Below are positions 1 to 26,193 of a stretch of 26,193 bases of DNA, piece after piece. Origin of the DNA: a virus. Lineage: Duplodnaviria > Heunggongvirae > Uroviricota > Caudoviricetes. The position numbers and the translations under genes were made by a program. Numbering within the stretch: position 1 is the stretch's first letter; the number at the start of each line of letters is the position of its first letter. The DNA lies in the IMG/VR virus record IMGVR_UViG_2636415673_000003; one strand, given 5' to 3'. The notes below the pieces were generated by a model. It had not been told where the DNA came from, did not search any database, and worked only from the letters and a program-made list of their open reading frames with translations.

Positions 1-875
<875 letters not shown>

Positions 876-877
876 AA

Positions 878-2188
878 TTAAATCCGAAGTGATGTGACTC
901 TTCCGGTCGGTTTGACAATAGGGAATTGCTTAACGATGAAATAACCTCCGGCATCATTCGGGTGATCATTGCCAGATTTTTTATCAGGCTCCCCCTTCTC
1001 ATCCCAGACCTGTTGCTCCAGAGATTCGGCATATAACGGGCAACGCTTCACATTAACTTTATAGCGACGCTCACCATTGGCATTGCAGAACATTGCATTC
1101 ATTGAGTTAACGCGATCTTTTACTGGCGGGTTCGAGCTGTTCACCACAACGTTAAAACCAGCCTGCTTAAGCTGGGCTATATCCGTCGTACTTGCGTTAC
1201 TTGATTTTCTGGAATCCCCGGAAGCATCTGGATAAATATAAATTTCCCTCACTTTCCGGTAATCATTCCCATCATACAGCCAGAAGCGTTCTTTAATGAT
1301 GCGGATCATATCCGGCGTATCGTAGGCATTGATGATTTCAGTTACCGCACATGGAAGCCCCAAACGCAGCACATGGACGATTCCCGCCATCTTTCCAACG
1401 TTAAAATCCATCCCAATATAAATCGGCTCCCCTGGCTGCTCCACTTCTTCGCAATTATTCAGTTTCCGGTCAAACTGATGGTAAACAGTACCACTTGTCA
1501 GGTTAGTAAACTGTCCTCGAAGATAGGCTTTAATCAGCTCTGGAGGGTATGATTCAAGAAGCGAAGGAATGTAATCTGCTGGCAGGTTCTTTTCATTATC
1601 GAAAGTAGATGCCTGCACCAGACCATACAGTGAGGCCAGCTCTGTTTTTTCACGCACGGCTTTAACAAACTGCTCGTAGACAAATTTGAATCCTTCCGGC
1701 GTGGTTGTAACGTCAATACCGTTGCGAAGTCCATCAATCTTATAACGCATACGTGCAATTATCTTGCGCCACGCCGTTCTGGCTTTTTCCTTCGGCAAAA
1801 TGTCCAGTTCATCCACCAACGCATTACCAATTTTGAAACCGACGATCGTTTGTGGCTTCTCCATCGATCTGCAGATAGTGGTTCCCCGATACTGGCGTCC
1901 GTAATAAAAGTGAACCTCTTTATTTCCCTCATTAATTTTTACGTTCAATCCCCAGTCAGCAGCAACTTCTTCCACTGTAGGGTAAAAAATATCGCGAATT
2001 TGGGGATACGTTGGCGCAAAATATCCCTGATTTATACCTGGATGCTCCCAAATCCCCTTGCATATGCCGCCACACCCAACCCATGTTTTGCCCGAGCCAA
2101 AACCAGCAATATAGGCTTTAAATTTATGGGGCATTGAAAGAAATCGCGCCTGAGGCACATTAAGCGTCGGAGAGATCATCTTCATCAC
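878..2188 (-). CDS. Terminase large subunit (ATPase/nuclease)
   Basis: 436 aa ORF with an N-terminal Walker A P-loop (GFGSGKT); sits between the small terminase and portal genes. Start could be an internal Met (MPHKF, near 2134). Confidence 0.85.
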   Translation of the reverse strand: MMKMISPTLNVPQARFLSMPHKFKAYIAGFGSGKTWVGCGGICKGIWEHPGINQGYFAPTYPQIRDIFYPTVEEVAADWGLNVKINEGNKEVHFYYGRQYRGTTICRSMEKPQTIVGFKIGNALVDELDILPKEKARTAWRKIIARMRYKIDGLRNGIDVTTTPEGFKFVYEQFVKAVREKTELASLYGLVQASTFDNEKNLPADYIPSLLESYPPELIKAYLRGQFTNLTSGTVYHQFDRKLNNCEEVEQPGEPIYIGMDFNVGKMAGIVHVLRLGLPCAVTEIINAYDTPDMIRIIKERFWLYDGNDYRKVREIYIYPDASGDSRKSSNASTTDIAQLKQAGFNVVVNSSNPPVKDRVNSMNAMFCNANGERRYKVNVKRCPLYAESLEQQVWDEKGEPDKKSGNDHPNDAGGYFIVKQFPIVKPTGRVTSLRI

Positions 2189-3254
2189 TCCTTACTCTGG
2201 CATCAACCACATTAATATTGATCGCCACAGGCTGGGGATGTTCATTATCTTCCACCGTTTCGATCTCTTTGCGCAGCTTCTGGTTTTCCATTCTGCGCCG
2301 TTCAATTTCCAGTTCCTGTAGCCGCTTATCTGCACATAAAGCCCCGCCAGCAGAAAGCAAACGCAACAATTCACGCCGGGCGGCAGCCTTATCCTCCAGC
2401 AGGATCTCAACGCCGAATTTTCCGAATTTTGCCCCTGCATATAATTGCCGCGCATCCCCATCAAGCAGAGTGGTATCAGCCATATAAAGCTGTCCCGTTC
2501 CCTCACCGCAGCACTTCGGGCAGTCCGGATTGGGTATGGCGTTATCAACAAAGCCGAGGCCTCCATATTCCGGTTCGGGTTTGCCATCTCTGGAAGCCTG
2601 CGCCGCTGCCTTGTCGAATTCTGCTATATCGCGCCACTGGTAGAGATGATTCTCGCCCCAGCAATAACGGCAGTTAACACGGCGAAATTGTGCAAGCTGA
2701 TTGGGGTCGGCCAGGACAATGGCCATCAACTGACTCACTAGTAAATCCAGGTCTGCGGAATAGCGTTTCTGGTACTGATTGCGGAAGTAGCTGATAGCGC
2801 GAAAAACCCTGGCATTTCTAAGCATACGACTGGCGTTGCTATTAGCTGTCGCACCTTGCCCCTCATAACCGGCTAGTCGGTACGCCTCTGTCGGCTTTTT
2901 ACCCTGAGCAACAAGCATCGCAAACTTAGCCTGCTGGTCAGAAATGCCGAATTCATCGGGACAGAACGAAAATTCCTCCGCGTCGCCCTCATTCAGGCCC
3001 GCATCGAATACTGGCTTTTTTTCCTGAGATTTTTCGTTCCGCTTTTGTGCAGTCTGCGCAGATTTTTTCTGCGCACTTTTTTGCGCAGTTTTGCACATTT
3101 CTGTCTGCGCATTTTTCGGAGTTTTTTTGATGTAACGACGGGCTGTTGCGTAATTCAGTCCCCTTGCTTCACACCATGCCACCGGAGATATACCGGAGCG
3201 GGTGTATTCAGCAATATACTCCTGCTGCAACGCCCCCCAGTCCGGTCTGCTCAT
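2160..3254 (-). CDS. Terminase small subunit
   Basis: 364 aa ORF with an N-terminal HTH-like region and a FAMLVAQGKKPTEAYRLAGY motif typical of phage small terminases; its 3' end overlaps the TerL start. Confidence 0.75.
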   Translation of the reverse strand: MSRPDWGALQQEYIAEYTRSGISPVAWCEARGLNYATARRYIKKTPKNAQTEMCKTAQKSAQKKSAQTAQKRNEKSQEKKPVFDAGLNEGDAEEFSFCPDEFGISDQQAKFAMLVAQGKKPTEAYRLAGYEGQGATANSNASRMLRNARVFRAISYFRNQYQKRYSADLDLLVSQLMAIVLADPNQLAQFRRVNCRYCWGENHLYQWRDIAEFDKAAAQASRDGKPEPEYGGLGFVDNAIPNPDCPKCCGEGTGQLYMADTTLLDGDARQLYAGAKFGKFGVEILLEDKAAARRELLRLLSAGGALCADKRLQELEIERRRMENQKLRKEIETVEDNEHPQPVAININVVDARVRSDEDDLSDA

Positions 3255-3257
3255 CAG

Positions 3258-3509
3258 TTAGTCCTGATTTTTATCCACCCTGAGTAGTTCGCGCAGAGCA
3301 AAGGCATCCCCTTTTCTGGCAAGCTTAAACAATGCCGCTCGTAACTCGGCTTCACCTTTCGCTCTGCCCTTACGGATGGCCGCATAAAAATCTGTCATTG
3401 CTTCCCGATTTTCTTTCAGTCGGTTCAGATCAACATCCAGAACGTCAGCGATTTGTTGTGCAGTCATCCGGCACGCTGCCAGAGACTCGACTTTCGAATA
3501 CGGAATCAT
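3258..3509 (-). CDS. Small basic hypothetical protein (about 69-83 aa) upstream of the terminase; start probably internal
   Basis: ORF directly upstream of TerS; helical, Lys/Arg-rich. Its 5' end overlaps the preceding gene by 65 nt if the first ATG is used. Confidence 0.4.
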   Translation of the reverse strand: MIPYSKVESLAACRMTAQQIADVLDVDLNRLKENREAMTDFYAAIRKGRAKGEAELRAALFKLARKGDAFALRELLRVDKNQD

Positions 3510-4398
3510 TTGTCACCCCCATTGATATGCAGGGTGTCTTCTTCCTGTATTTTTCGTGAAGGATTTTTACTGCAGCGTTGTTCCAGGTGACCTGATGGTG
3601 AATGCGTTTATGGCTGGCACCCATCAGTGAGATTTTTACGCACGACGGCGCATACATGACGGAGTAAAAACTTTTAACGTAGGTTCCGGAATCCAGATAC
3701 AGCTCGGTCATTCCGCCGCTGTTTTTCTGCGTCTGTTTCTGCCCTAACTGGACAGCACCGATCGTCATAAACAATTCACCACAGCGACCGAGATTCGTGT
3801 ACGTATTCACATCCTCGTTAATGCGCCCCATGAATGAGAACGGTCGATCAACCGAACAGATAAAGCTGTTCATTGCCTTGCGTTTCACCCACGAAGCATG
3901 GCCGCCATTGTCACCAAGAAAATCCCCGCCCTGCGACATAGCGATGGAAAGAGCAGGTATTGATTCGTAGTACGCCAGCATTTCAGAAAGGATCGCATCC
4001 AGTTTCCTTATCGGAAAATAGGCCTGGTCATAGTTGCGATCCACCCGAAACTGGAACTCGTGATAATCATCATCGAGCTGAATGAAGTATTTACACCCGA
4101 CCAGTTTTGCCAGGTCGAAACAGGCATTACGGGCGTAAAAAATTGAGCGGCGGTCACAGAAATTATCGGCTTCGTCAAAACGACTGGCGATATCGGCTTT
4201 GGAAAACACCAGCACCTGTTCACCAAATTCAGCCATGTACTGATGCCGTGTCTTATCTTCATCATCAACAACGATAAAAATTTTCCCGGTATAGCCAGCA
4301 CGACGCAACGTCCGGTAAGTCAGAACTTTGTCCGGTCGCCCGTGAGTCAGAATAAAGGCGCAAAAATCATCACGCATATTCCTCCTCCTCACCACCAT
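3445..4398 (-). CDS. Hypothetical protein, possibly a GT-A-fold nucleotide-sugar transferase
   Basis: 317 aa ORF. N-terminal CAFILTHGRP...IFIVVDDEDK followed about 65 residues later by QLDDDY resembles the GT-A beta-strand/DxD arrangement. Lacks methyltransferase (FxGxG, D/NPPY) and PAPS-reductase (SGGxDS) motifs. Likely start at MRDDF (4377), coupled to the upstream ParB-like gene. Confidence 0.5.
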   Translation of the reverse strand: MVVRRRNMRDDFCAFILTHGRPDKVLTYRTLRRAGYTGKIFIVVDDEDKTRHQYMAEFGEQVLVFSKADIASRFDEADNFCDRRSIFYARNACFDLAKLVGCKYFIQLDDDYHEFQFRVDRNYDQAYFPIRKLDAILSEMLAYYESIPALSIAMSQGGDFLGDNGGHASWVKRKAMNSFICSVDRPFSFMGRINEDVNTYTNLGRCGELFMTIGAVQLGQKQTQKNSGGMTELYLDSGTYVKSFYSVMYAPSCVKISLMGASHKRIHHQVTWNNAAVKILHEKYRKKTPCISMGVTNDSVFESRVSGSVPDDCTTNR

Positions 4399-5161
4399 GC
4401 ATGATCTCCACCATGCGCTGCGTCATCCGGACAAATCCATTTTCAATAGCCTGCTGATAATCAATGATCACCAGCGCCGACTCCTCGAAAAAACACTGAA
4501 TTTCAGAGGGGGCGTGAGCGTAATAGTCCGCAATTCTGCTGAAATTAAACACCGTGTGACGTTCTGCCGCACACAGGAGGAATTTCTCAATATCAGGCTC
4601 AAGGGACGCCGAACGTATCCGGCTGATCAGCTCCTGAGTTTTCGTATCGTCGTACAGTTCACTGATATCCGGTTTACCGCCCGACGGCTCATAAACAGGC
4701 GTATCAATTTTCGTCGTATACGGCTCCTCCTCATTTCCTGTACCGGGCAAAACATCCGTCAACAGTTCATCAATTTCTGTCGGGATGAAGCCTGTCAGGG
4801 AGACATCAAAATCAGCATTGATTAGGTCCGACAGCTCCATCCGCAACAGATCTTCATCCCAGCCAGCATTCATCGGCAGGCGATTATCTGCCAGGCGGTA
4901 CGCCTTTTTCTGCTCATCCGTCAGGCCAGACAGAACAATGACCGGAACAGAATCCATTTTGAGCATTTCAGCCGCCATAACACGACCGTGACCCGCAATA
5001 ATTTCGCCCTTTTCGTCAATCAGCACCGGATTAGTCCAGCCGAATTGCTTAATACTTTCTACCAGTTGTGCCACCTGCTCAGTACTGTGCGTCCTGGCGT
5101 TGTGCGCATACGGTGACAATTCTTGTAATGGGCGATAGACTATCTTTAATTTCTCGCTCAT
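4370..5161 (-). CDS. ParB-like nuclease domain (ParB/Srx fold) protein
   Basis: 263 aa ORF with a ParB N-terminal-domain-like box (VLIDEKGEIIAGHGRVMAA) and an acidic C-terminus; 3' end overlaps the next gene. Confidence 0.7.
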   Translation of the reverse strand: MSEKLKIVYRPLQELSPYAHNARTHSTEQVAQLVESIKQFGWTNPVLIDEKGEIIAGHGRVMAAEMLKMDSVPVIVLSGLTDEQKKAYRLADNRLPMNAGWDEDLLRMELSDLINADFDVSLTGFIPTEIDELLTDVLPGTGNEEEPYTTKIDTPVYEPSGGKPDISELYDDTKTQELISRIRSASLEPDIEKFLLCAAERHTVFNFSRIADYYAHAPSEIQCFFEESALVIIDYQQAIENGFVRMTQRMVEIMHGGEEEEYA

Positions 5162-5175
5162 ACAGCCTTGCTTTA

Positions 5176-5212
5176 TGAATAAAACGCACCCCAGCAGCCA
5201 GTGCTACTGGGG
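5176..5212 (-). terminator. Putative Rho-independent terminator downstream of trkG
   Basis: On the minus strand, an imperfect 9-bp stem (CCCCAGTAG...CTGCTGGGG) followed by TGCGTTTTATT. Confidence 0.4.
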
Positions 5213-5298
5213 ACGGAGGTGTTGCTGGTAAAGTTAGGTATTGGATCAATGAGTGAGTCAACATAATATTAAACTCACAATTATAAATCAGCCATATA

Positions 5299-6774
5299 TT
5301 AGGAGCGCCAAAAAAAACCTGAAAACAATATAATAACAGGATAAATTTCAAGGCGACCAAGAATCATAGCTATGCACATTAAACATTTTGCAATGTCATT
5401 AAGCACTCCGAATGACGATGCAGTAGCCCCAAAACCTAATCCCATATTATTAATACATGCAGCCACTGTTGCAAATGATGTAAGAAAATCATATCCCATA
5501 CCATTTAACACCAGTATAAAAAACACCGTGAAGAGAGTATAAAGAAAAAAGAAACTCCATACAGACCTCATTACACGATCTGTAACTATCTTCCCTCCTA
5601 CATTTACACTCAACAACGCTCTGGGATGAGAAAGCTGATTTATCTCGTGTTTGCTTTGTTTGAAAAGTATAAGAAATCGAAGTGACTTAATTCCACCACA
5701 AGTTGAACCTATACATCCCCCAAAGAAACTTGACAACAGCAAAAACACTATCGTGTGCGTGGGCCAACTTGCATAATCCTGCGTAGCTAAACCATTATCA
5801 GTGAGCATGGAGCTGGCAAGAAAAAACGAATGAATAAAACTTCCATGCAAGTCATACATACCTATATGCCAGACCTGGAAAGAGGTAACAATGATCACCC
5901 CTAAGGCTATTAACAGAAAGAAACGAAGTTCAATATCTCTGATTAAAGGTTTTATCGTTTTCCTGCTAATAACAATATACCAAAGAGTGAAGTTGAAAGC
6001 CGATAGCAGGGAAAAAGAACCAGCCACCAGCTCAACCAAATAGTTATTAAAATATCCGATACTCTCGCTATGAGTTGAGAAACCACCAAGCGAAACTGTG
6101 GAAATCCCGTGACAAATAGCATCAAACAAAGGCATTCCTGCAAGTCTATAACAGACAATACAAGCAATACCTAATAAAGAATAAGTTATCCACAGTGTCC
6201 GTGACGTATCGGCCAGGCGGGGAGTGAGTTTGTCATCCTTAAATGGCCCCGGCATTTCTGACTGATAAAGCTTTGCACCACCAATACCCAATAATGGCAA
6301 TACAGCAACCGCCAGAACAATAACTCCTAAACCACCTATAAAATTTAACTGTGACCGATAGTACAAATATGCCCGAGGTAATGAACTAACATCATCAATT
6401 ACAGTTGCTCCTGTTGTTGTTATTCCAGAAACCCCTTCAAACAGAGCATCAATGAACGTTAAATTAAGTTCTGAGTCAATCCATAAAGGGAATGCACTAA
6501 TAACAGAAAACAAAATCCAAAACATTACAATTATAATAAACCCATCACGGGTACGTAATTGAATGCCAGATTTCTTAGTTGTATACCACGCTCCGCCACC
6601 AATGCAAAAAAATATAACGAAAGTTATAAAGAAAACGAACAGGCTTTTTTCTTTATAAAACAATGCTACAACCATTGGTGGCAACATTGAAAGACTATAG
6701 AGCCAAACCAGGAACCCACACATATGAGTAACAACTCTTACATGAGATGTATTCATATCTAAATATTCTTTCAA
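5299..6774 (-). CDS. trkG: TrkG, Trk-system K+ uptake membrane protein (prophage cargo gene)
   Basis: 491 aa polytopic membrane protein of the TrkH/TrkG family; AT-rich; positioned just past Rz/Rz1, as I recall for trkG in K-12 Rac. Confidence 0.9.
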   Translation of the reverse strand: MKEYLDMNTSHVRVVTHMCGFLVWLYSLSMLPPMVVALFYKEKSLFVFFITFVIFFCIGGGAWYTTKKSGIQLRTRDGFIIIVMFWILFSVISAFPLWIDSELNLTFIDALFEGVSGITTTGATVIDDVSSLPRAYLYYRSQLNFIGGLGVIVLAVAVLPLLGIGGAKLYQSEMPGPFKDDKLTPRLADTSRTLWITYSLLGIACIVCYRLAGMPLFDAICHGISTVSLGGFSTHSESIGYFNNYLVELVAGSFSLLSAFNFTLWYIVISRKTIKPLIRDIELRFFLLIALGVIIVTSFQVWHIGMYDLHGSFIHSFFLASSMLTDNGLATQDYASWPTHTIVFLLLSSFFGGCIGSTCGGIKSLRFLILFKQSKHEINQLSHPRALLSVNVGGKIVTDRVMRSVWSFFFLYTLFTVFFILVLNGMGYDFLTSFATVAACINNMGLGFGATASSFGVLNDIAKCLMCIAMILGRLEIYPVIILFSGFFWRS

Positions 6775-6893
6775 TTATAACCACCTTGCTGCAATATTAT
6801 GATTATACTGTATAAAATTTAACTCCTCTTAGATCTTACTTCACTGTTCCTTATGAAACAATCATCAAAATGAATCATATTGTAGTTAAGATT

Positions 6894-7358
6894 TTACTTT
6901 AAACACTGCTCGGTTATGTATTGCTGAGCACCTTCAAGTTGGGCCTGCATCATTACCAGTCGTTCCCGGAGGGTGAAATAATCCCGTTCAGCGGTGTCTG
7001 CCAGTCGGGGGGAGGCTGCATTATCCACGCCGGAGGCGGTGGTGGCTTCACGCACTGACTGACAGACTGCTTTGATGTGCAACCGACGACGACCAGCGGC
7101 AACATCATCACGCAGAGCATCATTTTCAGCTTTCGCATCAGCTAACTCCTTCGTGTATTTTGCATCGAGCGCAGCAACATCACGCTGACGCATCTGCATG
7201 TCAGTAATTGCCGCGTTCGCCAGCTTCAGTTCTCTGGCATTTTTGTCGCGCTGTTCTTTGTAGGCGATGGCGTTATCACGGTAATGATTAACACCCCATG
7301 ACAGGCAGACGACGATGCAGATAACCAGAGCGGAGATAATCGCGGTTACTCTGCTCAT
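6894..7358 (-). CDS. rzpR: Rz-type i-spanin (inner-membrane spanin subunit)
   Basis: 154 aa ORF with an N-terminal TM segment and coiled-coil, Arg/Ala/Asp-rich body; directly follows the endolysin and contains the embedded Rz1 frame. Confidence 0.85.
6953..7138 (-). CDS. rzoR: Rz1-type o-spanin lipoprotein, embedded in the +1 frame of Rz
   Basis: 61 aa ORF with a lipobox (LVVVGC) and a proline-rich stretch (PPPPPAW...PPPDW), nested entirely inside Rz. Confidence 0.8.
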
Positions 7359-7831
7359 ACCTCAATCTCTCTGACCGTTCCGCCAGCTTCTTTGAATTTT
7401 GCAATCAGACTGTCAGCCTTATGCTCGAACTGACCATAACCAGCGCCCGGCAGTGAAGCCCATATATTGCTGCAACGGTCGATAGCCTGACGGATATCAC
7501 CGCGATCAATCATCGGCAAAGCGCCACGCTCTTTAATCTGCTGCAGCGCTACAGCATCCTGACTTTCTGGAGAAAAATCTTTCAGGCCAAGTTGCTTGCG
7601 GTAGGCATCCCACCAGCGTGAAAGAAGCTGGTAACGTCCAGCGGCTGTTGATTTGAGTTTCGGATTTAGCGTGACAAGTTTGCGGGGGTGATCGGAGTAA
7701 TCAGTGAACAGTTCGCCACCGACAATAACATCATAACCGTGATTTCTGGTTTTCTGCCGTCCGTTATCTGTTCCTTCTGACCATGCCACCATATCAAGGA
7801 AAGCTTTACGCTGGGAATTAAGTGTCTGCAT
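7355..7831 (-). CDS. Endolysin, lambda R-like lytic transglycosylase
   Basis: 158 aa ORF nearly collinear with lambda R as I recall it ([57 protein letters not shown]...). Confidence 0.9.
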
Positions 7832-7834
7832 TAA

Positions 7835-8176
7835 TTACTCCTTATGGGCACCGAACTTGTTACCGATGACCCTCATTGCCGCACCACGAATAGCATCAAC
7901 ACCAATCAGCCCCACCCCACCACCAATGGCAACAGAAAGTGATTTAGGCCATCCGACATACTCAAGCGCGGATGCAAAGGTCAGCGTCAGAGCACCACAA
8001 AGCAGAATCTCAAGCGTTTTTCGTTTCCAGCCGCCGCCACCGCCAAAATAGGCAATGCGCAAACCAGCCATAATAATTGACATAACCACTGCACCCAGCG
8101 GCGTATCTCCACGCCACCAACTTTGTAAGAGTTCCAGTAAGTCAGGCCAGGAATGAGGGGCATTGTGCATTTTCAT
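7835..8176 (-). CDS. Holin with dual-start motif (Met-Lys-Met: antiholin/holin)
   Basis: ORF directly upstream of the endolysin with predicted TM segments and a charged C-terminus. GGAGG sits 8 nt upstream of ATG-AAA-ATG, the lambda S-type dual start. Confidence 0.75.
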   Translation of the reverse strand: MKMHNAPHSWPDLLELLQSWWRGDTPLGAVVMSIIMAGLRIAYFGGGGGWKRKTLEILLCGALTLTFASALEYVGWPKSLSVAIGGGVGLIGVDAIRGAAMRVIGNKFGAHKE

Positions 8177-8269
8177 AAGCCTCACCTCCGAGAGTTCGGA
8201 TGGTGCTAAGTGTAAGATTCAGGCTCTCAGGCTTGCTAACAAGAAGTCGAGGATGTTTCCAGAGCCTAA

Positions 8270-8300
8270 CAACGAAAAAGCCCCGGGACATGCCGGGGCC
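8270..8300 (-). terminator. Rho-independent terminator between the cargo gene and the holin
   Basis: On the minus strand, a 7-bp GC stem (GCCCCGG/CCGGGGC, plus 8280-8299) followed by TTTTTCGTT. Confidence 0.5.
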
Positions 8301-8393
8301 AGATGGAGTGCCAGATTAAGCTTCTGGCGGTATATACTCGTGTTTGATATCGTTAAATCGCCAAAAGTAACAATTCAAACAAAGAGGATTTTT

Positions 8394-8555
8394 ATGTCTG
8401 AAAAAAACAAACCACAAGGTGAAAATAAACCTCAGCAACCCGTGGCACCAAAACCAACTCCAACACAAAGTACTACAGACTTTGCTACACGTCGTGTTTT
8501 TGTTGGAGATTCTGCCGACTCAGTCATTGAACATATAAAAAAACAGCCGAGATAA
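8394..8555 (+). CDS. Small hypothetical protein (53 aa), convergent with and overlapping the 3' end of the membrane-protein gene
   Basis: ATG at 8394 preceded by AAGAGG (8382-8387). The N-terminal half is Pro/Gln/Lys-rich and looks disordered. A strong hairpin follows the stop. Confidence 0.45.
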   Translation: MSEKNKPQGENKPQQPVAPKPTPTQSTTDFATRRVFVGDSADSVIEHIKKQPR

Positions 8556-9093
8556 ACATCGCCGCTACCGGAGCAAGGATGGTATACATCCTTGCTTTAT
8601 CGAGACTCGTGCGGATTTTCTCATTTTCCAACAGTAACTCTCTTGCTGTATCACTCAAGTCAACAAGGCGATACCTTCGTATAAGCGGCAATAACTTATC
8701 AGGTCCTAAATATCCTGCATCAGCGAATATTTTAAAGCTCGAGGGCTCCATATCCTTATATTTTTCATGATATATATGATCAGGAGGGGCATTGATCAGG
8801 CCCCTAACCTTCACAGATAAACCAGTACATACCAAGTAAATGGCGCACCATGTCCATAGTAATGTAAATGTGGTAATTCCGGCGGTGAGAAAATCGAAAT
8901 TAGTTTTCTGTGTCAGCAATAAAAAAGATGAACCAATTCCAACAATCTGAATGTTCAGAAGTTTGTATCCATTCTCAACATTGGTTTTGTTAGAAAGATG
9001 AATCTCTCGTATCGTCTCTTCCCCTTGTTTTTCAAGATAATCGACGAGCTCATCATCTACTCCTAAAAAATAATCTTTAGGTAGTTCTCTCAT
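8524..9093 (-). CDS. Cargo membrane protein (189 aa, ~3 TM segments) between Q/tR' and the lysis cassette; function unknown
   Basis: AT-rich ORF with GGAGG 4 nt upstream of the ATG. Soluble N-terminal ~45 aa, two central hydrophobic segments, and a C-terminal hydrophobic tail. Occupies the position stx or nmpC take in other lambdoid phages. Confidence 0.65.
   Translation of the reverse strand: MRELPKDYFLGVDDELVDYLEKQGEETIREIHLSNKTNVENGYKLLNIQIVGIGSSFLLLTQKTNFDFLTAGITTFTLLWTWCAIYLVCTGLSVKVRGLINAPPDHIYHEKYKDMEPSSFKIFADAGYLGPDKLLPLIRRYRLVDLSDTARELLLENEKIRTSLDKARMYTILAPVAAMFISAVFLYVQ
8572..8600 (+). terminator. Putative terminator of the small '+' gene
   Basis: Perfect 10-bp stem (AGCAAGGATG/CATCCTTGCT) with a 5-nt loop, then TTTATC; lies inside the 3' coding region of the minus-strand gene. 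Confidence 0.4.
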
Positions 9094-9199
9094 CTCACCT
9101 CCACATCCTGTACTGAAAACAATTTTACCAGAATGTCTCGATTCTAGGTATTCCGCCAGGAATCGCGCTCCAGAAATGAAACATCAGGTTCACCAGTAC

Positions 9200-9230
9200 C
9201 AGAAACAACAAAACCCGCTCAATGGCGGGT
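9200..9230 (-). terminator. tR'-like Rho-independent terminator downstream of Q (Q-antitermination target region)
   Basis: On the minus strand, CCCGC-CATTGA-GCGGG followed by TTTTGTTGTTT, about 90-110 nt downstream of the Q stop, as for lambda pR'-tR'. Confidence 0.6.
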
Positions 9231-9314
9231 TCTGGTAAAGTTCATGCGCTTGGTTCGCCTCGCGATACAGCTTTGCGAAGCATACCGGAATTGAAGCAGT
9301 TTATGCGTAAAAAA
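9231..9314 (-). promoter_or_regulatory. Probable late promoter (pR'-like) and qut region
   Basis: Position between the Q stop and the tR'-like terminator. The -35/-10 hexamers could not be assigned confidently by eye. Confidence 0.35.
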
Positions 9315-9770
9315 TCAAGCTATTTTTTGAGCAAATGATTCTCGCATGGGAATATATAGGGCATACTCAGCAACAGCCAACCAATTAGCAATTCGCTTTT
9401 CGCATGTGCTAAAACACCACTCAGGATGTGCATCATTTAGCAATTCAGCCATTTTGCGCTTAGTCATCCCCCGTCCTTCATACCGTTGCCGGAGGACACT
9501 AATCAATCCAGGATGCTCTGCCAGCACCTCACTTATGACTCGATCAATACATAACGCCTCTGCATCAGTACAATGCGCCAGCCAGCTCTTTTGCTTGCCG
9601 TTGATCATCTCTCGCAAAAACGCTTCCAGCTCAGCTTTCTCTATTCCCGCTTTTTTCATTCTGCGCAGGGCTTCATTGATGGCTGTTTTCGTCAATTTTT
9701 TGGATGCCAACAACTGATTGAACATATTTCCTGACCTGCCACCGCCAATATACGACCAGCGCCCCCACAT
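9315..9770 (-). CDS. Late-gene antiterminator Q (Phage_antitermQ-type)
   Basis: C-terminal ~150 aa carry an LRMWGRW motif near the N-terminus, like the L.RWG.W motif I recall in E. coli prophage Q proteins (e.g. QuuD). The ORF extends upstream to 9977 but would overlap the preceding gene; the internal ATG at 9770 is preferred. Confidence 0.65.
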   Translation of the reverse strand: MWGRWSYIGGGRSGNMFNQLLASKKLTKTAINEALRRMKKAGIEKAELEAFLREMINGKQKSWLAHCTDAEALCIDRVISEVLAEHPGLISVLRQRYEGRGMTKRKMAELLNDAHPEWCFSTCEKRIANWLAVAEYALYIPMRESFAQKIA

Positions 9771-9853
9771 ACGCAGTTTGCCCTGAATCCAGACACTTTC
9801 CAGCGTGGCGAGACGAAGGTGTTCTCCGCTTTTTCCTGTATTCGTTGGGTAAA

Positions 9854-10144
9854 TCACAAATATCCCTCCTTTCTCCAGATTTCTTGTGTGCGAAAAACAC
9901 CTTCTGCATGCATCAGGCGTAATTCTTCTTTGGTGTAATCGCTGGTTTTTACCCGCCCGTCGATTAGATCGTGGCATGAGCTACAGGCAATCGCCGCCTG
10001 CATATCGTGTGGTTTTGTCGCTGTTCCGCACGTTCCCGCCAGTCGGTAATGCGCCAGCACAGACGTTTCCGGATCGTGATTGCAGTAGCCAGGAATTCTG
10101 ACGGTGCACATCTGCCCCCGCGCCGCTTTACGTAAATCCACCAT
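9854..10144 (-). CDS. YbcO-like Cys-rich nin-region protein (DUF1364-type putative nuclease)
   Basis: 96 aa with Cys/His clusters (RIPGYCNHDPETSVLAHYRLAGTCGT...ACSSCHDLID), matching my recollection of DLP12 YbcO. Confidence 0.65.
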   Translation of the reverse strand: MVDLRKAARGQMCTVRIPGYCNHDPETSVLAHYRLAGTCGTATKPHDMQAAIACSSCHDLIDGRVKTSDYTKEELRLMHAEGVFRTQEIWRKEGYL

Positions 10145-10743
10145 TACGCAAACTCCAGCAGCTGCGCGGTCACATTTTCGACTTGTTCCGGAGAGGAAAA
10201 TTTACGGAACAGAATCCAGTTCCACAGCACATTCAGAACAGATTTATAAACCTGCTGAAACTCGGTTTCGTCCATATTCGCAAAAGCGATGGATTTCGCC
10301 CGACGCCCATGGCTACCATCAGGATAAAGATGCTCGGTGTAAAATCCGGCCTGAATGGTTACCCACTCGCGGAAAGCCTCAAACGACTTTAGCAATGCCG
10401 TATCCCGGGTTCTGCGTGTCGCAACTGTATTCAGATATTGCTCTGCGGCTTCGCTCAGAGCTGGCGTATGTTCCCGGCCTACTGATTCACATAGGTAATC
10501 AACGAATCCTGAAACCAGCTTTCGTTCGCGAGGCGTGATCGCCCCACCGACCGGAGTCCAGTAATCGAATCCCAGTTGCAGGAGTTTGAAAAAACGCTTG
10601 TGGAATGCGTAGTTACGCACACGCTTAAAGTCTGCGTGTATCCACTCGCCTATTTTGATTTGATGCAAAAAATCGCAACTCTCCGGCGTCGCCGGGAGAA
10701 GTAGTCCAGAAGAGGTTTGTTTGACCAGTTGTATATGCGCCAT
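10144..10743 (-). CDS. Conserved lambdoid nin-region protein (DUF1367-like)
   Basis: 199 aa ORF coupled to the ybcO-like gene (overlapping start/stop); family assignment is from memory only. Confidence 0.55.
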   Translation of the reverse strand: MAHIQLVKQTSSGLLLPATPESCDFLHQIKIGEWIHADFKRVRNYAFHKRFFKLLQLGFDYWTPVGGAITPRERKLVSGFVDYLCESVGREHTPALSEAAEQYLNTVATRRTRDTALLKSFEAFREWVTIQAGFYTEHLYPDGSHGRRAKSIAFANMDETEFQQVYKSVLNVLWNWILFRKFSSPEQVENVTAQLLEFA

Positions 10744-11021
10744 TTCTCAATCTCTCGATGGCGCAGTGCAGCAGATGCCAGTTGTTCAGGCTGACGAATA
10801 AAGTATAAATAAACTGGCTATGGTGTAAAGCTCCACATAACATGAACAAACACTACATATCAAATAGCTGATACAAGGATAGAAATACAACACTTATTAT
10901 TAAAAACGATTAGATAAATTACATTTTAATGTTATGAAAAAGTTCTTTTTTATCATAACATTTCAACAAAAGCATTACAGATGCACATCCCGTCATCATC
11001 AATTATTTAAGGTGGTTAAAC

Positions 11022-11108
11022 ATGGAAAATAACAACTATGCACATCTCGCTCCTTTTTTATCCGTAATCCTTTTCGCTGGCTGTTTTATATGGGCATTAT
11101 TTTTATAA
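11022..11108 (+). CDS. Small hydrophobic peptide (28 aa), possible type I toxin-like or small membrane protein
   Basis: ATG at 11022 with AAGGTGG 6 nt upstream. MENNNYAHLAPFLSVILFAGCFIWALFL has a polar N-terminus and a single TM-like C-terminus. Too short for the ORF track. Confidence 0.35.
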   Translation: MENNNYAHLAPFLSVILFAGCFIWALFL

Positions 11109-11181
11109 AGTAGCCGCATGATTAGTTTCTGGAATCATGTTTCCCACTCAAATCATTAACATTTGATAAGATATATCTAAA

Positions 11182-11243
11182 AGGATGCCTTTACATTATT
11201 TGATGCGTATATGATTTATTTATATGCACAGTAAAGGCATCCT
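11182..11243. repeat. 13-bp perfect inverted repeat (AGGATGCCTTTAC ... GTAAAGGCATCCT) separated by 36 nt
   Basis: Read directly from the sequence. On the minus strand it is followed by TTTT, so it may act as a terminator or a protein-binding palindrome. Confidence 0.5.
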
Positions 11244-11555
11244 GGAAATAATCAAGATTAATGATATATTGCTTATCTCATCCCCCACTGTCTTTCACCC
11301 GGAAAACATTTATCGTTAAAAATATATCATAAGTAATTAAATTGAAATTTCAGAACACAACTAATGCACACAATAAGATTCAGTAACAGTAATCTATGCG
11401 GACTATATCGAGATTTTTTAGTTAAACTTTAATAAGTTATTCCTAACACACAGAATGCACAAACTAAAAGTAAAACAAATAGTTATACGAAAAACAACCA
11501 TATTGATTCTATCTTCTCCTCTAATCAACATATCAATTATGTGTTTCATAACAGC

Positions 11556-11595
11556 TTGACATAACCCTCAAAAAGGTGCATTTATAATGCATGTT
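11556..11595 (+). promoter_or_regulatory. Promoter of the yeaR-like gene with an NsrR-type operator overlapping the -10
   Basis: TTGACA (11556-11561), TATAAT (11584-11589), and AAGGTGCATTT-A-TAATGCATGTT (11573-11595), which matches the NsrR inverted repeat (AAnATGCATTT-n-AAATGCATnTT) as I recall it. The 21-nt spacer is atypical. Confidence 0.5.
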
Positions 11596-11610
11596 TTATG
11601 GGAGGTGGTT

Positions 11611-11952
11611 ATGACACACAAGAGAATTCCTAAAGACTGGGTAATCAAACGCTCAACTCCGTTCTTCACAAAAGAGAACGTACCTTCAGCGTTATTAACA
11701 CATCATAATACAGCAGCAGGTGTTTTTGGACAGTTATGCGTGATGGAAGGTACTGTAACATATTATGGTTTTGCTGATGAGAATGCTACTGAACCGGAGA
11801 TAAAAGTAGTCATTAATGCTGGCGCTTTTGCAACAAGCCCACCACAATACTGGCACCGTGTTGAACTAAGCGATGATGCTCAGTTTAATATTAACTTTTG
11901 GGTAGCTCCAGACTTCTCAGGCGAAAAAGTCTATACCGCAAAAAAAGAATAG
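11611..11952 (+). CDS. YeaR-like protein (DUF1971 / TehB N-terminal-domain-like)
   Basis: GGAGG 5 nt upstream of ATG 11611. RSTPFF...CVMEGTVTYYGFADE...EPE...NAGAFATSPPQYWH...FNINFWVAPD resembles E. coli YeaR as recalled. Confidence 0.75.
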   Translation: MTHKRIPKDWVIKRSTPFFTKENVPSALLTHHNTAAGVFGQLCVMEGTVTYYGFADENATEPEIKVVINAGAFATSPPQYWHRVELSDDAQFNINFWVAPDFSGEKVYTAKKE

Positions 11953-12034
11953 CCACGCTATAAATATCTTATTAACTAGTCCCGGCGTGGTTCTTTCCCC
12001 GCTGGGTCTTTTACTCAGATTAGTAGTCTACGAA

Positions 12035-12160
12035 TCAGAGCCTCCGTCTGCCAGTTCGGATTCGTACCTCGCAGAGGTCTTTCCTCGTTACCAGTGCCGT
12101 CACTATGACGGTTAAACAGATGACGATCAGGGCGATTAACATCGCCTTTTGCTGCTTCAT
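12035..12160 (-). CDS. hok: Hok-family type I toxin with truncated/divergent C-terminus (41 aa)
   Basis: MKQQKAMLIALIVICLTVIVTALVTRKDLCEVRIRTG matches the HokD/RelF N-terminus as recalled, then ends RRRL-stop instead of the usual ~15 further residues. A short upstream ORF ends in ATGA overlapping the hok start (mok-like coupling). Confidence 0.75.
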   Translation of the reverse strand: MKQQKAMLIALIVICLTVIVTALVTRKDLCEVRIRTGRRRL

Positions 12161-12330
12161 AGCCTGCTTCTCCTTGACCTTTCGGTCCGTAAGAGGCTAA
12201 TCTCTATGTGTCGCATAGATATGGCCTCAGATTAATGTTAAACGTCTTGCAGGACGCGTAATGTTAACTGGGGCTTTTCTCTATCTACCTTTGGTGTTCA
12301 TGCCCGAGGCAGATAGCCTCAAGCACCCAC
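12161..12330. promoter_or_regulatory. hok mRNA leader / mok-like frame / expected Sok antisense RNA region
   Basis: By analogy with hok/sok loci, Sok is encoded antisense to the hok leader; the exact promoter and terminator were not resolved by eye. Confidence 0.35.
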
Positions 12331-12682
12331 AGCAATTCTAACTATCCAATACATCACTGCCAACACTTTAAACTCTTACCCTTTAAAACAAGAACAAAAT
12401 TCAACCAATCAGCATTGGGCGTATACTCATATCCTAGAGAAAACAACTCTTTCTGTACTATTTATATCCATATGATTTATAAGCATTTGCCACTTGCCAT
12501 AGCCGCACAATGACAGTTTGCCATTTGATGTCAATAGATAAAAATGATCGTTTTCAATGAGTTACATACTTGCAAGGCGTTGCACATCAGGCCCGATTAC
12601 GTCAGTATCAAAAGATTACAGATGGTGCATTACTGCCACTTCGCCTTAATGTTCCAGAACTCTCCAACTTGAGGAATTTTCA

Positions 12683-13456
12683 ATGACATCCTTTCAATTA
12701 TCTTTGATTTCTCGTGAAATTGACGGCGAAATAATACATTTACGTGCCAAAGATGGTTACATAAACGCCACATCAATGTGTAGAACTGCGGGCAAACTGC
12801 TCTCTGATTACACTAGACTCAAAACTACTCAAGAGTTTTTTGACGAATTATCACGCGATATGGGAATTCCCATATCGGAGTTAATTCAATCATTTAAAGG
12901 TGGAAGACCTGAAAACCAAGGGACATGGGTGCATCCTGACATCGCTATTAATCTAGCGCAGTGGCTATCGCCCAAATTTGCAGTCCAGGTTTCAAGATGG
13001 GTTCGTGAATGGATGTCAGGGGAAAGAACTACAGCAGAAATGCCTGTACATTTAAAACGGTACATGGTTAATCGTAGTAGAATTCCTCACACGCACTTTT
13101 CTATTCTTAATGAACTGACATTCAACTTGGTTGCACCTCTTGAACAAGCAGGGTACACACTCCCAGAAAAAATGGTTCCTGACATTTCACAAGGAAGAGT
13201 ATTTTCACAATGGTTAAGAGATAATAGAAACGTAGAACCCAAAACATTCCCTACCTATGACCATGAATATCCCGATGGTCGCGTATACCCTGCAAGGCTG
13301 TACCCAAATGAATATTTAGCAGATTTCAAAGAACATTTTAACAATATTTGGTTGCCGCAATATGCCCCGAAATACTTCGCTGACCGGGACAAAAAGGCTC
13401 TCGCCTTGATTGAAAAAATTATGCTACCTAACCTCGATGGCAATGAACAGTTCTAA
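12683..13456 (+). CDS. KilA-N domain protein (N-terminal KilA-N/APSES-like DNA-binding domain; C-terminal ~130 aa unknown)
   Basis: IDGEIIHLRAKDGYINATSMCRTAGK...WVHPDIAINLAQWLSPKFAVQVSRWV is a KilA-N signature. AT-rich gene with its own RBS (GAGG) and a downstream terminator. Confidence 0.8.
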   Translation: MTSFQLSLISREIDGEIIHLRAKDGYINATSMCRTAGKLLSDYTRLKTTQEFFDELSRDMGIPISELIQSFKGGRPENQGTWVHPDIAINLAQWLSPKFAVQVSRWVREWMSGERTTAEMPVHLKRYMVNRSRIPHTHFSILNELTFNLVAPLEQAGYTLPEKMVPDISQGRVFSQWLRDNRNVEPKTFPTYDHEYPDGRVYPARLYPNEYLADFKEHFNNIWLPQYAPKYFADRDKKALALIEKIMLPNLDGNEQF

Positions 13457-13461
13457 ATGAT

Positions 13462-13495
13462 TAGCCAGCCCCATAAGGGCTGGTTATTTAGTATT
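13462..13495 (+). terminator. Rho-independent terminator after the KilA-N gene
   Basis: Stem CCAGCCC / GGGCTGG with loop CATAA, followed by TTATTTAGTATT. Confidence 0.6.
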
Positions 13496-13496
13496 A

Positions 13497-13580
13497 TCAA
13501 CCCCAGCGGCAAATCGAATACACCACCAGCGCCACCGCCATCGCAATTCCTACCGTTGTGAATGCTTCAGGCCAGGTCAT
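13497..13580 (-). CDS. Small hydrophobic peptide (27 aa), translationally coupled to the upstream gene
   Basis: ATG overlaps the TGA of the 167-aa gene (ATGA), with GGAGG 9 nt upstream. MTWPEAFTTVGIAMAVALVVYSICRWG is a single-TM-like peptide. Confidence 0.35.
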   Translation of the reverse strand: MTWPEAFTTVGIAMAVALVVYSICRWG

Positions 13581-14080
13581 CGTAAAACATCCTCCACGCT
13601 TATAAGTCCGCTTCGCTCCAGGTAGTCCATCACTTTATCCGGCAATTTGCAGCCCGGTTTCGGTTTCTTCAGTTGACTAACCAATTGTTTAACCAGCATT
13701 GTCAATTCGCGAACTTGTTTCCCGGGCTCCCCTTTGCCCTGAAGCAGGGCAGCGCGGCAAGCGTTCCATCCCTCAGCATATGTTTCAGTTACACCATCGA
13801 GATGGCATGTAAGCAAATCCATTTCTTCCGGCACTACGGGCGCTGGAAAAACGGCATAGGGTGGCGTCCATTTTGGCGCTTTATCTCCAGCCGAACGCTG
13901 ATACCAGTCATCCGGTTTGTATTCATAAAAATCACCAACTGGCTCTGCTTCCAGCGATGCCAGAGCAATTTTGAATAATTCGCCCTCTACCCGTGCCATC
14001 CCTGAATTGGGGTGGCATTTCTCAATCGCTATTTTTAATTTAGCTTCTTCGATTAATTGCTTTTTGGTTAATTCAGTCAT
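13577..14080 (-). CDS. Hypothetical phage protein (167 aa), nin-like region
   Basis: Long ORF in the early-right operon orientation; no recognisable motifs. Confidence 0.55.
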   Translation of the reverse strand: MTELTKKQLIEEAKLKIAIEKCHPNSGMARVEGELFKIALASLEAEPVGDFYEYKPDDWYQRSAGDKAPKWTPPYAVFPAPVVPEEMDLLTCHLDGVTETYAEGWNACRAALLQGKGEPGKQVRELTMLVKQLVSQLKKPKPGCKLPDKVMDYLERSGLISVEDVLR

Positions 14081-14242
14081 TTTTCATTACCGCCCTTTCG
14101 GGCCGCCTCCTAATATTTTGAGGGTGCAGCCCCCCCCCTCCGGTTAAGGATTAAATTTTATTTACAGTGCTAAATTTAATTATTCAGATTTGGATTATGA
14201 TTTCTCTTTCAGTTCACGCAGTTCCCTGATTGTTAATTTGGC

Positions 14243-14680
14243 TCACAACAGCACATCCTGAAAATTACCCTGATAGAACGCCAGTACACGCTGCATGACT
14301 TCGCTCTTCCGGCACTCGCGACAGATTATATTCAGACGCCTGTCATAGCGGCGTATTTCTCCGTCTGGTAATGACCAGATAAGGTCCGGATCAACTACAG
14401 CAGGTTTCTTCACCTTTGCCCTCGATAGTTTTTTGCGGGCGTTTTGCCAGTCTTTACGCGCCTGTTCAGACGGGAATAACCCGTAACCAGAGTTGTATAC
14501 ATCGCCACTGGCAACCAGCTCACTGGCGAGAACACTCATCAGATATCTTGTCTCACCTGTCTTGGCTTCCAGTTGCCGTAACGTCTCGCGACCGCTCAGA
14601 GGTACAAGTTCAACAACCTGTCCTTTAATTTTTTCTCGCTCTTCTGGTGTAAATACTTTTGCCATAGGTGCCTCCGGCAA
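14243..14680 (-). CDS. Hypothetical phage protein (about 140 aa), nin-like region
   Basis: ORF starting immediately after the stop of the upstream gene; basic, with a CxxC pair (CRECRK). Confidence 0.55.
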   Translation of the reverse strand: MPEAPMAKVFTPEEREKIKGQVVELVPLSGRETLRQLEAKTGETRYLMSVLASELVASGDVYNSGYGLFPSEQARKDWQNARKKLSRAKVKKPAVVDPDLIWSLPDGEIRRYDRRLNIICRECRKSEVMQRVLAFYQGNFQDVLL

Positions 14681-15442
14681 TCACTTTTCCGATGCAACAT
14701 GGCGGGAAGAATCAGTAATCTGTCGTACAATATCCCTGTGCTTGTTCAACTCACGCAGCGCGGCGCAGACACGCTCCCACTTCTGGACATGATTTTTCGC
14801 CCGACGCAGTTCGCGGTTTGCCATATGCAGTGATGGTAAAACCAGGTCATCCGCTCGCGTTTCAGTAAACGATGGCAGCGACTGCACAATGTCCGCCACA
14901 GTTTCTGTTTTAATATCTTCCTGTGTTGCAGCCTCCTGTACTGGTAACGCAACACCTGCGGTCTGAGGAAAGGCCTTACCATCAGTTTCCGCTACCGATG
15001 CTGCTTTCGGCTCTGCTGGTAAATTATCGCCCGGTATGCAGTAACGAAATTTACCGCCCTGATTTACGCGAATCAGACGACCTTTGCTGATTGCCATTGC
15101 CAGCGTTGAAGCCACTTTGCGTGATGTGGTACCAAACAATGTAGCCAGCTCATCAGCCGTTTGTGGTCCTCGTTGTTCAATCGTCGCGGTTAAATCGCAC
15201 TCTGAGATTTTCGCTACTGTTGCTGTGGTGATTTCTTCCGGCAGTTCTGCCTGCGCTGGCTGTTCCTGCTGAACGTTGTTATCAGCCACACGCCAGGTGT
15301 ACGCGCTTTTATCAACAAAACCAGCCTTTTTCAGTTCCCATAGTTCGTTCAGCACTTCTTCACGACTGATATCAAGTCGCGCAGCAAGTTCTATGGATGT
15401 GGCTTTTCCCATTGCTTTCAGTGCGTCAAAAACAGTCTCCAT
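14681..15442 (-). CDS. Winged-helix-like phage protein downstream of the helicase loader (possibly the intact counterpart of K-12 ydaW)
   Basis: Likely start at [13 protein letters not shown] (15442), with GGGAGA upstream. N-terminal segment ([28 protein letters not shown]) looks like a winged helix; the remainder is acidic. Confidence 0.55.
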
Positions 15443-15464
15443 TAAATTTTTCTCCCGGTAAAAA

Positions 15465-16211
15465 TTACTTCGCAATTCCTGGCTGGACGACATTCGGACG
15501 CCAGCTCTCCCAGTTAAAATTCACCCATCGCCCGCCGTTCATGGTCATGCGATCCATAATCCGCTCGCCGAGCAATGTTTTCATGGCCTCATAGTTCAGG
15601 TTTGTCAGCATCCCCACGCTGCGCATCGACGCTGTCCGGCGATCAACAATCTGGTGCAGTACCACCTGCTCGTTTTTCGTCTCGCGCTGAATGCCAATTT
15701 CATCAAGAACCAGCAGATCCACTTCGCACAGTTCCCGCAAAAATTTTTCGCCTGACTGCCCATCGTCATAGCTGGCGTGCAGGGCACTCATAACATCAGC
15801 CACGGTAACCACAATCACTGTCTGACCGTCTTTCAGCAGGCGATTCCCGATAGCTGCCGCTAAGTGGTTCTTCCCGGTACCAGGTTTTCCGCTGAACGCA
15901 AAATTTGTACACCCGGTCATCAGTTCATCAGCGATGGATTTCGCCTGACTCAACGCGTATCGCTGCCCTTCGTTCTGCACCTGGTAATTCGAAAACGAGC
16001 ATTTGCGGTGCAATGGCTGGATGCCAGAGCGATTCAGAATTTTTTCCACCCGCAACTGACGATTCTGACGGTTGATCTCCTCACAACGTTTCTGGCCTTC
16101 GGAAAGTTGCCACTCGCGCCACTCCGCTACCGTCTTGAATGGCGCGGTTACATGTGACGGGGCCAGTCTGCGGATACGTTCAAGAACATCGCCTGTCGCA
16201 ATATTTTTCAT
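15465..16211 (-). CDS. ydaV: DnaC-like replicative helicase loader (AAA+ ATPase)
   Basis: Walker A ([17 protein letters not shown]) and Walker B (LLVLDEIG); matches Rac YdaV as recalled. Confidence 0.85.
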
Positions 16212-16217
16212 GGTCAG

Positions 16218-17075
16218 TTACCCCCTGAAGCCTGGCGGGATCGCACTATCCGGTAACGAGACGGTGTTAACCTGTCGGAGTAACGTCTCAGGTCGAACAC
16301 CTTTCGGCGCGAACAAGCCCTGGTATTCATTGGCGATGCTGTGTCGAATCACCTGCTCAGGTGAAAAACCCTGCTGGCGGAATTTTTCCAGCTCCCGTAT
16401 CGCCCCGTTAGCGCCCTGCTCCGTTCGAATCGGTTTTCGCAATGCCTGGCGAAATTCAACCCACTCACGCCAAAGCGAGACAGAAATCCAGTTCGGCAAA
16501 GCAATATCCAGAGGGTCAAACTTTTTGACACCTCGATTCCCCCGGGGGGGATTTAGGGGGGGATCTGTTTTTAGATCTTTATCTGTATCTTTATTAGTTG
16601 CCTTTGTGTTGACATCATGTTCAAACACCACTTCAACATCTGTTTGAACACCTGTTAAATTTCTCTCTTGTTTTGTTTGAACATCTGCTTCCTTTCTGCT
16701 TCTTCTGGCCTGAACAGATGCTTTTCCTGCGGCTGATTTTTTGGTTAATTTTTCCCTGACTGATGCCAGATCTTCCTCAATCCGAAGATGCACCCATTCC
16801 TCGCCGTTATCGCAAAAAAACTCCTGCAAGGATGGTTCAACATCAGCCCATCGCTCGTTAGTCAGACGGGCAATTTTTGCCAGCCTGTTTTTAGGTATTG
16901 GCTTTCCTGTTTGCCAGTAATTGAACATCAGCAACAAATACGCACCATGCTCCTCTGCTGACAAATGCATGGTGTCAGCCAGGTAATCAGCTATGTACAG
17001 TTGCATGTATGGTAATGCGGCCATAATTGCCCCGTATGATGCTGCCCGGTGGCTTAGAATAAGCACAAACAGCAT
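16218..17075 (-). CDS. ydaU: Replication initiation protein (DUF1376-type), Rac YdaU-like
   Basis: 285 aa ORF immediately upstream of the DnaC-like gene; matches Rac YdaU as recalled. Start may be the internal MAALPYMQLY (17027). Confidence 0.75.
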   Translation of the reverse strand: MLFVLILSHRAASYGAIMAALPYMQLYIADYLADTMHLSAEEHGAYLLLMFNYWQTGKPIPKNRLAKIARLTNERWADVEPSLQEFFCDNGEEWVHLRIEEDLASVREKLTKKSAAGKASVQARRSRKEADVQTKQERNLTGVQTDVEVVFEHDVNTKATNKDTDKDLKTDPPLNPPRGNRGVKKFDPLDIALPNWISVSLWREWVEFRQALRKPIRTEQGANGAIRELEKFRQQGFSPEQVIRHSIANEYQGLFAPKGVRPETLLRQVNTVSLPDSAIPPGFRG

Positions 17076-17087
17076 GGAAACTTTTGC

Positions 17088-17510
17088 TTAATGAACAATG
17101 ACAGAATCGTCGGAAGAACCGCCGCCGCTGAAATGCGCTTTCCGGTAAACGGCTTGGACTGCATCATCATGCGCATCAATTGCCGTACTTAACGCTTCCT
17201 GCGCCGCCAGTAATGCACGGCGTTCCAGGGTATCGAAGATGCAGAGTCGGTGACGCAGCTCGCGCGGAAGGATTGCCAGAATTGCTGGGATCAGCTTCTG
17301 AATTTTTTCTCTTTGCGTTTTCGTTTCACCTTTCAACCAACGGTGATAGATATTCTGCTGATTGTTCCAGTCCTTGCCTGGAACCAGGGGCAATTCGCCG
17401 CCCCCCTGGCGCAGATATTCTTCAGTAATTGCATTGGCTACCCATGCCTGCCCTTTTTCGGCTGCTAGGGCAAACAACACTGATTCGATGTGCTCATGCT
17501 TGATTTTCAT
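17088..17510 (-). CDS. ydaT: YdaT (cII-position protein of Rac; toxic when derepressed)
   Basis: 140 aa, matches K-12 YdaT as recalled; second gene of the rightward early operon. Confidence 0.85.
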   Translation of the reverse strand: MKIKHEHIESVLFALAAEKGQAWVANAITEEYLRQGGGELPLVPGKDWNNQQNIYHRWLKGETKTQREKIQKLIPAILAILPRELRHRLCIFDTLERRALLAAQEALSTAIDAHDDAVQAVYRKAHFSGGGSSDDSVIVH

Positions 17511-17532
17511 GAATCATTTGCCTCTTGATGTT

Positions 17533-17829
17533 TCAGGTATGATCAAATGAGGATTTGTTACTGTCATTTAGTTGCTTCACTGACATATTCTGCGAACAAC
17601 ATGCCGAACGTCGTAAATATGACCAGTCAATATCAGGACGAAGTTCTTCGCACAGAACCTCACCTCTTGTTGCACGTTCAATTGCTGGACATCTCTCGGC
17701 AGGCAATTGACGTACCCCTTTGATCCATTGATTTACGCTTGGAGGTGATACACCTAAAAGCCTAGCCATTGCTGATTGCCCACCGACAACAGCACAAGCT
17801 TGCTTGAATGAATAGTTCTCTTTTTTCAT
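17533..17829 (-). CDS. ydaS: YdaS, Cro-like HTH regulator (toxic when derepressed)
   Basis: 98 aa with an HTH (QSAMARLLGVSPPSVNQWIKG); divergent from racR. Confidence 0.85.
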   Translation of the reverse strand: MKKENYSFKQACAVVGGQSAMARLLGVSPPSVNQWIKGVRQLPAERCPAIERATRGEVLCEELRPDIDWSYLRRSACCSQNMSVKQLNDSNKSSFDHT

Positions 17830-17858
17830 CGAATGAACTCCAAAAACACACAGAAATA

Positions 17859-17940
17859 TTAGGCGACGCCTAACGCAATTGTCAATAGGCTGTGCCTAAT
17901 GCGGTAAGAGTAGGGATTGCCTAATGTAATGCGCATAGGA
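17859..17940. promoter_or_regulatory. Rightward operator cluster (OR-like) with divergent racR / ydaS promoters
   Basis: TTAGGCgacGCCTAA (17859-17873, perfect 6-3-6 palindrome), aTAGGCtgtGCCTAAt (17885-17900), and further GCCTAA/TAGG half-sites at 17917-17940. Confidence 0.55.
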
Positions 17941-17952
17941 GAATATTAAGCA

Positions 17953-18429
17953 ATGCTTAGTGGTAAAGACTTAGGCCGAGCGATAGAGCAGGCCATTAAC
18001 AAAAAAATCGCATCGGGATCCGTCAAATCAAAGGCGGAGGTCGCACGCCACTTCAAAGTCCAACCACCATCAATTTATGACTGGATTAAGAAAGGCTCTA
18101 TAAGTAAAGATAAACTTCCAGAATTATGGCGTTTCTTTTCTGATGTTGTTGGTCCAGAGCATTGGGGGCTTAACGAATACCCCATACCAACCCCCACCAA
18201 TTCAGATACAAAAAGTGAACTTTTAGATATAAACAACCTTTATCAAGCAGCCTCTGATGAAATAAGAGCGATTGTAGCTTTCCTGTTATCTGGAAATGCT
18301 ACAGAACCAGATTGGGTTGACCACGATGTTCGCGCCTACATAGCAGCGATGGAAATGAAAGTGGGTAAGTATCTGAAAGCTCTAGAATCTGAACGGAAAA
18401 GCCAGAACATCACAAAAACTGGAACTTAA
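17953..18429 (+). CDS. racR: RacR prophage repressor
   Basis: 158 aa with an N-terminal HTH (KSKAEVARHFKVQPPSIYDWIKKG); matches K-12 RacR as recalled. Confidence 0.9.
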   Translation: MLSGKDLGRAIEQAINKKIASGSVKSKAEVARHFKVQPPSIYDWIKKGSISKDKLPELWRFFSDVVGPEHWGLNEYPIPTPTNSDTKSELLDINNLYQAASDEIRAIVAFLLSGNATEPDWVDHDVRAYIAAMEMKVGKYLKALESERKSQNITKTGT

Positions 18430-18490
18430 ACTTATATGGTCTGACGGAAAACTCCTGGATTCCGTTATTTAACCCCCCCATCACTTTCTG

Positions 18491-18558
18491 CTGTCGCCAT
18501 CACCTATTAGGTTACGCTCAAAACATTAGGCATAGCCTATTGACAATCAATTAGGCAT
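18491..18558 (+). promoter_or_regulatory. Leftward-operon promoter (pL-like, TTGACA-17-TATAGT) overlapped by operators (OL-like)
   Basis: TTGACA at 18530-18535, TATAGT at 18553-18558 with a 17-nt spacer. TTAGGCataGCCTAT (18516-18530) and TTAGGCATTACCTATAG (18541-18557) overlap the -35 and spacer; CCTATTAGG lies at about 18493-18501. Confidence 0.55.
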
Positions 18559-18737
18559 TACCTATAGTTCCAGCATACCACCCACCCCGCCCCACAGAAC
18601 GCCGGGCAATACTTCGAGTTACCAGGCAGTGGTAAGGGGTTAAGTAGCCAGCCCGAGGCGTATGAACATGACGGCGGGATTCAAATTTTGCAGTGCAGCA
18701 GTTAGTTCCGCCACCCGGCGTTAAGGGGAGAGATAAG

Positions 18738-18872
18738 ATGGTGCATTACGAAGTAGTTCAGTATTTGATGGATTGTTGCGGTATCACTTACAACCAGGCT
18801 GTGCAGGCTTTACGCAGCAACGCCTGGGATCTCTGGCAGGCAGAAGTCGCTATACGTAGCAACAAGATGTGA
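18738..18872 (+). CDS. ydaG: YdaG (44 aa) small Rac protein
   Basis: ATG 18738 with AGGGGAGAG upstream; MVHYEVVQYLMDCCGITYNQAVQALRSNAWDLWQAEVAIRSNKM. Too short for the ORF track. Confidence 0.7.
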   Translation: MVHYEVVQYLMDCCGITYNQAVQALRSNAWDLWQAEVAIRSNKM

Positions 18873-18882
18873 GATTCGCAAA

Positions 18883-19038
18883 ATGCAAAAAATCGACCTC
18901 GGCAACAACGAATCCCTGGTGTGCGGCGTGTTCCCCAACCAGGATGGAACGTTCACTGCCATGACGTATACCAAAAGCAAAACATTTAAAACCGAAACTG
19001 GTGCGCGCCGATGGTTGGAGAAGTACACAGTAAGCTAA
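18883..19038 (+). CDS. ydaF: YdaF (51 aa) small Rac protein
   Basis: MQKIDLGNNESLVCGVFPNQDGTFTAMTYTKSKTFKTETGARRWLEKYTVS; its stop overlaps the convergent sieB stop by 4 nt. Confidence 0.7.
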   Translation: MQKIDLGNNESLVCGVFPNQDGTFTAMTYTKSKTFKTETGARRWLEKYTVS

Positions 19039-19523
19039 CGATTAAAACGTCTACTCCTGCTGTTCCAGAATAACTTCATAAAATGGGAGTATTTTTCGGT
19101 GACGAGATAATAAGAACAGTTTGCGCTATCACTCTGATGTTGAATGATGCCCTTCCGTTCTAATTTTTTCATAACCGGGTTACGGCAAGGAGAAGTGATA
19201 ATAAGATTTCCTGTTTTAAGGAAATCTTTAAATACAGCGATTTCTTTCTCAGATAAACGAAGCAATACTCGTTGCTCTGGTAGTAATGAATAATGCTTTT
19301 GAATATGTGCTCGCAATCTTGAGAAGGAAATGGCGACCACGAAAGAAAAGGCAAAAACGATAATCTGAAAGAGCCAAGGTATTTCAGTATAAGCATTGAA
19401 TGCGACAGTAAACTCTTTCGGTATCAGCCAGAGAGTGAGACCAAAAATGATAATCGTATACATAAGTCTTTCGAGTGGCTCGTTAGCAAAAAGTTTCAAT
19501 AATGGAGTAAATACATCCAACAT
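19035..19523 (-). CDS. sieB: SieB superinfection exclusion protein B
   Basis: From MLDVFTPLLKLFANEPLE... the sequence matches Rac SieB (162 aa) as recalled, with TM segments. The ORF track's N-terminal extension to 19646 was not adopted. Confidence 0.85.
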   Translation of the reverse strand: MLDVFTPLLKLFANEPLERLMYTIIIFGLTLWLIPKEFTVAFNAYTEIPWLFQIIVFAFSFVVAISFSRLRAHIQKHYSLLPEQRVLLRLSEKEIAVFKDFLKTGNLIITSPCRNPVMKKLERKGIIQHQSDSANCSYYLVTEKYSHFMKLFWNSRSRRFNR

Positions 19524-19963
19524 ATCAATAACTCTCAACTGTAAGGGTATTGAAATGTTAACACAAGCTCTCGCTGTAGGGGTATAGCCGAGACCACCGA
19601 AGCCCGGAGGTGGTGAAATAAAACCGGGCACAACACGAAGGCGCATTTCCGATATCCATAAAGAGTCGGTCTTGTCTGTTAAATTTAAATGGTGGGAGTG
19701 CGCCTCCGGTTGTAAATAACGACATTGCTGTGTGTAGTCCTGGCGGCATCAGTTTTTTCTTGAAGTTCGGCTGATGTCCGCCCTTTTTTAAGTGAATTTT
19801 GTGATGCGGTGAATGCGGCTAAGCGCACGTGGCACAGTTAAAAGTCATGTTAGTCCTTATTGGTTTGGGTGGGAAAGCCGACTGTAATTGTTAACTGGTT
19901 GCAGTCACCTGGAGGCACCAGGCACCGCATCAACAAAGTTCATTTGTAAAAATGGAGATAATT

Positions 19964-20185
19964 ATGATTGCACATCACTTCGGAACTGATGAAATACCAC
20001 GTCAGTGTGTGACTCCTGGCGATTATGTTCTTCATGAAGGCCGGACATATATTGCCTCGGCAAACAATATTAAAAAGCGAAAACTATATATTCGTAACCT
20101 GACCACAAAAACATGCATTACTGACCGCATGATTAAAGTCTTCCTCGGTCGTGATGGTTTACCTGTAAAGGCGGAGTCATGGTGA
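19964..20185 (+). CDS. kilR: KilR, FtsZ-inhibiting killing protein
   Basis: [42 protein letters not shown]... matches K-12 KilR (73 aa) as recalled; GGAG 6 nt upstream. Confidence 0.9.
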
Positions 20186-20355
20186 TGACTAAGAAAATAA
20201 AATGTGCTTACCACCTTTGCAAAAAAGACGTTGAAGAAAGCAAAGCTATTGAAAGAATGCTTCACTTCATGCACGGGATTTTATCAAAAGACGAACCGAG
20301 AAAATATTGCAGTGAATCTTGTGCCGAAAAAGACCAGATGGCACATGAACTTTAA
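20185..20355 (+). CDS. ydaE: YdaE (56 aa) Cys-rich zinc-binding protein
   Basis: [56 protein letters not shown]; start overlaps the kilR stop. Too short for the ORF track. Confidence 0.75.
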   Translation: MTKKIKCAYHLCKKDVEESKAIERMLHFMHGILSKDEPRKYCSESCAEKDQMAHEL

Positions 20356-20429
20356 TTAATTGACTATTCGAAACTGAATTTATGCCAGAAATGGCAGGTA
20401 TTCGCTCAGCCTTAATTAAGGAGAAAAAC

Positions 20430-20705
20430 ATGATTACCAATTATGAAGCCACTGTTGTAACTACCGATGACATTGTTCACGAGGTGAATCTGGAAGGAAA
20501 GCGCATTGGCTACGTAATTAAAACAGAAAATAAAGAAACCCCATTCACTGTGGTTGATATCGATGGTCCATCAGGCAACGTAAAAACACTTGATGAAGGT
20601 GTCAAAAAAATGTGCCTGGTGCATATCGGAAAGAATCTGCCCGCAGAAAAAAAAGCCGAATTTCTGGCAACTCTAATTGCAATGAAATTAAAAGGTGAAA
20701 TCTGA
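20430..20705 (+). CDS. racC: RacC
   Basis: From MITNYEATVVTTDDIVHEVNLEGKRIGYVIK... (91 aa), matching K-12 RacC as recalled; AAGGAG upstream. Confidence 0.85.
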   Translation: MITNYEATVVTTDDIVHEVNLEGKRIGYVIKTENKETPFTVVDIDGPSGNVKTLDEGVKKMCLVHIGKNLPAEKKAEFLATLIAMKLKGEI

Positions 20706-20711
20706 AAGAAA

Positions 20712-20734
20712 TAGCCTGCGTATGGCGCAGGCTA
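20712..20734 (+). other. Perfect 9-bp stem hairpin (TAGCCTGCG-TATGG-CGCAGGCTA) between racC and recE
   Basis: Read directly from the sequence. No U-tract follows, so it may be a structural barrier or RNase site rather than an intrinsic terminator. Confidence 0.4.
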
Positions 20735-20806
20735 TGAACAGTGTGTATCCGGCAAGATCATTCACTGAACAAAACGAATTTTAATCTGAGTTGAGGTTAA
20801 AAAACA

Positions 20807-23407
20807 ATGAGCACAAAACCACTCTTCCTGTTACGGAAAGCGAAAAAATCATCCGGTGAACCTGACGTCGTCCTGTGGGCAAGCAACGATTTTGAATCGA
20901 CCTGTGCCACTCTGGACTACCTGATCGTTAAGTCAGGTAAAAAACTGAGCAGCTATTTTAAAGCTGTTGCCACGAATTTTCCTGTCGTTAATGACCTGCC
21001 CGCTGAAGGTGAGATCGATTTTACCTGGAGTGAACGCTATCAACTCAGCAAAGACTCCATGACATGGGAACTAAAACCGGGAGCAGCACCAGACAACGCT
21101 CACTATCAAGGCAATACCAACGTCAACGGCGAAGACATGACTGAGATTGAGGAGAATATGCTACTCCCAATTTCTGGCCAGGAACTGCCCATTCGTTGGC
21201 TTGCTCAACACGGCAGCGAAAAACCGGTAACGCACGTTTCACGCGACGGACTCCAGGCATTACACATTGCTCGGGCTGAAGAACTACCGGCTGTTACTGC
21301 CCTGGCTGTTTCCCACAAAACCAGCCTGCTCGACCCGCTGGAAATTCGCGAACTCCACAAACTGGTTCGTGACACTGACAAAGTTTTCCCTAATCCTGGT
21401 AATTCAAACCTGGGACTGATAACTGCTTTTTTCGAAGCATACCTGAACGCTGACTACACCGATCGAGGACTGCTGACAAAAGAGTGGATGAAGGGTAATC
21501 GTGTTTCACACATCACTCGCACGGCTTCCGGTGCTAATGCTGGCGGCGGAAACCTCACCGATCGCGGCGAAGGTTTCGTACACGATCTGACGTCACTGGC
21601 GCGCGACGTAGCCACTGGCGTACTGGCCCGTTCAATGGATCTGGACATCTATAACCTTCATCCGGCACACGCTAAACGCATTGAGGAAATTATCGCTGAA
21701 AATAAACCGCCCTTTTCTGTTTTCCGCGACAAATTCATCACCATGCCTGGCGGGCTGGATTATTCCCGCGCCATCGTGGTTGCGTCCGTAAAAGAAGCAC
21801 CAATTGGGATCGAGGTCATCCCCGCGCACGTCACTGAATATCTGAACAAAGTACTGACTGAAACCGATCATGCCAACCCTGATCCGGAAATCGTGGATAT
21901 TGCCTGCGGTCGCTCCTCTGCCCCGATGCCGCAGCGAGTAACAGAAGAAGGAAAACAGGATGATGAAGAAAAACCGCAACCATCTGGAACAACGGCAGTT
22001 GAACAGGGAGAGGCTGAAACAATGGAACCGGACGCAACTGAACATCATCAGGACACGCAGCCGCTGGATGCTCAGTCACAGGTAAATTCTATTGATGCGA
22101 AATATCAGGAACTGCGGGCAGAACTCCATGAAGCCCGGAAAAACATTCCATCAAAAGATCCTGTCGATGCCGATAAATTGCTTGCTGCATCACGTGGTGA
22201 ATTTGTTGACGGAATTAGCGACCCGAACGATCCGAAATGGGTAAAGGGGATCCAGACTCGCGATTGTGTGTACCAGAACCAGCCAGAAACGGAAAAAACC
22301 AGCCCGGATATGAATCAACCTGAGCCAGTAGTGCAACAGGAACCGGAAATAGCCTGCAATGCCTGCGGCCAGACTGGCGGGGATAACTGCCCTGACTGTG
22401 GTGCGGTGATGGGCGACGCAACATACCAGGAAACATTCGATGAAGAGAGTCAGGTTGAAGCTAAGGAAAATGATCCGGAGGAAATGGAAGGCGCTGAACA
22501 TCCGCACAATGAGAATGCTGGCAGCGATCCGCATCGCGATTGCAGTGATGAAACTGGCGAAGTCGCAGATCCCGTAATCGTAGAAGACATAGAGCCAGGT
22601 ATTTATTACGGAATTTCGAATGAGAATTACCACGCGGGTCCCGGTGTCAGTAAGTCTCAGCTCGATGACATTGCTGATACTCCGGCACTATATTTGTGGC
22701 GTAAAAATGCCCCCGTTGACACCACAAAGACAAAAACGCTCGATTTAGGAACCGCTTTCCACTGCCGGGTACTTGAACCGGAAGAATTCAGTAACCGCTT
22801 TATCGTAGCACCTGAATTTAACCGCCGTACAAACGCCGGAAAAGAAGAAGAGAAAGCGTTTCTGATGGAATGCGCAAGCACAGGAAAAACAGTTATCACT
22901 GCGGAAGAAGGCCGGAAAATTGAACTCATGTATCAAAGCGTTATGGCTTTGCCGCTGGGGCAATGGCTTGTTGAAAGCGCCGGACACGCTGAATCATCAA
23001 TTTACTGGGAAGATCCTGAAACAGGAATTTTGTGTCGGTGCCGTCCGGACAAAATTATCCCTGAATTTCACTGGATCATGGACGTGAAAACTACGGCGGA
23101 TATTCAACGATTCAAAACCGCTTATTACGACTACCGCTATCACGTTCAGGATGCATTCTACAGTGACGGTTATGAAGCACAGTTTGGAGTGCAGCCAACT
23201 TTCGTTTTTCTGGTTGCCAGCACAACTATTGAATGCGGACGTTATCCGGTTGAAATTTTCATGATGGGCGAAGAAGCAAAACTGGCAGGTCAACAGGAAT
23301 ATCACCGCAATCTGCGAACCCTGTCTGACTGCCTGAATACCGATGAATGGCCAGCTATTAAGACATTATCACTGCCCCGCTGGGCTAAGGAATATGCAAA
23401 TGACTAA
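20807..23407 (+). CDS. recE: RecE, exonuclease VIII
   Basis: 866 aa, same length as K-12 RecE; C-terminal nuclease domain with conserved acidic motifs. Confidence 0.95.
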
Positions 23408-24209
23408 GCAACCACCAATCGCAAAAGCCGATCTGCAAAAAACTCAGGGAAACCGTGCACCAGCAGCAGTTAAAAATAGCGACGTGATTAGTTTTATTAA
23501 CCAGCCATCAATGAAAGAGCAACTGGCAGCAGCTCTTCCACGCCATATGACGGCTGAACGTATGATCCGTATCGCCACCACAGAAATTCGTAAAGTTCCG
23601 GCGTTAGGAAACTGTGACACTATGAGTTTTGTCAGTGCGATCGTACAGTGTTCACAGCTCGGACTTGAGCCAGGTAGCGCCCTCGGTCATGCATATTTAC
23701 TGCCTTTTGGTAATAAAAACGAAAAGAGCGGTAAAAAGAACGTTCAGCTAATCATTGGCTATCGCGGCATGATTGATCTGGCTCGCCGTTCTGGTCAAAT
23801 CGCCAGCCTGTCAGCCCGTGTTGTCCGTGAAGGTGACGAGTTTAGCTTCGAATTTGGCCTTGATGAAAAGTTAATACACCGCCCGGGAGAAAACGAAGAT
23901 GCCCCGGTTACCCACGTCTATGCTGTCGCAAGACTGAAAGACGGAGGTACTCAGTTTGAAGTTATGACGCGCAAACAGATTGAGCTGGTGCGCAGCCTGA
24001 GTAAAGCTGGTAATAACGGGCCGTGGGTAACTCACTGGGAAGAAATGGCAAAGAAAACGGCTATTCGTCGCCTGTTCAAATATCTGCCCGTATCAATTGA
24101 GATCCAGCGTGCAGTATCAATGGATGAAAAGGAACCACTGACAATCGATCCTGCAGATTCCTCTGTATTAACCGGGGAATACAGTGTAATCGATAATTCA
24201 GAGGAATAA
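23400..24209 (+). CDS. recT: RecT single-strand annealing recombinase
   Basis: From [14 protein letters not shown]... (269 aa), overlapping the recE stop by 8 nt, as in K-12. Confidence 0.95.
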
Positions 24210-24265
24210 TTCAGCCTGGCGGTGTAATGCACCGCCAACTTGAAATATTTTTTATGAGAAAAATT

Positions 24266-24460
24266 ATGAGATATGACAATGTTAAACCATGTCCATTTTG
24301 TGGTTGTCCATCAGTAACGGTGAAAGTCATTTCAGGATATTACCGAGCGAAGTGTAACGGATGCGAATCCCGAACCGGTTATGGTGGAAGTGAAAAAGAA
24401 GCACTCGAAAGATGGAATAAACGAACCACTGGAAATAATAACGGAGGTGTTCATGTATAA
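24266..24460 (+). CDS. ralR: RalR (Lar) restriction-alleviation protein / type I toxin DNase
   Basis: MRYDNVKPCPFCGCPSVTVKVISGYYRAKCNGCESRTGYGGSEKEALERWNKR... (64 aa). Confidence 0.9.
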   Translation: MRYDNVKPCPFCGCPSVTVKVISGYYRAKCNGCESRTGYGGSEKEALERWNKRTTGNNNGGVHV

Positions 24461-24641
24461 AATTACCGCCACTATTGAAAAGGAAGGTGGCACTCCTACT
24501 AACTGGACAAGATATTCAAAATCTAAACTAACGAAATCAGAATGCGAAAAAATGCTCTCAGGTAAAAAAGAAGCAGGCGTTTCCAGAGAGCAGAAAGTAA
24601 AACTGATAAATTTTAATTGCGAGAAACTTCAGTCCTCGTGA
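24453..24641 (+). CDS. ydaC: YdaC (DUF1187-type) small protein
   Basis: MYKITATIEKEGGTPTNWTRYSKSKLTKSECEKMLSGKKEAG...; ACGGAGGTG upstream; overlaps the ralR stop. Confidence 0.8.
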   Translation: MYKITATIEKEGGTPTNWTRYSKSKLTKSECEKMLSGKKEAGVSREQKVKLINFNCEKLQSS

Positions 24642-24740
24642 ATTGCATTGTATTCAAATTAAAACTTCATAGCTGATTATTAATAATCAACATCGGGCGT
24701 CAATTTCAGTCTAACATTGGCGCCTGCCAGAGGTGATGCG

Positions 24741-24956
24741 ATGGCACAAGTAATCTTTAATGAAGAGTGGATGGTTGAATACGGCCTGATGCTTCGCACT
24801 GGTCTGGGGGCCAGACAAATTGAAGCATACCGCCAGAACTGTTGGGTGGAGGGCTTCCACTTCAAACGAGTATCTCCTTTAGGTAAGCCAGACAGCAAAC
24901 GAGGGATTATCTGGTACAACTATCCAAAGATAAATCAGTTTATCAAAGACTCATGA
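24741..24956 (+). CDS. xisR: Excisionase XisR (YdaQ)
   Basis: From [44 protein letters not shown]..., directly upstream of the integrase. Confidence 0.85.
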
Positions 24957-24957
24957 T

Positions 24958-26193
24958 ATGTCTAAATTACCAACAGGTGTCGAGATTAGAGGTAGATACA
25001 TTCGCATCTGGTTCATGTTTCGAGGAAAACGATGTCGGGAAACATTAAAAGGCTGGGAGATTACAAACAGTAATATTAAAAAGGCCGGAAATTTAAGAGC
25101 GCTGATAGTTCATGAAATAAACTCCGGTGAATTTGAGTATTTAAGACGTTTTCCCCAGTCCAGCACTGGGGCAAAAATGGTGACAACGAGAGTCATAAAA
25201 ACGTTCGGAGAGCTTTGTGATATCTGGACAAAAATTAAAGAGACAGAGTTAACAACAAACACAATAAAGAAAACGAAATCACAATTAAAAACACTCAGAA
25301 TAATAATTTGTGAAAGTACCCTGATATCACATATTCGTTATAGCGATATCTTAAACTACCGGAATGAACTGCTGCATGGAGAAACGCTTTACCTGGATAA
25401 TCCAAGATCCAACAAAAAAGGAAGAACCGTGCGCACAGTTGATAACTATATCGCCCTGCTCTGTTCGCTGTTACGTTTTGCGTATCAGTCGGGATTTATA
25501 TCAACCAAACCATTTGAAGGAGTAAAAAAATTACAGCGAAACAGAATAAAGCCTGATCCGTTATCTAAAACAGAATTCAATGCATTAATGGAAAGTGAAA
25601 AAGGACAGAGCCAGAACATGTGGAAATTTGCAGTTTACTCAGGACTTCGTCACGGGGAACTGGCAGCTCTGGCGTGGGAGGATGTGGATCTCGAAAAGGG
25701 AATAGTGAATGTCAGAAGAAACCTGACGATACTTGATATGTTCGGTCCCCCAAAAACAAATGCCGGGATCCGGACAGTAACACTACTGCAGCCTGCTCTT
25801 GAAGCACTGAAGGAGCAATACAAACTGACCGGGCATCATCGCAAAAGCGAAATCACCTTTTATCATCGGGAGTACGGCAGAACCGAAAAGCAAAAACTGC
25901 ATTTTGTTTTCATGCCCAGGGTGTGTAACGGAAAACAAAAACCTTATTACTCGGTAAGCAGTTTGGGGGCAAGGTGGAATGCAGCAGTAAAACGTGCTGG
26001 TATTCGCCGCCGTAATCCGTACCATACGCGGCATACTTTTGCCTGCTGGCTGTTGACGGCAGGAGCGAACCCGGCATTTATAGCCAGCCAAATGGGGCAT
26101 GAAACTGCGCAGATGGTGTATGAAATTTACGGTATGTGGATTGATGACATGAACGACGAACAGATAGCCATGTTGAATGCGCGGTTATCATAG
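24958..26193 (+). CDS. intR: IntR, tyrosine site-specific integrase
   Basis: 411 aa with C-terminal catalytic residues (...HTRHTFACWLL...MGHETAQMVYEIYG); stop TAG is the last codon in the window, so attR lies outside. Confidence 0.95.
   Translation: MSKLPTGVEIRGRYIRIWFMFRGKRCRETLKGWEITNSNIKKAGNLRALIVHEINSGEFEYLRRFPQSSTGAKMVTTRVIKTFGELCDIWTKIKETELTTNTIKKTKSQLKTLRIIICESTLISHIRYSDILNYRNELLHGETLYLDNPRSNKKGRTVRTVDNYIALLCSLLRFAYQSGFISTKPFEGVKKLQRNRIKPDPLSKTEFNALMESEKGQSQNMWKFAVYSGLRHGELAALAWEDVDLEKGIVNVRRNLTILDMFGPPKTNAGIRTVTLLQPALEALKEQYKLTGHHRKSEITFYHREYGRTEKQKLHFVFMPRVCNGKQKPYYSVSSLGARWNAAVKRAGIRRRNPYHTRHTFACWLLTAGANPAFIASQMGHETAQMVYEIYGMWIDDMNDEQIAMLNARLS

Follow-up and report, generated by a model that had tools for sequence, protein, structure and literature searches.

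What would a glycosyltransferase modify when it is encoded together with a ParB-like protein beside phage packaging genes, and when no enzyme that installs a hydroxyl on DNA lies nearby? This question is raised by two overlapping minus-strand genes of a Rac-like E. coli prophage, with trkG on one side and the terminase genes on the other, in the 26,193-nt stretch of viral DNA that was analysed here as a whole (the window; IMG/VR record IMGVR_UViG_2636415673_000003, Caudoviricetes). A sequence-only reading had singled out this pair as a ParB-like protein with a GT-A-like transferase, and had considered DNA hypermodification or defence as possible roles.

Gene order and junction of the pair

The two ORFs match exactly the span 3445–5161 given to them in that reading, and their position between trkG (5299..6774; Pfam TrkH, E 5e-145) and the packaging genes was confirmed by the ORF list and Pfam. 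The motifs quoted from the translations are present as well, AGHGRV at residues 56–61 of the ParB-like protein and THGRP (18–22), IVVDDED (42–48) and QLDDDY (107–112) in the glycosyltransferase (GT). TerS (2160..3254) and TerL (878..2188) both lie beyond the GT gene and a small ORF of 83 codons. The features to which we refer below are:

4370..5161, minus strand: gene for the 263-aa acidic ParB-like partner, the full-length YnaK (ORF list, stop codon included; Pfam ParB_N, PHROG 620)
4757..5161, minus strand: ParB/Srx N-terminal module (ParB_N) of the partner, residues 1–135 (Pfam, PHROG, PADLOC, PDB profile search, alignment)
4682..4723, minus strand: conserved linear motif PYTTKIDTPVYEPS of the partner, residues 147–160, in a predicted disordered linker
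4397..4729, minus strand: C-terminal domain (CTD) of the partner, residues about 145–255, the constant GT-specific partner domain, unannotated
4370..4390, minus strand: translational-coupling junction, with the Shine-Dalgarno sequence GAGGAGGAGG at 4381–4390, the GT ATG at 4375–4377 and the ParB stop TGA at 4370–4372
3445..4377, minus strand: GT-A glycosyltransferase gene, 310 aa from M8 (stop codon included)
3258..3509, minus strand: 83-aa ORF between GT and TerS, context outside the module (PHROG 309 'terminase small subunit', E 8e-23)
5189..5212, minus strand: terminator-like hairpin separating trkG from the ParB-like gene, its 10-bp stem (7 G-C pairs) leading into a T-rich tail (consensus scan only)

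The longest GT ORF (3445..4398, minus strand; 317 aa in the ORF list) overlaps the ParB-like gene by 29 nt. When translation begins at M8, the start used by RefSeq, the overlap with the ParB stop shrinks to 8 nt (ATGCGTGA). M8 is probably the real start, since the Shine-Dalgarno sequence and the homologues both point there, and on these same grounds the extra seven N-terminal residues of the longer ORF were rejected. At the corresponding junction, HHTV-2, phi jlb1, c5, NTR1, a Porphyromonas phage and the metagenomic loci L001–L005 also have annotated overlaps, of 4–29 nt. At its other end, the last ~25 residues of GT form a non-conserved tail that overlaps the next ORF; the PHROG 309 match of this 83-aa ORF covers an internal segment, and related phages annotate it as hypothetical. 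The ParB-like and GT genes share their strand with Q and with the lysis and terminase genes, and in a lysogen the predicted hairpin would shield them from transcription of trkG.

The glycosyltransferase and its ParB-like partner

The downstream gene encodes a GT-A glycosyltransferase of the TAGT / base-J-GT / GREB1 family, the presumptive catalytic subunit of the pair. The protein matches Pfam TAGT PF20691 at 122.1 bits (cut-off 27.5; E 3.8e-35) over residues 15–229 and PHROG 842 at E 7e-104, and is named 'GREB1-related protein' in UniRef and RefSeq. No sequence homologue was found in the PDB; the top PDB matches returned by Foldseek for the AF2 model are the GT-A enzymes SpsA, WrtF, ColGalT1 and TarS, and its BFVD matches are TAGT-domain proteins. 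The model has an overall pLDDT of 70, with values that exceed 85 through most of the N-terminal half and drop in the C-terminal half; as confidence is low there and in the CTD of the partner, no fold is claimed for these two regions. The GT-A-like transferase postulated earlier is thereby borne out by family (PF20691) and by predicted fold, the HMM and Foldseek results together assigning the 317-aa protein to the GT-A enzymes, and neither a methyltransferase nor a PAPS-reductase domain was found, in agreement with what had been read from the motifs of this protein.

Alignments showed R21, D48, D109–D111, N194, D196, T223–Q224, R265 and H267–H268 to be invariant positions; R21, D109–D111 and D196 are so in both GT alignments (30 and 27 sequences) and E195 in the 27-sequence set, and the three motifs picked out in the sequence-only reading turn out to be invariant catalytic positions. 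Proven phage DNA GT-A enzymes carry an R...DDD...ED(Y/F) site (bioRxiv 10.1101/2023.12.21.572611), which the R / DDD / ED motif of GT matches except for the last position, where (Y/F) is replaced by Val. The C-terminal half is basic (pI 9.5), a composition that would suit nucleic-acid binding. In its TAGT domain (PF20691), GT-A fold and R / DDD / ED motif, GT resembles the TET/5mYOX-associated GT-A DNA glycosyltransferases (Pyle et al. 2024; Burke et al. 2021), the T2/T6 beta-glucosyl-HMC-alpha-glucosyltransferase and the trypanosome base-J glucosyltransferase, the T-even enzymes being too distant for tblastn at E 1e-5. Those enzymes, however, act on 5hmC, 5hmU or glucosyl-hmC supplied by a TET/JBP enzyme, a hydroxymethylase or a first GT, none of which is found nearby here, and GT differs from them further by its apparently obligate CTD partner and by a conserved ~60-residue extension beyond the Pfam domain (residues 230–290).

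The ParB/Srx-fold box noted earlier in the first protein proved to belong to a ParB-type N-domain, identified by Pfam (ParB_N, 29.3 bits against a cut-off of 26.3 and hence marginal), by PHROG (family 620, E 1e-90) and by PDB profile matches to Noc, Spo0J and ParB at E 4e-5 to 2e-3. As in the partition proteins Spo0J, Noc and KorB, boxes I–III of the fold are recognisable, and ParB_N aligns to box II of Noc/ParB. In contrast to these proteins, box II reads GHGRVMA instead of GERRxRA: G57 and R60 are kept, His takes the place of the Glu that is catalytic in CTP-hydrolysing ParBs, and Gly that of the first Arg. Across the window protein and 110 representative partners, conservation is at least 90% for N21, G57 and N93 and at least 70% for R60. 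Again unlike partition ParBs, the partner is strongly acidic (pI 4.5, net charge about -25; pI 4.05 over residues 96–140) and has no HTH domain by Pfam, for which reasons it is unlikely to bind DNA by itself.

Judged by its relatives, ParB_N has a pedigree in DNA modification. Residues 3–141 match PHROG 498, a family of ParB-methyltransferase fusions, at E 9e-51; the PADLOC MTase_II model is matched at E 1.5e-38, in its ParB-like N-terminus only; the N-termini of Streptococcus and Gardnerella phage adenine methylases are 45–49% identical by tblastn; and close haloviral ParB_N relatives are fused to C5 or N6/N4 DNA methylases (DNA_methylase, N6_N4_Mtase). The homology to these fusions, which like the window pair are carried by phages and prophages, is confined to the N-terminal 135–140 residues. 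They continue into a fused, SAM-using catalytic domain, whereas the partner described here continues into a non-catalytic-looking CTD and is accompanied by a separate, coupled GT.

In its predicted disordered linker, the partner carries a linear motif with the consensus Y-T-x-K-I-x-x-P-x-Y-E-P, whose Y148, P155 and Y157 proved invariant when the Vibrio, Nocardia and metagenomic L091 partners were aligned as well. The AF2 model is confident for ParB_N, falls below pLDDT 50 over residues 136–169 and is of low confidence in the CTD. Pfam searches with the CTD at E up to 10 gave just a sub-threshold match to Phage_Gene47 (E 0.035), profile searches of PDB sequences gave no credible homologue but just spurious designed armadillo repeats, and PHROGs gave its own family 620 alone. 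The domain was found in 1189 representative clusters; in nearly all of the best 150 it occupies the C-terminal position, and within these 150 no informative fusion was seen, the CTD being joined to ParB_N or to nothing. A di-iron or dioxygenase-like role of the CTD was considered and rejected, as matching motifs are absent and the domain is too small. In the partner alignment the CTD is more conserved than ParB_N, and it is the CTD, not the ParB box noted in the earlier reading, that forms the conserved, GT-specific portion of the partner.

Coupling of the C-terminal domain to the glycosyltransferase

Strict coupling between CTD and GT is a new result of the present study. A ParB-like/CTD ORF was present in all 99 GT loci examined, and it lies directly upstream of GT and on the same strand in every locus listed (90 listed; 10 haloviral). 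In the haloviral set, GT follows directly downstream in 10/10 CTD loci, as opposed to 0/10 loci with ParB_N only. In Vibrio phage pv27 and the IMG/VR locus L091, the CTD is all that is left of the partner. In line with these observations, mirror-tree distance correlations gave a rho of 0.82 for CTD–GT versus 0.56 for ParB_N–GT.

The pair is widespread. Of 5426 complete E. coli genomes, 867 (about one in six) contain the 2.2-kb stretch of the locus at ≥80% coverage; an intact Rac-like prophage with the pair is that of ETEC H10407 (NC_017633, 880996–883196). This spread, like the TAGT and PHROG scores of the two proteins, shows that the ORFs are no product of chance. Beyond E. coli, the pair extends to viruses that infect Proteobacteria, Firmicutes, Actinobacteria, Bacteroidota and haloarchaea, and it usually lies beside terminase genes. 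Its carriers include virulent phages (c5; Vibrio phages of 191 kb, with a 45% identical GT) and an archaeal virus. At least three different terminase types adjoin it, and it is found in the cos phage c5 as well as in the headful phage HHTV-2, which ruled out a role specific to cos ends. By tblastn, GT of the E. coli prophage is 39–47% identical to that of phages of Lactobacillus, Nocardia, Vibrio and Haloarcula; as identity is this high across such different viruses, a substrate that is universal across hosts is implied by sequence conservation.

E. coli K-12 retains part of the locus. Of the two Rac fragments named earlier as remnants of the pair, ynaK does come from the ParB-like gene, of which it keeps codons 1–85, and ydaY is unrelated. 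GT is wholly deleted in K-12, where sequence identity to the window stops at coordinate 4908, and ydaY, which shows no similarity to GT, was rejected as its remnant. Papers on ynaK, HHTV-2 and anti-restriction screens yielded nothing on this ParB-like/GT pair.

Candidate substrates of the pair

Every characterised member of the TAGT family, to our knowledge, glycosylates a hydroxyl, be it that of 5hmC, of 5hmU or of a sugar already on DNA, and we know of no phage or trypanosome DNA sugar that does not hang on a hydroxyl first installed by another enzyme. Canonical DNA offers no hydroxyl in its grooves, nor do we know of hydroxymethyl-pyrimidine DNA made by E. coli, Lactobacillus or Haloarcula. 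The family was defined by Iyer et al. in 2013, a study that, according to later papers citing it, reportedly linked ParB to modification at packaging time.

An acceptor-making enzyme was sought at several levels. Pfam detected no TET/JBP, thymidylate-synthase-like, hydroxymethylase or DNA-methylase domain in the main ORFs of the window, and none in the metagenomic loci L001–L005 (annotated over 8 kb on either side). A scan of the complete 31.8-kb phage c5, which took in the likely small terminase and, apart from the structural genes, every annotated hypothetical ORF of at least 88 aa, likewise gave none of them, and Pfam (families with at least two members shown in full) revealed no recurrent hydroxylase in 150 ORFs that neighbour the pair at 29 non-redundant loci. 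With no source of 5hmC or 5hmU at hand here, the standard hypermodification pathway is not supported for this pair. According to recent surveys, most phage GT-A/TAGT genes have no hydroxyl-installing enzyme nearby (~65% of GT contigs in one survey, 288/753 phage genomes in another), and solitary TAGTs or GT-A enzymes were left aside or classed as being of undefined function (PMC13216743; bioRxiv 2023.12.21.572611).

DNA hypermodification, as proposed in the sequence-only reading, is nevertheless the best-supported direction, as those TAGT members whose function is known add sugars to DNA and this type of ParB_N otherwise occurs fused to DNA methyltransferases. We propose, with about even confidence for and against, that the pair is a late-expressed, translationally coupled two-component DNA-glycosylation module that operates without prior base hydroxymethylation. 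According to this model, the acidic ParB-like protein would be an obligate partner of GT in a physical complex, its CTD with the YTxKIxxPxYxP peptide would serve as the GT-specific adaptor, and ParB_N would probably act as a nucleotide-dependent switch or loader that gives GT access to dsDNA. The module would be transcribed together with the lysis and packaging genes, would act on phage DNA once it is replicated, during packaging or shortly before it, and would likely protect the injected DNA from host nucleases. It would need neither a TET/JBP dioxygenase nor a hydroxymethylase, and the sugar acceptor would therefore be neither 5hmC nor 5hmU. Family, fold and catalytic motif of GT, the strict CTD–GT pairing, the DNA-modification pedigree of ParB_N, the missing hydroxylase and the late-operon position all favour this model; the acidity of the partner, its box II devoid of the catalytic Glu, the low-confidence regions of both structural models and the want of a hydroxyl in the grooves of canonical DNA tell against it. 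That the CTD–GT pair places the sugar directly onto a canonical base or the backbone of dsDNA, again without prior hydroxymethylation, is a more specific claim which we regard as possible, if rather doubtful; it would amount to new chemistry.

The role assigned to ParB_N is modelled on the ParB of ParB-dependent thymine dioxygenases. In the 5mYOX176/ParB176 system, the ParB partner was shown experimentally to be needed for action of the thymine dioxygenase on dsDNA (O'Toole et al., PNAS 2026, PMC13229309); both domains of ParB176 matter, and mutants of its NTP site stayed active (PMC13229309). Both systems combine a phage DNA-modifying enzyme family with an adjacent ParB-like gene, often near terminase, and both ParB-like proteins consist of a nucleotide-binding-type N-domain and a C-terminal domain, with no DNA-binding domain (PMC13229309). 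They differ in that the putative enzyme of our pair is a glycosyltransferase with no dioxygenase present, and in that the CTD by itself can be the partner here.

A different reading of the coupling is that GT modifies a protein, either its own partner at an invariant Tyr/Thr of YTxKIxxPxYxP or a packaging or virion protein, with the ParB-like protein as substrate or scaffold. Strict co-occurrence and co-evolution of CTD and GT would fit an enzyme–substrate pair equally well, the motif with its invariant Y148 and Y157 sits in a predicted disordered linker, and the missing-hydroxyl problem would disappear. The eukaryotic relative GREB1 is reported to O-GlcNAcylate a protein (PMC7968844), and the fold matches include the protein-glycosylating GT-A enzymes glycogenin, ColGalT1 (collagen galactosyltransferase) and the SunS/ThuS peptide S-glycosyltransferases. 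Both halves of the pair have a DNA-modification pedigree, however (TAGT on one side, a ParB_N common to DNA methylases on the other); the variety of terminases, in cos and headful phages alike, leaves no constant packaging partner, and no functional reason is apparent for glycosylating the ParB-like protein. We consider a protein substrate unlikely.

It is improbable that GT is a classical TAGT which transfers a sugar onto 5hmC, 5hmU or a glucosylated base supplied by an enzyme whose gene lies elsewhere, in the phage or in its host. The Pfam family name and the PHROG 842 label would be in line with this, and so would the frequent grouping of ParB, GT, 5mYOX and terminase genes in metaviromes (PMC13229309). 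Against it stand the searches of the window, the five annotated loci, c5 and the neighbour ORFs described above, and the hosts named there are not known to make hydroxymethyl-pyrimidine DNA.

Slightly less probable still is some other service to the host or prophage, namely lysogen defence or superinfection exclusion, or glycosylation of an envelope polymer (serotype conversion) with the ParB-like protein engaged in partition or packaging: the pair does adjoin the moron trkG in the prophage, some defence proteins, GmrSD among them, do contain ParB-like domains (PMC12373910), the closest solved folds do include the teichoic-acid GT TarS, and a PDB search with phage GT-A enzymes ranked the prophage enzyme TarP first (Pyle et al., bioRxiv 10.1101/2023.12.21.572611), but 39–47% GT identity spans hosts whose envelopes share nothing, a partition role is at odds with the sub-threshold score against the partition-ParB model of NCBIfam (TIGR00180, 38.1 bits, cut-off 58.45) and with the lack of a ParA-type ATPase among the window ORFs scanned, and the defence module considered earlier is unlikely because GT, like the 83-aa ORF, matches no defence model of PADLOC-DB 2.0, because the pair lies in a Q-dependent late operon behind the terminator-like hairpin that parts it from trkG, and because virulent phages and an archaeal virus carry it.

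What the locus adds is that a large and very conserved part of the orphan GT-A/TAGT genes belongs to an invariable pair of genes, which brings along an unannotated partner domain, is situated at the packaging genes and is independent of any hydroxylase. The system is experimentally tractable in E. coli and in culturable carriers (c5, phi jlb1/phi-adh, HHTV-2 and induced Rac-like phages). If the modified component were the partner protein, the ParB fold would be put to a new use. If it is DNA, the modification would bear on restriction evasion, on host range in phage therapy and on sequencing or cloning artefacts; and should the sugar indeed be placed directly on a canonical base or the backbone, the pair would represent a chemically new class of DNA modification, present in the Rac-like prophages of about one sixth of complete E. 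coli genomes, as well as among viruses that infect Firmicutes, Actinobacteria, Bacteroidota, Vibrio and haloarchaea.

Gene layout of the pair in the Rac-like prophage

The window represents a Rac-like lambdoid prophage of E. coli, with recE/recT, sieB, ydaS/T/U/V, a Q-like antiterminator, holin, lysozyme, Rz and trkG. Beyond trkG, all on the minus strand, follow a 263-aa ORF for a ParB-like protein (the partner), a 317-aa ORF for a glycosyltransferase (GT), an 83-aa ORF, TerS, TerL and the portal gene. The sequence-only reading had located the pair correctly, and all four motifs it quoted were recovered in our ORF calls and translations.

Features around the pair
34..240, plus strand: IS3-family transposase C-terminus
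210..875, minus strand: portal gene, interrupted by the end of the IS3-family element
Minus strand: TerL (Terminase_6N/6C)
Minus strand: TerS (Terminase_2)
3258-3509, minus strand: 83-aa ORF, matching an internal segment of PHROG 309 'terminase small subunit' (E 8e-23)
3445..4398, minus strand: GT gene, 317-aa ORF (ORF call)
4370..5161, minus strand: partner gene, 263-aa ORF (ORF call)
5189-5212: terminator-like hairpin between trkG and the pair
5299-6774: trkG, low-GC moron flanked by the lysis genes on one side and the partner gene on the other

The likeliest GT start is M8 (ATG 4377), since the RefSeq version comprises 310 aa and a Shine-Dalgarno sequence, GAGGAGGAGG, lies upstream of this ATG; GT start and partner stop overlap by 8 nt (ATGCGTGA). 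The 83-aa ORF, which may encode an extra DNA-recognition subunit, shares 65 nt with the sequence for the non-conserved C-terminal tail of the GT and is followed by the full 364-aa TerS. The GC content of trkG is 35-41% versus about 50% in the flanking DNA, and a strong terminator-like hairpin comes after it. Judging from the position of this hairpin, expression of the pair probably depends on Q-antiterminated late transcription. As the portal gene is truncated by the IS3-family element, this prophage copy is unable to make particles. Elsewhere in the window, Rfam matches revealed the RalA antitoxin sRNA of the Rac RalR/RalA system (24459-24637, minus strand; 225 bits) and a sok-type antitoxin RNA (12158-12328, minus strand; 101 bits), the latter pointing to a hok/sok-like toxin locus within the low-GC region at about 11-12.5 kb. 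Two ORFs, one of 189 aa (8524-9093, minus strand) in a low-GC patch adjoining the lysis genes and one of 167 aa (13577-14080, minus strand), had no Pfam match.

In K-12 Rac (NC_000913.3 1425377-1425980), ynaK corresponds to codons 1-85 of the ParB-like gene, after which comes a deletion junction; identity to the window stops at coordinate 4908, and the GT is absent. The idea that K-12 retains fragments of the pair as ynaK and ydaY thus holds for ynaK, but not for ydaY, which lacks similarity to the GT or the remainder of the partner.

Fold and family of the two proteins

Profile and structure-based fold assignment identified the 317-aa protein as a GT-A glycosyltransferase, in line with the GT-A-like transferase that the sequence-only reading had proposed from its motifs. 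It scored 122 bits against Pfam PF20691 (TET-associated glycosyltransferase, TAGT) and E 7e-104 against PHROG 842, and its AlphaFold model (mean pLDDT 70; N-terminal half mostly >85) matches the PDB GT-A enzymes SpsA, WrtF, ColGalT1 and TarS as well as BFVD TAGT-domain proteins; its RefSeq/UniRef name is 'GREB1-related protein'. An alignment extending down to 38% identity shows R21, D48, D109-D111, N194 and D196 to be invariant, and a 27-sequence alignment shows the same for E195. These positions are the counterparts of the R...DDD...ED(Y/F) site in phage GT-A enzymes for which glycosylation of 5hmC in DNA is proven (Pyle et al., bioRxiv 10.1101/2023.12.21.572611). Past the Pfam domain, residues 230-290 form a conserved segment with invariant GTY.KSFY and R.HH, and the C-terminal half is basic (pI 9.5).

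The ParB/Srx-fold box noticed in the partner was confirmed for its N-domain (ParB_N) by Pfam (29.3 bits) and by PDB profile matches to Noc, Spo0J and ParB. In box II, GHGR replaces GERR; the protein falls short of the full partition-ParB model, lacks an HTH and is strongly acidic (pI 4.5, net charge -25). Among 110 representatives from 50%-identity clusters, its C-terminal domain (CTD, residues about 145-255) is conserved far better than ParB_N, with the consensus Y-T-x-K-I-x-x-P-x-Y-E-P ... F-L-x-x-A-A-x-R-H-T-V-F ... I-A-x-x-Y-A-H ... S-A-L-V-I-I-D-F-x-x-A-I-E-x-G. The CTD gave no significant Pfam match, no PDB sequence homologue and, among the best 150 of 1189 representative clusters, no informative fusion partner. 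Its YTxKI peptide sits in a linker predicted to be disordered and looks like a docking peptide or modification site. Family assignments of both proteins are already in databases.

Coupling of CTD and GT across phages

Loci were collected from metagenome contigs, GenBank phages and IMG/VR, the latter queried with the GT and with a haloviral partner. When all ORFs were scanned with HMMs, a ParB-like/CTD ORF turned up in 99 of 99 GT-bearing loci; in every locus listed (sets of 90 and 10), it is the immediate upstream neighbour on the same strand and overlaps or abuts the GT ORF. In the IMG/VR set from the haloviral partner query, the GT is directly downstream in 10/10 CTD-bearing loci, but is present in 0/10 loci with ParB_N and without CTD; half of the ParB_N-only proteins scanned (4/8) are fused to C5 or N6/N4 DNA methylases. 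Distances correlate with those of the GT at rho 0.82 for the CTD versus 0.56 for ParB_N, and CTD-only partners of about 140 aa each occur in Vibrio phage pv27 and an IMG/VR locus (L091). The conserved unit is CTD plus GT. On one haloviral contig (L097), a second, ParB_N-only gene (7638-8237; 200 aa) comes right after the GT, giving the order ParB_N-CTD, GT, ParB_N.

Relatives of the GT occur at 39-47% identity in Lactobacillus phages c5 and phi jlb1, Nocardia phage NTR1, 191-kb Vibrio phages and haloarchaeal virus HHTV-2, and at 27% in a Porphyromonas phage. Most of these viruses carry the pair immediately upstream of their terminase genes, irrespective of terminase type. In c5 it forms the first two genes past cos. 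HHTV-2 uses headful packaging, and its pair is separated by about 3 kb from TerL downstream. The 2.2-kb stretch is found at a coverage of at least 80% in 867 of 5426 complete E. coli genomes, an identical GT is present in phage records, and virulent phages carry the pair. Families recurrent near the pair (at least two members in a set of 150 mid-size neighbour ORFs drawn from 29 non-redundant loci) were terminase, Mu-F, capsid, Q and DUF1367. Mu-F-like domains recur at the post-portal position in this screen; in the intact relative Escherichia phage vB_EcoS-683R6, the post-portal gene (8914-8951) is annotated as NAD+--asparagine ADP-ribosyltransferase.

Possible substrates of the pair

Characterised members of the GT's family glycosylate DNA, and the partner's ParB_N type forms the N-terminal part of phage DNA methyltransferases. 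A ParB-like protein which, like the present partner, combines an N-domain and a C-domain without a DNA-binding domain activates a phage thymine dioxygenase towards dsDNA (PMC13229309). Moreover, the very high conservation of the GT from archaeal to Gram-positive hosts implies a universal substrate. The basic C-terminal half of the GT could supply DNA binding, with the acidic partner regulating or positioning the GT. On these grounds DNA glycosylation is favoured, and we give an even chance to the pair being a late, packaging-coupled DNA glycosylation module whose acceptor is not hydroxymethyl.

The main rival, which we regard as rather unlikely, is that the GT glycosylates a protein, the simplest target being an invariant Tyr or Thr of the partner. 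The classical TAGT role, on a hydroxymethyl base produced elsewhere, is less likely still and appears improbable: searches for TET/JBP, thymidylate-synthase-like and DNA-methylase domains came up empty in the window's main ORFs, in five Pfam-annotated loci (8 kb either side) and in the complete 31.8-kb c5 genome, where the scan took in all annotated hypothetical ORFs of at least 88 aa outside structural genes as well as the likely small terminase, and the families recurrent in the neighbour-ORF screen included none of these domains. This leaves the usual TAGT substrates unavailable. In RefSeq (c5, phi jlb1, HHTV-2) and GenBank (Vibrio and Porphyromonas phages) the GT bears the label 'beta-glucosyl-HMC-alpha-glucosyltransferase', apparently inherited from PHROG 842; the phages concerned have no annotated route to hydroxymethylcytosine (HMC), and for phages that lack HMC the label is probably incorrect. 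As to the hypermodification cassette or defence module initially proposed, the DNA-modification pedigree of both halves speaks for the former, whereas a defence or envelope role, likewise less likely than a protein target, is very improbable given a GT without PADLOC hit, genes belonging to the late operon and carriage by virulent phages.

Many solitary GT-A/TAGT genes of undefined function have been noted in two 2023-2026 papers (bioRxiv 10.1101/2023.12.21.572611; PMC13216743), and our literature search found no paper on the obligate CTD partner, CTD-only variants or hydroxylase independence. Within the favoured reading of DNA glycosylation, we tentatively consider that the sugar might be put directly on canonical DNA; if true, this would constitute a new class of DNA modification.

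Follow-up and report, generated by a model that had tools for sequence, protein, structure and literature searches.

Lambda RexB, SieB and T4 Imm are inner-membrane proteins of phage exclusion or abortive infection, and P22 contributes a further inner-membrane exclusion protein encoded by the prophage, SieA (PMC10883804). The moron concept of Hendrix and Juhala has been reviewed in 'The moron comes of age' (PMC3594210). Prophages of Bacillus subtilis carry the type I toxin-antitoxin loci bsrG/SR4, txpA/RatA and yonT/SR6, in which a convergent antisense RNA overlaps the 3' end of its target (PMC3834814, PMC3531473, PMC5848175). These loci with 3' overlaps are the closest mechanistic precedent for the cassette described here. 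It lies in an Escherichia coli prophage and consists of a gene for a 189-residue membrane protein and a small protein-coding gene that runs into it from the opposite strand. The window, meaning the whole stretch of DNA that was analysed, is 26,193 nucleotides long (IMG/VR record IMGVR_UViG_2636415673_000003). Our analysis joins two unannotated protein families into one obligate pair that is convergent, overlapping and RNA-structured, and that is kept across a very large evolutionary distance.

The cassette, its slot and its two genes

The minus strand of the window carries, in order, Q (DUF1133/Phage_antitermQ), the 189-residue ORF, a lambda-family holin (PF05106, at 7835..8185, beside the cassette), a GH24 endolysin and Rz/Rz1. 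The cassette thus occupies the interval from the late-gene switch (Q/tR') to the lysis genes (Table 1). The tR'-like terminator is the upstream boundary of this slot and is part of the Q module, not of the cassette. In approximately 1270 cassette-free E. coli genomes, homology running from Q ends at about window position 9199; these genomes match the Q/tR' end only, and their slot holds tRNA genes, other ORFs and a different holin. The whole region is present in 223 of 5426 complete E. coli genomes (∼4%), many of them from human isolates. A sigma-70 prediction at 9380..9351 was considered as pR' and set aside, as sites in that scan were no more frequent than expected by chance.

The slot between Q and the holin can also receive genes for virulence or fitness, stx and nmpC among them. 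It is of interest for carrying Shiga toxin and other medically important cargo, and the cassette is another recurrent cargo unit found there. The first-pass annotation had proposed AT-rich cargo in a variable position behind Q and tR', made up of a membrane protein gene with a strong ribosome binding site and a convergent small gene with a 32-nt 3' overlap. Each of these points holds. The cassette has a GC content of 0.37–0.43 compared with 0.46–0.53 in the flanks, the same Q and tR' carry other content elsewhere, and the overlap spans 8524-8555.

Table 1. Window coordinates of the cassette features and of the upstream slot boundary
Feature	Position	Strand	Description
Membrane gene	8524..9093	-	189-aa inner-membrane protein; ribosome binding site GGAGGTGAG at 9094-9102, directly before the ATG
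Small gene	8394..8555	+	53-aa protein; AAGAGGA 5 nt before the ATG; faces the membrane gene
tR'-like intrinsic terminator	9209..9234	-	from consensus scan; 10-bp stem, then TTGTTTCTGG
Candidate promoter box GACATTCTGGTAAAAT	9122..9137	-	-10-like TAAAAT, here preceded by TG (extended -10)
Conserved RNA hairpin	8570..8598	+	15-43 nt past the stop of the small gene; within membrane ORF codons ~ARMYTILAP
Most conserved non-coding block TTTGATATCGTTAAATCGCCAAAAGTAAC	8343..8371	+	from alignment of 33 diverse cassettes
3'-UTR hairpin	8310..8328	-	GCCAGA-N7-TCTGGC; in the membrane-gene transcript, just upstream of the terminator
Cassette-ending intrinsic terminator	8270..8300	-	8 pairs, 7 of them G-C (8300..8279), then TTTTTCGTTGT

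The membrane protein has 104 homologues, nearly all of 189 residues (100 representatives at the 50% identity level), and this length is conserved in 94 of 97 loci. Hydropathy and charge analysis predicts three transmembrane (TM) segments, at approximately residues 44–62, 70–92 and 168–187, with about 115 residues predicted to lie outside the membrane. Only two residues (VQ) follow TM3, and there is no charged C-terminal tail. The AF2 model (pLDDT 83.4) contains helices at residues 14–62, 68–92 and 134–188. In this model the N-terminal stretch, with 11 acidic and 5 basic residues, and a 75-residue middle domain form a helical bundle, which we assigned to the cytoplasm by charge. The Gly/Ser-rich TM1 and the long helical bundle suggest an oligomeric effector that perturbs the membrane or resembles a channel. 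Within the family, no polar or catalytic residues are conserved beyond helix-packing motifs. The gene has been found broken repeatedly in nature.

The small protein is basic (pI 9.7), hydrophilic, rich in Pro, Gln and Lys, and predicted to be largely disordered; its AF2 model (pLDDT 67) has a single short helix at residues 41–50. It carries the motif DFxxxRVxVGDSA followed by a basic tail. PGAP and PHROG begin the gene at a GTG at 8340. The conserved start, with its ribosome binding site, is instead the ATG at 8394 given in the first-pass annotation, and our analysis corrects the PGAP and PHROG start. That the protein is short, of low complexity and predicted to be disordered, that PGAP and PHROG use another start codon, and that one variant is frameshifted could all be taken to mean that the ORF is not a functional protein gene, with antisense RNA alone, or nothing at all, mattering and the ORF an annotation artefact in a low-complexity region. 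We regard this as extremely improbable. The ORF is intact in 70 of 72 distinct cassettes, with the ATG and ribosome binding site conserved, and no other frame is kept open to a similar extent: that of the ORF is open in 33 of 34 diverse representatives, every other in at most 10. Its dN/dS is ∼0.02–0.5, well below 1, and mostly 0.1–0.3 outside the stretch shared with the membrane gene. Substitutions at codon positions 1, 2 and 3 number 584, 471 and 995, one pair of cassettes (L003 and L004) differs by 11 synonymous changes against 1 nonsynonymous change, and indels are multiples of three. Additionally, a remote clade described below preserves its peptide motif through synonymous changes. As the first-pass annotation had assumed for the small ORF, and judging from sequence conservation, both ORFs are real genes under purifying selection.

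An antisense frame that shares the third codon positions of the small ORF was considered as a further gene and rejected, as it is open in at most 10 of the 34 representatives. In the window this frame begins at an ATGA that overlaps the stop codon of the membrane gene.

The first-pass annotation had recognised neither protein, and profile and structure searches place neither in a characterised family. Scans of both proteins against Pfam, NCBIfam, PADLOC and PHROG returned only two PHROGs without functional annotation, 11870 for the membrane protein and 14506 for the small protein. No PDB or fold match names either protein, and no PADLOC-DB 2.0 family matches either at E ≤ 1. When 64 diverse members were compared with Pfam, matches were scattered and below threshold (8xMP, DUF6249, PycTM, YLATT). 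Kinship with SLATT/PycTM proteins was rejected: PF18967 (PycTM) and PF20303 (YLATT) matched single members at E ∼0.016–0.054, far below gathering scores, these matches did not recur in 10 further distant members, and other SLATT-type models were absent among the Pfam matches. The T4 Imm-like superinfection immunity family, PF14373, gave no Pfam match; an Imm_superinfect gene is merely the neighbor of one remote homologue. Nothing in the family and profile searches likened the membrane protein to a transporter or an enzyme of the envelope. Searching the literature by accession and by PHROG number turned up no papers on either protein, the gene pair was not described in anything found on lambdoid morons or on defence hotspots, and a search on 8xMP yielded nothing useful.

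RNA hairpins and candidate promoters

Terminators and promoters were located by consensus scan, with promoters scored by a two-hexamer consensus. On the minus strand the scan called two terminators, 9234..9209 and 8300..8279. The second ends the cassette and is also the helix that RNAalifold recovers as the consensus; among 17 cassettes, 6 of its 8 pairs show compensatory changes. A strict terminator-like site occurs in 21 of 34 diverse cassettes, ahead of different holin families, and the terminator is predicted to insulate the holin from transcription initiated in the cassette. If the minus transcript ends at this conserved site, it would be antisense to the whole small gene, as the first-pass annotation had stated.

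That annotation had also given each gene its own hairpin terminator, a claim that stands for the minus strand and only in part for the plus strand. The plus-strand hairpin is real: 94% of cells are paired over 32 distinct sequences, and changes on both sides occur at 5 of 12 pairs. The observed score was not attained in any of 500 shuffles, and pairing in slid controls was ∼50%. The structure is strand-specific, with 94% pairing on the plus strand and 76% on the minus strand; pairing on the minus strand is lower because ∼20% of cells are G.U pairs. The compensatory changes fall at synonymous sites of the membrane ORF. However, the hairpin is not a canonical terminator. It has no U-tract, and with so few T in its tail, TTTATCGA, it was passed over by the scan. 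Its probable role is in forming the 3' end of the small-gene transcript, or in the stability or processing of that transcript.

A further hairpin lies in the 3' UTR of the membrane-gene transcript. By inspection, it is kept in most cassettes with arms that differ (GCCAGA/TCTGGC, GCCAGT/ACTGGC or GCCGC/GCGGC) and has wobble pairs on the membrane-gene strand. It was not recovered by RNAalifold because its register shifts between sequences. Rfam gave no meaningful matches over 7700-9500.

Each gene also has a candidate promoter. A TAAAAT or TAAGAT box lies ∼35–40 nt upstream of the membrane gene's ATG in about 29 of 34 diverse cassettes, whatever the upstream context, and may be the cassette's own promoter for this gene. 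On the other strand, the most conserved non-coding block contains an extended -10-like motif, TGATATCGT, at 8345-8353, 49 nt upstream of the small gene's ATG. The pattern TGnTAnnnT is found 46–57 nt upstream of this ATG in 27 of 34 cassettes and within 70 nt in 28 of 34. We infer from this conservation that the block is a candidate promoter and 5' leader of the small gene. The two-hexamer scan called no promoter at either the TAAAAT box or the TGATATCGT motif. Readings of the block as a LexA box or a palindromic operator were rejected on inspection, as the spacing is wrong and the neighboring hairpin swaps arms instead of preserving its sequence.

Distribution and possible function

Beyond E. 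coli, the cassette is found in prophages of Klebsiella, Citrobacter, Salmonella, Serratia, Yersinia, Proteus and Pantoea. It stands behind at least three unrelated Q families (PF03589, PF06530/DUF1133 and PF06323) and ahead of at least four unrelated holin families, and also adjoins Rha, KilA-N, ORF6N or tail-chaperone genes. Approximately 60% of diverse enterobacterial cassettes lie directly between Q/tR' and a holin on the late strand. Every cassette examined has a convergent overlap of 20–35 nt. The two genes co-diverge, with their pairwise identities correlated at r = 0.78, a value reached in none of 2000 Mantel permutations. The pair moves as one AT-rich unit, best read as a self-contained and horizontally mobile accessory cassette, or moron, of temperate phages.

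Remote homologues (17–25% identity) adjoin cI-like repressors, and one adjoins an Imm_superinfect gene. Such immunity regions are where genes for prophage exclusion and defence classically lie. In all 10 distinct loci examined, the remote homologue is accompanied by a convergent small ORF rich in Pro, with the motif P-[EQ]-P-E-x-R-R. Variation within this motif is synonymous and includes switches between the arginine codons CGC and AGG. Scans for the remote clade found one locus in viral contigs and six in metagenomes.

These contexts bear on whether the cassette serves lysis, a role that the first-pass annotation had also considered. As the first Q-dependent late gene, the membrane gene could encode a timing regulator, an antiholin-like protein or a holin helper, with the small gene damping it until induction. 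Its position directly between Q/tR' and the holin, here and in the majority of enterobacterial cassettes, would suit such a role, as would a small protein with several TM segments. However, a conserved intrinsic terminator separates the cassette from the holin, the holins that follow are of at least four unrelated families, and the cassette also occurs beside Rha, KilA-N, ORF6N and tail-chaperone genes. Moreover, the remote homologues are found in immunity regions, well away from any lysis genes, and the membrane protein has no holin Pfam match and only two residues after TM3. Homology to characterised lysis accessory proteins, which would have spoken against the first-pass view of the cassette, was found in none of Pfam, NCBIfam and PHROG. 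A lysis accessory is disfavoured by these data and appears highly unlikely.

A role in lysogenic conversion is distinctly unlikely as well. Here the cassette would be transcribed in the lysogen from a promoter of its own, with the small gene as regulator, and would affect host physiology instead of phages, for example through leakage of ions or solutes, tolerance of stress, envelope modification or colonisation. The moron architecture with its own terminator and candidate promoter is in keeping with this, as are the slot shared with stx and nmpC and the frequency of ∼4% among complete E. coli genomes, with many human isolates among the carriers. Against conversion, the protein has no similarity to transporters or envelope enzymes and no conserved polar or catalytic residues beyond helix-packing motifs, and its remote homologues cluster with repressor and superinfection-immunity genes.

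The reading that we favor, with somewhat less than even confidence, is that the cassette is a moron whose convergent small gene restrains the membrane effector, acting as antisense RNA, as protein or as both. Its most likely role would be exclusion or abortive infection of competing phages, with a logic like that of toxin-antitoxin systems. Such a role is compatible with the strict conservation of the pair and with the remote homologues in immunity regions. The reading also draws on the hairpin maintained on the small-gene strand and on the repeated breakage of the membrane gene. In a lysogen, the small gene would be transcribed from its own extended -10 promoter into an RNA with a conserved 3' hairpin, antisense to the membrane-gene mRNA along its 3' end and 3' UTR. 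The small protein may bind the membrane protein at its acidic part, on the cytoplasmic side, and together RNA and protein would keep the membrane protein low or inactive. The cassette terminator would keep transcription initiated in the cassette from reaching the holin. A shift in balance, either by Q-antiterminated late transcription through the cassette or by a superinfecting phage that shuts off host transcription or translation, would swamp the small-gene RNA through convergent transcription and antisense pairing. The freed protein would then act on the inner membrane, where it may be toxic.

Several observations count against this brake model. At 189 residues the membrane protein is far above the size of type I toxins, the 'antitoxin' transcript is protein-coding, PADLOC gave no match, and neither promoter was called by the two-hexamer scan. 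Additionally, one IMG/VR variant (L043) combines an intact membrane gene with a small ORF that has a frameshift in an A-run. Unless this is a sequencing error, it argues against the small protein as an essential antidote.

Alternatively, the two products could work together instead of opposing each other. The Pro-rich protein would then serve the membrane protein as cofactor, adaptor or sensor subunit, for instance by docking on the acidic bundle assigned to the cytoplasm, in a two-component exclusion or conversion device without toxin-antitoxin logic, and the overlap would merely couple expression levels. Strict co-inheritance and co-divergence of the pair, the complementary charges of the basic small protein (pI 9.7) and the acidic N-terminal stretch (11 acidic to 5 basic residues), and selection on the small protein itself, not on RNA alone, are in line with a partnership, and L043 suggests that the small ORF may be dispensable for viability. 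On the other hand, cooperating subunits are normally co-transcribed, and convergent, overlapping transcription together with a conserved hairpin on one strand is a pattern that typically marks antagonistic control by antisense RNA. The arrangement is also kept in very distant relatives despite a changed peptide sequence. We consider a partnership unlikely.

Returning to the brake model, a more specific form of it can be put forward as a tentative possibility. The locus may exemplify a class of two-gene phage switch not described before, conserved from Enterobacterales to high-GC Proteobacteria, in which the convergent gene supplies both an antisense RNA and a Pro-rich protein that together gate a pore-forming effector with three TM segments. 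Such a hybrid antitoxin would control an abortive-infection or exclusion toxin, and the Pro-rich ORF might additionally sense translation status. If true, a membrane toxin with a dual RNA and protein brake would be a new architecture for toxin-antitoxin and prophage defence biology, in a compact (∼0.9 kb) and easily testable system.

Comparison with known systems

Like the holin/antiholin regulators of lambdoid phages, the cassette's membrane protein is encoded on the Q-dependent late strand, directly before the holin gene. Unlike holins and antiholins, this protein has no holin-family match and no charged C-terminal tail, and a terminator lies in between. Its linkage to lysis genes is also not constant, given the Rha, KilA-N, tail-chaperone and repressor contexts. 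Type II toxin-antitoxin systems are co-directional operons with a DNA-binding antitoxin, whereas the cassette genes are convergent and the small protein is predicted to be disordered; it matched none of the HTH, RHH and AbrB families.

Similar to SieA, RexB, SieB and Imm, the cassette encodes a small inner-membrane protein with several TM segments from a prophage accessory gene, and its remote homologues lie beside a repressor, one of them beside Imm_superinfect. Those proteins show no detectable sequence or fold relationship to the cassette protein and have no convergent small-protein partner.

With type I toxin-antitoxin loci the cassette shares its prophage location, a membrane protein gene with a convergent partner whose predicted RNA would, by gene geometry, be complementary to the 3' end of the mRNA, and a conserved stem-loop in that predicted RNA. 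Type I toxins are hydrophobic peptides, usually of fewer than 60 residues, in contrast to a 189-residue protein with three TM segments and a predicted cytoplasmic bundle. Similarly, a type I antitoxin is a non-coding RNA, whereas the antisense gene of the cassette encodes a protein under purifying selection. The host also differs from that of the B. subtilis loci, being a gamma-proteobacterium.

As in morons, the cassette is an extra AT-rich unit between conserved late-operon genes, with a terminator of its own and a candidate promoter. Prophages that are otherwise homologous differ in whether they carry it, and it occupies several different insertion slots. Most described morons are single genes; unlike these, the cassette is an obligate convergent pair with overlapping 3' ends and conserved RNA structures.

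Setting and mobility of the cassette

The window is a Rac-like lambdoid prophage of E. coli with its late genes on the - strand. A cassette lies between the late antiterminator gene Q and the holin: a gene for a 189-aa membrane protein (the membrane gene), a convergent 53-aa ORF (the small gene) and RNA elements of its own. The window is collinear with E. coli TUM14771 at 99.9% identity except for an IS5 that interrupts the TUM14771 prophage and is absent from the window, at ~13490. As in Rac, trkG (~5299-6756, - strand) and a hok/gef-family gene (~12035-12160, - strand) flank the late region. Four vB_EcoS phage records and 223 of the 5426 complete E. coli genomes contain a near-identical 1.1-kb region, with both ORFs annotated as hypothetical throughout.

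Features of the cassette and its surroundings (window positions)
Feature	Position	Strand	Remarks
Q (DUF1133/Phage_antitermQ)	ends 9315	-	first in late-gene order
Intrinsic terminator, tR'-like	9234..9209	-	consensus scan; after Q
TAAAAT box	9137..9122	-	upstream of membrane gene; window reads TGgTAAAAT
189-aa ORF, membrane gene	8524..9093	-	between tR' and holin
Conserved hairpin	8570-8598	+	just past small-ORF stop, within membrane ORF
Small ORF	8394..8555	+	
Most conserved non-coding block	8343-8371	+	extended -10-like motif TGATATCGT lies within it
Hairpin, arms vary by lineage	8310-8328	-	3' end of cassette, upstream of terminator
Intrinsic terminator ending cassette	8300..8279 then TTTTTCGTTGT	-	consensus scan; RNAalifold
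Lambda-family holin (PF05106)	7835..8185	-	next after 189-aa ORF
GH24 endolysin, then Rz/Rz1, then trkG	after holin	-	late-gene order

The coordinates, strands and ribosome-binding sites of both ORFs agree with the first-pass annotation, and the ORF coordinates bear out the 32-nt 3' overlap that it described (8524-8555). To see whether these features exceed chance, we gathered relatives: a word-indexed search with the 189-aa protein gave 104 homologues, an exhaustive profile search gave 100 cluster representatives, and GTDB genomes, IMG/VR and publicly available assemblies supplied DNA loci (L numbers).

The cassette has a GC content of 0.37-0.43 against 0.46-0.53 in its flanks. E. coli prophages that share the same Q and tR' and lack the cassette hold tRNA-Thr, tRNA-Gly, other ORFs and an EssD-type holin in this slot. 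Such tRNA genes and other cargo are seen in L110 and L111 (E. coli ATCC 8739, ST38), and L111 also has the anti-phage peptidase gene iteS just upstream of its Q-proximal genes. In a Citrobacter locus, L011, tRNA genes directly follow the cassette and replace its terminator. In 34 diverse enterobacterial cassettes, the gene upstream encodes a Q of one of three mutually unrelated families (PF03589, PF06530 or PF06323), or else a tail assembly chaperone or a protein of the Rha, KilA-N or ORF6N type; downstream lies a holin (PF16931, PF04971, PF05106 or PF16083), a lipoprotein gene or another gene. Divergence of the two proteins is correlated pairwise (r = 0.78, reached by 0 of 2000 Mantel permutations), and thus the pair travels as a single unit. 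The cassette is mobile and is not tied to lysis. The first-pass annotation had considered a lysis-timing regulator; this reading is weakened by the terminator that separates the cassette from the holin, by the variety of holins beside it and by its occurrence away from lysis genes, and we regard it as very unlikely.

The small gene and the RNA elements

Of 72 distinct cassettes, 70 carry an intact convergent ORF of 47-64 aa that overlaps the 3' end of the membrane gene by 20-35 nt; of the remaining two, one has an ambiguous base and the other a frameshift in an A-run. The latter, the IMG/VR copy L043, is frameshifted at an A7 run in codons 3-5 (window 8400-8407) and keeps its 189-aa gene intact. 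Its frameshift may reflect an error in sequencing, or else loss or phase variation of the small protein in nature. Selection on the small protein is evident outside the overlap, where dN/dS is 0.02-0.5; in this part, L003 and L004 differ by 11 synonymous changes and 1 nonsynonymous change. Differences at codon positions 1, 2 and 3 number 584, 471 and 995, and indels are multiples of three. The third codon positions of the small ORF coincide with those of one antisense frame, so stop codons were tallied across the six frames of 34 diverse representatives: the small-ORF frame is open in 33, each other frame in at most 10. The small ORF is a gene, and a non-functional reading frame is essentially excluded. 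At window 8524-8527, ATGA joins the membrane-gene stop to the ATG of a frame of 31 codons on the strand opposite the small ORF; relatives do not conserve this frame, which is therefore probably fortuitous.

ATG 8394, which follows a GGAG-type ribosome-binding site, is the conserved start and yields 53 aa. Comparative data favour it over GTG 8340, the start of a 71-aa version (PGAP WP_152948782; PHROG 14506), and the stretch upstream of 8394 (within 8340-8396) is a conserved non-coding block. The small protein has a basic pI of 9.7 and an abundance of Pro, Gln and Lys; a short C-terminal helix is its only part that is not predicted to be disordered. A DFxxxRVxVGDSA motif and a basic tail are conserved.

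All 32 distinct sequences retain the hairpin at 8570-8598: 94% of its cells are paired, and double-sided changes occur in 5 of 12 pairs. Its score is reached by 0 of 500 shuffles, slid controls pair at ~50%, and its compensatory changes are synonymous in the membrane ORF. G.U pairs make up ~20% of hairpin cells and lower opposite-strand pairing to 76%, which assigns the structure to the + transcript. This hairpin had been taken for a terminator; the consensus scan did not call it, its tail is T-poor, and the lack of a U-tract makes it a 3' stem-loop, not a terminator of the canonical kind. The same scan recovered the other two terminators proposed in the first-pass annotation, that of the membrane gene and the tR'-like site after Q. 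For the cassette terminator, RNAalifold recovers the helix, 6 of whose 8 pairs show compensatory changes, and a strict terminator-like site occurs in 21 of 34 diverse cassettes, ahead of different holins.

A TGATATCGT-type motif lies 46-57 nt upstream of the small-gene ATG in 27 of 34 cassettes (within 70 nt in 28). The TAAAAT hexamer occurs ~35-40 nt upstream of the membrane-gene ATG in ~29 of 34, regardless of the upstream sequence. Because a two-hexamer consensus scan called neither, both are treated as putative promoters, and the transcript ends of the cassette are likewise provisional. The arms of the 8310-8328 hairpin read GCCAGA/TCTGGC in most cassettes and GCCGC/GCGGC in the Trabulsiella type, with the structure kept; it overlaps the expected position of the -35 element of the putative small-gene promoter.

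The membrane protein and its remote homologues

Exactly 189 aa are encoded in 94 of 97 loci with a full match. A confident AlphaFold2 model from a 34-sequence alignment (pLDDT 83.4) has three long helices (14-62, 68-92 and 134-188). Hydropathy and charge predict transmembrane segments at ~44-62, 70-92 and 168-187, with 2 residues after the third. The charge distribution suggests that the acidic N-terminal stretch and the 75-residue middle domain are cytoplasmic, and the protein may oligomerise. The conserved positions (among them VGIGSSF in TM1, W80/A84 in TM2, P104, an RRYRL stretch and P175) are helix-packing residues and not catalytic ones.

The first-pass annotation recognised neither protein, and profile searches (Pfam, NCBIfam, PADLOC, PHROG) place neither in a family of known function. 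The membrane protein has no match in Pfam, NCBIfam or PADLOC and falls in PHROG 11870, which carries no function annotation. A few distant members give sub-threshold matches to 8xMP, PycTM or YLATT; because these are isolated and non-recurring, we do not claim a SLATT-type relationship.

The membrane gene has been broken repeatedly in nature, by a frameshift (L008, with the small ORF intact), an inserted transposase-like ORF (L009) and truncation (L010). Short alleles of 96-130 aa recur (proteins P0033, P0083 and P0226).

Remote homologues (17-25% identity, 175-181 aa) come from high-GC phage contigs and mostly from immunity regions, where they sit between a leftward early operon and a cI-like repressor, oriented against their neighbours. 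One adjoins an Imm_superinfect gene and one has a non-phage context. All 10 distinct remote loci examined have a convergent 27-37-codon ORF that overlaps the membrane-gene stop by up to 9 nt or lies up to 12 nt from it. Its product is a Pro-rich peptide whose motif, P-[EQ]-P-E-x-R-R, is preserved through synonymous changes, including CGC<->AGG switches of arginine codons; clear GGAG ribosome-binding sites precede two of these ORFs. Thus, a convergent Pro-rich small gene is ancestral to the family rather than a local accident. Loci with the mini-ORF are L019, L021, L022, L104, L106, L108 and L113-L117, most beside a cI-like repressor.

Proposed working and known systems

By its anatomy, the cassette appears to be a moron holding an internally antagonistic gene pair, in which the small gene would restrain the membrane gene. 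In the lysogen, the small-gene RNA, antisense to the membrane mRNA across its 3' end and 3' UTR, would hold the membrane protein down, possibly with help from the small protein, and the cassette terminator would bar cassette-initiated transcription from the holin. Late transcription modified by Q would overrun the small gene through convergent transcription and antisense pairing; alternatively, shut-off imposed by another phage could override it. Once released, the membrane protein would act on the inner membrane, perhaps as a toxin. That the two products are partners instead of antagonists seems doubtful to us.

Tentatively, we see phage exclusion or abortive infection as the likeliest role, with a logic like that of a toxin-antitoxin pair. 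The immunity-region contexts of the remote homologues, the need for so elaborate a brake and the repeated inactivation of the membrane gene all point to such an anti-phage role. A conversion function directed at the host is unlikely.

Neither protein, nor the pair, is described in the literature and database entries that could be searched. The nearest mechanistic precedents are prophage type I toxin-antitoxin loci with 3'-overlapping antisense RNAs, namely bsrG/SR4, txpA/RatA and yonT/SR6 (PMC3834814, PMC3531473, PMC5848175). The cassette departs from two defining features of these systems, in that its membrane protein has 189 aa and its antisense gene is protein-coding; therefore, it works like a type I system at most and is not a member. 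The cassette is probably best viewed as a moron with toxin-antitoxin-like antisense control; its architecture is unusual and deeply conserved.

Follow-up and report, generated by a model that had tools for sequence, protein, structure and literature searches.

Enterobacterial type I toxins include Hok/Gef, Ldr, Ibs, ShoB, TisB, ZorO and DinQ. Small regulatory proteins of the E. coli inner membrane are represented by the MgrB, MgtS, AcrZ, PmrR and YohP class (PMC12648545). Morons are defined by DNA that is additional to that of related phages, by a base composition that differs from the surroundings, by a promoter and a terminator of their own and by expression from the repressed prophage; HK97 gp15 is an example in which such a gene encodes a small exclusion protein of the inner membrane (PMC3594210). 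A 28-codon open reading frame (ORF) found at the hok/nin junction of a lambdoid prophage was compared with these three groups. With a little more confidence than doubt, it is read here as a moron-like gene that stands alone in the lambdoid prophages of Escherichia and Shigella and encodes a 28-residue, C-terminally anchored inner-membrane peptide.

The window (the whole stretch of DNA that was analysed, 26,193 nucleotides) showed 100% identity to Rac-like lambdoid prophages of many clinical E. coli, and the gene order given in Table 1 was taken from the annotation of the matching prophage and converted to window coordinates. The gap between the DUF1367 and DUF1971 genes (10744-11610) has a G+C content of 31%, against 45.5% for the whole window. 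Its longest ORF on either strand has 43 residues, when the 5' end of DUF1367 and the overlapping TTG-initiated ORF are excepted, and an earlier sequence-only reading was thus right in describing the stretch as AT-rich and free of long ORFs. No feature was called by PGAP (NCBI) within the gap, in the record matching the window or in any sampled genome. The small ORF is oriented opposite to the early-right operon of the prophage, which carries the replication, nin and Q genes.

Table 1. Coordinates of the features of the window discussed in the text
Feature	Coordinates	Strand	Description
Lysis genes, then Q-like DUF1133 gene, DUF1364 and DUF1367	10144..10743 (DUF1367)	-	All on the same strand
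TTG-initiated ORF	10625..10849		74 aa; overlaps the DUF1367 gene
Cassette	10893-11108	+	216 bp; block, 85-nt leader with IR1, Shine-Dalgarno sequence and 28 codons
AT-rich block	10893..10936	+	44 nt, CTTATTATTAAAAACGATTAGATAAATTACATTTTAATGTTATG; 16% G+C; near-invariant between cassette types
Promoter candidate TATTAT	10895-10900	+	TTGCTG-16-TATTAT in other types, where it is the best candidate; spacing broken in the window by an 8-nt insertion
Promoter candidate TTATTA-17-TACATT	ends at 10925	+	From a rough weight-matrix scan
Promoter candidate ATGAAA-16-TAACAT	10934-10961	+	Coincides with the IR1 arms
IR1	10928..10962	+	Perfect 10-bp arms, 10928-10937 / 10953-10962
Variable part of the leader	10963..11008	+	Substitutions and indels between cassette types
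Shine-Dalgarno sequence AAGGTGG	11009-11015	+	6 nt 5' of the ATG
28-codon ORF	11022..11108	+	Product MENNNYAHLAPFLSVILFAGCFIWALFL
DUF1971 spacer	11109..11610	+	502 nt, AT-rich; goes with the DUF1971 gene
IR2	11182..11243		62-nt imperfect palindrome; perfect 13-bp outer arms, 11182-11194 / 11231-11243; 36-nt loop
DUF1971 (YeaR-like) gene	11611..11952	+	
Hok/Gef	12035..12160	-	
sok	12158-12328		Rfam call
KilA-N, then replication and immunity genes	beyond Hok/Gef and sok	+ (KilA-N); - (replication and immunity genes)	

The same reading had proposed a gene for a 28-residue peptide with a strong ribosome-binding site and a single, transmembrane-like C-terminus, and each of these elements was recovered. 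The Shine-Dalgarno sequence is kept at the same place in all cassette types, relatives having AAGGTGAG, AAAGTGAG or AAGGTAGT. By the Kyte-Doolittle scale the peptide is divided into a polar N-terminal head (residues 1-9) and a C-terminal transmembrane segment (residues 10-28); the mean over the segment is 2.3 in the peptide of the window and 2.3-2.6 across all variants, the usual threshold for a membrane segment being 1.6. Eighteen of the 28 residues are invariant (M1, E2, N3, N4, A7, H8, P11, F12, L13, S14, I16, L17, F18, C21, W24, A25, F27 and L28). The polar head thereby retains the motif M-E-N-N-x-x-A-H, and the 19-residue hydrophobic helix carries the invariant P11, C21 and W24.

The ORF forms the 3' end of a cassette in which homology between types stops exactly at the stop codon, with none beyond. 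Between the type of the window and the others, identity is 89-95% in the block, 78-80% in the ORF and 54-60% in the leader. The G+C content of the cassette is 28%, compared with 50% in DUF1367 (the flanking nin gene), 49% in hok/sok and the overall value of the window given above. Since conservation is higher in the block than in the ORF, a constraint other than that on the peptide must act on this part; probably the promoter, the 5' end of the leader or both are located in it. It contains two candidate -10 elements, TATTAT (10895-10900) and TACATT (10920-10925). A consensus promoter scan of the + strand of the window gave no site that reached the threshold, and a rough position-weight scan gave three weak, competing + strand candidates (Table 1). 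No terminator was found by a terminator scan of the peptide-gene copy of the window.

For the analysis of coding selection, cassettes were gathered from IMG/VR by means of a pattern derived from the upstream block alone, so that circularity was avoided; the window and the annotated loci are counted among the 132 cassettes that were long enough to judge. The ORF was intact, with 28 codons, in all 132, which represent 17 DNA haplotypes and 15 peptides, every one of 28 residues. Over the 17 haplotypes pN/pS was 0.30 in the ORF frame; other frames gave values of at least 0.6 or were filled with stops, and the antisense frame that shares the wobble position gave 0.36 and has stops in 15 of the 17 haplotypes. 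Variable sites fall mostly at third codon positions (17, against 9 at second and 6 at first positions; binomial p=0.016). At least 39 substitution events were counted, 19 of them synonymous and 20 nonsynonymous, for an expected synonymous share of 25% (p=0.0012). Nonsense, start-loss and stop-loss changes account for 9.6% of the possible changes and for none of the 39 events (P=0.02 under neutrality). The leader shows at least five indels and the ORF is free of them, every indel column of the alignment falling in the leader. As these statistics come from one genus, from 17 haplotypes and from about 39 events with common ancestry, we take them as supportive, not overwhelming.

When the ORF was aligned with its counterparts in APEC O1, a chicken isolate and phage vB_EcoS-683R6, the frame, start and stop were the same and many wobble positions differed. 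Other small ORFs of the gap and spacer lose their starts or change in length among close relatives. A 43-residue spacer ORF annotated in phage ON470614 was rejected together with the other small spacer ORFs, lengths and starts being variable. Two ORFs that overlap the peptide gene were likewise discarded: the one at 10934..11032 (+ strand) differs in sequence and length among cassette types, and the one at 11036..11119 (- strand) has stops in 15 of 17 haplotypes. By these comparisons the 28 codons form a genuine gene for a tiny membrane peptide, maintained by selection and previously unannotated, and the pattern of changes supports the view that it behaves as the gene of a small, single-pass membrane protein.

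Database searches were done with three variants of the peptide. Pfam, NCBIfam, PHROGs and PADLOC returned nothing, or sub-threshold chance matches; a weak match to PHROG 6073 (E=0.009) covers residues 9-22 only. An exact look-up of four variants in a 15-billion-protein collection, evidently one without proteins of fewer than 30 residues, gave none, and a full-text literature search with the peptide sequence gave no match. The peptide is absent from the small-ORF supplements for the EHEC strains Sakai and EDL933, and the peptides described in the accessible part of the CFT073 small-protein preprint are others. No family, annotation or paper was thus found for this peptide; its kind, the prophage-borne small membrane protein, is already known. 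Common gene callers have a minimum length of 90 nt, and the peptide gene, at 87 nt, falls below it, which would explain its absence from the inspected RefSeq/GenBank annotation and from the protein collection. Assignment as a lipoprotein or Rz1-like spanin was also considered and was rejected because the lipobox is not conserved: F-A-G-C is found only in the variant of the window, and in the others the residue that precedes the Cys is L, F, C or S. In addition, the peptide lacks a positively charged n-region.

The distribution of the cassette was determined by blastn against 5426 complete E. coli genomes. With 10900-11260 as the query, matches were found in 1175 genomes, at 1241 places; nearly the full query was matched in 464 genomes, and query positions 1-210 (10900-11109) alone were matched in about 700, at 72-74% identity. 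With 10870-10965, which contains the block and IR1 without the ORF, 1177 genomes and 1241 places were found. Both queries give essentially the same set of genomes; block and ORF therefore always travel together. About 22% of the complete E. coli genomes thus carry the cassette, among them clinical lineages from urine and the bloodstream, with a median of one place per genome and no tandem copies. In a scan of one genome per species it was detected in S. flexneri and E. ruysiae, and it was found only in Escherichia/Shigella; a match from that scan in a metagenome-assembled genome (L128) was dismissed as a chance match in G+C-rich DNA. Four of 50,697 phage records carry the cassette, all of them induced E. 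coli prophages, and a tblastn search against plasmids returned two mislabelled chromosomes only and no true plasmid. The equivalent hok/nin junction of K-12 Qin is without it. Because K-12 Qin lacks it and only the four phage records have it, the cassette is considered an add-on.

Downstream of the stop codon, three unrelated contexts were found, and for this reason the peptide gene is regarded as autonomous. In 77 of the 132 cassettes a convergent hok follows, with 107-112 nt between its coding end and the stop of the ORF; in the APEC O1 type the hairpin that separates the two was called as a terminator on the hok strand only, and no + strand terminator was found. The 683R6 type has a strong 15-bp intrinsic terminator 14 nt past the ORF stop, and no hok is annotated within 3 kb. 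The type of the window has the DUF1971 gene and its spacer, 926 nt in all, between the ORF and hok, and DUF1971 was detected within the stored 700-nt segment in 17 of the 132 cassettes. The neighbouring hok locus has received IS186 insertions in at least 9 of the 132 copies, and the peptide ORF is intact throughout.

The peptide gene had been described as flanked by two inverted repeats. Both are present, the 10-bp repeat about 60 nt upstream (59 nt from the ATG) and the 13-bp repeat downstream, but they do not enclose one unit, as IR1 lies inside the cassette and IR2 outside it, past the stop codon at which homology between types ends. The chance level of such repeats was estimated from 1000 dinucleotide shuffles of the gap, in which perfect inverted repeats with loops of 3-40 nt were counted. 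Repeats of at least 10 bp arose in 7.7% of the shuffles, so that IR1 alone is unremarkable; repeats of at least 13 bp arose in just 0.3%, so that IR2 is beyond chance.

The arms of IR1 can be extended to 14 nt at 93% (10928-10941 / 10949-10962), and, like IR2, it folds better than shuffled sequence (z = -3.6 on the + strand and -3.3 on the - strand). The hairpin of the APEC O1 and 683R6 types is marginal (z = -1.2). A strong 15-bp hairpin is confined to the lineage of the window and one divergent copy, and the core common to the cassette types has 8 bp only (ATGTTATG/CATAACAT). The left arm, with which the block ends, is unchanged in all haplotypes but one (ATGCTATG); the right arm reads CATAACAT, CATAATAT or CATAGCAT among relatives, and its changes keep the pairing (G.U or U.G) in the + strand RNA only. 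IR1 was not called as an intrinsic terminator by the terminator scan, and its stem is A+U-rich.

IR2 has a folding z of -6.8 (+ strand) and -5.7 (- strand) and is present only in the approximately 464 genomes with the DUF1971-type spacer. In relatives its arms read AGGACGCC/GGTATCCT or AGGATGCC/GGTACCCT, among others, with mismatches that are uncompensated on either strand, and directly after it a 56-nt indel (11245-11300) separates relatives. The terminator scan made no call at IR2, where the + strand is without a U-tract and the - strand has only UUUU. Judged by its fold and its variation, IR2 is a real, lineage-specific and decaying structured element of the DUF1971 spacer, separate from the peptide cassette. 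Its arms give 9 of 11 matches to NsrR half-sites, with about 0.2 such matches expected by chance in the gap by our own estimate, and this is offered as a lead only. Further along the spacer, a TTGACA and a TATAAT element belong to the DUF1971 gene itself, together with an operator-like palindrome (11556-11595).

Folding of the leader was modelled for four cassette types. The probability that the Shine-Dalgarno sequence is unpaired was 0.21-0.59, and the fraction of shuffled leaders at or below the observed accessibility was 0.18-0.97, the type of the window being reported as 0.68-0.86 or 86-97%. In these models the Shine-Dalgarno sequence is not sequestered beyond chance, and a self-blocking leader is not predicted. 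RNAalifold gave one covarying pair between the right arm of IR1 and the region near the Shine-Dalgarno sequence. Pairing of this arm, with CACC, as an anti-Shine-Dalgarno element was rejected as a demonstrated feature because the accessibility is not below that of the shuffled controls.

It had been suggested that the peptide resembles type I toxins or small membrane regulators. The part of the suggestion that concerns a small membrane peptide gene stood, the gene being conserved and showing a synonymous excess; the more specific toxin features that were tested gave no positive result. The peptide has the size and hydrophobicity of a type I toxin (fewer than 60 residues and membrane-targeted), with 28 residues and a Kyte-Doolittle mean of 2.3-2.6. 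At gathering and permissive thresholds, Rfam searches of the window found sok and RalA elsewhere, and chance matches on the two hairpins. A conserved antisense promoter with a terminator was not found over the cassette, in DNA whose 28% G+C limits such scans, and the - strand terminator scan of the window gave none. Short direct repeats seen in the copy of the window are absent from the other cassette types. From these searches there is no positive evidence for a toxin with an RNA antidote; toxicity and an unrecognised small RNA are lesser possibilities.

A type I module, in which the peptide would be a membrane-damaging toxin and a - strand antisense RNA across the leader would check its mRNA, is considered unlikely. 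The near-invariant block would be accounted for because both RNAs overlap there, and its being better conserved than the ORF agrees with this, as do the size of the peptide, its hydrophobic helix, the AT-rich, unannotated setting, the prophage location and the genuine type I locus, hok/sok, that is the usual immediate neighbour. Over the start codon of the 683R6 and APEC O1 types there is a - strand promoter-like sequence, TTTCCA-16-TATGAT or CATAAT, in which the -35 is the start codon reversed (the window has TTTCCA-15-AATAAT as the equivalent); such sites are, however, not commoner than in shuffles, and the top - strand site differs between types. A small - strand hairpin followed by a T-run in the block of the same two types has only 5 bp and is broken in the window. 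In the copy that diverges most, this stem shows a single compensatory change (CGCTT/AAGCG to CACTT/AAGTG), which counts in favour of the module. Against it stand the lack of a match to any Hok, Ldr, Ibs, ShoB, TisB, Zor or DinQ model, to any other NCBIfam, Pfam or PADLOC model or to an Rfam family, a Shine-Dalgarno accessibility that is not reduced relative to shuffled leaders, the single place per genome without tandem copies, and the intactness of all 132 ORFs, whereas IS186 struck the adjoining hok in at least nine. It is very unlikely that the cassette acts mainly as an RNA partner of hok/sok, with an antisense RNA that alters hok mRNA processing and a peptide of secondary importance. The convergent hok of the 77 cassettes, with its coding end at a fixed distance from the ORF stop, would suit such a partner, and the transcript of the cassette would run into the hok 3' end because the intervening hairpin terminates in the hok direction only. 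Yet cassettes without an adjoining hok exist, namely those of the 683R6 type, with a terminator of their own, and that of the window, with DUF1971 and 926 nt in between, and the coding selection on the ORF would be left unexplained.

That the peptide has no function, the ORF being the by-product of a conserved non-coding element or of a neutral sequence that spread recently, with intactness reflecting low divergence, is given little credence. The small sample of 17 haplotypes from one genus and the stronger conservation of the upstream block are compatible with it, and the lack of annotation is uninformative either way for an ORF below the gene-caller minimum. The excess of synonymous changes (p=0.0012), the third-position bias (p=0.016) and the lack of disruptive changes (P=0.02) argue against it, as do the restriction of indels to the leader, the Shine-Dalgarno sequence kept at a fixed distance and the decay of the other small ORFs of the gap, which behave as non-coding DNA should. 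A role of the ORF as a leader peptide or upstream ORF controlling DUF1971, with IR2 as the attenuator, is extremely unlikely and is largely refuted by the comparative contexts. The two genes are on the same strand, about 500 nt apart, with a large hairpin between them; most cassettes, however, have no DUF1971 downstream, IR2 has no + strand U-tract and decays in relatives, and the promoter elements and operator-like palindrome described above belong to DUF1971 itself.

For the preferred reading of a stand-alone, moron-like gene, the functional unit would be the 216-bp cassette, with a Shine-Dalgarno sequence that is strong and predicted to be accessible. As the ORF is read against the early-right operon, we infer that it has its own promoter in the lysogen and comes under antisense cover on induction; the peptide would be produced while the prophage is repressed, and antisense read-through would silence it once the early-right operon fires. 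The polar head is probably cytoplasmic, and the helix would insert into the inner membrane and act on a membrane target. Conservation of the polar head argues for a specific interaction and not for generic membrane damage. Possible roles are the exclusion of other phages, the modulation of a host membrane protein or a mild membrane toxicity, and possible targets are an incoming phage, a host membrane protein or Hok.

A more speculative proposal, which we regard as quite unlikely, is that the cassette works jointly with the adjacent hok/sok as a single composite module for killing or exclusion, in which the peptide would be a second, hitherto unrecognised membrane toxin, with a cis-antisense RNA of its own across the near-invariant block, or a modulator of Hok. 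If it were true, a new toxin family below the length limit of gene callers would be present in a fifth of E. coli genomes; the two parts could be linked by convergent transcription that reaches the 3' end of hok. The peptide gene is a concrete and easily testable addition to the catalogues of small membrane proteins and prophage morons, and its tail-to-tail position with hok/sok offers a simple genetic handle on the question of whether small prophage peptides and type I toxins cooperate. Were the peptide inert, the near-invariant 44-nt block would still mark an unexplained conserved element.

Like the enterobacterial type I toxins, the peptide falls in the range of 20-50 residues, is hydrophobic with one helix, escaped annotation and is encoded in AT-rich DNA of a mobile element, beside hok/sok. 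It differs from them in that it matches none of the families, is present as a single copy and has neither a small RNA gene, antisense or divergent, that could be demonstrated nor a fold that sequesters the Shine-Dalgarno sequence beyond chance; where many of these toxins have a charged C-terminal tail, the peptide shows a conserved polar head. With the MgrB, MgtS, AcrZ, PmrR and YohP class it shares the size, a single transmembrane helix, a strong Shine-Dalgarno sequence and the escape from automated annotation. The members of that class are chromosomal core or stress-regulon genes, whereas the peptide is encoded by a prophage cassette that was found only in Escherichia and Shigella. Morons of the HK97 gp15 type are unrelated to it in sequence and the peptide, at 28 residues, is far smaller; its promoter and exclusion activity are only putative, and the cassette occupies the hok/nin junction instead of a place in the tail operon. 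With regard to the features by which morons are defined (PMC3594210), the cassette is extra DNA relative to related phages and differs in base composition from its surroundings. For a promoter of its own there are the three weak candidates on the + strand, where no consensus site was found, and the best candidate of the other types is disrupted in the window; a terminator of its own is present in the 683R6 type, and neither the APEC O1 type nor the window showed one on the + strand. As in the HK97 gp15-type morons, a lambdoid prophage carries an add-on of divergent G+C content that encodes a small, putative inner-membrane protein, in an orientation that permits expression apart from the surrounding phage operon and, in one cassette type, with its own terminator.

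The small ORF (11022..11108, + strand), which encodes a membrane peptide of 28 codons, was followed into related sequences. In the related segments L129-L134, L138 and L141, an end of IS186 (CATAAGCGCTAACTTAAGGGTT) interrupts the adjoining hok locus within its G+C-rich 3' hairpin, some 95 nt past the stop codon of the small ORF, which is itself intact. The terminal repeat was confirmed at both ends of IS186A in K-12 (L145:191-212 and 1508-1529), where the element directly adjoins hokC. Apparent plasmid matches of the peptide were found in PLSDB records NZ_CP141089.1 and NZ_OL790696.1, which, at 4.8-4.9 Mb each, are evidently chromosomes placed in a plasmid collection; these matches are therefore not plasmid-borne.

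Features located around the small ORF and elsewhere in the window
Feature	Position	Strand	Remark
Promoter-like TTTACA-16-TATACT	10829..10802	-	10/12 matches
43-aa ORF	11418..11549	-	Annotated as hypothetical protein in phage record ON470614
TTGACA element	11556-11561		Upstream of DUF1971 (YeaR-like) gene
Palindrome (11-1-11), AAGGTGCATTT-A-TAATGCATGTT	11573-11595		Covers DUF1971 -10
TATAAT element	11583-11588		Upstream of DUF1971 (YeaR-like) gene
Hok/Gef CDS	12035..12160	-	
sok	12158-12328	-	Rfam match, 101 bits
RalA sRNA	24459-24637	-	Rfam match, full-length, 225 bits

The promoter-like site lies about 60 nt 5' of the DUF1367 start and is kept in phage 683R6 (L004 3086..3059) and in APEC O1 (L002 2937..2910); it could be an internal promoter of the nin/Q gene block. 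The type I toxin-antitoxin locus hok/sok (12035-12328, - strand) is complete; it is convergent with DUF1971 and lies 82 nt from the DUF1971 stop. RalA is the antitoxin in the RalR/RalA type I system of the Rac prophage.

In the spacer ahead of DUF1971, the arms of the inverted repeat IR2 (AGGATGCCTTT; 11182-11194 and 11231-11243) each share 9 of 11 positions with AAGATGCATTT, the half-site of NsrR; they are, however, separated by about 40 bp as against 1 for NsrR half-sites. Since about 0.2 such matches would be expected by chance in the gap (10744-11610; our own estimate), the arms are regarded as a weak lead to putative NsrR half-sites. Immediately 3' of IR2, some relatives carry a 56-nt segment (11245-11300) that others lack, with a clean break; its edges are short similar repeats (CCTGGAAA / CCCGGAAAA), and its presence or absence is consistent with slippage deletion. 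Direct repeats of 28 nt (11349-11376 and 11440-11467; 75% identity, 91 nt apart) are centred on AATGCACA, and their ATGCAC motif was also found at 10981, 11038 and 11225. The spacer ORF on the opposite strand is probably not a gene, because its length is inconstant among close relatives (43, 48 or 51 aa) and the changes in it are mostly nonsynonymous.

The TTGACA and TATAAT elements ahead of DUF1971 are separated by an over-long spacer of 21 nt. The palindrome over the -10 reads AAGATGCATTT-T-TAATGCATGTT in one relative. That DUF1971 may be a nitric-oxide-responsive prophage gene is suggested by the close likeness of this operator-like palindrome to the NsrR operator of K-12 hmp (AAGATGCATTT-G-AGATACATCAA) and also to the site 5' of chromosomal yeaR.

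Follow-up and report, generated by a model that had tools for sequence, protein, structure and literature searches.

NsrR is an [Fe-S] protein that acts as an NO-sensitive repressor and recognises an 11-1-11 inverted repeat, and Mehta et al. 2015 (PMC5320621) tabulated 27 such sites in E. coli CFT073. It has been reported by Lin et al. 2007, as cited in a passage of PMC5320621, that yeaR-yoaG of E. coli is repressed by NsrR and activated by NarL. Similarly, the passages of PMC7527575 and PMC7082413 that cite Karlinsey et al. 2012 describe STM1808 of Salmonella as a member of the NsrR regulon with a role in virulence. NsrR control of Salmonella STM1808-type genes and of the E. coli paralogue yeaR is already known, and so are host-regulated morons as a class. 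For instance, the phage-borne stx1 is controlled by Fur, and sodCI of Gifsy-2 is controlled by PhoPQ.

The locus described here lies on a stretch of viral DNA of 26,193 nucleotides (IMG/VR record IMGVR_UViG_2636415673_000003), the whole of which is called the window. It was found that positions 11300–12200 of the window are 100% identical to a Rac-like prophage that adjoins ttcA in strain 7/2 of E. coli, and over 11400–11960 there is likewise 100% identity to three phages with deposited genomes of about 38 kb each, namely vB_EcoS-666R9 and two relatives, which bears out the description of the gene as prophage-borne in an earlier note on this DNA. The minus strand carries the early-right and late genes of the phage (replication, NinB-like, DUF1364, Q-like and lysis), and the DUF1971 gene (11611–11952) is on the plus strand, antisense to the phage early genes, in a cargo slot that has the replication genes on one side and, on the other, the NinB-like gene (10144–10743, minus strand), from which it diverges. 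Between the NinB-like and DUF1971 genes there is an AT-rich stretch of about 800 bp (10744–11555, 31% GC) without any RefSeq gene, which recurs, about 90% identical, in a second E. coli/Shigella allele; an Rfam search over 10744–11610 gave no match, the only Rfam matches of the window being sok and RalA, both elsewhere. On the right-hand side, the RefSeq neighbour hok (12035–12160) is convergent to the DUF1971 gene and belongs to a hok/sok locus together with sok (12158–12328, an Rfam match), and further along the plus strand there is a BstA-like gene (12683–13456) with KilA-N that matches the BstA abortive-infection models. The DUF1971 gene has a GC content of 40.6% and a GC3 of 31.6%, compared with about 50% for the phage genes beside it, and this base composition marks the gene as foreign. 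By its location between modules, its patchy presence, its foreign composition and its own −35, −10 and Shine–Dalgarno signals, the unit is a moron, that is, lysogenic-conversion cargo; for the terminator there is a weak candidate only.

The gene encodes a protein of 113 aa that belongs to the STM1808-type subfamily of DUF1971 (Pfam PF09313, E = 3e-26, 91.6 bits against a cut-off of 23.1). The start codon is ATG 11611, which follows GGAGG, is the RefSeq start and is aligned with M1 of the orthologues; ATG 11587, the start given by the ORF finder (121 aa), lies inside the −10/operator and was rejected. The chromosomal proteins of Kluyvera, Pantoea, Enterobacter, Leclercia, Citrobacter, Klebsiella, Raoultella and Salmonella show 74–83% identity to the prophage protein, as do those of Vibrio, Aliivibrio, Photobacterium and Shewanella, and the Salmonella proteins (77–80% identity) also have the same length of 113 aa. 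The earlier note had described the product as a DUF1971 protein resembling YeaR; this is correct at the level of the family, but the alignment with chromosomal yeaR that it had called for gave only 44% identity to K-12 YeaR (42–44% to YeaR, against about 80% to STM1808-type proteins), and the prophage gene is not a copy of yeaR. The likeness to TehB is weak, at 48 bits against a cut-off of 303 for the NCBIfam TehB model. In terms of structure, the protein matches PDB 3DL3 with E = 2.6e-59 over residues 1–112, and the YeaR structure 3BB6 with only 4.6e-25; 3DL3, which was deposited as "tellurite resistance protein B", is an orthologue of the prophage protein, which means that the fold of the STM1808-type subfamily has already been solved. 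The full length of the protein is also matched by phrog_34268, a PHROGs family of unknown function, and PADLOC gave no defence-system match for it. H32 and H82 are invariant across the orthologue alignment; STM1808 is reportedly a zinc protein, with zinc binding and resistance to NO both dependent on these two histidines.

In Salmonella enterica subsp. arizonae, the orthologue is located directly after nhaB-dsbB and before ycgN- and ycgM-type genes. The Salmonella gene at this position is presumably STM1808, an identification based on synteny, on the order of genes and locus tags in LT2 and on the shared label "putative cytoplasmic protein". The prophage gene and STM1808 are alike in subfamily, in length, in the two histidines and in having an NsrR 11-1-11 palindrome upstream of the ATG, at 77–80% protein identity. 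However, STM1808 belongs to the chromosomal core and follows nhaB-dsbB, whereas the E. coli gene is prophage cargo; the centre of the operator is at −27 in the prophage, which has the shorter leader, and at −39 in Salmonella, and the −10 geometry of the prophage promoter is altered.

The predicted NsrR operator occupies 11573–11595 and is a 23-bp 11-1-11 inverted repeat, AAGGTGCATTT-A-TAATGCATGTT, with the full sequence AAGGTGCATTTATAATGCATGTT; the inverted repeat was also recovered by an independent search, with arms at 11571–11582 and 11586–11597, and each half-site has a conserved GCAT core. Using a symmetric weight matrix derived from the 27 11-1-11 sites of E. coli CFT073 (PMC5320621, Table 4), the operator scores 26.7 bits, which corresponds to an exact P of 1.9e-10 per position with the E. 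coli base composition, and about 0.001 sites of this strength are expected per 5-Mb genome. The second-best match across the 26-kb window reaches 12.3 bits. The CFT073 table has no entry that corresponds to this locus. Of the 27 training sites, which score high on this matrix by construction, ytfE alone (31.6 bits) exceeds the prophage operator, and other sites follow with 26.2 bits for hcp, 24.1 for yeaR, 22.5 for ygbA and 20.5 for hmp. The operator differs from the consensus AANATGCATTTNAAATGCATNTT by 2 mismatches, and no other site in the window comes within 3 mismatches of this consensus; the operator also fits the E. coli-type NsrR pattern AANATGCATTT-N-AAATGCATNTT (23 bp, 11-1-11) with 2 mismatches. 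The NsrR-type inverted repeat claimed in the earlier note is exact in sequence and coordinates, and in the matrix scan suggested there its score is far above the genome background.

The same matrix was applied to 80 orthologue loci, one genome per species. Over the 484 kb that these loci span, 65 sites reach 16 bits or more, and 58 of the 65 fall within 100 nt upstream of the orthologue ATG. Among the enterobacterial chromosomal loci, a count that leaves out the Shigella locus as a prophage allele, 57 of 58 have an NsrR site, with scores of 18–31 bits (median 29) and a centre 27–39 nt before the ATG; scores near 29 bits cannot arise by chance. The single exception is a Leclercia locus with AAAGGTGTATTTAAATGCATGTT, which fails the 23-bp register and looks like the result of a one-base deletion in the palindrome. 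Across 55 unique promoters, the information per column is 1.63 bits for the 23 operator columns and 0.46 and 0.48 for the two flanks, a contrast that is somewhat inflated by anchoring the columns on the best matrix match. Unlike the enterobacterial loci, most loci of Vibrio and Aliivibrio have no proximal NsrR site, and the same is mostly true of Agarivorans and Shewanella; the DNA just upstream of the genes in these four genera is, as judged by eye, presumably coding. In Photobacterium, a proximal site is found at three loci.

The promoter can be read around this operator. The −35-like hexamer TTGACA (11556–11561, plus strand) ends 11 nt before the operator, and the consensus −10 hexamer TATAAT (11583–11588) lies wholly inside it, 21 nt from TTGACA. 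The overlap of operator and TATAAT and the atypical 21-nt spacer had both been pointed out in the earlier note, and both were found as described; this spacer is outside the 16–18 nt of the canonical promoter scan, which returned no promoter in front of the DUF1971 gene. In the orthologues, the register of TTGACA is occupied by TTTACA (Kluyvera, Leclercia) or TTGACG (Klebsiella) with the same spacing between −35 and operator, and a −10-like hexamer (TATTTT, CATATT or TATATT) occupies operator positions 7–12, 17–18 nt from the −35; we infer that this position, aligned to 11579–11584 of the window, is the −10 of the orthologues. In the prophage, the aligned hexamer is CATTTA, a poor −10, and two central substitutions (TTTTAAAT to TTTATAAT) yield a perfect TATAAT 4 nt downstream of the ancestral position. 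Since both candidate −10 hexamers are inside the operator, the logic of repression would be the same for either. The Shine–Dalgarno sequence GGAGG (11601–11605), 5 nt before ATG 11611, is conserved in the orthologues. With the 21-nt spacing and CATTTA at the orthologues' −10 position, the basal promoter may be weak or activator-dependent, and as a matter of speculation the 31%-GC upstream DNA could be silenced by H-NS.

Sites for possible co-regulators were searched over 11440–11610. For NarL heptamers or 7-2-7 sites there was nothing better than 4 mismatches, for FNR no match at up to 3 mismatches, for Fur a best match with 8 of 19 mismatches, for CRP a best match with 3 mismatches that is not convincing, and for a rough IscR type-2 pattern nothing better than 9 mismatches; the prophage promoter also lacks the Fur-box-like element that the closest promoter type has. 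At the other end of the gene, the terminator scan called no terminator. A hairpin at 11981–12012 on the plus strand (CCCGGCG...CGCTGGG followed by TCTTTT; z-score −2.6) may function as a weak terminator, and it was not called because its loop is longer than 8 nt.

The prophage copy is present in 466 of 5426 complete E. coli genomes (about 9%), of which 103 carry it at 99% identity or more, 357 at 95–99% and 6 at 90–95%, and the gene is intact in 453 of the 5426. All 5426 genomes have nsrR (at least 95% identity). Chromosomal yeaR is present in 5420 of the 5426, and the prophage gene is thus an addition and not a replacement. By blastn, which is sensitive to about 65–70% identity, only copies of at least 90% identity were found in E. 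coli, mostly one per genome, and every E. coli copy examined is in a Rac-like prophage context. In K-12, the interval syntenic to the Salmonella arrangement nhaB-dsbB-orthologue-ycgN-ycgM contains umuDC and hlyE instead. These data suggest, short of proof, that a native chromosomal orthologue is lacking in E. coli. The gene also occurs in Shigella and E. marmotae records.

There are two different right-hand neighbours of the gene among the E. coli carriers. The second allele (strain H14, Shigella flexneri) is in the same slot of a Rac-like prophage, and its right-hand cargo consists of an MFS transporter, a gamma-glutamylcyclotransferase, a LysR regulator, a DUF2254 protein and a BCCT transporter. 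A comparison of the coding sequences of the two E. coli alleles gives a Ka/Ks of 0.04 (pN 0.004, pS 0.092); the gene is under purifying selection and has been kept functional during prophage residence. In one genome, an IS1 element replaces the gene 3′ of the operator. When six more records from E. coli and one from Shigella are taken, three operator variants are seen: AAGGTGCATTTATAATGCATGTT of this window (26.7 bits), AAGGTGCATTTATAATACATGTT of SCU-109, and AACACGCATTTATAATGCATGTT (20.8 bits) of H14, WP2-W18-CRE-03, ATCC 43896, LP50-1, B-JRPT-4119 and Shigella. To judge from the five sampled records and the identity bands, AACACGCATTTATAATGCATGTT appears to be the majority form in E. coli. 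It has three changes in the left half-site (AACACGCATTT), so that tight repression would not be preserved uniformly among the alleles, yet its score still equals that of the hmp site (20.8 against 20.5 bits). TTGACA and TATAAT do not vary among the E. coli alleles examined, all of which also retain GGAGG.

The origin of gene and operator was approached by BLASTN of window positions 10700–12100 against the orthologue loci. The Kluyvera-type alignments start at query positions 871–874, i.e. 11570–11573, and run from the left edge of the operator to the stop codon at 72–76% identity; the −35 hexamer could not be aligned by BLAST, and its register is shared with the orthologues. Since homology with the chromosomal loci begins at the operator (position 11572), gene and operator were probably captured together, and the wiring would have been inherited with the gene and not have evolved in the phage. 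No donor can be named among the representative genomes outside Escherichia and Shigella, the best of which has 72–80% DNA identity over operator and gene only.

Taken as a whole, the locus is best read as a cargo gene wired into the nitrosative-stress regulon of the host; the evidence supports this proposal of the earlier note, and it is quite likely that we are dealing with an NsrR-repressed, NO-inducible cargo gene in a Rac-like prophage. The moron would be a self-contained, host-type transcription unit within a Rac-like lambdoid prophage. Without NO, dimers of holo-NsrR would bind 11573–11595, cover the −10 and shut out RNA polymerase by promoter occlusion; NO would nitrosylate the cluster of NsrR, the repressor would leave, and transcription would start at about 11591–11596, giving a leader of about 15–20 nt that carries GGAGG. 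Given its host-type signals and its orientation opposite to the phage early operon, the gene would respond to NO in the lysogen without regard to the phage repressor, and the lysogen would gain an NO-inducible protein that is apparently absent from the E. coli core genome. A further consequence is conceivable but decidedly unlikely: transcripts might read through the weak hairpin at 11981–12012, run antisense across the whole hok mRNA and enter the BstA-like gene on the same strand, in which case the toxin–antitoxin and anti-phage modules of the prophage would respond to host nitric oxide.

Several other explanations of the palindrome have to be weighed against NsrR control of the gene. The region and the NsrR motif are both AT-rich, which would favour a chance match; even with the base composition of the window itself, however, P is 6.7e-10 per position, none of 100 shuffled sequences contained a match to the consensus, and the position of the site is conserved across genera, so that chance is excluded statistically and its probability is negligible. 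The idea that the prophage carries a duplicated chromosomal yeaR(-yoaG) unit, activated by NarL and repressed by NsrR, draws on the DUF1971 domain common to both proteins and on the NsrR site in the yeaR promoter (AAATGGTATTTAAAATGCAAATT). Against it, the low identity to YeaR set beside the high identity to STM1808-type proteins, hok in place of yoaG downstream, the lack of a NarL heptamer or 7-2-7 site, and the presence of yeaR at its own locus in nearly every genome all point away from duplication; this explanation was rejected on the grounds of 44% identity, no yoaG and no NarL site, and we regard it as extremely improbable. The promoter DNA of the two units cannot be aligned, and the prophage operator is stronger than that of yeaR (26.7 against 24.1 bits). 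Palindromes in promoters are generic repressor sites, and the binding protein is here predicted from sequence, which leaves a very small probability that the operator belongs to another regulator, either phage-encoded or of the Rrf2 family such as IscR. But phage immunity operators usually come in sets, and the window has one copy only; the same palindrome stands before chromosomal orthologues that have no phage context, the NsrR matrix score is above that of most validated NsrR sites, and the IscR pattern is not approached.

The explanation with somewhat more weight, though still an unlikely one, accepts the operator as an NsrR site and treats it as an inherited relic, the promoter being crippled or silenced, the gene barely expressed and NsrR control of no consequence. 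Such a relic would be consistent with the missing promoter at 16–18-nt spacing, with CATTTA at the ancestral −10 position, with the absence of the Fur-box-like element, with the degraded left half-site of the majority allele and with the low GC content of the upstream DNA. Against it stand the Ka/Ks of 0.04 between prophage alleles that are about 10% apart at synonymous sites, the number of genomes in which the gene is intact, and the perfect TTGACA, TATAAT and GGAGG kept in all alleles examined. The preferred reading of the locus remains that of an NO-inducible cargo gene under NsrR.

Compared with other host-regulated morons, the unit is similar in being an autonomous, antisense cargo of foreign composition with a predicted site for a host stress regulator, and differs from the Fur- and PhoPQ-controlled examples in that its predicted regulator is NsrR. 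In the literature searched, the coverage of which is incomplete, no description of an NsrR-controlled prophage gene was found, nor any earlier description of this prophage gene under DUF1971 and NsrR, the protein or the phage accessions. The sole DUF1971 match in the literature on uropathogenic E. coli concerns chromosomal yeaR. What appears to be new is the STM1808-type unit together with its operator on Rac-like prophages of E. coli, Shigella and E. marmotae records.

A top-ranking operator that arrives with its gene means that a mobile element would extend the NO-stress regulon of its host without new wiring. If confirmed, this would be a clean case in which a gene of a regulon has spread horizontally with its operator attached, and the operator alleles found in nature, at 26.7 and 20.8 bits, lend themselves directly to a comparison of operator tuning after transfer. 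Where NO is abundant, as in the inflamed gut, in macrophages or in the urinary tract, the gene would then be a candidate for a factor that contributes to the fitness of the lysogen.

Downstream of the DUF1971 cargo gene (11611-11952, + strand), the prophage carries further cargo. A hok/sok-type toxin-antitoxin locus lies on the - strand at 12035-12363, convergent with the DUF1971 gene, and comprises a Hok ORF (12035-12160, -), a sok match in Rfam (12158-12328, -; 101 bits) and, at 12363-12335 (-), a promoter-like TTGGCA-17-TAGAAT. The gene at 12683-13456 (+), which adjoins the cargo gene, encodes a KilA-N protein matching the BstA family of abortive-infection proteins, both through phrog_6287 (E 2.7e-89) and through BstA in PADLOC (E 3e-21); a gene for anti-phage defence is therefore probably part of the prophage. 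In the second allele (E. coli H14, L083 9132-16444, and Shigella flexneri, L003), a 6-kb chromosomal-type cargo block is found within the Rac-like prophage instead of hok and BstA, and it encodes an MFS transporter, a gamma-glutamylcyclotransferase, a LysR regulator, a DUF2254 protein and a BCCT transporter. Other Rac-type elements are also present in the window. The RalA sRNA, which acts as antitoxin to the Rac toxin RalR, is represented by a full-length Rfam match (24459-24637, -; 225 bits) adjoining the annotated ralR gene, and trkG, a potassium-transporter cargo gene known in K-12 Rac, lies at about 5299-6756 (-; 8000-9457 of the fetched locus L001), between the lysis genes and a ParB-like gene.

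Upstream, an AT-rich stretch of about 800 bp (10744-11555; 31% GC) separates the NinB-like gene from the cargo promoter. This stretch contains no gene in the RefSeq annotation, an Rfam search of it gave no match, and its sole ORF, of 43 aa, bears the label 'hypothetical protein' in phage record ON470614. In the second allele the stretch is about 90% conserved, and silencing by H-NS could act on it.

The predicted NsrR operator (11573-11595) varies among related loci. In the commoner E. coli/Shigella allele, that of H14 and S. flexneri, its left half-site is weakened (AACACGCATTT). In E. coli B-JRPT-4119 (L089 401-852), promoter and operator are intact; an IS1A element starts just 3' of the operator and takes the place of the 5' end of the cargo gene. 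The sole enterobacterial orthologue that fails the 23-bp NsrR matrix is that of Leclercia adecarboxylata (L012 744-783), and its sequence, AAAGGTGTATTTAAATGCATGTT, reads as if the palindrome had lost one base at its centre. Among the marine orthologues (L043-L080; Vibrio, Aliivibrio, Agarivorans, Shewanella and Neptunomonas), the matrix scan found no proximal NsrR site in most, and the adjoining upstream DNA appeared to be coding. In Neptunomonas L063, strong NsrR sites occur on both sides of the orthologue's ATG, each about 1 kb away, and locus L055 has the two downstream ones; this pattern suggests a different operon arrangement.

A Fur-box-like motif, GATAATGAgATTtATTATC, is contained in the promoters of 21 of the 80 orthologue loci, where a call required at most 5 mismatches in 19 to the Fur consensus, a level attained in only 1 of 400 shuffles. 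The motif is centred 74-91 nt before the ATG: at 74-76 nt, just upstream of the -35, in the enterobacterial loci (n = 19; L004-L024, L034 and L081, from Kluyvera, Pantoea, Enterobacter, Leclercia, Silvania, Buttiauxella, Pseudescherichia and Intestinirhabdus), and at 85 and 91 nt in two Photobacterium loci (L062 and L075). The prophage copy lacks it, the closest match to the consensus having 8 mismatches; the equivalent stretch of the window is 11524-11552. Since the motif occurs in chromosomal promoters and is missing from the prophage copy, the chromosomal orthologues may be under dual control by iron and NO, which may have been lost from the prophage copy.

What the first reader, a model, noticed from the sequence alone, without database searches (positions are those of the whole stretch)
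12035..12330. hok/sok-type type I toxin locus with a C-terminally truncated Hok (41 aa)
The N-terminal 37 residues match HokD/RelF as I recall it, including the TM segment and the RKDLCE motif, but the frame ends RRRL-stop where Hok proteins normally continue for about 15 residues. Restoring one base extends the frame but still does not reproduce a canonical Hok tail. It is either an inactivated hok or a natural short variant. A short mok-like frame ends in ATGA over the hok start.
Basis: partly seen in the sequence, partly recalled or inferred. Interest (0 to 1): 0.45.

Follow-up and report, generated by a model that had tools for sequence, protein, structure and literature searches.

The report
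Decayed hok/sok toxin locus in prophage
This is a real but broken copy of the well-known hok/sok toxin-antitoxin cassette, sitting in a Rac-like E. coli prophage: the toxin gene has lost its tail and the messenger RNA has lost the 3' end it needs for regulation, while the antitoxin RNA half still looks intact, so it is an ordinary decaying relic.

Summary
A 41-codon Hok ORF lies at 12035-12160 (-). Upstream are a complete hok leader, matched by Rfam sok at 101.5 bits, and a 19-codon mok ending in ATGA over the hok start. An antisense Sok gene is placed at 12210-12278 (+) by homology to sokW of phage 933W.

Seven intact hokD/hokW loci were aligned. Codons 1-37 match HokD. Then come a 1-nt deletion, a rearranged block that is 2 nt shorter and creates the TGA, a G>T change that makes a second in-frame stop and destroys the TACG editing motif, and a 3-nt deletion.

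Homology ends at about 11990-11997. The 3' arm of the terminal hairpin, the fbi element and the terminator are gone, replaced by a DUF1971 gene cassette. The 5'-3' end-pairing predicted for an intact locus is absent here.

The locus is therefore most likely toxin-dead and unable to perform post-segregational killing, but it probably still makes Sok.

It is not an assembly error. The allele is identical in about 103-106 of 5,426 complete E. coli genomes and is annotated in RefSeq as WP_001445775.1. All copies belong to one young prophage lineage, and one copy shows further decay. Already known in kind; low interest.

The parts
12335..12363 (-). Putative hok/mok mRNA promoter, TTGGCA-17-TAGAAT. 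Only the -10 hexamer lies inside the conserved hok cassette; homology to other loci ends at about 12340.
   Evidence: Promoter scan gives 10 of 12 consensus matches. Alignment shows TAGAAT conserved in all 7 intact loci and a divergent -35 region. The predicted start, about 12328, coincides with the first position of the Rfam match.
12161..12328 (-). hok mRNA 5' leader. It contains the tac element (12317-12328, GGGUGCUUGAGG), the ucb/anti-SD region, the Sok-target region and the mok frame.
   Evidence: Rfam RF01794, 101.5 bits, model positions 1-157 of 157. It differs from intact S8/KTa008 hokD by 4 substitutions and 1 indel in 169 columns. Only one change is private at an otherwise invariant column (12287, which keeps a G-U pair).
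12157..12216 (-). mok leader ORF of 19 codons. A GAGG Shine-Dalgarno lies at 12225-12228, and the TGA stop overlaps the hok ATG (ATGA).
   Evidence: Translation. The sequence is identical in the intact loci L002 and L009. In R1, mok translation only up to the hok start is needed for hok translation.
12035..12160 (-). Truncated hok ORF: 41 codons plus TGA. Codons 1-37 equal HokD; the tail RRRL comes from a frameshift.
   Evidence: RefSeq annotates the same ORF as WP_001445775.1, Hok/Gef family protein. Lesions: a 1-nt deletion between 12051 and 12050, and a rearranged block at 12035-12040.
11997..12034 (-). Decayed remainder of the hok coding region, plus the old TAA stop (12011-12013) and the 5' arm of the former terminal hairpin. 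It holds a second in-frame stop (TAA 12020-12022, from G>T at 12022, which also changes TACG to TACT) and a 3-nt deletion between 12016 and 12015.
   Evidence: Alignment with 7 intact loci. Window-private changes at otherwise invariant columns number 9 of 60 here against 2 of 283 upstream, Fisher p=4e-6. In-frame read-through translation is ...RRRL*FVDY*SE*.
12174..12203 (+). Putative Sok promoter: TTGACC (12174-12179), 18-nt spacer, TAATCT (12198-12203).
   Evidence: Read directly from the sequence. The position is correct relative to the annotated sokW start in 933W. There are no window-private changes here. It fell below the threshold of the promoter scan.
12210..12278 (+). Sok antisense RNA gene, complementary to the mok SD and start region. 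It has a single-stranded 5' tail and a long terminator hairpin followed by UUUUCUCU.
   Evidence: Coordinates transferred from the sokW misc_RNA of phage 933W through the alignment. Fold energy is -27.3 kcal/mol, z=-4.8, with the same architecture as sokW and S8 Sok.
11941..11996 (-). Replacement 3' sequence with no homology to hok loci. It lacks the 3' arm of the terminal hairpin, fbi (CCUCAACGCACCC in intact loci) and the GC-rich terminator. It contains only a weak hairpin (AUAGC-GUG-GCUAU) plus a U-run at 11941-11965, which might end the transcript.
   Evidence: Searches show the conserved 3' UTR of intact loci. No fbi-like sequence occurs anywhere in the window at up to 2 mismatches. No terminator was called. 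No 5'-3' end pairing appears in the fold.
11587..11952 (+). Neighbouring DUF1971 (TehB-like) gene cassette, convergent with hok. Its arrival or recombination replaced the hok 3' UTR. It is context, not part of the toxin-antitoxin cassette.
   Evidence: Pfam DUF1971, E=3.5e-26. The cassette is found in 466 E. coli genomes. In about 347 of them it matches only up to window 11948, and in the one such genome examined (strain C2) there is no hok next to it.

Best explanation
This is a degenerate hokD/hokW-type hok/sok cassette, about 344 bp of family homology (11997-12340), in the early-right 'moron' slot of a Rac-like lambdoid prophage.

Shown from sequence:
- The 5' half is intact: the -10 hexamer, tac, ucb, the 19-codon mok coupled to hok by an ATGA overlap, the Sok promoter, and Sok RNA with its terminator hairpin.
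- The toxin ORF is cut after codon 37 by a 1-nt deletion and carries further lesions downstream.
- The whole functional 3' UTR has been replaced by unrelated DNA belonging to a DUF1971 cassette. That UTR comprised the 3' arm of the protective stem-loop, fbi and the terminator.

Inferred mechanism:
- The promoter still fires. Without fbi, the transcript cannot be stored as the inert, stable, end-paired full-length form.
- It folds directly into the tac-stem 'open' form, which Sok binds and which is then degraded.
- Without the terminal stem-loop it is also exposed to 3'-5' exonucleases.
- Any peptide made lacks the periplasmic tail, including conserved E40 and the Tyr47 codon that TadA editing recodes to Cys. 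It also has a net +5 C-terminal flank in place of -2.

The locus should therefore neither kill nor stabilise the prophage by post-segregational killing. What probably remains is constitutive Sok RNA.

The clean 5' half is best explained by recency, or by recombination with other hok copies, rather than by proven selection.
For: - Identity of the locus: Rfam sok 101.5 bits; Pfam HOK_GEF E=3e-16; RefSeq Hok/Gef annotation; 37 of 37 residues equal to HokD.
- Lesions: alignments with 7 intact loci. Private changes at invariant columns are 9 of 60 in the 3' segment against 2 of 283 upstream, p=4e-6. There are two in-frame stops.
- Lost 3' UTR: all 7 intact loci conserve the hairpin GGCG(A/G)GG..CC(C/T)CGCC and CCTCAACGCACCC. 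The window has neither.
- Folding: intact S8 hokD pairs nt 1-12 with fbi at probability about 1.0. The window RNA instead pairs its 5' end locally with AAGCCCC, which is the tac-stem.
- Literature on R1 hok: 18 of the 20 hok codons that a single substitution can turn into a stop were recovered as loss-of-function premature stops; M46I, Y48N, C-terminal tags or extensions, and 19 substitutions weakening the terminal stem-loop also abolish toxicity; fbi/tac end-pairing keeps the full-length mRNA inert (PMC9841398).
- Other literature: the C-terminal periplasmic part of Gef has been proposed as the toxic domain (PMC8509063). Position 46/47 Cys, DNA-encoded or produced by TACG editing, is important (PMC12214031; bioRxiv 10.1101/2025.08.07.668861).
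- Continuing decay and recombination in the lineage: IMG/VR copy L016 has lost window 12145-12236. L014 has a recombinant leader 5' end.
- Sok: it is intact and folds like sokW.
Against: - No expression or toxicity data exist for this allele.
- Other type I toxins of 19-35 aa are toxic with little more than a transmembrane helix, so residual toxicity on overexpression cannot be excluded.
- The near absence of private changes in the 283-nt 5' half, against heavy damage in the 3' 60 nt, is not what uniform neutral decay predicts. It could reflect selection on the Sok/leader half.
- The clustered 3' lesions could have arisen in one messy junction event rather than by gradual decay.
- Structure predictions are thermodynamic models only, and the true 3' end of the transcript is unknown.
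Confidence: 0.78

Rival explanations
1. Sok-only immunity (anti-addiction) module. The toxin is dead, but the leader/Sok half is kept by selection because Sok from this prophage neutralises hok mRNAs of the same specificity group (S8/KTa008-type hokD) carried by co-resident or incoming prophages and plasmids.
For: - The Sok gene and its promoter carry no window-private change, whereas the adjacent toxin 3' end carries at least four lesions.
- Sok folds normally.
- Its sequence differs by one base from the Sok of intact S8-type loci, so cross-pairing is plausible.
- E. coli genomes hold a median of 2 and up to 9 hokD-like places, and strain 7/2 has 4.
- The anti-addiction idea for chromosomal toxin-antitoxin loci is discussed in the Hok catalogue preprint.
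Against: - All known copies are at most about 0.1% diverged over 2.7 kb, so the clean 5' half may simply be young.
- One copy (L016) has deleted the Sok promoter and the Sok 5' end.
- L014 shows that recombination tracts end inside the leader, which can equally explain the asymmetry.
- There is no expression evidence.
Confidence: 0.12
2. A functional natural short Hok. The 41-aa peptide, a transmembrane helix plus a polybasic RKDLCEVRIRTGRRRL tail, is still a membrane toxin, possibly with inverted topology, and the locus works as a simplified type I toxin-antitoxin system.
For: - The transmembrane segment, the RKDLCE motif, the mok coupling, the SD and the promoter are intact.
- The ORF is just above the 40-aa cut-off used by the Hok catalogue.
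- Alanine changes at conserved Hok residues, including E41 and E49, do not abolish toxicity on overexpression.
Against: - In R1 Hok, premature stops and C-terminal changes are loss-of-function, and a truncated Hok control is non-toxic.
- The tail is a frameshift product followed by a second in-frame stop and more indels, which is the signature of decay rather than a selected new terminus.
- The mRNA lacks the stabilising hairpin and fbi.
- The sequence was not found in the held text of the catalogue supplements.
Confidence: 0.08
3. Sequencing, assembly or reading artefact: the real gene is full length.
For: None found. A single homopolymer-type 1-nt deletion (GG-C) on its own could have suggested it.
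Against: - The allele is identical in 103-106 independent complete genomes, in 7 IMG/VR contigs and on at least 1,000 contigs.
- Multiple lesions and a replaced 3' UTR cannot be a single-base error.
Confidence: 0.01

Closest known systems
hokD (relF) loci of E. coli prophages, with rem or other small cargo genes downstream (e.g. strains S8 and KTa008; HokD WP_000813254.1)
   Same: - The 169-column leader differs by 4 substitutions and 1 indel.
- The 19-codon mok with its ATGA overlap is identical.
- Hok codons 1-37 differ by one synonymous base.
- Sok differs by 1 nt.
- The position in a lambdoid early-right/nin region is the same.
   Different: Those loci encode 51 aa (…GQTEVAVFTAYEPEE). They keep the terminal hairpin, fbi and the terminator, and are predicted to form the 12-bp tac/fbi end-pairing. 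This locus has none of these.
hokW/mokW/sokW of Shiga-toxin phage 933W (AF125520)
   Same: Same subfamily, about 92% DNA identity over 344 bp. Its annotated sokW and hokW allowed the coordinates to be transferred. The C-terminal remnant here (FVDY) resembles the HokW tail VFVDYESEK.
   Different: mokW is 70 codons and in frame with hokW. The Sok 5' tail differs at several positions, which probably gives a different specificity. The toxin and 3' UTR are intact.
hok/sok of plasmid R1 (the paradigm)
   Same: Same architecture: promoter, tac, ucb, mok 19 codons upstream of hok, an antisense Sok with a 5' tail and terminator hairpin, and a Hok transmembrane peptide. This follows from established knowledge and PMC9841398.
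   Different: R1 has fbi end-pairing, 3' processing, a protective terminal stem-loop and a 52-aa toxin, all of which are needed for post-segregational killing. This locus lacks them.
Inactivated chromosomal hok loci of E. coli K-12 (hokA, C and E disrupted by IS elements; hokD by rearrangement)
   Same: These are decayed hok cassettes in which components of the canonical system are missing, as summarised in PMC12214031. K-12 hokD matches only the toxin half of the query (H27-H29).
   Different: K-12 hokD has lost the 5' regulatory and Sok half and kept the toxin ORF and 3' end. This locus is the mirror image: the 5'/Sok half is kept, and the toxin tail and 3' UTR are lost.

Membership tests
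[quoted passage not shown] | Small ORF with Hok/Gef homology: an N-terminal transmembrane helix and the R-K-x-L-C-E motif | tested here: met
   Pfam HOK_GEF 59.1 bits against a cut-off of 22. 37 of 37 residues identical to HokD.
[quoted passage not shown] | Full-length toxin of about 50 aa with a periplasmic C-terminal domain (conserved Glu40/41 and Cys or editable Tyr at position 46-48) | tested here: not met
   The ORF ends at codon 41. Pfam profile positions 35-42 are unmatched. The frame is shifted after G37, and TACG has become TACT.
[quoted passage not shown] | Conserved structured 5' leader with tac, ucb and the Sok-target region | tested here: met
   Rfam RF01794 full-length match, 101.5 bits, GA 59. 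The predicted tac-stem forms.
[quoted passage not shown] | mok leader ORF whose translation is coupled to hok | tested here: met
   A 19-codon ORF with a GAGG SD and an ATGA overlap, identical to that of intact hokD loci. Coupling itself was not tested.
[quoted passage not shown] | cis-encoded antisense Sok RNA with its own promoter, a single-stranded 5' tail and a terminator hairpin | tested here: met
   Homology transfer from the annotated sokW gives 12210-12278 (+). Hairpin plus U-tract fold, z=-4.8. Transcription was not tested.
[quoted passage not shown] | fbi element at the mRNA 3' end, pairing with tac (fold-back inhibition) | tested here: not met
   fbi (CCTCAACGCACCC) is conserved in 7 of 7 intact loci. 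It is absent from the whole window at up to 2 mismatches. There is no end-pairing in the fold, against probability about 1.0 in S8 hokD.
[quoted passage not shown] | GC-rich terminal stem-loop that protects the processed mRNA, followed by a terminator | tested here: not met
   Only the 5' arm (AGCGGGG) remains and homology ends at about 11990-11997. No terminator was called.
[quoted passage not shown] | Toxicity of the peptide and post-segregational killing, or repression by Sok | not testable with these tools
   Requires expression, rifampicin-chase and stabilisation assays.

The most novel reading that the evidence does not exclude
The toxin-dead cassette may be retained as a Sok-only decoy or immunity element. 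It would protect the lysogen, or this prophage, from killing by same-specificity hokD loci on competing prophages or plasmids. Alternatively, the 41-aa polybasic-tailed peptide may be a new short, topology-inverted Hok derivative with residual membrane activity.
Probability: 0.15. Interest if true: 0.45.

Novelty: already known. Interest (0 to 1): 0.15.

Why it matters
The significance is mainly for annotation. [quoted passage not shown] Genome surveys that use a 40-aa length cut-off would count it as a potentially active toxin. The mRNA anatomy says it is not a working killer module.

It is also a tidy natural example of how hok/sok cassettes die, and the mirror image of K-12 hokD: here the toxin tail and the fbi 3' UTR are lost while Sok is kept. 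It further shows that cargo-gene exchange in lambdoid prophages can cut a toxin-antitoxin cassette inside its regulatory RNA.

If Sok were shown to be expressed and to cross-protect, the locus would add a case to the anti-addiction hypothesis. That remains speculative.

Tried and rejected
- I looked for a displaced fbi, or the rest of the 3' UTR, on the far side of the DUF1971 cassette. There is none in the whole window, so this is a replacement and not a simple insertion.
- I tested whether the new 3' tail forms a substitute fold-back with the hok SD and AUG, as the MFE fold suggested. The duplex energy is no better than 28% of shuffled tails, so I rejected it.
- I looked for intermediate alleles, either frameshifted with an intact 3' UTR or intact hok next to DUF1971. 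None exist among 5,426 E. coli genomes: full-length matches drop from at least 99% to at most 89% identity, and the diverged copy of the DUF1971 cassette examined (strain C2) has no hok beside it.
- An exact-pattern scan of one genome per species found nothing.
- I considered the three GenBank 'phage' records carrying the allele as evidence for an active phage. They are PHASTER-predicted prophages from clinical isolates.
- I searched the Hok catalogue supplements for the 41-aa sequence. It is not in the held text, although some files were cut when stored.
- Supplementary tables of PMC9841398, which list the positions of the premature stops, are not held.
- Within-lineage SNPs carry no information on constraint, because the copies differ by 0.1% or less.
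- I ran no further search on other truncated Hok forms, since it would not change the verdict.

Full report
**What is in the sequence**

The minus strand of 11997-12363 holds a hok/sok-type cassette.
- ORF listing gives a 41-codon frame at 12035..12160 (-), MKQQKAMLIALIVICLTVIVTALVTRKDLCEVRIRTGRRRL*.
- It matches Pfam HOK_GEF at E=3.2e-16, but only over profile positions 1-34 of 42.
- Rfam's sok family (RF01794) matches 12158-12328 on the hok-sense strand over its full length: 101.5 bits against a gathering score of 59, E=3e-22. This model describes the hok leader; Sok itself lies on the other strand.
- A promoter-like site, TTGGCA-17-TAGAAT, lies at 12363..12335 (-). It places the transcript start at about 12328, the first base of the Rfam match.
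It has a GAGG Shine-Dalgarno, and its TGA overlaps the hok ATG.

**Genomic context**

The window is a Rac-like lambdoid prophage.
- RalA sRNA lies at 24459-24637.
- In the 100%-identical E. coli strain 7/2 the neighbours are trkG, holin/lysozyme/Rz, a Q-like DUF1133 protein, DUF1367/DUF1364, a KilA-N protein and ydaT/ydaV.
- RefSeq already annotates the 41-aa ORF there as WP_001445775.1, 'Hok/Gef family protein'.

**Where the truncation comes from**

I aligned the locus with seven intact hokD/hokW-type loci from other prophages, including 933W with its annotated hokW, mokW and sokW.
- From the transcript start to codon 37, the window differs from the S8/KTa008 hokD loci by 4 substitutions and 1 indel in the 169-column leader, and by 1 synonymous substitution in codons 1-37.
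- After codon 37 the lesions are:
  - a 1-nt deletion between 12051 and 12050;
  - a block at 12035-12040 (GGTCGCTGTC to GGCTCTGA, net -2 nt) that contains the TGA stop;
  - G>T at 12022, which makes a second in-frame stop (TAA) and turns the TACG motif into TACT;
  - a 3-nt deletion between 12016 and 12015;
  - G>A at 12010.
- In frame, the region reads ...RTGRRRL*FVDY*SE*.
- Window-private changes at columns invariant among the seven intact loci number 9 of 60 in this 3' segment, against 2 of 283 in the leader plus codons 1-37 (Fisher p=4e-6). The block may be one complex event, so the number of independent events is at least four rather than nine.

- All seven intact loci conserve three elements after the stop codon:
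  - a GC-rich stem-loop, GGCG(A/G)GGGA..TC(C/T)C(C/T)CGCC;
  - CATCCTCAACGCACCCGC, whose CCUCAA(C)GCACCC is complementary to the 5' end GGGUGCUUGAGG, making it the fbi partner of tac;
  - in most of them, an intrinsic terminator.
- In the window, homology stops at about 11990-11997, inside the 5' arm of that stem-loop.
- What follows is unrelated DNA leading into the convergent DUF1971 gene (11587-11952, +).
- No fbi-like sequence exists anywhere in the window at up to 2 mismatches. The DNA beyond the DUF1971 gene is AT-rich non-coding sequence, not the missing UTR.
- Folding the intact S8 transcript gives a 12-bp 5'-3' end-pairing with pair probabilities of about 1.0.
- Folding the window transcript gives no end-pairing. 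Its 5' end pairs locally with AAGCCCC, equivalent to the tac-stem of the 'open' form described for R1.
- A predicted pairing of the hok SD and AUG with the new 3' tail is no better than shuffled tails (28% as good), so I do not count it.

**The Sok half looks intact**

- Transferring the sokW annotation of 933W through the alignment places Sok at 12210-12278 (+).
- Upstream lie TTGACC (12174-12179), an 18-nt spacer and TAATCT (12198-12203).
- The RNA folds as a 5' single-stranded tail plus a long hairpin followed by UUUUCUCU: -27.3 kcal/mol, z=-4.8. SokW and S8 Sok fold the same way.
- There are no window-private changes in Sok or its promoter.

**Population data**

- About 87% of the 5,426 complete E. 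coli genomes carry hokD-like sequence, with a median of 2 places per genome.
- This exact allele with its flanks occurs in 103-106 of them at 99% identity or better. No intermediate allele exists: the next-best full-length matches to the 3' part are at most 89% identical.
- The 41-aa protein is on at least 1,000 contigs and is named as a multispecies Hok/Gef protein.
- Seven IMG/VR contigs carry the allele.
- All copies differ by 0.1% or less over 2.7 kb, so this is one young prophage lineage, and its frequency says nothing about selection.
- Two variants are informative:
  - L016 has a further deletion of window 12145-12236, which removes the hok start, mok, the Sok promoter and the Sok 5' end;
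  - L014 has the same truncated hok and junction, but a recombinant 5' end of the leader and a different upstream neighbour.
- Decay therefore continues, and recombination tracts end inside the cassette.
- The three GenBank 'phage' records with the allele are PHASTER-predicted prophages, not isolated virions.

**Mechanism, and which steps are shown or inferred**

For R1 hok/sok (PMC9841398):
- The full-length mRNA is kept inert by tac/fbi end-pairing.
- Slow 3' processing yields the truncated form, which refolds, can be translated through mok and is the form Sok binds.
- 19 substitutions that weaken the terminal stem-loop abolish toxicity by destabilising that form.
- 18 of the 20 hok codons that one substitution can turn into a stop were recovered as loss-of-function premature stops. 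M46I, Y48N, stop-codon loss and a C-terminal tag are also loss-of-function.
- mok translation is needed only up to the hok start, so a 19-codon mok is sufficient.

Other published results:
- A truncated Hok control is non-toxic on overexpression (bioRxiv 10.1101/2025.08.07.668861).
- The periplasmic C-terminus of Gef/HokC has been proposed as the toxic domain (PMC8509063).
- A Cys at position 46, DNA-encoded or made by TadA editing of a TACG Tyr codon as in hokD, is important (PMC12214031).

From these I infer three things about this locus.
- It cannot build the stable, inert mRNA pool that post-segregational killing needs.
- Its transcript is open to Sok and to exonucleases from the start.
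- Its peptide lacks the functional tail.

From the sequence alone, the C-terminal flank changes from net -2 in HokD to net +5, which by the positive-inside rule also argues against normal N-in/C-out insertion.

Shown here: the lesions, the missing elements and the predicted folds. Not shown here: transcription, RNA stability and non-toxicity.

**Open point**

The asymmetry between a clean 5' half and a damaged 3' end is not what uniform neutral decay predicts. There are three explanations:
- a single messy junction event when the DUF1971 cassette arrived;
- recombinational refreshment of the 5' half from other hok copies, supported in principle by L014;
- selection for Sok as an anti-addiction or immunity RNA.

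The data do not separate these. The L016 deletion and the youth of the lineage make me rank selection lowest.

**Comparison with known systems, and verdict**

- The locus works like, and descends from, the hokD/hokW subgroup of hok/sok.
- As a sequence family member it passes on the toxin N-terminal domain, the leader, mok and Sok.
- It fails on full-length toxin, fbi and the terminal stem-loop.
- It is therefore a degenerate member, the mirror image of K-12 hokD, which kept the toxin half and lost the 5' half.
- Decayed chromosomal and prophage hok loci are well documented, and this ORF is already in RefSeq.

I rate it already known in kind and of low interest. The main practical value is a caution for annotation and for surveys that use a 40-aa cut-off.

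Noticed in passing
window 24381-24641: This is the RalR/RalA type I toxin-antitoxin pair of Rac. RalA sRNA lies at 24459-24637 (-), 225 bits over the full-length model, and overlaps an 86-aa ORF at 24381-24641 (+) that is presumably ralR. The prophage therefore carries a second, apparently intact, RNA-antitoxin system.
   Followed up: partly
window 10750-11952: A DUF1971/TehB-like gene (11587-11952, +) is preceded by about 850 bp of AT-rich non-coding DNA. It looks like a foreign cargo-gene cassette. It occurs in 466 of 5,426 E. coli genomes. In about 347 of them, at about 96% identity, the match stops at the gene's end, and in the one example examined (strain C2) it lies next to chromosomal genes with no hok beside it.
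   Followed up: partly
L016 2402 (IMGVR_UViG_3300007747_000074), corresponding to window 12145-12236: One copy of the same prophage lineage has an additional 92-bp deletion that removes the hok start, mok, the Sok promoter and the Sok 5' end. The cassette is still decaying.
   Followed up: yes
L014 about 3690-3742 (IMGVR_UViG_2718218453_000005), corresponding to window 12287-12340: This copy has the same truncated hok and junction, but six clustered differences at the 5' end of the leader and a different upstream neighbour. This indicates a recombination breakpoint inside the hok leader.
   Followed up: partly
window 12157-12216 versus L003/L006 (933W mokW): Intact hokD-type loci have two mok architectures. 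One is a 19-codon mok ending in ATGA on the hok start (S8, KTa008 and this window). The other is a 70-codon mok in frame with hok (933W, NZRM4165). They differ by a 2-nt and a 1-nt indel in the leader.
   Followed up: partly
window 12683-13456: A KilA-N domain gene (257 aa, Pfam E=4e-27) is transcribed divergently from the hok promoter. The -35 region of the hok promoter lies in sequence specific to this context.
   Followed up: no
window 5299-6774: A trkG-like potassium transporter gene lies inside the prophage between the lysis and terminase modules, as in K-12 Rac.
   Followed up: no
GenBank ON470614, ON470616, ON470590: Records named as phages (vB_EcoS-666R9 and others) that match 92% of the window at 99.3% identity are PHASTER-predicted prophages from carbapenemase-producing clinical isolates, not sequenced virions. 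They do not annotate the hok ORF.
   Followed up: yes

What the first reader, a model, noticed from the sequence alone, without database searches (positions are those of the whole stretch)
12683..13456. Autonomous KilA-N domain gene with an uncharacterised C-terminal domain
The gene has a KilA-N DNA-binding N-terminus and an unrecognised ~130-aa C-terminal half. It has its own RBS and a clean terminator, sitting in a low-GC island in the nin-like region, which is typical of acquired cargo. KilA-N proteins are poorly characterised and could act in host takeover or phage exclusion.
Basis: partly seen in the sequence, partly recalled or inferred. Interest (0 to 1): 0.5.

Follow-up and report, generated by a model that had tools for sequence, protein, structure and literature searches.

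The report
BstA-type phage-defence gene in prophage
The gene is real, but its "unknown" C-terminal half is the catalogued BstA_C domain of the prophage abortive-infection protein BstA, so this is most likely an untested, differently placed relative of a known anti-phage defence gene.

Summary
Window 12683-13456 (+) is an intact 257-aa ORF with a GAGGA ribosome-binding site, a strong terminator hairpin and about 41% GC. It lies in a low-GC island of a Rac-like E. coli prophage.

The N-terminus is a canonical KilA-N domain (Pfam E 4e-27). The C-terminal half is not unrecognised: it is Pfam PF26567 BstA_C. The whole protein matches PHROG 6287 "BstA abortive infection system" (E 2.7e-89).

Only the C-domain aligns with experimentally tested BstA proteins (23-32% identity; hhalign probability 98.5%). 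The N-domains do not align. The gene is not next to the prophage repressor. It travels in a ~1.55-kb module with hok/sok and its own upstream region. An 86%-identical paralogue does sit directly after cI.

No aba-like self-immunity repeat was detectable. The C-domain model is confident (pLDDT 94) but has no convincing structural relative.

Best reading: a single-gene BstA-family abortive-infection defence (confidence about 0.65), inferred by homology only. It is a new member of a known kind and of modest interest.

The parts
12683..13456 (+). CDS, 257 aa, KilA-N + BstA_C protein. RefSeq WP_000200358, annotated only as 'KilA-N domain-containing protein'.
   Evidence: ORF. RefSeq annotation. Full-length match to PHROG 6287 'BstA abortive infection system', E 2.7e-89.
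12722..13018 (+). KilA-N DNA-binding domain (residues 14-112)
   Evidence: Pfam PF04383, E 4.3e-27. Foldseek of the full model hits APSES/Mbp1/Bqt4 DNA-binding domains at E 2e-3 to 4e-2.
13037..13432 (+). BstA_C domain (residues ~119-250). Family-wide invariant residues are R126, D167, G171, Y207 and Y231. Nearly invariant are F139, G157, S169, H194 and P208.
   Evidence: PADLOC BstA model matches residues 119-238, E 3.2e-21. BLASTP to BstA-BTP1 gives 32% identity over 125-251, E 3e-16. hhalign of the C-domains gives Prob 98.5%, E 1.8e-15. PF26567 BstA_C is the precomputed label on homologues.
12671..12675 (+). Shine-Dalgarno GAGGA, 7 nt upstream of the ATG
   Evidence: Read directly from the sequence.
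13462..13496 (+). Intrinsic terminator: 10-bp GC-rich stem, 5-nt loop, T-run
   Evidence: Terminator scan. RNA fold -18.7 kcal/mol, z -4.4.
12518..12545 (+). Weak sigma-70-like promoter candidate (TTGCCA-16-AAAAAT, 9/12). Its -35 element overlaps the third TTGCCA repeat.
   Evidence: This is a consensus match only and is not above the shuffle expectation.
12486..12524 (+). A role as an operator or aba-like site is untested.
   Evidence: Conserved apart from one substitution in an independent prophage.
12035..12330 (-). hok toxin ORF (12035-12160) and sok antisense/leader region. This is the left part of the module that travels with the gene.
   Evidence: ORF. RefSeq labels it 'Hok/Gef family protein'. 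Rfam RF01794 sok at 12158-12328, 101.5 bits.
12040..13580 (.). A ~1.55-kb mobile module: hok/sok, ~520-bp spacer (hok stop to ATG), the KilA-N/BstA_C gene, the terminator, and a 27-aa ORF on the minus strand. It is shared at about 97-98% identity with an otherwise different lambdoid prophage.
   Evidence: Pairwise alignment with L086. Homology begins inside the 3' end of hok and ends at the ATG of the small ORF.

Best explanation
The gene encodes a two-domain member of the BstA family of prophage-borne abortive-infection (Abi) defence proteins.

By analogy with BstA of Salmonella phage BTP1 and its Klebsiella and E. coli homologues (PMC8585504), the inferred mechanism is:
- The protein is made in the lysogen.
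- When a heterologous phage starts lytic replication, the N-terminal DNA-binding domain (here a canonical KilA-N) brings the protein to replicating phage DNA.
- The BstA_C domain then blocks phage DNA replication.
- The infected cell dies or lyses without releasing progeny, which protects the clonal population and the resident prophage.

Shown here: domain architecture, homology of the C-domain, prophage location, autonomy of the cassette, and strong purifying conservation.

Inferred only: expression in the lysogen, DNA binding, replication block and the Abi phenotype.

Here the gene is not co-transcribed with the repressor. It sits as a self-contained moron next to a hok/sok toxin-antitoxin locus, forming a small low-GC accessory island between the replication genes and the late-gene regulator.
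For: 1. Family matches. PHROG 6287 'BstA abortive infection system, replication inhibitor' matches the full length (E 2.7e-89). The same PHROG is the only hit of BstA-BTP1 itself (E 2.1e-150). It is also hit separately by the N-half (E 9.8e-30) and the C-half (E 1.6e-54) of the window protein.
2. C-domain homology to a tested BstA.
   - BLASTP to BstA-BTP1: 32% identity, E 3e-16.
   - hhalign: Prob 98.0-98.5%.
   - PADLOC BstA HMM: E 3.2e-21.
   - All close homologues carry PF26567 BstA_C plus PF04383, while BstA-BTP1 relatives carry PF26567.
3. Prophage location and the canonical position of close relatives. The 86%-identical protein of phage PhiR5_2, its allele in 22 E. coli genomes and a 78% homologue all lie immediately downstream of a LexA/cI-type repressor. 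That is the hallmark BstA position.
4. Single-gene autonomy. The family occurs in P2-like prophages, in integron-cassette-like arrays beside RVT_1 and HEPN genes, next to transposases and next to AbiTii and restriction-enzyme genes.
5. The gene is intact and under strong constraint. Proteins across many phyla are 52-86% identical. Five C-domain residues are invariant even against the BTP1 subfamily.
Against: - No experiment exists for this protein or for any canonical-KilA-N/BstA_C protein in the literature searched.
- Similarity to the three tested BstA proteins is confined to the C-domain. It is low: 32% to BTP1 and 23% to the BstA-Ec-type protein. Those proteins are 42% identical to each other over their full length.
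- The N-domains are not alignable by profile-profile comparison (Prob 0.2%).
- The gene is not next to the repressor here. Only 3 of 76 species-level loci have an S24/HTH_3 repressor as upstream neighbour.
- No aba-like direct repeat straddles the start codon here (longest is 7 nt, p = 0.21) or across 80 related loci (5% reach p <= 0.05).
Confidence: 0.65

Rival explanations
1. It is a regulator of the phage's own life cycle: an anti-repressor or transcription factor of the KilA-N/Bro-N/Rha/Ant network. KilA-N would bind phage DNA. The C-domain would bind a repressor or another regulator, with no role in excluding other phages.
For: - The BstA_C domain is found behind interchangeable N-terminal modules typical of anti-repressor-type proteins. 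These are Bro-N (P0293, P0323), Phage_pRha (P0350) and KilA-N.
- The KilA-N half also matches PHROG 129 'transcriptional regulator' (E 9e-25).
- The gene lies in the early region, where such regulators occur.
Against: - The C-domain is not ANT/KilAC-like. Pfam gives no match, and viral antirepressor C-domain models appear only at Foldseek E of about 1.
- It is homologous to the domain of proteins with a demonstrated Abi phenotype (PMC8585504).
- The family also occurs away from phages, next to aceK in Stenotrophomonas, next to transposases and in integron-like arrays. A phage-specific regulator would have no target there.
Confidence: 0.15
2. It is a host-killing or host-takeover protein like P1 KilA. 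It would be expressed during lytic growth to shut down a host function such as replication, for the benefit of the carrier phage.
For: - KilA-N was named after the lethal P1 KilA protein (my own knowledge of Iyer et al. 2002, as cited in PMC8585504).
- One metagenomic relative fuses the whole KilA-N/BstA_C unit to a PriCT_2 + DUF3987 primase/helicase-type protein (P0251). This hints at a link with replication machinery.
- The very high conservation across phyla would fit a conserved host target.
Against: - The gene points against the early rightward operon. It has its own upstream region and terminator, which is typical of lysogen-expressed morons rather than lytic-cycle genes.
- Close paralogues sit in the cI operon, which is transcribed in the lysogen. 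A constitutively host-lethal protein could not be kept there.
Confidence: 0.1
3. It is inert cargo: a decaying or silent gene with no current function in this prophage.
For: - Only a weak promoter-like match lies upstream (9/12, not above shuffle expectation).
- The neighbourhood includes an unannotated AT-rich stretch.
Against: - The ORF is full length relative to the family.
- It is 100% identical in most of about 116 genomes, and all family-invariant residues are kept.
- A second, unrelated prophage carries the same module with 10 substitutions in 774 nt and no disruption.
Confidence: 0.05

Closest known systems
BstA of Salmonella phage BTP1 (ST313-td, STMMW_03531) and its tested homologues BstA-Kp and BstA-Ec (Owen et al. 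2021, PMC8585504)
   Same: - Two-domain, ~250-300-aa prophage protein with an N-terminal DNA-binding-type domain and a homologous BstA_C domain (32% identity; hhalign Prob 98.5%).
- Same PHROG (6287).
- A single gene with its own RBS and a Rho-independent terminator.
- Close paralogues occupy the same cI-N slot.
   Different: - The N-domain is a canonical Pfam KilA-N that does not align with the 'KilA-N-like' N-domain of BTP1-type BstA. BstA-BTP1 itself gets no Pfam-A hit in the local library.
- The protein is 40-50 aa shorter.
- Here it is not downstream of the repressor. It lies in the nin-like region on the opposite strand, linked to hok/sok.
- No CCCGCC-type terminal repeats or any aba-like repeat were found.
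- It has not been tested experimentally.
KilA-N/BstA_C protein of Escherichia phage PhiR5_2 (XSB41358) and WP_000191544 in 22 E. coli genomes
   Same: 86% amino-acid identity, same architecture and same length class.
   Different: - That allele lies 31 bp after cI and has no upstream region of its own.
- DNA homology with the window begins at the ATG and ends at the stop codon.
- The first 60 nt of the CDS are more diverged (about 65% identity) than the gene as a whole (77%).
Lambda RexAB and other Abi morons of the lambdoid immunity region
   Same: Prophage-encoded defence that is presumably expressed in the lysogen and protects against heterologous phages by aborting infection.
   Different: No sequence or structural relation. 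RexAB has two components and acts on the membrane. This gene is a single soluble DNA-binding-type protein located elsewhere in the prophage.
KilA-N / Bro-N / Rha / Ant anti-repressor-type phage proteins
   Same: The modular design is shared: an N-terminal DNA-binding module plus a swappable C-terminal module. BstA_C is found behind KilA-N, Bro-N and Rha modules.
   Different: The C-domain is BstA_C, not ANT/KilAC. No significant sequence or fold match to antirepressor C-domains was found.

Membership tests
BstA abortive-infection family (Owen et al. 2021) | Homologous C-terminal domain (BstA_C, Pfam PF26567) | tested here: met
   BLASTP 32% identity, E 3e-16. hhalign Prob 98.5%, E 1.8e-15. PADLOC BstA HMM E 3.2e-21. 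The C-half alone hits PHROG 6287 at E 1.6e-54. PF26567 is the precomputed label on homologues.
BstA abortive-infection family (Owen et al. 2021) | N-terminal KilA-N(-like) putative DNA-binding domain homologous to that of BstA-BTP1 | tested here: inconclusive
   A canonical KilA-N is present (E 4e-27), and the N-half alone matches PHROG 6287 positions 6-121 (E 9.8e-30). However, direct profile-profile comparison with the BTP1-type N-domain finds nothing (Prob 0.2%), and the PADLOC BstA model does not cover the N-half.
BstA abortive-infection family (Owen et al. 2021) | Encoded by a prophage | tested here: met
   The window is a Rac-like prophage at ttcA with int/xis, recET, racR, replication, lysis, terminase and head genes.
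BstA abortive-infection family (Owen et al. 2021) | Located directly downstream of, and presumably co-transcribed with, the prophage repressor. This is frequent in the family but not universal. | tested here: not met
   In the window the gene is about 4.5 kb from racR. It lies on the other side of the replication genes, next to hok/sok. The feature is met by the 86% and 78% paralogues but by only 3 of 76 species-level loci.
BstA abortive-infection family (Owen et al. 2021) | Cognate anti-BstA (aba) DNA element overlapping the 5' end of the gene, giving the prophage self-immunity | tested here: inconclusive
   No terminal direct repeat like the BTP1 CCCGCC pair was found. The longest start-straddling repeat is TTTCAAT (7 nt, p 0.21). 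Across 80 loci there is no excess over shuffles. The sequence rules for aba elements other than BTP1's are unknown, so absence cannot be concluded. A functional test is needed.
BstA abortive-infection family (Owen et al. 2021) | Abortive-infection phenotype with a block of phage DNA replication | not testable with these tools
   Requires phage challenge, survival and DNA-replication assays.
Bro/Ant-type anti-repressors (KilA-N or Bro-N plus ANT/KilAC C-domain) | C-terminal ANT / KilAC-type domain | tested here: not met
   Pfam finds only KilA-N. Foldseek of the C-domain model against viral models gives antirepressor C-domains at E 0.9-2 only.

The most novel reading that the evidence does not exclude
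Canonical-KilA-N/BstA_C proteins may form a distinct sub-type of BstA defence that works as a fully self-contained cassette. It would be carried by prophage morons, integron-like arrays and IS-flanked islands across many phyla.

Under this reading:
- The swappable N-terminal module (KilA-N, Bro-N, Rha or BTP1-type) sets which DNA is recognised.
- That module therefore also sets what can act as the self-immunity site.
- In this E. coli module, self-control would come from the private upstream region with its TTGCCA repeats, not from a BTP1-type aba.
- The gene would be deliberately paired with hok/sok as a two-layer abortive-infection unit.
Probability: 0.2. Interest if true: 0.5.

Novelty: new member of a known kind. 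Interest (0 to 1): 0.3.

Why it matters
BstA is one of the few prophage defences with a described DNA-based self-immunity element, and its mechanism and trigger are still unknown.

This locus offers a natural comparison. The effector-side domain is the same. The DNA-binding module is different and well defined. The genomic position is different, outside the repressor operon. A nearly identical paralogue sits in the canonical position.

That comparison could show which domain sets target and aba specificity, and whether repressor-linked expression is required.

In practical terms, about 2.6% of complete E. coli genomes (139 of 5426) carry this gene labelled only 'KilA-N domain-containing protein'. 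NCBIfam has no BstA model. A likely defence gene is therefore under-annotated, which matters for phage-therapy host-range prediction.

Tried and rejected
- Anti-repressor C-domain: rejected. No Pfam ANT/KilAC match, and BFVD Foldseek gives E >= 0.2.
- Structural neighbour for the C-domain: none found.
  - Foldseek against PDB with the full model returned only APSES-type hits to the N-domain.
  - A profile search of PDB sequences gave E >= 0.3.
  - The AFDB50 library was not available.
- Homology of the N-domain to the BTP1-type N-domain by hhalign: none.
- aba-like repeats: no signal in the window or across 80 loci. The BTP1 aba and the window's 5' region share only RBS-like bases (by eye).
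- TTTGCCA and TTTCAAT motifs: not enriched window-wide.
- 'Phage' records with the identical protein (vB_EcoS-673R7 and 666R9) turned out to be PHASTER-predicted prophages, not isolated virions. They do not show that the prophage is inducible.
- NCBIfam: no family for this protein or for tested BstA types.
- Literature searches for BstA_C, PF26567 or KilA-N defence work beyond Owen 2021 found nothing relevant.

Full report
**1. The observation**

The ORF at 12683-13456 (+) is real: ATG start, 257 aa.
- A GAGGA Shine-Dalgarno lies 7 nt upstream of the ATG.
- A GC-rich hairpin with a T-run lies 6 nt after the stop codon (13462-13486). It folds at -18.7 kcal/mol, z = -4.4 against shuffles.
- GC content is 0.39-0.42 over the gene, within a low-GC island from about 10750 to 13450. 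The replication genes to the right are 0.49-0.54.
- Pfam finds a KilA-N domain at residues 14-112 (E 4.3e-27).
The heptamer is not over-represented in the window (10 found, 7.1 expected).

**2. Where the window comes from**

The stretch is 100% identical to E. coli chromosomes. The annotated record shows a complete Rac-like prophage at ttcA, with these genes:
- intR, xisR, ralR, recT/recE, kilR, sieB, racR and ydaS/T
- replication genes ydaU/ydaV, then DUF1627, DUF977 and a 167-aa ORF
- the KilA-N gene on the opposite strand
- hok/sok and a TehB-N-like ORF
- DUF1367/DUF1364/DUF1133 (Q-like), lysis genes, trkG, terminase and head genes

Rfam confirms sok at 12158-12328 (-). 'Nin-like region' is therefore a fair description.

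**3. What the C-terminal half is**

It is not unrecognised.
- PHROGs places the whole protein in phrog_6287, 'BstA abortive infection system, replication inhibitor' (E 2.7e-89, residues 1-254).
- The PADLOC BstA model matches residues 119-238 (E 3.2e-21).
- All close homologues in the large protein collection carry precomputed PF26567 plus PF04383. Relatives of BstA from Salmonella phage BTP1 carry PF26567 alone. Gene tables name PF26567 'BstA_C'.
- Against BstA-BTP1 (the ST313-td gene, L002), BLASTP aligns residues 125-251 at 32% identity (E 3e-16).
- Profile-profile comparison of the two sub-families gives Prob 98.0-98.5% for the C-domains. It gives nothing for the N-domains (Prob 0.2%).
- BstA-BTP1 gets no Pfam-A hit in the local library. 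This agrees with the paper's statement that its KilA-N similarity is only seen by remote-homology methods (PMC8585504).
- PHROG 6287 is hit by BstA-BTP1 (E 2.1e-150) and, separately, by the N-half (E 9.8e-30) and the C-half (E 1.6e-54) of the window protein. That resource therefore treats both as one family.
- A BstA-Ec-type protein (L093, 42% identical to BstA-BTP1) is only 23% identical to the window protein, over the C-domain alone.

The window protein is thus a distant, domain-level relative of all three BstA proteins that have been tested.

**4. What is known about BstA (PMC8585504)**

- BstA is constitutively made in lysogens.
- It forms foci that colocalise with replicating DNA of an infecting phage.
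- It prevents phage DNA replication and causes abortive infection.
- The carrier prophage escapes through aba, a 63-bp DNA element. It spans 29 bp upstream and the first 34 bp of bstA, carries terminal CCCGCC repeats, acts as DNA, and is specific to its cognate BstA.
- Many homologues lie directly downstream of the prophage repressor.
- The biochemical activity and the trigger are unknown.

**5. Structure**

- AlphaFold2 with a 67-sequence alignment gives a confident two-domain model (mean pLDDT 94.0).
- A C-domain-only model reaches pLDDT 94.4 and pTM 0.87. It is mainly helical with one beta-hairpin.
- Foldseek against the PDB finds only APSES/KilA-N-type DNA-binding domains (Mbp1, Bqt4, PCG2), aligned to about the first 100-118 residues.
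- BFVD gives E >= 0.2, with antirepressor C-domains at E of about 1.
- A PDB sequence-profile search gives E >= 0.3. AFDB50 was unavailable.
- Residues invariant across 36 diverse C-domains, including BTP1-type ones, are R126, D167, G171, Y207 and Y231. F139, G157, S169, H194 and P208 are nearly invariant. These are obvious mutagenesis targets.

**6. Modularity**

BstA_C occurs behind several N-terminal modules:
- canonical KilA-N
- Bro-N (P0293, P0323)
- Phage_pRha (P0350)
- the BTP1-type domain

One 1230-aa metagenomic protein fuses PriCT_2 + DUF3987 (primase/helicase type) to a complete KilA-N/BstA_C unit (P0251). This is the domain-shuffling pattern typical of phage DNA-binding regulators. 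It suggests that BstA_C is the constant functional part and the N-module the specificity part. This is inference.

**7. Genomic context**

- In E. coli, 139 of 5426 complete genomes carry the gene at >= 80% coverage.
- About 117 of these have the window allele (>= 98.7% identity), always with the same upstream region.
- 22 genomes have an allele about 77% identical at the DNA level. It sits 31 bp after a LexA-family cI, in the slot between cI and N (L085; phage PhiR5_2).
- Between the two alleles, DNA homology starts at the ATG and stops at the stop codon.
- The window allele also occurs in a different lambdoid prophage (L086). There the shared segment runs from the 3' end of hok to the ATG of a 27-aa minus-strand ORF, equivalent to window ~12040-13580. 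The unit that moves is therefore hok/sok, ~520 bp of spacer, the gene, the terminator and the small ORF.
- Across 76 species-level loci, only 3 have an S24/HTH_3 repressor as the upstream neighbour. Others lie next to aceK (Stenotrophomonas), IS1595/IS1/rve transposases, AbiTii or a restriction-enzyme domain.
- Individual look-ups show a cI-adjacent copy, a copy in a P2-like prophage beside DUF4145, and a Vibrio copy in an integron-cassette-like array with RVT_1 and HEPN genes.
- The protein is 52-86% identical across Proteobacteria, Verrucomicrobiota, Bacteroidota, Planctomycetota, Spirochaetia, Gracilibacteria, Nitrospirota and Armatimonadota. That is unusually well conserved for a mobile gene.

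**8. Search for an aba-like element**

- No CCCGCC-type terminal repeat is present.
- The longest direct repeat straddling the start codon is TTTCAAT (7 nt, p = 0.21 against dinucleotide shuffles).
- Over 80 related loci, such repeats are no longer than chance (mean 5.78 nt against 5.86; 5% of loci reach p <= 0.05).
- The first 60 nt of the CDS are more diverged between the two E. coli alleles (about 65% identity) than the whole gene (77%). This is compatible with allele-specific 5' elements but proves nothing.
- The presence of an aba remains open.

**9. Interpretation**

The best-supported reading is a single-gene BstA-family abortive-infection defence (confidence about 0.65). In this reading, the KilA-N domain targets DNA and BstA_C blocks replication of an invading phage. 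Everything beyond architecture, homology and context is inferred from the tested family members.

Rivals:
- A life-cycle regulator or anti-repressor (0.15). The company BstA_C keeps with Bro-N and Rha modules favours it. The non-phage contexts and the lack of an ANT-type domain disfavour it.
- A KilA-like host-takeover protein (0.10).
- Inert cargo (0.05).

**10. Novelty and verdict**

The family, its domain (Pfam PF26567) and its PHROG already exist. Its 'phage exclusion' guess is right in direction.

Mildly new points are:
- The canonical-KilA-N sub-type has not been tested.
- In this prophage it has left the repressor operon and travels with hok/sok.
- RefSeq labels it only as 'KilA-N domain-containing protein', because NCBIfam has no BstA model.

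Verdict: new member of a known kind; interest 0.3.

Noticed in passing
window 10744-11610: An 867-bp stretch at 29-31% GC with no ORF longer than 43 aa lying wholly inside it. No feature is annotated under the match in any of the 12 E. coli records sampled, out of 463 genomes that hold at least 80% of it. It lies between the DUF1367 gene and the TehB-N-like ORF.
   Followed up: partly
window 13497-13580 (-): A 27-aa hydrophobic ORF (MTWPEAFTTVGIAMAVALVVYSICRWG). Its ATG overlaps the stop codon of the 167-aa ORF 13577-14080 (ATGA). It forms the right edge of the ~1.55-kb module shared with an unrelated prophage, and it converges on the same terminator as the KilA-N gene.
   Followed up: partly
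window 12035-12330 (-): A hok toxin ORF plus an Rfam sok match (101.5 bits). This type I toxin-antitoxin locus is physically linked to the KilA-N/BstA_C gene in two different prophage backgrounds.
   Followed up: partly
window 11587-11952 (+): A 121-aa ORF that matches only the N-terminal ~100 residues of TehB (NCBIfam PRK12335, E 1e-12, far below the cut-off). RefSeq calls it 'TehB family protein'. It lies in the same low-GC island.
   Followed up: no
window 24459-24637 (-): RalA antitoxin sRNA (Rfam RF02694, 225 bits) of the ralR/RalA type I toxin-antitoxin system of Rac.
   Followed up: no
P0251 (metagenomic protein, 1230 aa): PriCT_2 + DUF3987 (primase/helicase-type) fused to a complete KilA-N + BstA_C unit at residues 976-1219. 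This is a possible hint that BstA_C acts on or with replication machinery.
   Followed up: partly
P0293, P0323, P0350: The BstA_C domain (49-58% identical to the window's) sits behind Bro-N or Phage_pRha N-terminal modules instead of KilA-N.
   Followed up: partly
L090 649-1395 (Vibrio contig) and L091: A 60%-identical homologue lies in an integron-cassette-like array, with regularly spaced 30-aa pseudo-ORFs between genes. A reverse transcriptase (RVT_1) and, in the second Vibrio contig (L091), a HEPN gene are nearby.
   Followed up: no
L005-L084 (species genomes): KilA-N/BstA_C proteins 52-60% identical to the E. coli protein occur in MAGs of Verrucomicrobiota, Bacteroidota, Planctomycetota, Spirochaetia, Gracilibacteria, Nitrospirota and Armatimonadota. 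In six Stenotrophomonas genomes the gene sits next to aceK.
   Followed up: partly

Follow-up and report, generated by a model that had tools for sequence, protein, structure and literature searches.

How does RacR control the excision of its prophage from a distance? racR is among the few essential transcription-factor genes of Escherichia coli K-12. Control of excision by RacR, encoded "far away" from xisR-intR, was left unexplained in a study that also described the RacR regulon as "not yet characterized in detail" and the ydaFG operon as uncharacterised (PMC11014345). Here we analyse the locus in a 26,193-nt stretch of viral DNA (hereafter the window), which is part of a prophage. The original prediction proposed an OR/OL-like arrangement for it, with TTAGGC-N3-GCCTAA operators for RacR on both sides of racR and the downstream set lying on a promoter that faces the operon from ydaG to intR.

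Palindromes and promoters on both sides of racR

Around racR, 1.7 kb of the window match an E. coli chromosome record at 100% identity, and the sequence marks the window as a Rac-type prophage. Within 17820-18600, K-12 MG1655 has a different base at 4/781 positions, with no indels and no half-site affected, so that published K-12 experiments apply directly (K-12 coordinate = 1,438,194 minus window coordinate). The coding sequence of racR (17953-18429, + strand, 158 aa) differs from that of K-12 at two positions. Divergent from it lies the open reading frame of ydaS (17533-17829, - strand; annotated as ydaS in the identical E. coli record), whose Cro-like helix-turn-helix (HTH) product matches the Pfam families YdaS_toxin (2.6e-31) and P22_Cro (3.4e-9).

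Matches to TTAGGCNNNGCCTAA occur at 17859 (0 mismatches), 17885 (1), 17910 (2), 18526 (1), and 18551 (2), and, with 3 mismatches, at 17946-17960, 17971-17985, and 18507-18521. Against Markov shuffles of the window, TTAGGC-N3-GCCTAA is strongly over-represented at up to 1 mismatch (3 observed, 0.07 expected) and at up to 2 mismatches (5 in 26 kb, 0.9 expected), and all five of the latter sites fall in two clusters flanking racR. At up to 3 mismatches the count (11 observed, 9.8 expected) is not above chance, so sites at that level require other support. An independent weight matrix, built from the operators of homologues less than 80% identical and from nothing else, placed 17859 (26.3 bits), 18526 (26.1), 17885 (22.0), 17910 (16.7), and 18551 (16.2) at the top of the window, with at most 0.075 sites expected per window at or above these scores; the site at 17946 was marginal (7.4 bits). 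The two clusters are also joined by a 35-nt inverted repeat, 17878-17912 / 18513-18547, which is 83% complementary. The 6-3-6 palindromes proposed for both sides of racR are therefore present well above expectation, and the positions first given for them were essentially right, if off by ~1-2 nt in places.

The cluster between racR and ydaS is already known as an experimentally established RacR operator region (PMC5700373; PMC9638921), through which RacR represses ydaS-ydaT and itself. Krishnamurthi et al. 2017 (PMC5700373) noted three GCCTAA/TTAGGC repeats in the intergenic region, obtained three complexes of RacR with that region and one with a single-repeat fragment, found RacR enriched there by ChIP-qPCR, and showed repression of a ydaS reporter. 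In DNase I footprints RacR protected the ydaS promoter first and the racR promoters thereafter, three of which were mapped, one of them leaderless; the same work derived the consensus T/ATAGGC-n3-GCCTAT/A and placed one operator across the racR ATG (PMC9638921). The binding assays proposed as a check of 17850-17945, EMSA or footprinting with RacR, had thus been published, with RacR binding, and EMSA, ChIP-qPCR, and DNase I data together already bear out the RacR sites predicted between the two genes (PMC5700373; PMC9638921).

In the window, the ydaS promoter PydaS, the analogue of PR (17856-17885, - strand), consists of a -35 TTGACA at 17885-17880, an 18-nt spacer, and a -10 TAATAT at 17861-17856, matching 10/12 consensus positions. 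The window is identical to K-12 in this region, and the K-12 ydaS promoter with the same hexamers was defined by primer extension and -10 mutagenesis (PMC9638921). OR1 (17859-17873), a perfect TTAGGC-GAC-GCCTAA, sits in the PydaS spacer, overlaps the -10 by 3 nt, and falls within the region protected at the lowest RacR concentration, OR1 being filled at about 30-50 nM RacR (PMC9638921). OR2 (17885-17899; ATAGGC-TGT-GCCTAA) abuts the PydaS -35, with which it has 1 nt in common, and is kept in all homologues examined. OR3 (17910-17924; GTAGGG-ATT-GCCTAA) is an extra site, found in the Escherichia Rac type only. OR4 (17946-17960; TTAAGC-AAT-GCTTAG, 3 mismatches) is weak by sequence and spans the racR ATG; it is the "O3" of PMC9638921 and also the off-target site of C.Csp231I. 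A site at this position begins 7 nt 5' of the ATG in every homologue, and in K-12 the region just 5' of the ATG is protected at higher RacR concentrations (PMC9638921). A further element at 17971-17985, inside racR, combines a perfect left half-site TTAGGC (17971-17976) with a degenerate right half (3 mismatches), and an additional half-site in racR is mentioned in PMC5700373 and PMC9638921. The original description is accordingly to be corrected to four intergenic sites plus a half-site inside racR, in keeping with the "four inverted repeats" of PMC11014345; homologues of 55-75% identity have three upstream sites, E. coli Rac four. Divergent repressor and cro-like genes thus share one operator, repeated over both promoters at 17859, 17885, 17910, and 17946.

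Roughly 100 nt past the racR stop lies the second cluster, with OL2 (18526-18540; TTAGGC-ATA-GCCTAT, 1 mismatch) and OL1 (18551-18565; TTAGGC-ATT-ACCTAT, 2 mismatches) 25 bp apart centre to centre. These two sites overlap a predicted PL analogue (18540-18568, + strand) with a -35 TTGACA at 18540-18545, a 17-nt spacer, and a -10 TATAGT at 18563-18568. With 11/12 consensus positions matched, it outscores every other + strand promoter candidate from racR to intR, which confirms the proposal that the downstream palindromes overlap a near-consensus TTGACA-17-TATAGT facing ydaG to intR. The last T of OL2 is the first T of the -35, and OL1 lies in the spacer with a 3-nt overlap with the -10. This layout mirrors PydaS, with its 1-nt overlap at the -35, its 3-nt overlap at the -10, and its OR1-OR2 centres 26 bp apart. 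On the sequence, both promoters are of one design, in which TTAGGCnnnGCCTAT runs directly into TGACA-n5/6-TTAGGCnnn(G/A)CCTA(A/T) and this into (T)A(T/G)T, the operator half-sites providing the first -35 base and the first three -10 bases. Because promoter and operators overlap in this way, two bound dimers would occlude both hexamers.

A second operator cluster (18526, 18551) is thus found on a promoter co-directional with the repressor gene and leading into the early-left genes, and we infer that RacR binds this pair. A further correction is that the downstream cluster holds two credible sites and not three. The third, at 18507-18521 (TTAGGT-TAC-GCTCAA, 3 mismatches), fails: we rejected this doubtful OL3 because it scores 3.2 bits with 3.2 such sites expected, which is chance level. 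It has no counterpart in Mixta, Morganella, Proteus, Achromobacter, or KpF5. Transcription from PL is predicted to start at ~18575 (K-12 ~1,419,619, minus strand); no coordinate matching this start was found in Cappable-seq supplements, as far as these possibly truncated files extend. Sites or a promoter 3' of racR go unmentioned in PMC5700373, PMC9638921, and PMC11014345. None of the openly searchable papers that mention RacR together with ydaG, an operator, looping, or PL describes a Rac OL or PL, so that the right half of the finding is already published and the left half, as far as could be searched, is undescribed for Rac.

Conservation and exchange of the operator clusters

To set the left pair in an evolutionary context, we compared 11 homologous loci retrieved by protein or whole-region similarity, independently of the site pattern. 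In nine of the 11, two sites 25 bp apart lie downstream on a TTGACA promoter that reads in the direction of the repressor gene. The protein-search set comprised Mixta, Morganella, Proteus, Klebsiella, Achromobacter, and Pigmentiphaga (57-75% identity) and the Klebsiella phage KpF5 (56%). All of these homologues carry a perfect or near-perfect OR1, an OR2, and the site that starts 7 nt before the ATG, whereas the left pair is found in Mixta, Morganella, Proteus, Achromobacter, and KpF5 (about 55-75% protein identity) and has no counterpart within 1.5 kb in Klebsiella R390 and Pigmentiphaga. Where the pair was recovered by protein search, a TTGAC is followed by TAATAT-like -10 boxes, and OL2 is conserved among homologues retrieved by protein search alone. 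Closer to home, an O157:H7 prophage whose racR is 87% identical at the nucleotide level retains all half-sites of the two clusters and differs in their 3-nt centres and in the linkers (e.g., GAC->TTA in OR1 and ATA->GTA in OL2).

A scan of viral contigs with TAGGCNNNGCCTATTGACA yielded 120 loci. A RacR homologue is encoded in 66 of the first 80, and most of the remaining 14 have the match close to the end of a contig or come from a short stored locus. In total, the 120 contigs contain 108 modules of left type and 107 of right type beside RacR homologues (33-100% identity), and the downstream pair is kept, at a spacing of 24-25 bp, from Enterobacterales to Burkholderiales in homologues down to 33%. 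The entropy of half-site positions is 0.05-0.11 bit, versus 0.5-1.25 bit at spacer, linker, and flank positions; since loci were retrieved with one site and the -35 fixed by the scan pattern in one or more of their modules, conservation of those fixed positions is partly by construction. A fair test is offered by the promoter-proximal site, by the second module at each locus, and by the loci that came from the protein search. At the OL1 position, which the retrieval pattern leaves unconstrained, the half-sites are invariant or nearly so and the spacer is variable. Depending on the locus, the left module lies about 60 to 1390 nt past the repressor stop, indicating no fixed-distance constraint between the clusters; in the KpF5 class the longer gap contains a cargo gene with an HSDR_N nuclease-like domain. 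Taken together, the comparative evidence says that the left operator pair is likely to be functional.

A natural exchange experiment is provided by the heteroimmune Rac prophage of strain 0H26. Its homology to the window stops at 17516 (the ydaT start) and comes back, at 99.5% identity, at 18576, which is 7 nt past the PL -10. The intervening 1.06 kb has another HTH repressor gene and another cro-like gene in place of racR and ydaS, and no TTAGGC sites; AGTACAT-type repeats occupy the interval between its divergent genes and recur just before homology resumes. The operator clusters thus travel with the repressor as one exchangeable unit, and 17517-18575, comprising ydaS, the right operators, racR, the left operators, and PL, makes up the whole immunity cassette of this Rac-type lambdoid prophage.

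The sequence that follows position 18576 is common to phages Evi, Tritos, 640R1, 606R7, and 204576 and an Actinobacillus phage. In the five of these six whose leader start could be anchored, a TTGAC-type promoter of the phage's own lies just 5' of the shared leader, and several have phage-specific repeats in the interval between repressor and leader. The position is thus a promoter slot whose operators change along with the repressor, which is what defines an immunity region. The leader of the predicted PL transcript (18576-18734, + strand) has a C-rich 5' part followed by a highly conserved segment that extends to the ydaG ribosome-binding site; in most of 3,843 E. coli records the match covers about 18574-18729 only. 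Its similarity to phage leaders is confined to E. coli-type phages and the one Actinobacillus phage, with no annotation there. No Rfam family was found in 17300-19300 at E up to 1, the single-sequence fold of the leader has z = -1.7, and a consensus fold of 8 sequences with RNAalifold showed no covariation in favour of a structure (covariation term +0.58). Beyond the leader extends the remainder of the left arm (18735-26193, + strand, from the annotation of a 100%-identical record); over the 7.7 kb examined, we found no convincing + strand intrinsic terminator.

Proposed control of the early-left arm

Published RNA data fit a RacR-repressed leftward promoter. Expression of the C protein lowers racR mRNA and raises the co-directional ydaG/ydaF ~40-fold (PMC6765115); the decrease in racR mRNA is ~100-fold (PMC11014345, PMC6765115), and xisR/intR rise ~100-fold only when RacR is low (PMC11014345). 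CRISPRi against racR likewise raises ydaG, kilR, racC, recET, xisR, and intR (bioRxiv 10.64898/2026.09.06.749655). A fall in racR together with a rise in ydaG/ydaF is not possible by read-through and calls for a separate promoter 3' of racR.

We propose that RacR dimers recognise the 15-bp palindrome TTAGGC-N3-GCCTAA on both sides of their gene. At the right, as the literature shows, OR1/OR2 lie over the -10 and the -35 hexamers that serve ydaS-ydaT, and OR3/OR4 over the racR promoters and start codon. The left promoter is directed away from racR into ydaG-ydaF-kilR-racC-recET-ralR-xisR-intR, and RacR at OL1/OL2 would exclude RNA polymerase and so silence the whole early-left arm, with the toxic kilR and the genes for excision. 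PL would fire once RacR falls, which would explain the rise of ydaG through intR and the excision of Rac. YdaS or YdaT could account indirectly for part of the left-arm derepression. We consider it very probable that RacR operates both the right and the left operators, with PL gating the early-left arm, and this is the best explanation of the data; the OR/OL-like reading holds on promoter geometry, on the left pair in distant homologues, and on co-replacement in the heteroimmune Rac.

Other accounts of the same palindromes fare worse. One would have the left arm derepressed by racR read-through or by YdaS/YdaT activation, with the palindromes a non-functional remnant of a duplication, as the 35-nt inverted repeat linking the two regions might suggest; read-through does occur, as Rho is reported to guard against kilR expression by terminating racR transcripts (PMC4150792). 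However, read-through cannot give a ~100-fold decrease in racR with a ~40-fold increase in ydaG/ydaF, and a remnant would neither stay intact in other orders at 33-75% identity, with only its spacers drifting, nor hold a near-perfect promoter in register, all of which makes this account improbable. More improbable still, and rejected here, is that the downstream palindromes are terminators or RNA hairpins that end the racR message. A terminator scan did report stem-loops at 17858-17874 and 18527-18539, but these are weak and on the - strand. The palindrome stems are 5-7 bp long and lie on the strand opposite racR, with no T-run on the + strand; the palindrome also occurs 5' of racR, where a terminator is unneeded; and what is conserved is a DNA half-site pattern whose 3-nt centre is free to vary.

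YdaS is a better contender for these sites, and may well bind at RacR sites. In lambda and CP-933P, repressor and Cro analogue share operators (PMC8630535), ydaS lies inside the swapped cassette, and YdaS reportedly represses its own gene and competes with RacR between racR and ydaS (PMC9638921; PMC11014345). The left sites might then be used mainly by YdaS, for example to damp early-left transcription after induction. We nonetheless regard this as rather unlikely: the half-site kept at the left is the one that RacR protects in footprints, its occurrence among homologues follows that of the conserved N-terminal domain of RacR, and the left-arm genes are silent when RacR is present and YdaS absent. 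Use of the left sites by YdaS would in any case add to repression by RacR at PL, not replace it.

The properties of RacR bear on how such a switch would be thrown. RacR has an N-terminal HTH (a weak HTH_17 match in Pfam) and a short C-terminal domain, has no sequence relatives in the PDB, and is highly conserved across the family from residue 1 to ~80. Pfam finds no Peptidase_S24 domain in it, and RecA-stimulated self-cleavage is therefore not expected. At 158 aa it is a short repressor without a cleavage domain, of the antirepressor-controlled type, and it is listed among the Gifsy/DicA-type short repressors (PMC3121763), which it resembles in its size, in lacking the self-cleavage domain, and in not being SOS-responsive by itself. 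No antirepressor for RacR is known, and the 26-kb window, itself only part of the prophage, contains no LexA box (CTGT-N8-ACAG or near-consensus), although an antirepressor need not be LexA-controlled.

RacR is an octamer by size exclusion, which was interpreted as filling the four right sites and not as bridging (PMC11014345). By analogy with lambda, we tentatively raise a second possibility, to which we give somewhat less than even weight, namely that RacR acts as a bridge: as an octamer on a sizing column, it might join tetramers on OR1-OR2 and OL1-OL2 and so loop out 0.67 kb holding racR. Complete repression of ydaS-ydaT and autoregulation of racR would then depend on the left operator, and the published model of one octamer on four right-hand repeats would need revision. 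An OL mutation would in that case be expected to harm K-12 or to trigger excision of Rac, and PL would be the single RacR-gated entry to kilR, recET, and xisR-intR.

Related immunity regions and significance

The arrangement around racR parallels that of lambda. In both, the repressor gene and a cro analogue diverge from a group of operator sites that covers the promoters of the two genes, a further set of the operator lies on a leftward early promoter that is 3' of and co-directional with the repressor gene, and adjacent sites are 24-26 bp apart. According to the literature, both also have a leaderless repressor message (for racR, PMC9638921) and a repressor that is octameric in solution (for RacR, PMC11014345). 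Cargo between repressor and PL is possible in both as well, with rexAB in lambda and the gene with the HSDR_N domain in the KpF5 class. Differences are also evident. The Rac operator is a 15-bp 6-3-6 palindrome, whereas that of lambda is 17 bp; Rac has four right and two credible left sites (3 + 3 in lambda), and its clusters are 0.67 kb apart (~2.4 kb in lambda). No N gene follows PL in Rac, RacR lacks the Peptidase_S24 domain, and YdaS is reported not to repress racR (PMC9638921). With 2 mismatches in OL1 and OL3 at chance level, the Rac left operator is probably both weaker and smaller than that of lambda.

The closest experimentally studied relative of this architecture is CP-933P of E. 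coli O157:H7, which has the same ydaS/ydaT gene set and an octameric short repressor, PaaR2 (PMC8630535). Its PL, located 3' of the repressor operon, shares both hexamers with its own PR and carries three OL operators; it was tested with gfp reporters, and regulation by PaaR2 and by YdaS has been reported (PMC8630535). CP-933P differs from Rac in that its operators are GTTTAGTAA-type repeats and its repressor is co-transcribed with the paaA2-parE2 toxin-antitoxin pair.

A different kind of relative is found among CI-like repressors of Burkholderiales (Achromobacter L012, Pigmentiphaga L013, and six viral-contig loci), whose first 77 residues are 71-75% identical to RacR. They share with Rac the TTAGGC-N3-GCCTAA sites at the right and, in Achromobacter and the viral-contig loci, at the left too; the six viral-contig homologues (342-366 aa) have both right and left modules. 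Unlike RacR, these proteins are about twice as long (301-366 aa) and, in the two tested (L012 and L013, with N-terminal domains 74-75% identical to that of RacR), carry a C-terminal Peptidase_S24 domain, with which the repressors are probably SOS-cleavable. Since the same N-terminal domain and operators are combined with two kinds of C-terminal half, the DNA-binding domain and its operator-promoter unit form one module, of which Rac has the non-cleavable version, in line with its listing in the Gifsy/DicA type (PMC3121763).

A left operator is what analogy with lambda-like phages would lead one to expect, and the design would be an ordinary lambdoid one, to which the left half adds a modest new detail; it does not overturn the lambda paradigm, is unsurprising in that sense, and will be useful to the few groups working on Rac. 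For Rac biology, a left operator pair on a near-consensus promoter would be a simple, testable answer to how RacR controls excision, and it would offer a separable cis target with which to tell ydaST toxicity from effects of kilR, recET, and excision. More generally, a portable unit of DNA-binding domain, operator, and promoter spans non-cleavable and S24-cleavable repressors in both Gamma- and Betaproteobacteria.

A leader shared beyond the immunity cassette

The predicted left-promoter (PL) transcript would begin with a leader of about 160 nt (window 18576-18734) whose distribution is far wider than that of the immunity cassette. Among 3,843 E. coli records, the majority matched approximately 18574-18729 only, at about 87% identity, and the leader is common to heteroimmune phages too. 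Its 5' start is a C-rich, G-poor stretch, CATACCACCCACCCCGCCCCACAGAAC, which by appearance looks like a Rho loading site, and this is followed by a block with almost no variation, TAAGTAGCCAGCCCGAGGCGTA.GAACATGACGGC. A scan of 17300-19300 returned no Rfam match to the leader, and RNAalifold, run on eight sequences, gave no covariation support for a structure.

Within the conserved leader lies an open frame of 20 codons, MNMTAGFKFCSAAVSSATRR (18662-18724), its 3' end lying immediately upstream of the ribosome-binding site of ydaG. The annotation of phages Tritos and 606R7 has a gene beginning at the ATG equivalent to that of this frame; the gene runs past the leader and gives a product of 77-78 residues, so conservation of the leader may be partly coding.

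The leader is also present, at 76% identity, in Actinobacillus phage vB_Apl-pPE4 (deposited host Actinobacillus pleuropneumoniae), where the early-left region is E. coli Rac-like, with ydaT, a DicA-type repressor, kil and exodeoxyribonuclease VIII. A RacR 100% identical to that of the window is encoded on a 5.2-kb contig of a 'Candidatus Nanosynbacter' MAG (JARKOR010000130.1); this is most likely assembly contamination, with a piece of E. coli Rac assigned to a Saccharibacteria bin.

Right operator and left edge of the cassette

Four sites lie upstream of racR in E. coli Rac, versus three in the homologues of 55-75% identity that we compared (L008, L009, L011 and the Klebsiella phage KpF5 locus, L018). 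The extra site, 17910-17924, has the ATT centre and GCCTAA right half of the homologues' second site, which suggests, from sequence comparison, that it arose by a duplication of about 26 bp inside the operator. Across the 781 nt compared with K-12 there are four differences: the intergenic region differs only at 17903 and 17909, one of which turns the published PracR2 -10 box AGTAAG into GGTAAG, and the other two (18054 and 18384) fall within racR.

TTGATTTTCATGAATCAT (17500-17517), which contains the ydaT start codon, falls at the left boundary of the exchangeable cassette (17516/17517) and is one base off TTGATT-N6-AATCAA, the YdaT-box consensus reported for prophage CP-933P.

Repressor architecture and neighbouring genes in related loci

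In repressors from an Achromobacter MAG (L012, 1501-2595) and Pigmentiphaga (L013, 1501-2403), an N-terminal domain of the RacR type (74-75% identity to RacR across residues 1-77) is joined to a Peptidase_S24 domain, and the same TTAGGC-N3-GCCTAA operators lie upstream of both. Non-cleavable repressors and cleavable ones of the LexA/CI-like kind, with one common DNA specificity, are here related by a domain swap.

In KpF5, the RacR-like repressor gene is separated from the left operator/promoter by a gene (L018, 3149-4303) whose 384-aa product carries an HSDR_N domain, nuclease-like and of the type I restriction kind; about 15 viral contigs in the class of KpF5 share this arrangement. Since rexAB fills this slot in lambda, the KpF5-class gene is possibly a defence gene expressed in the lysogen.
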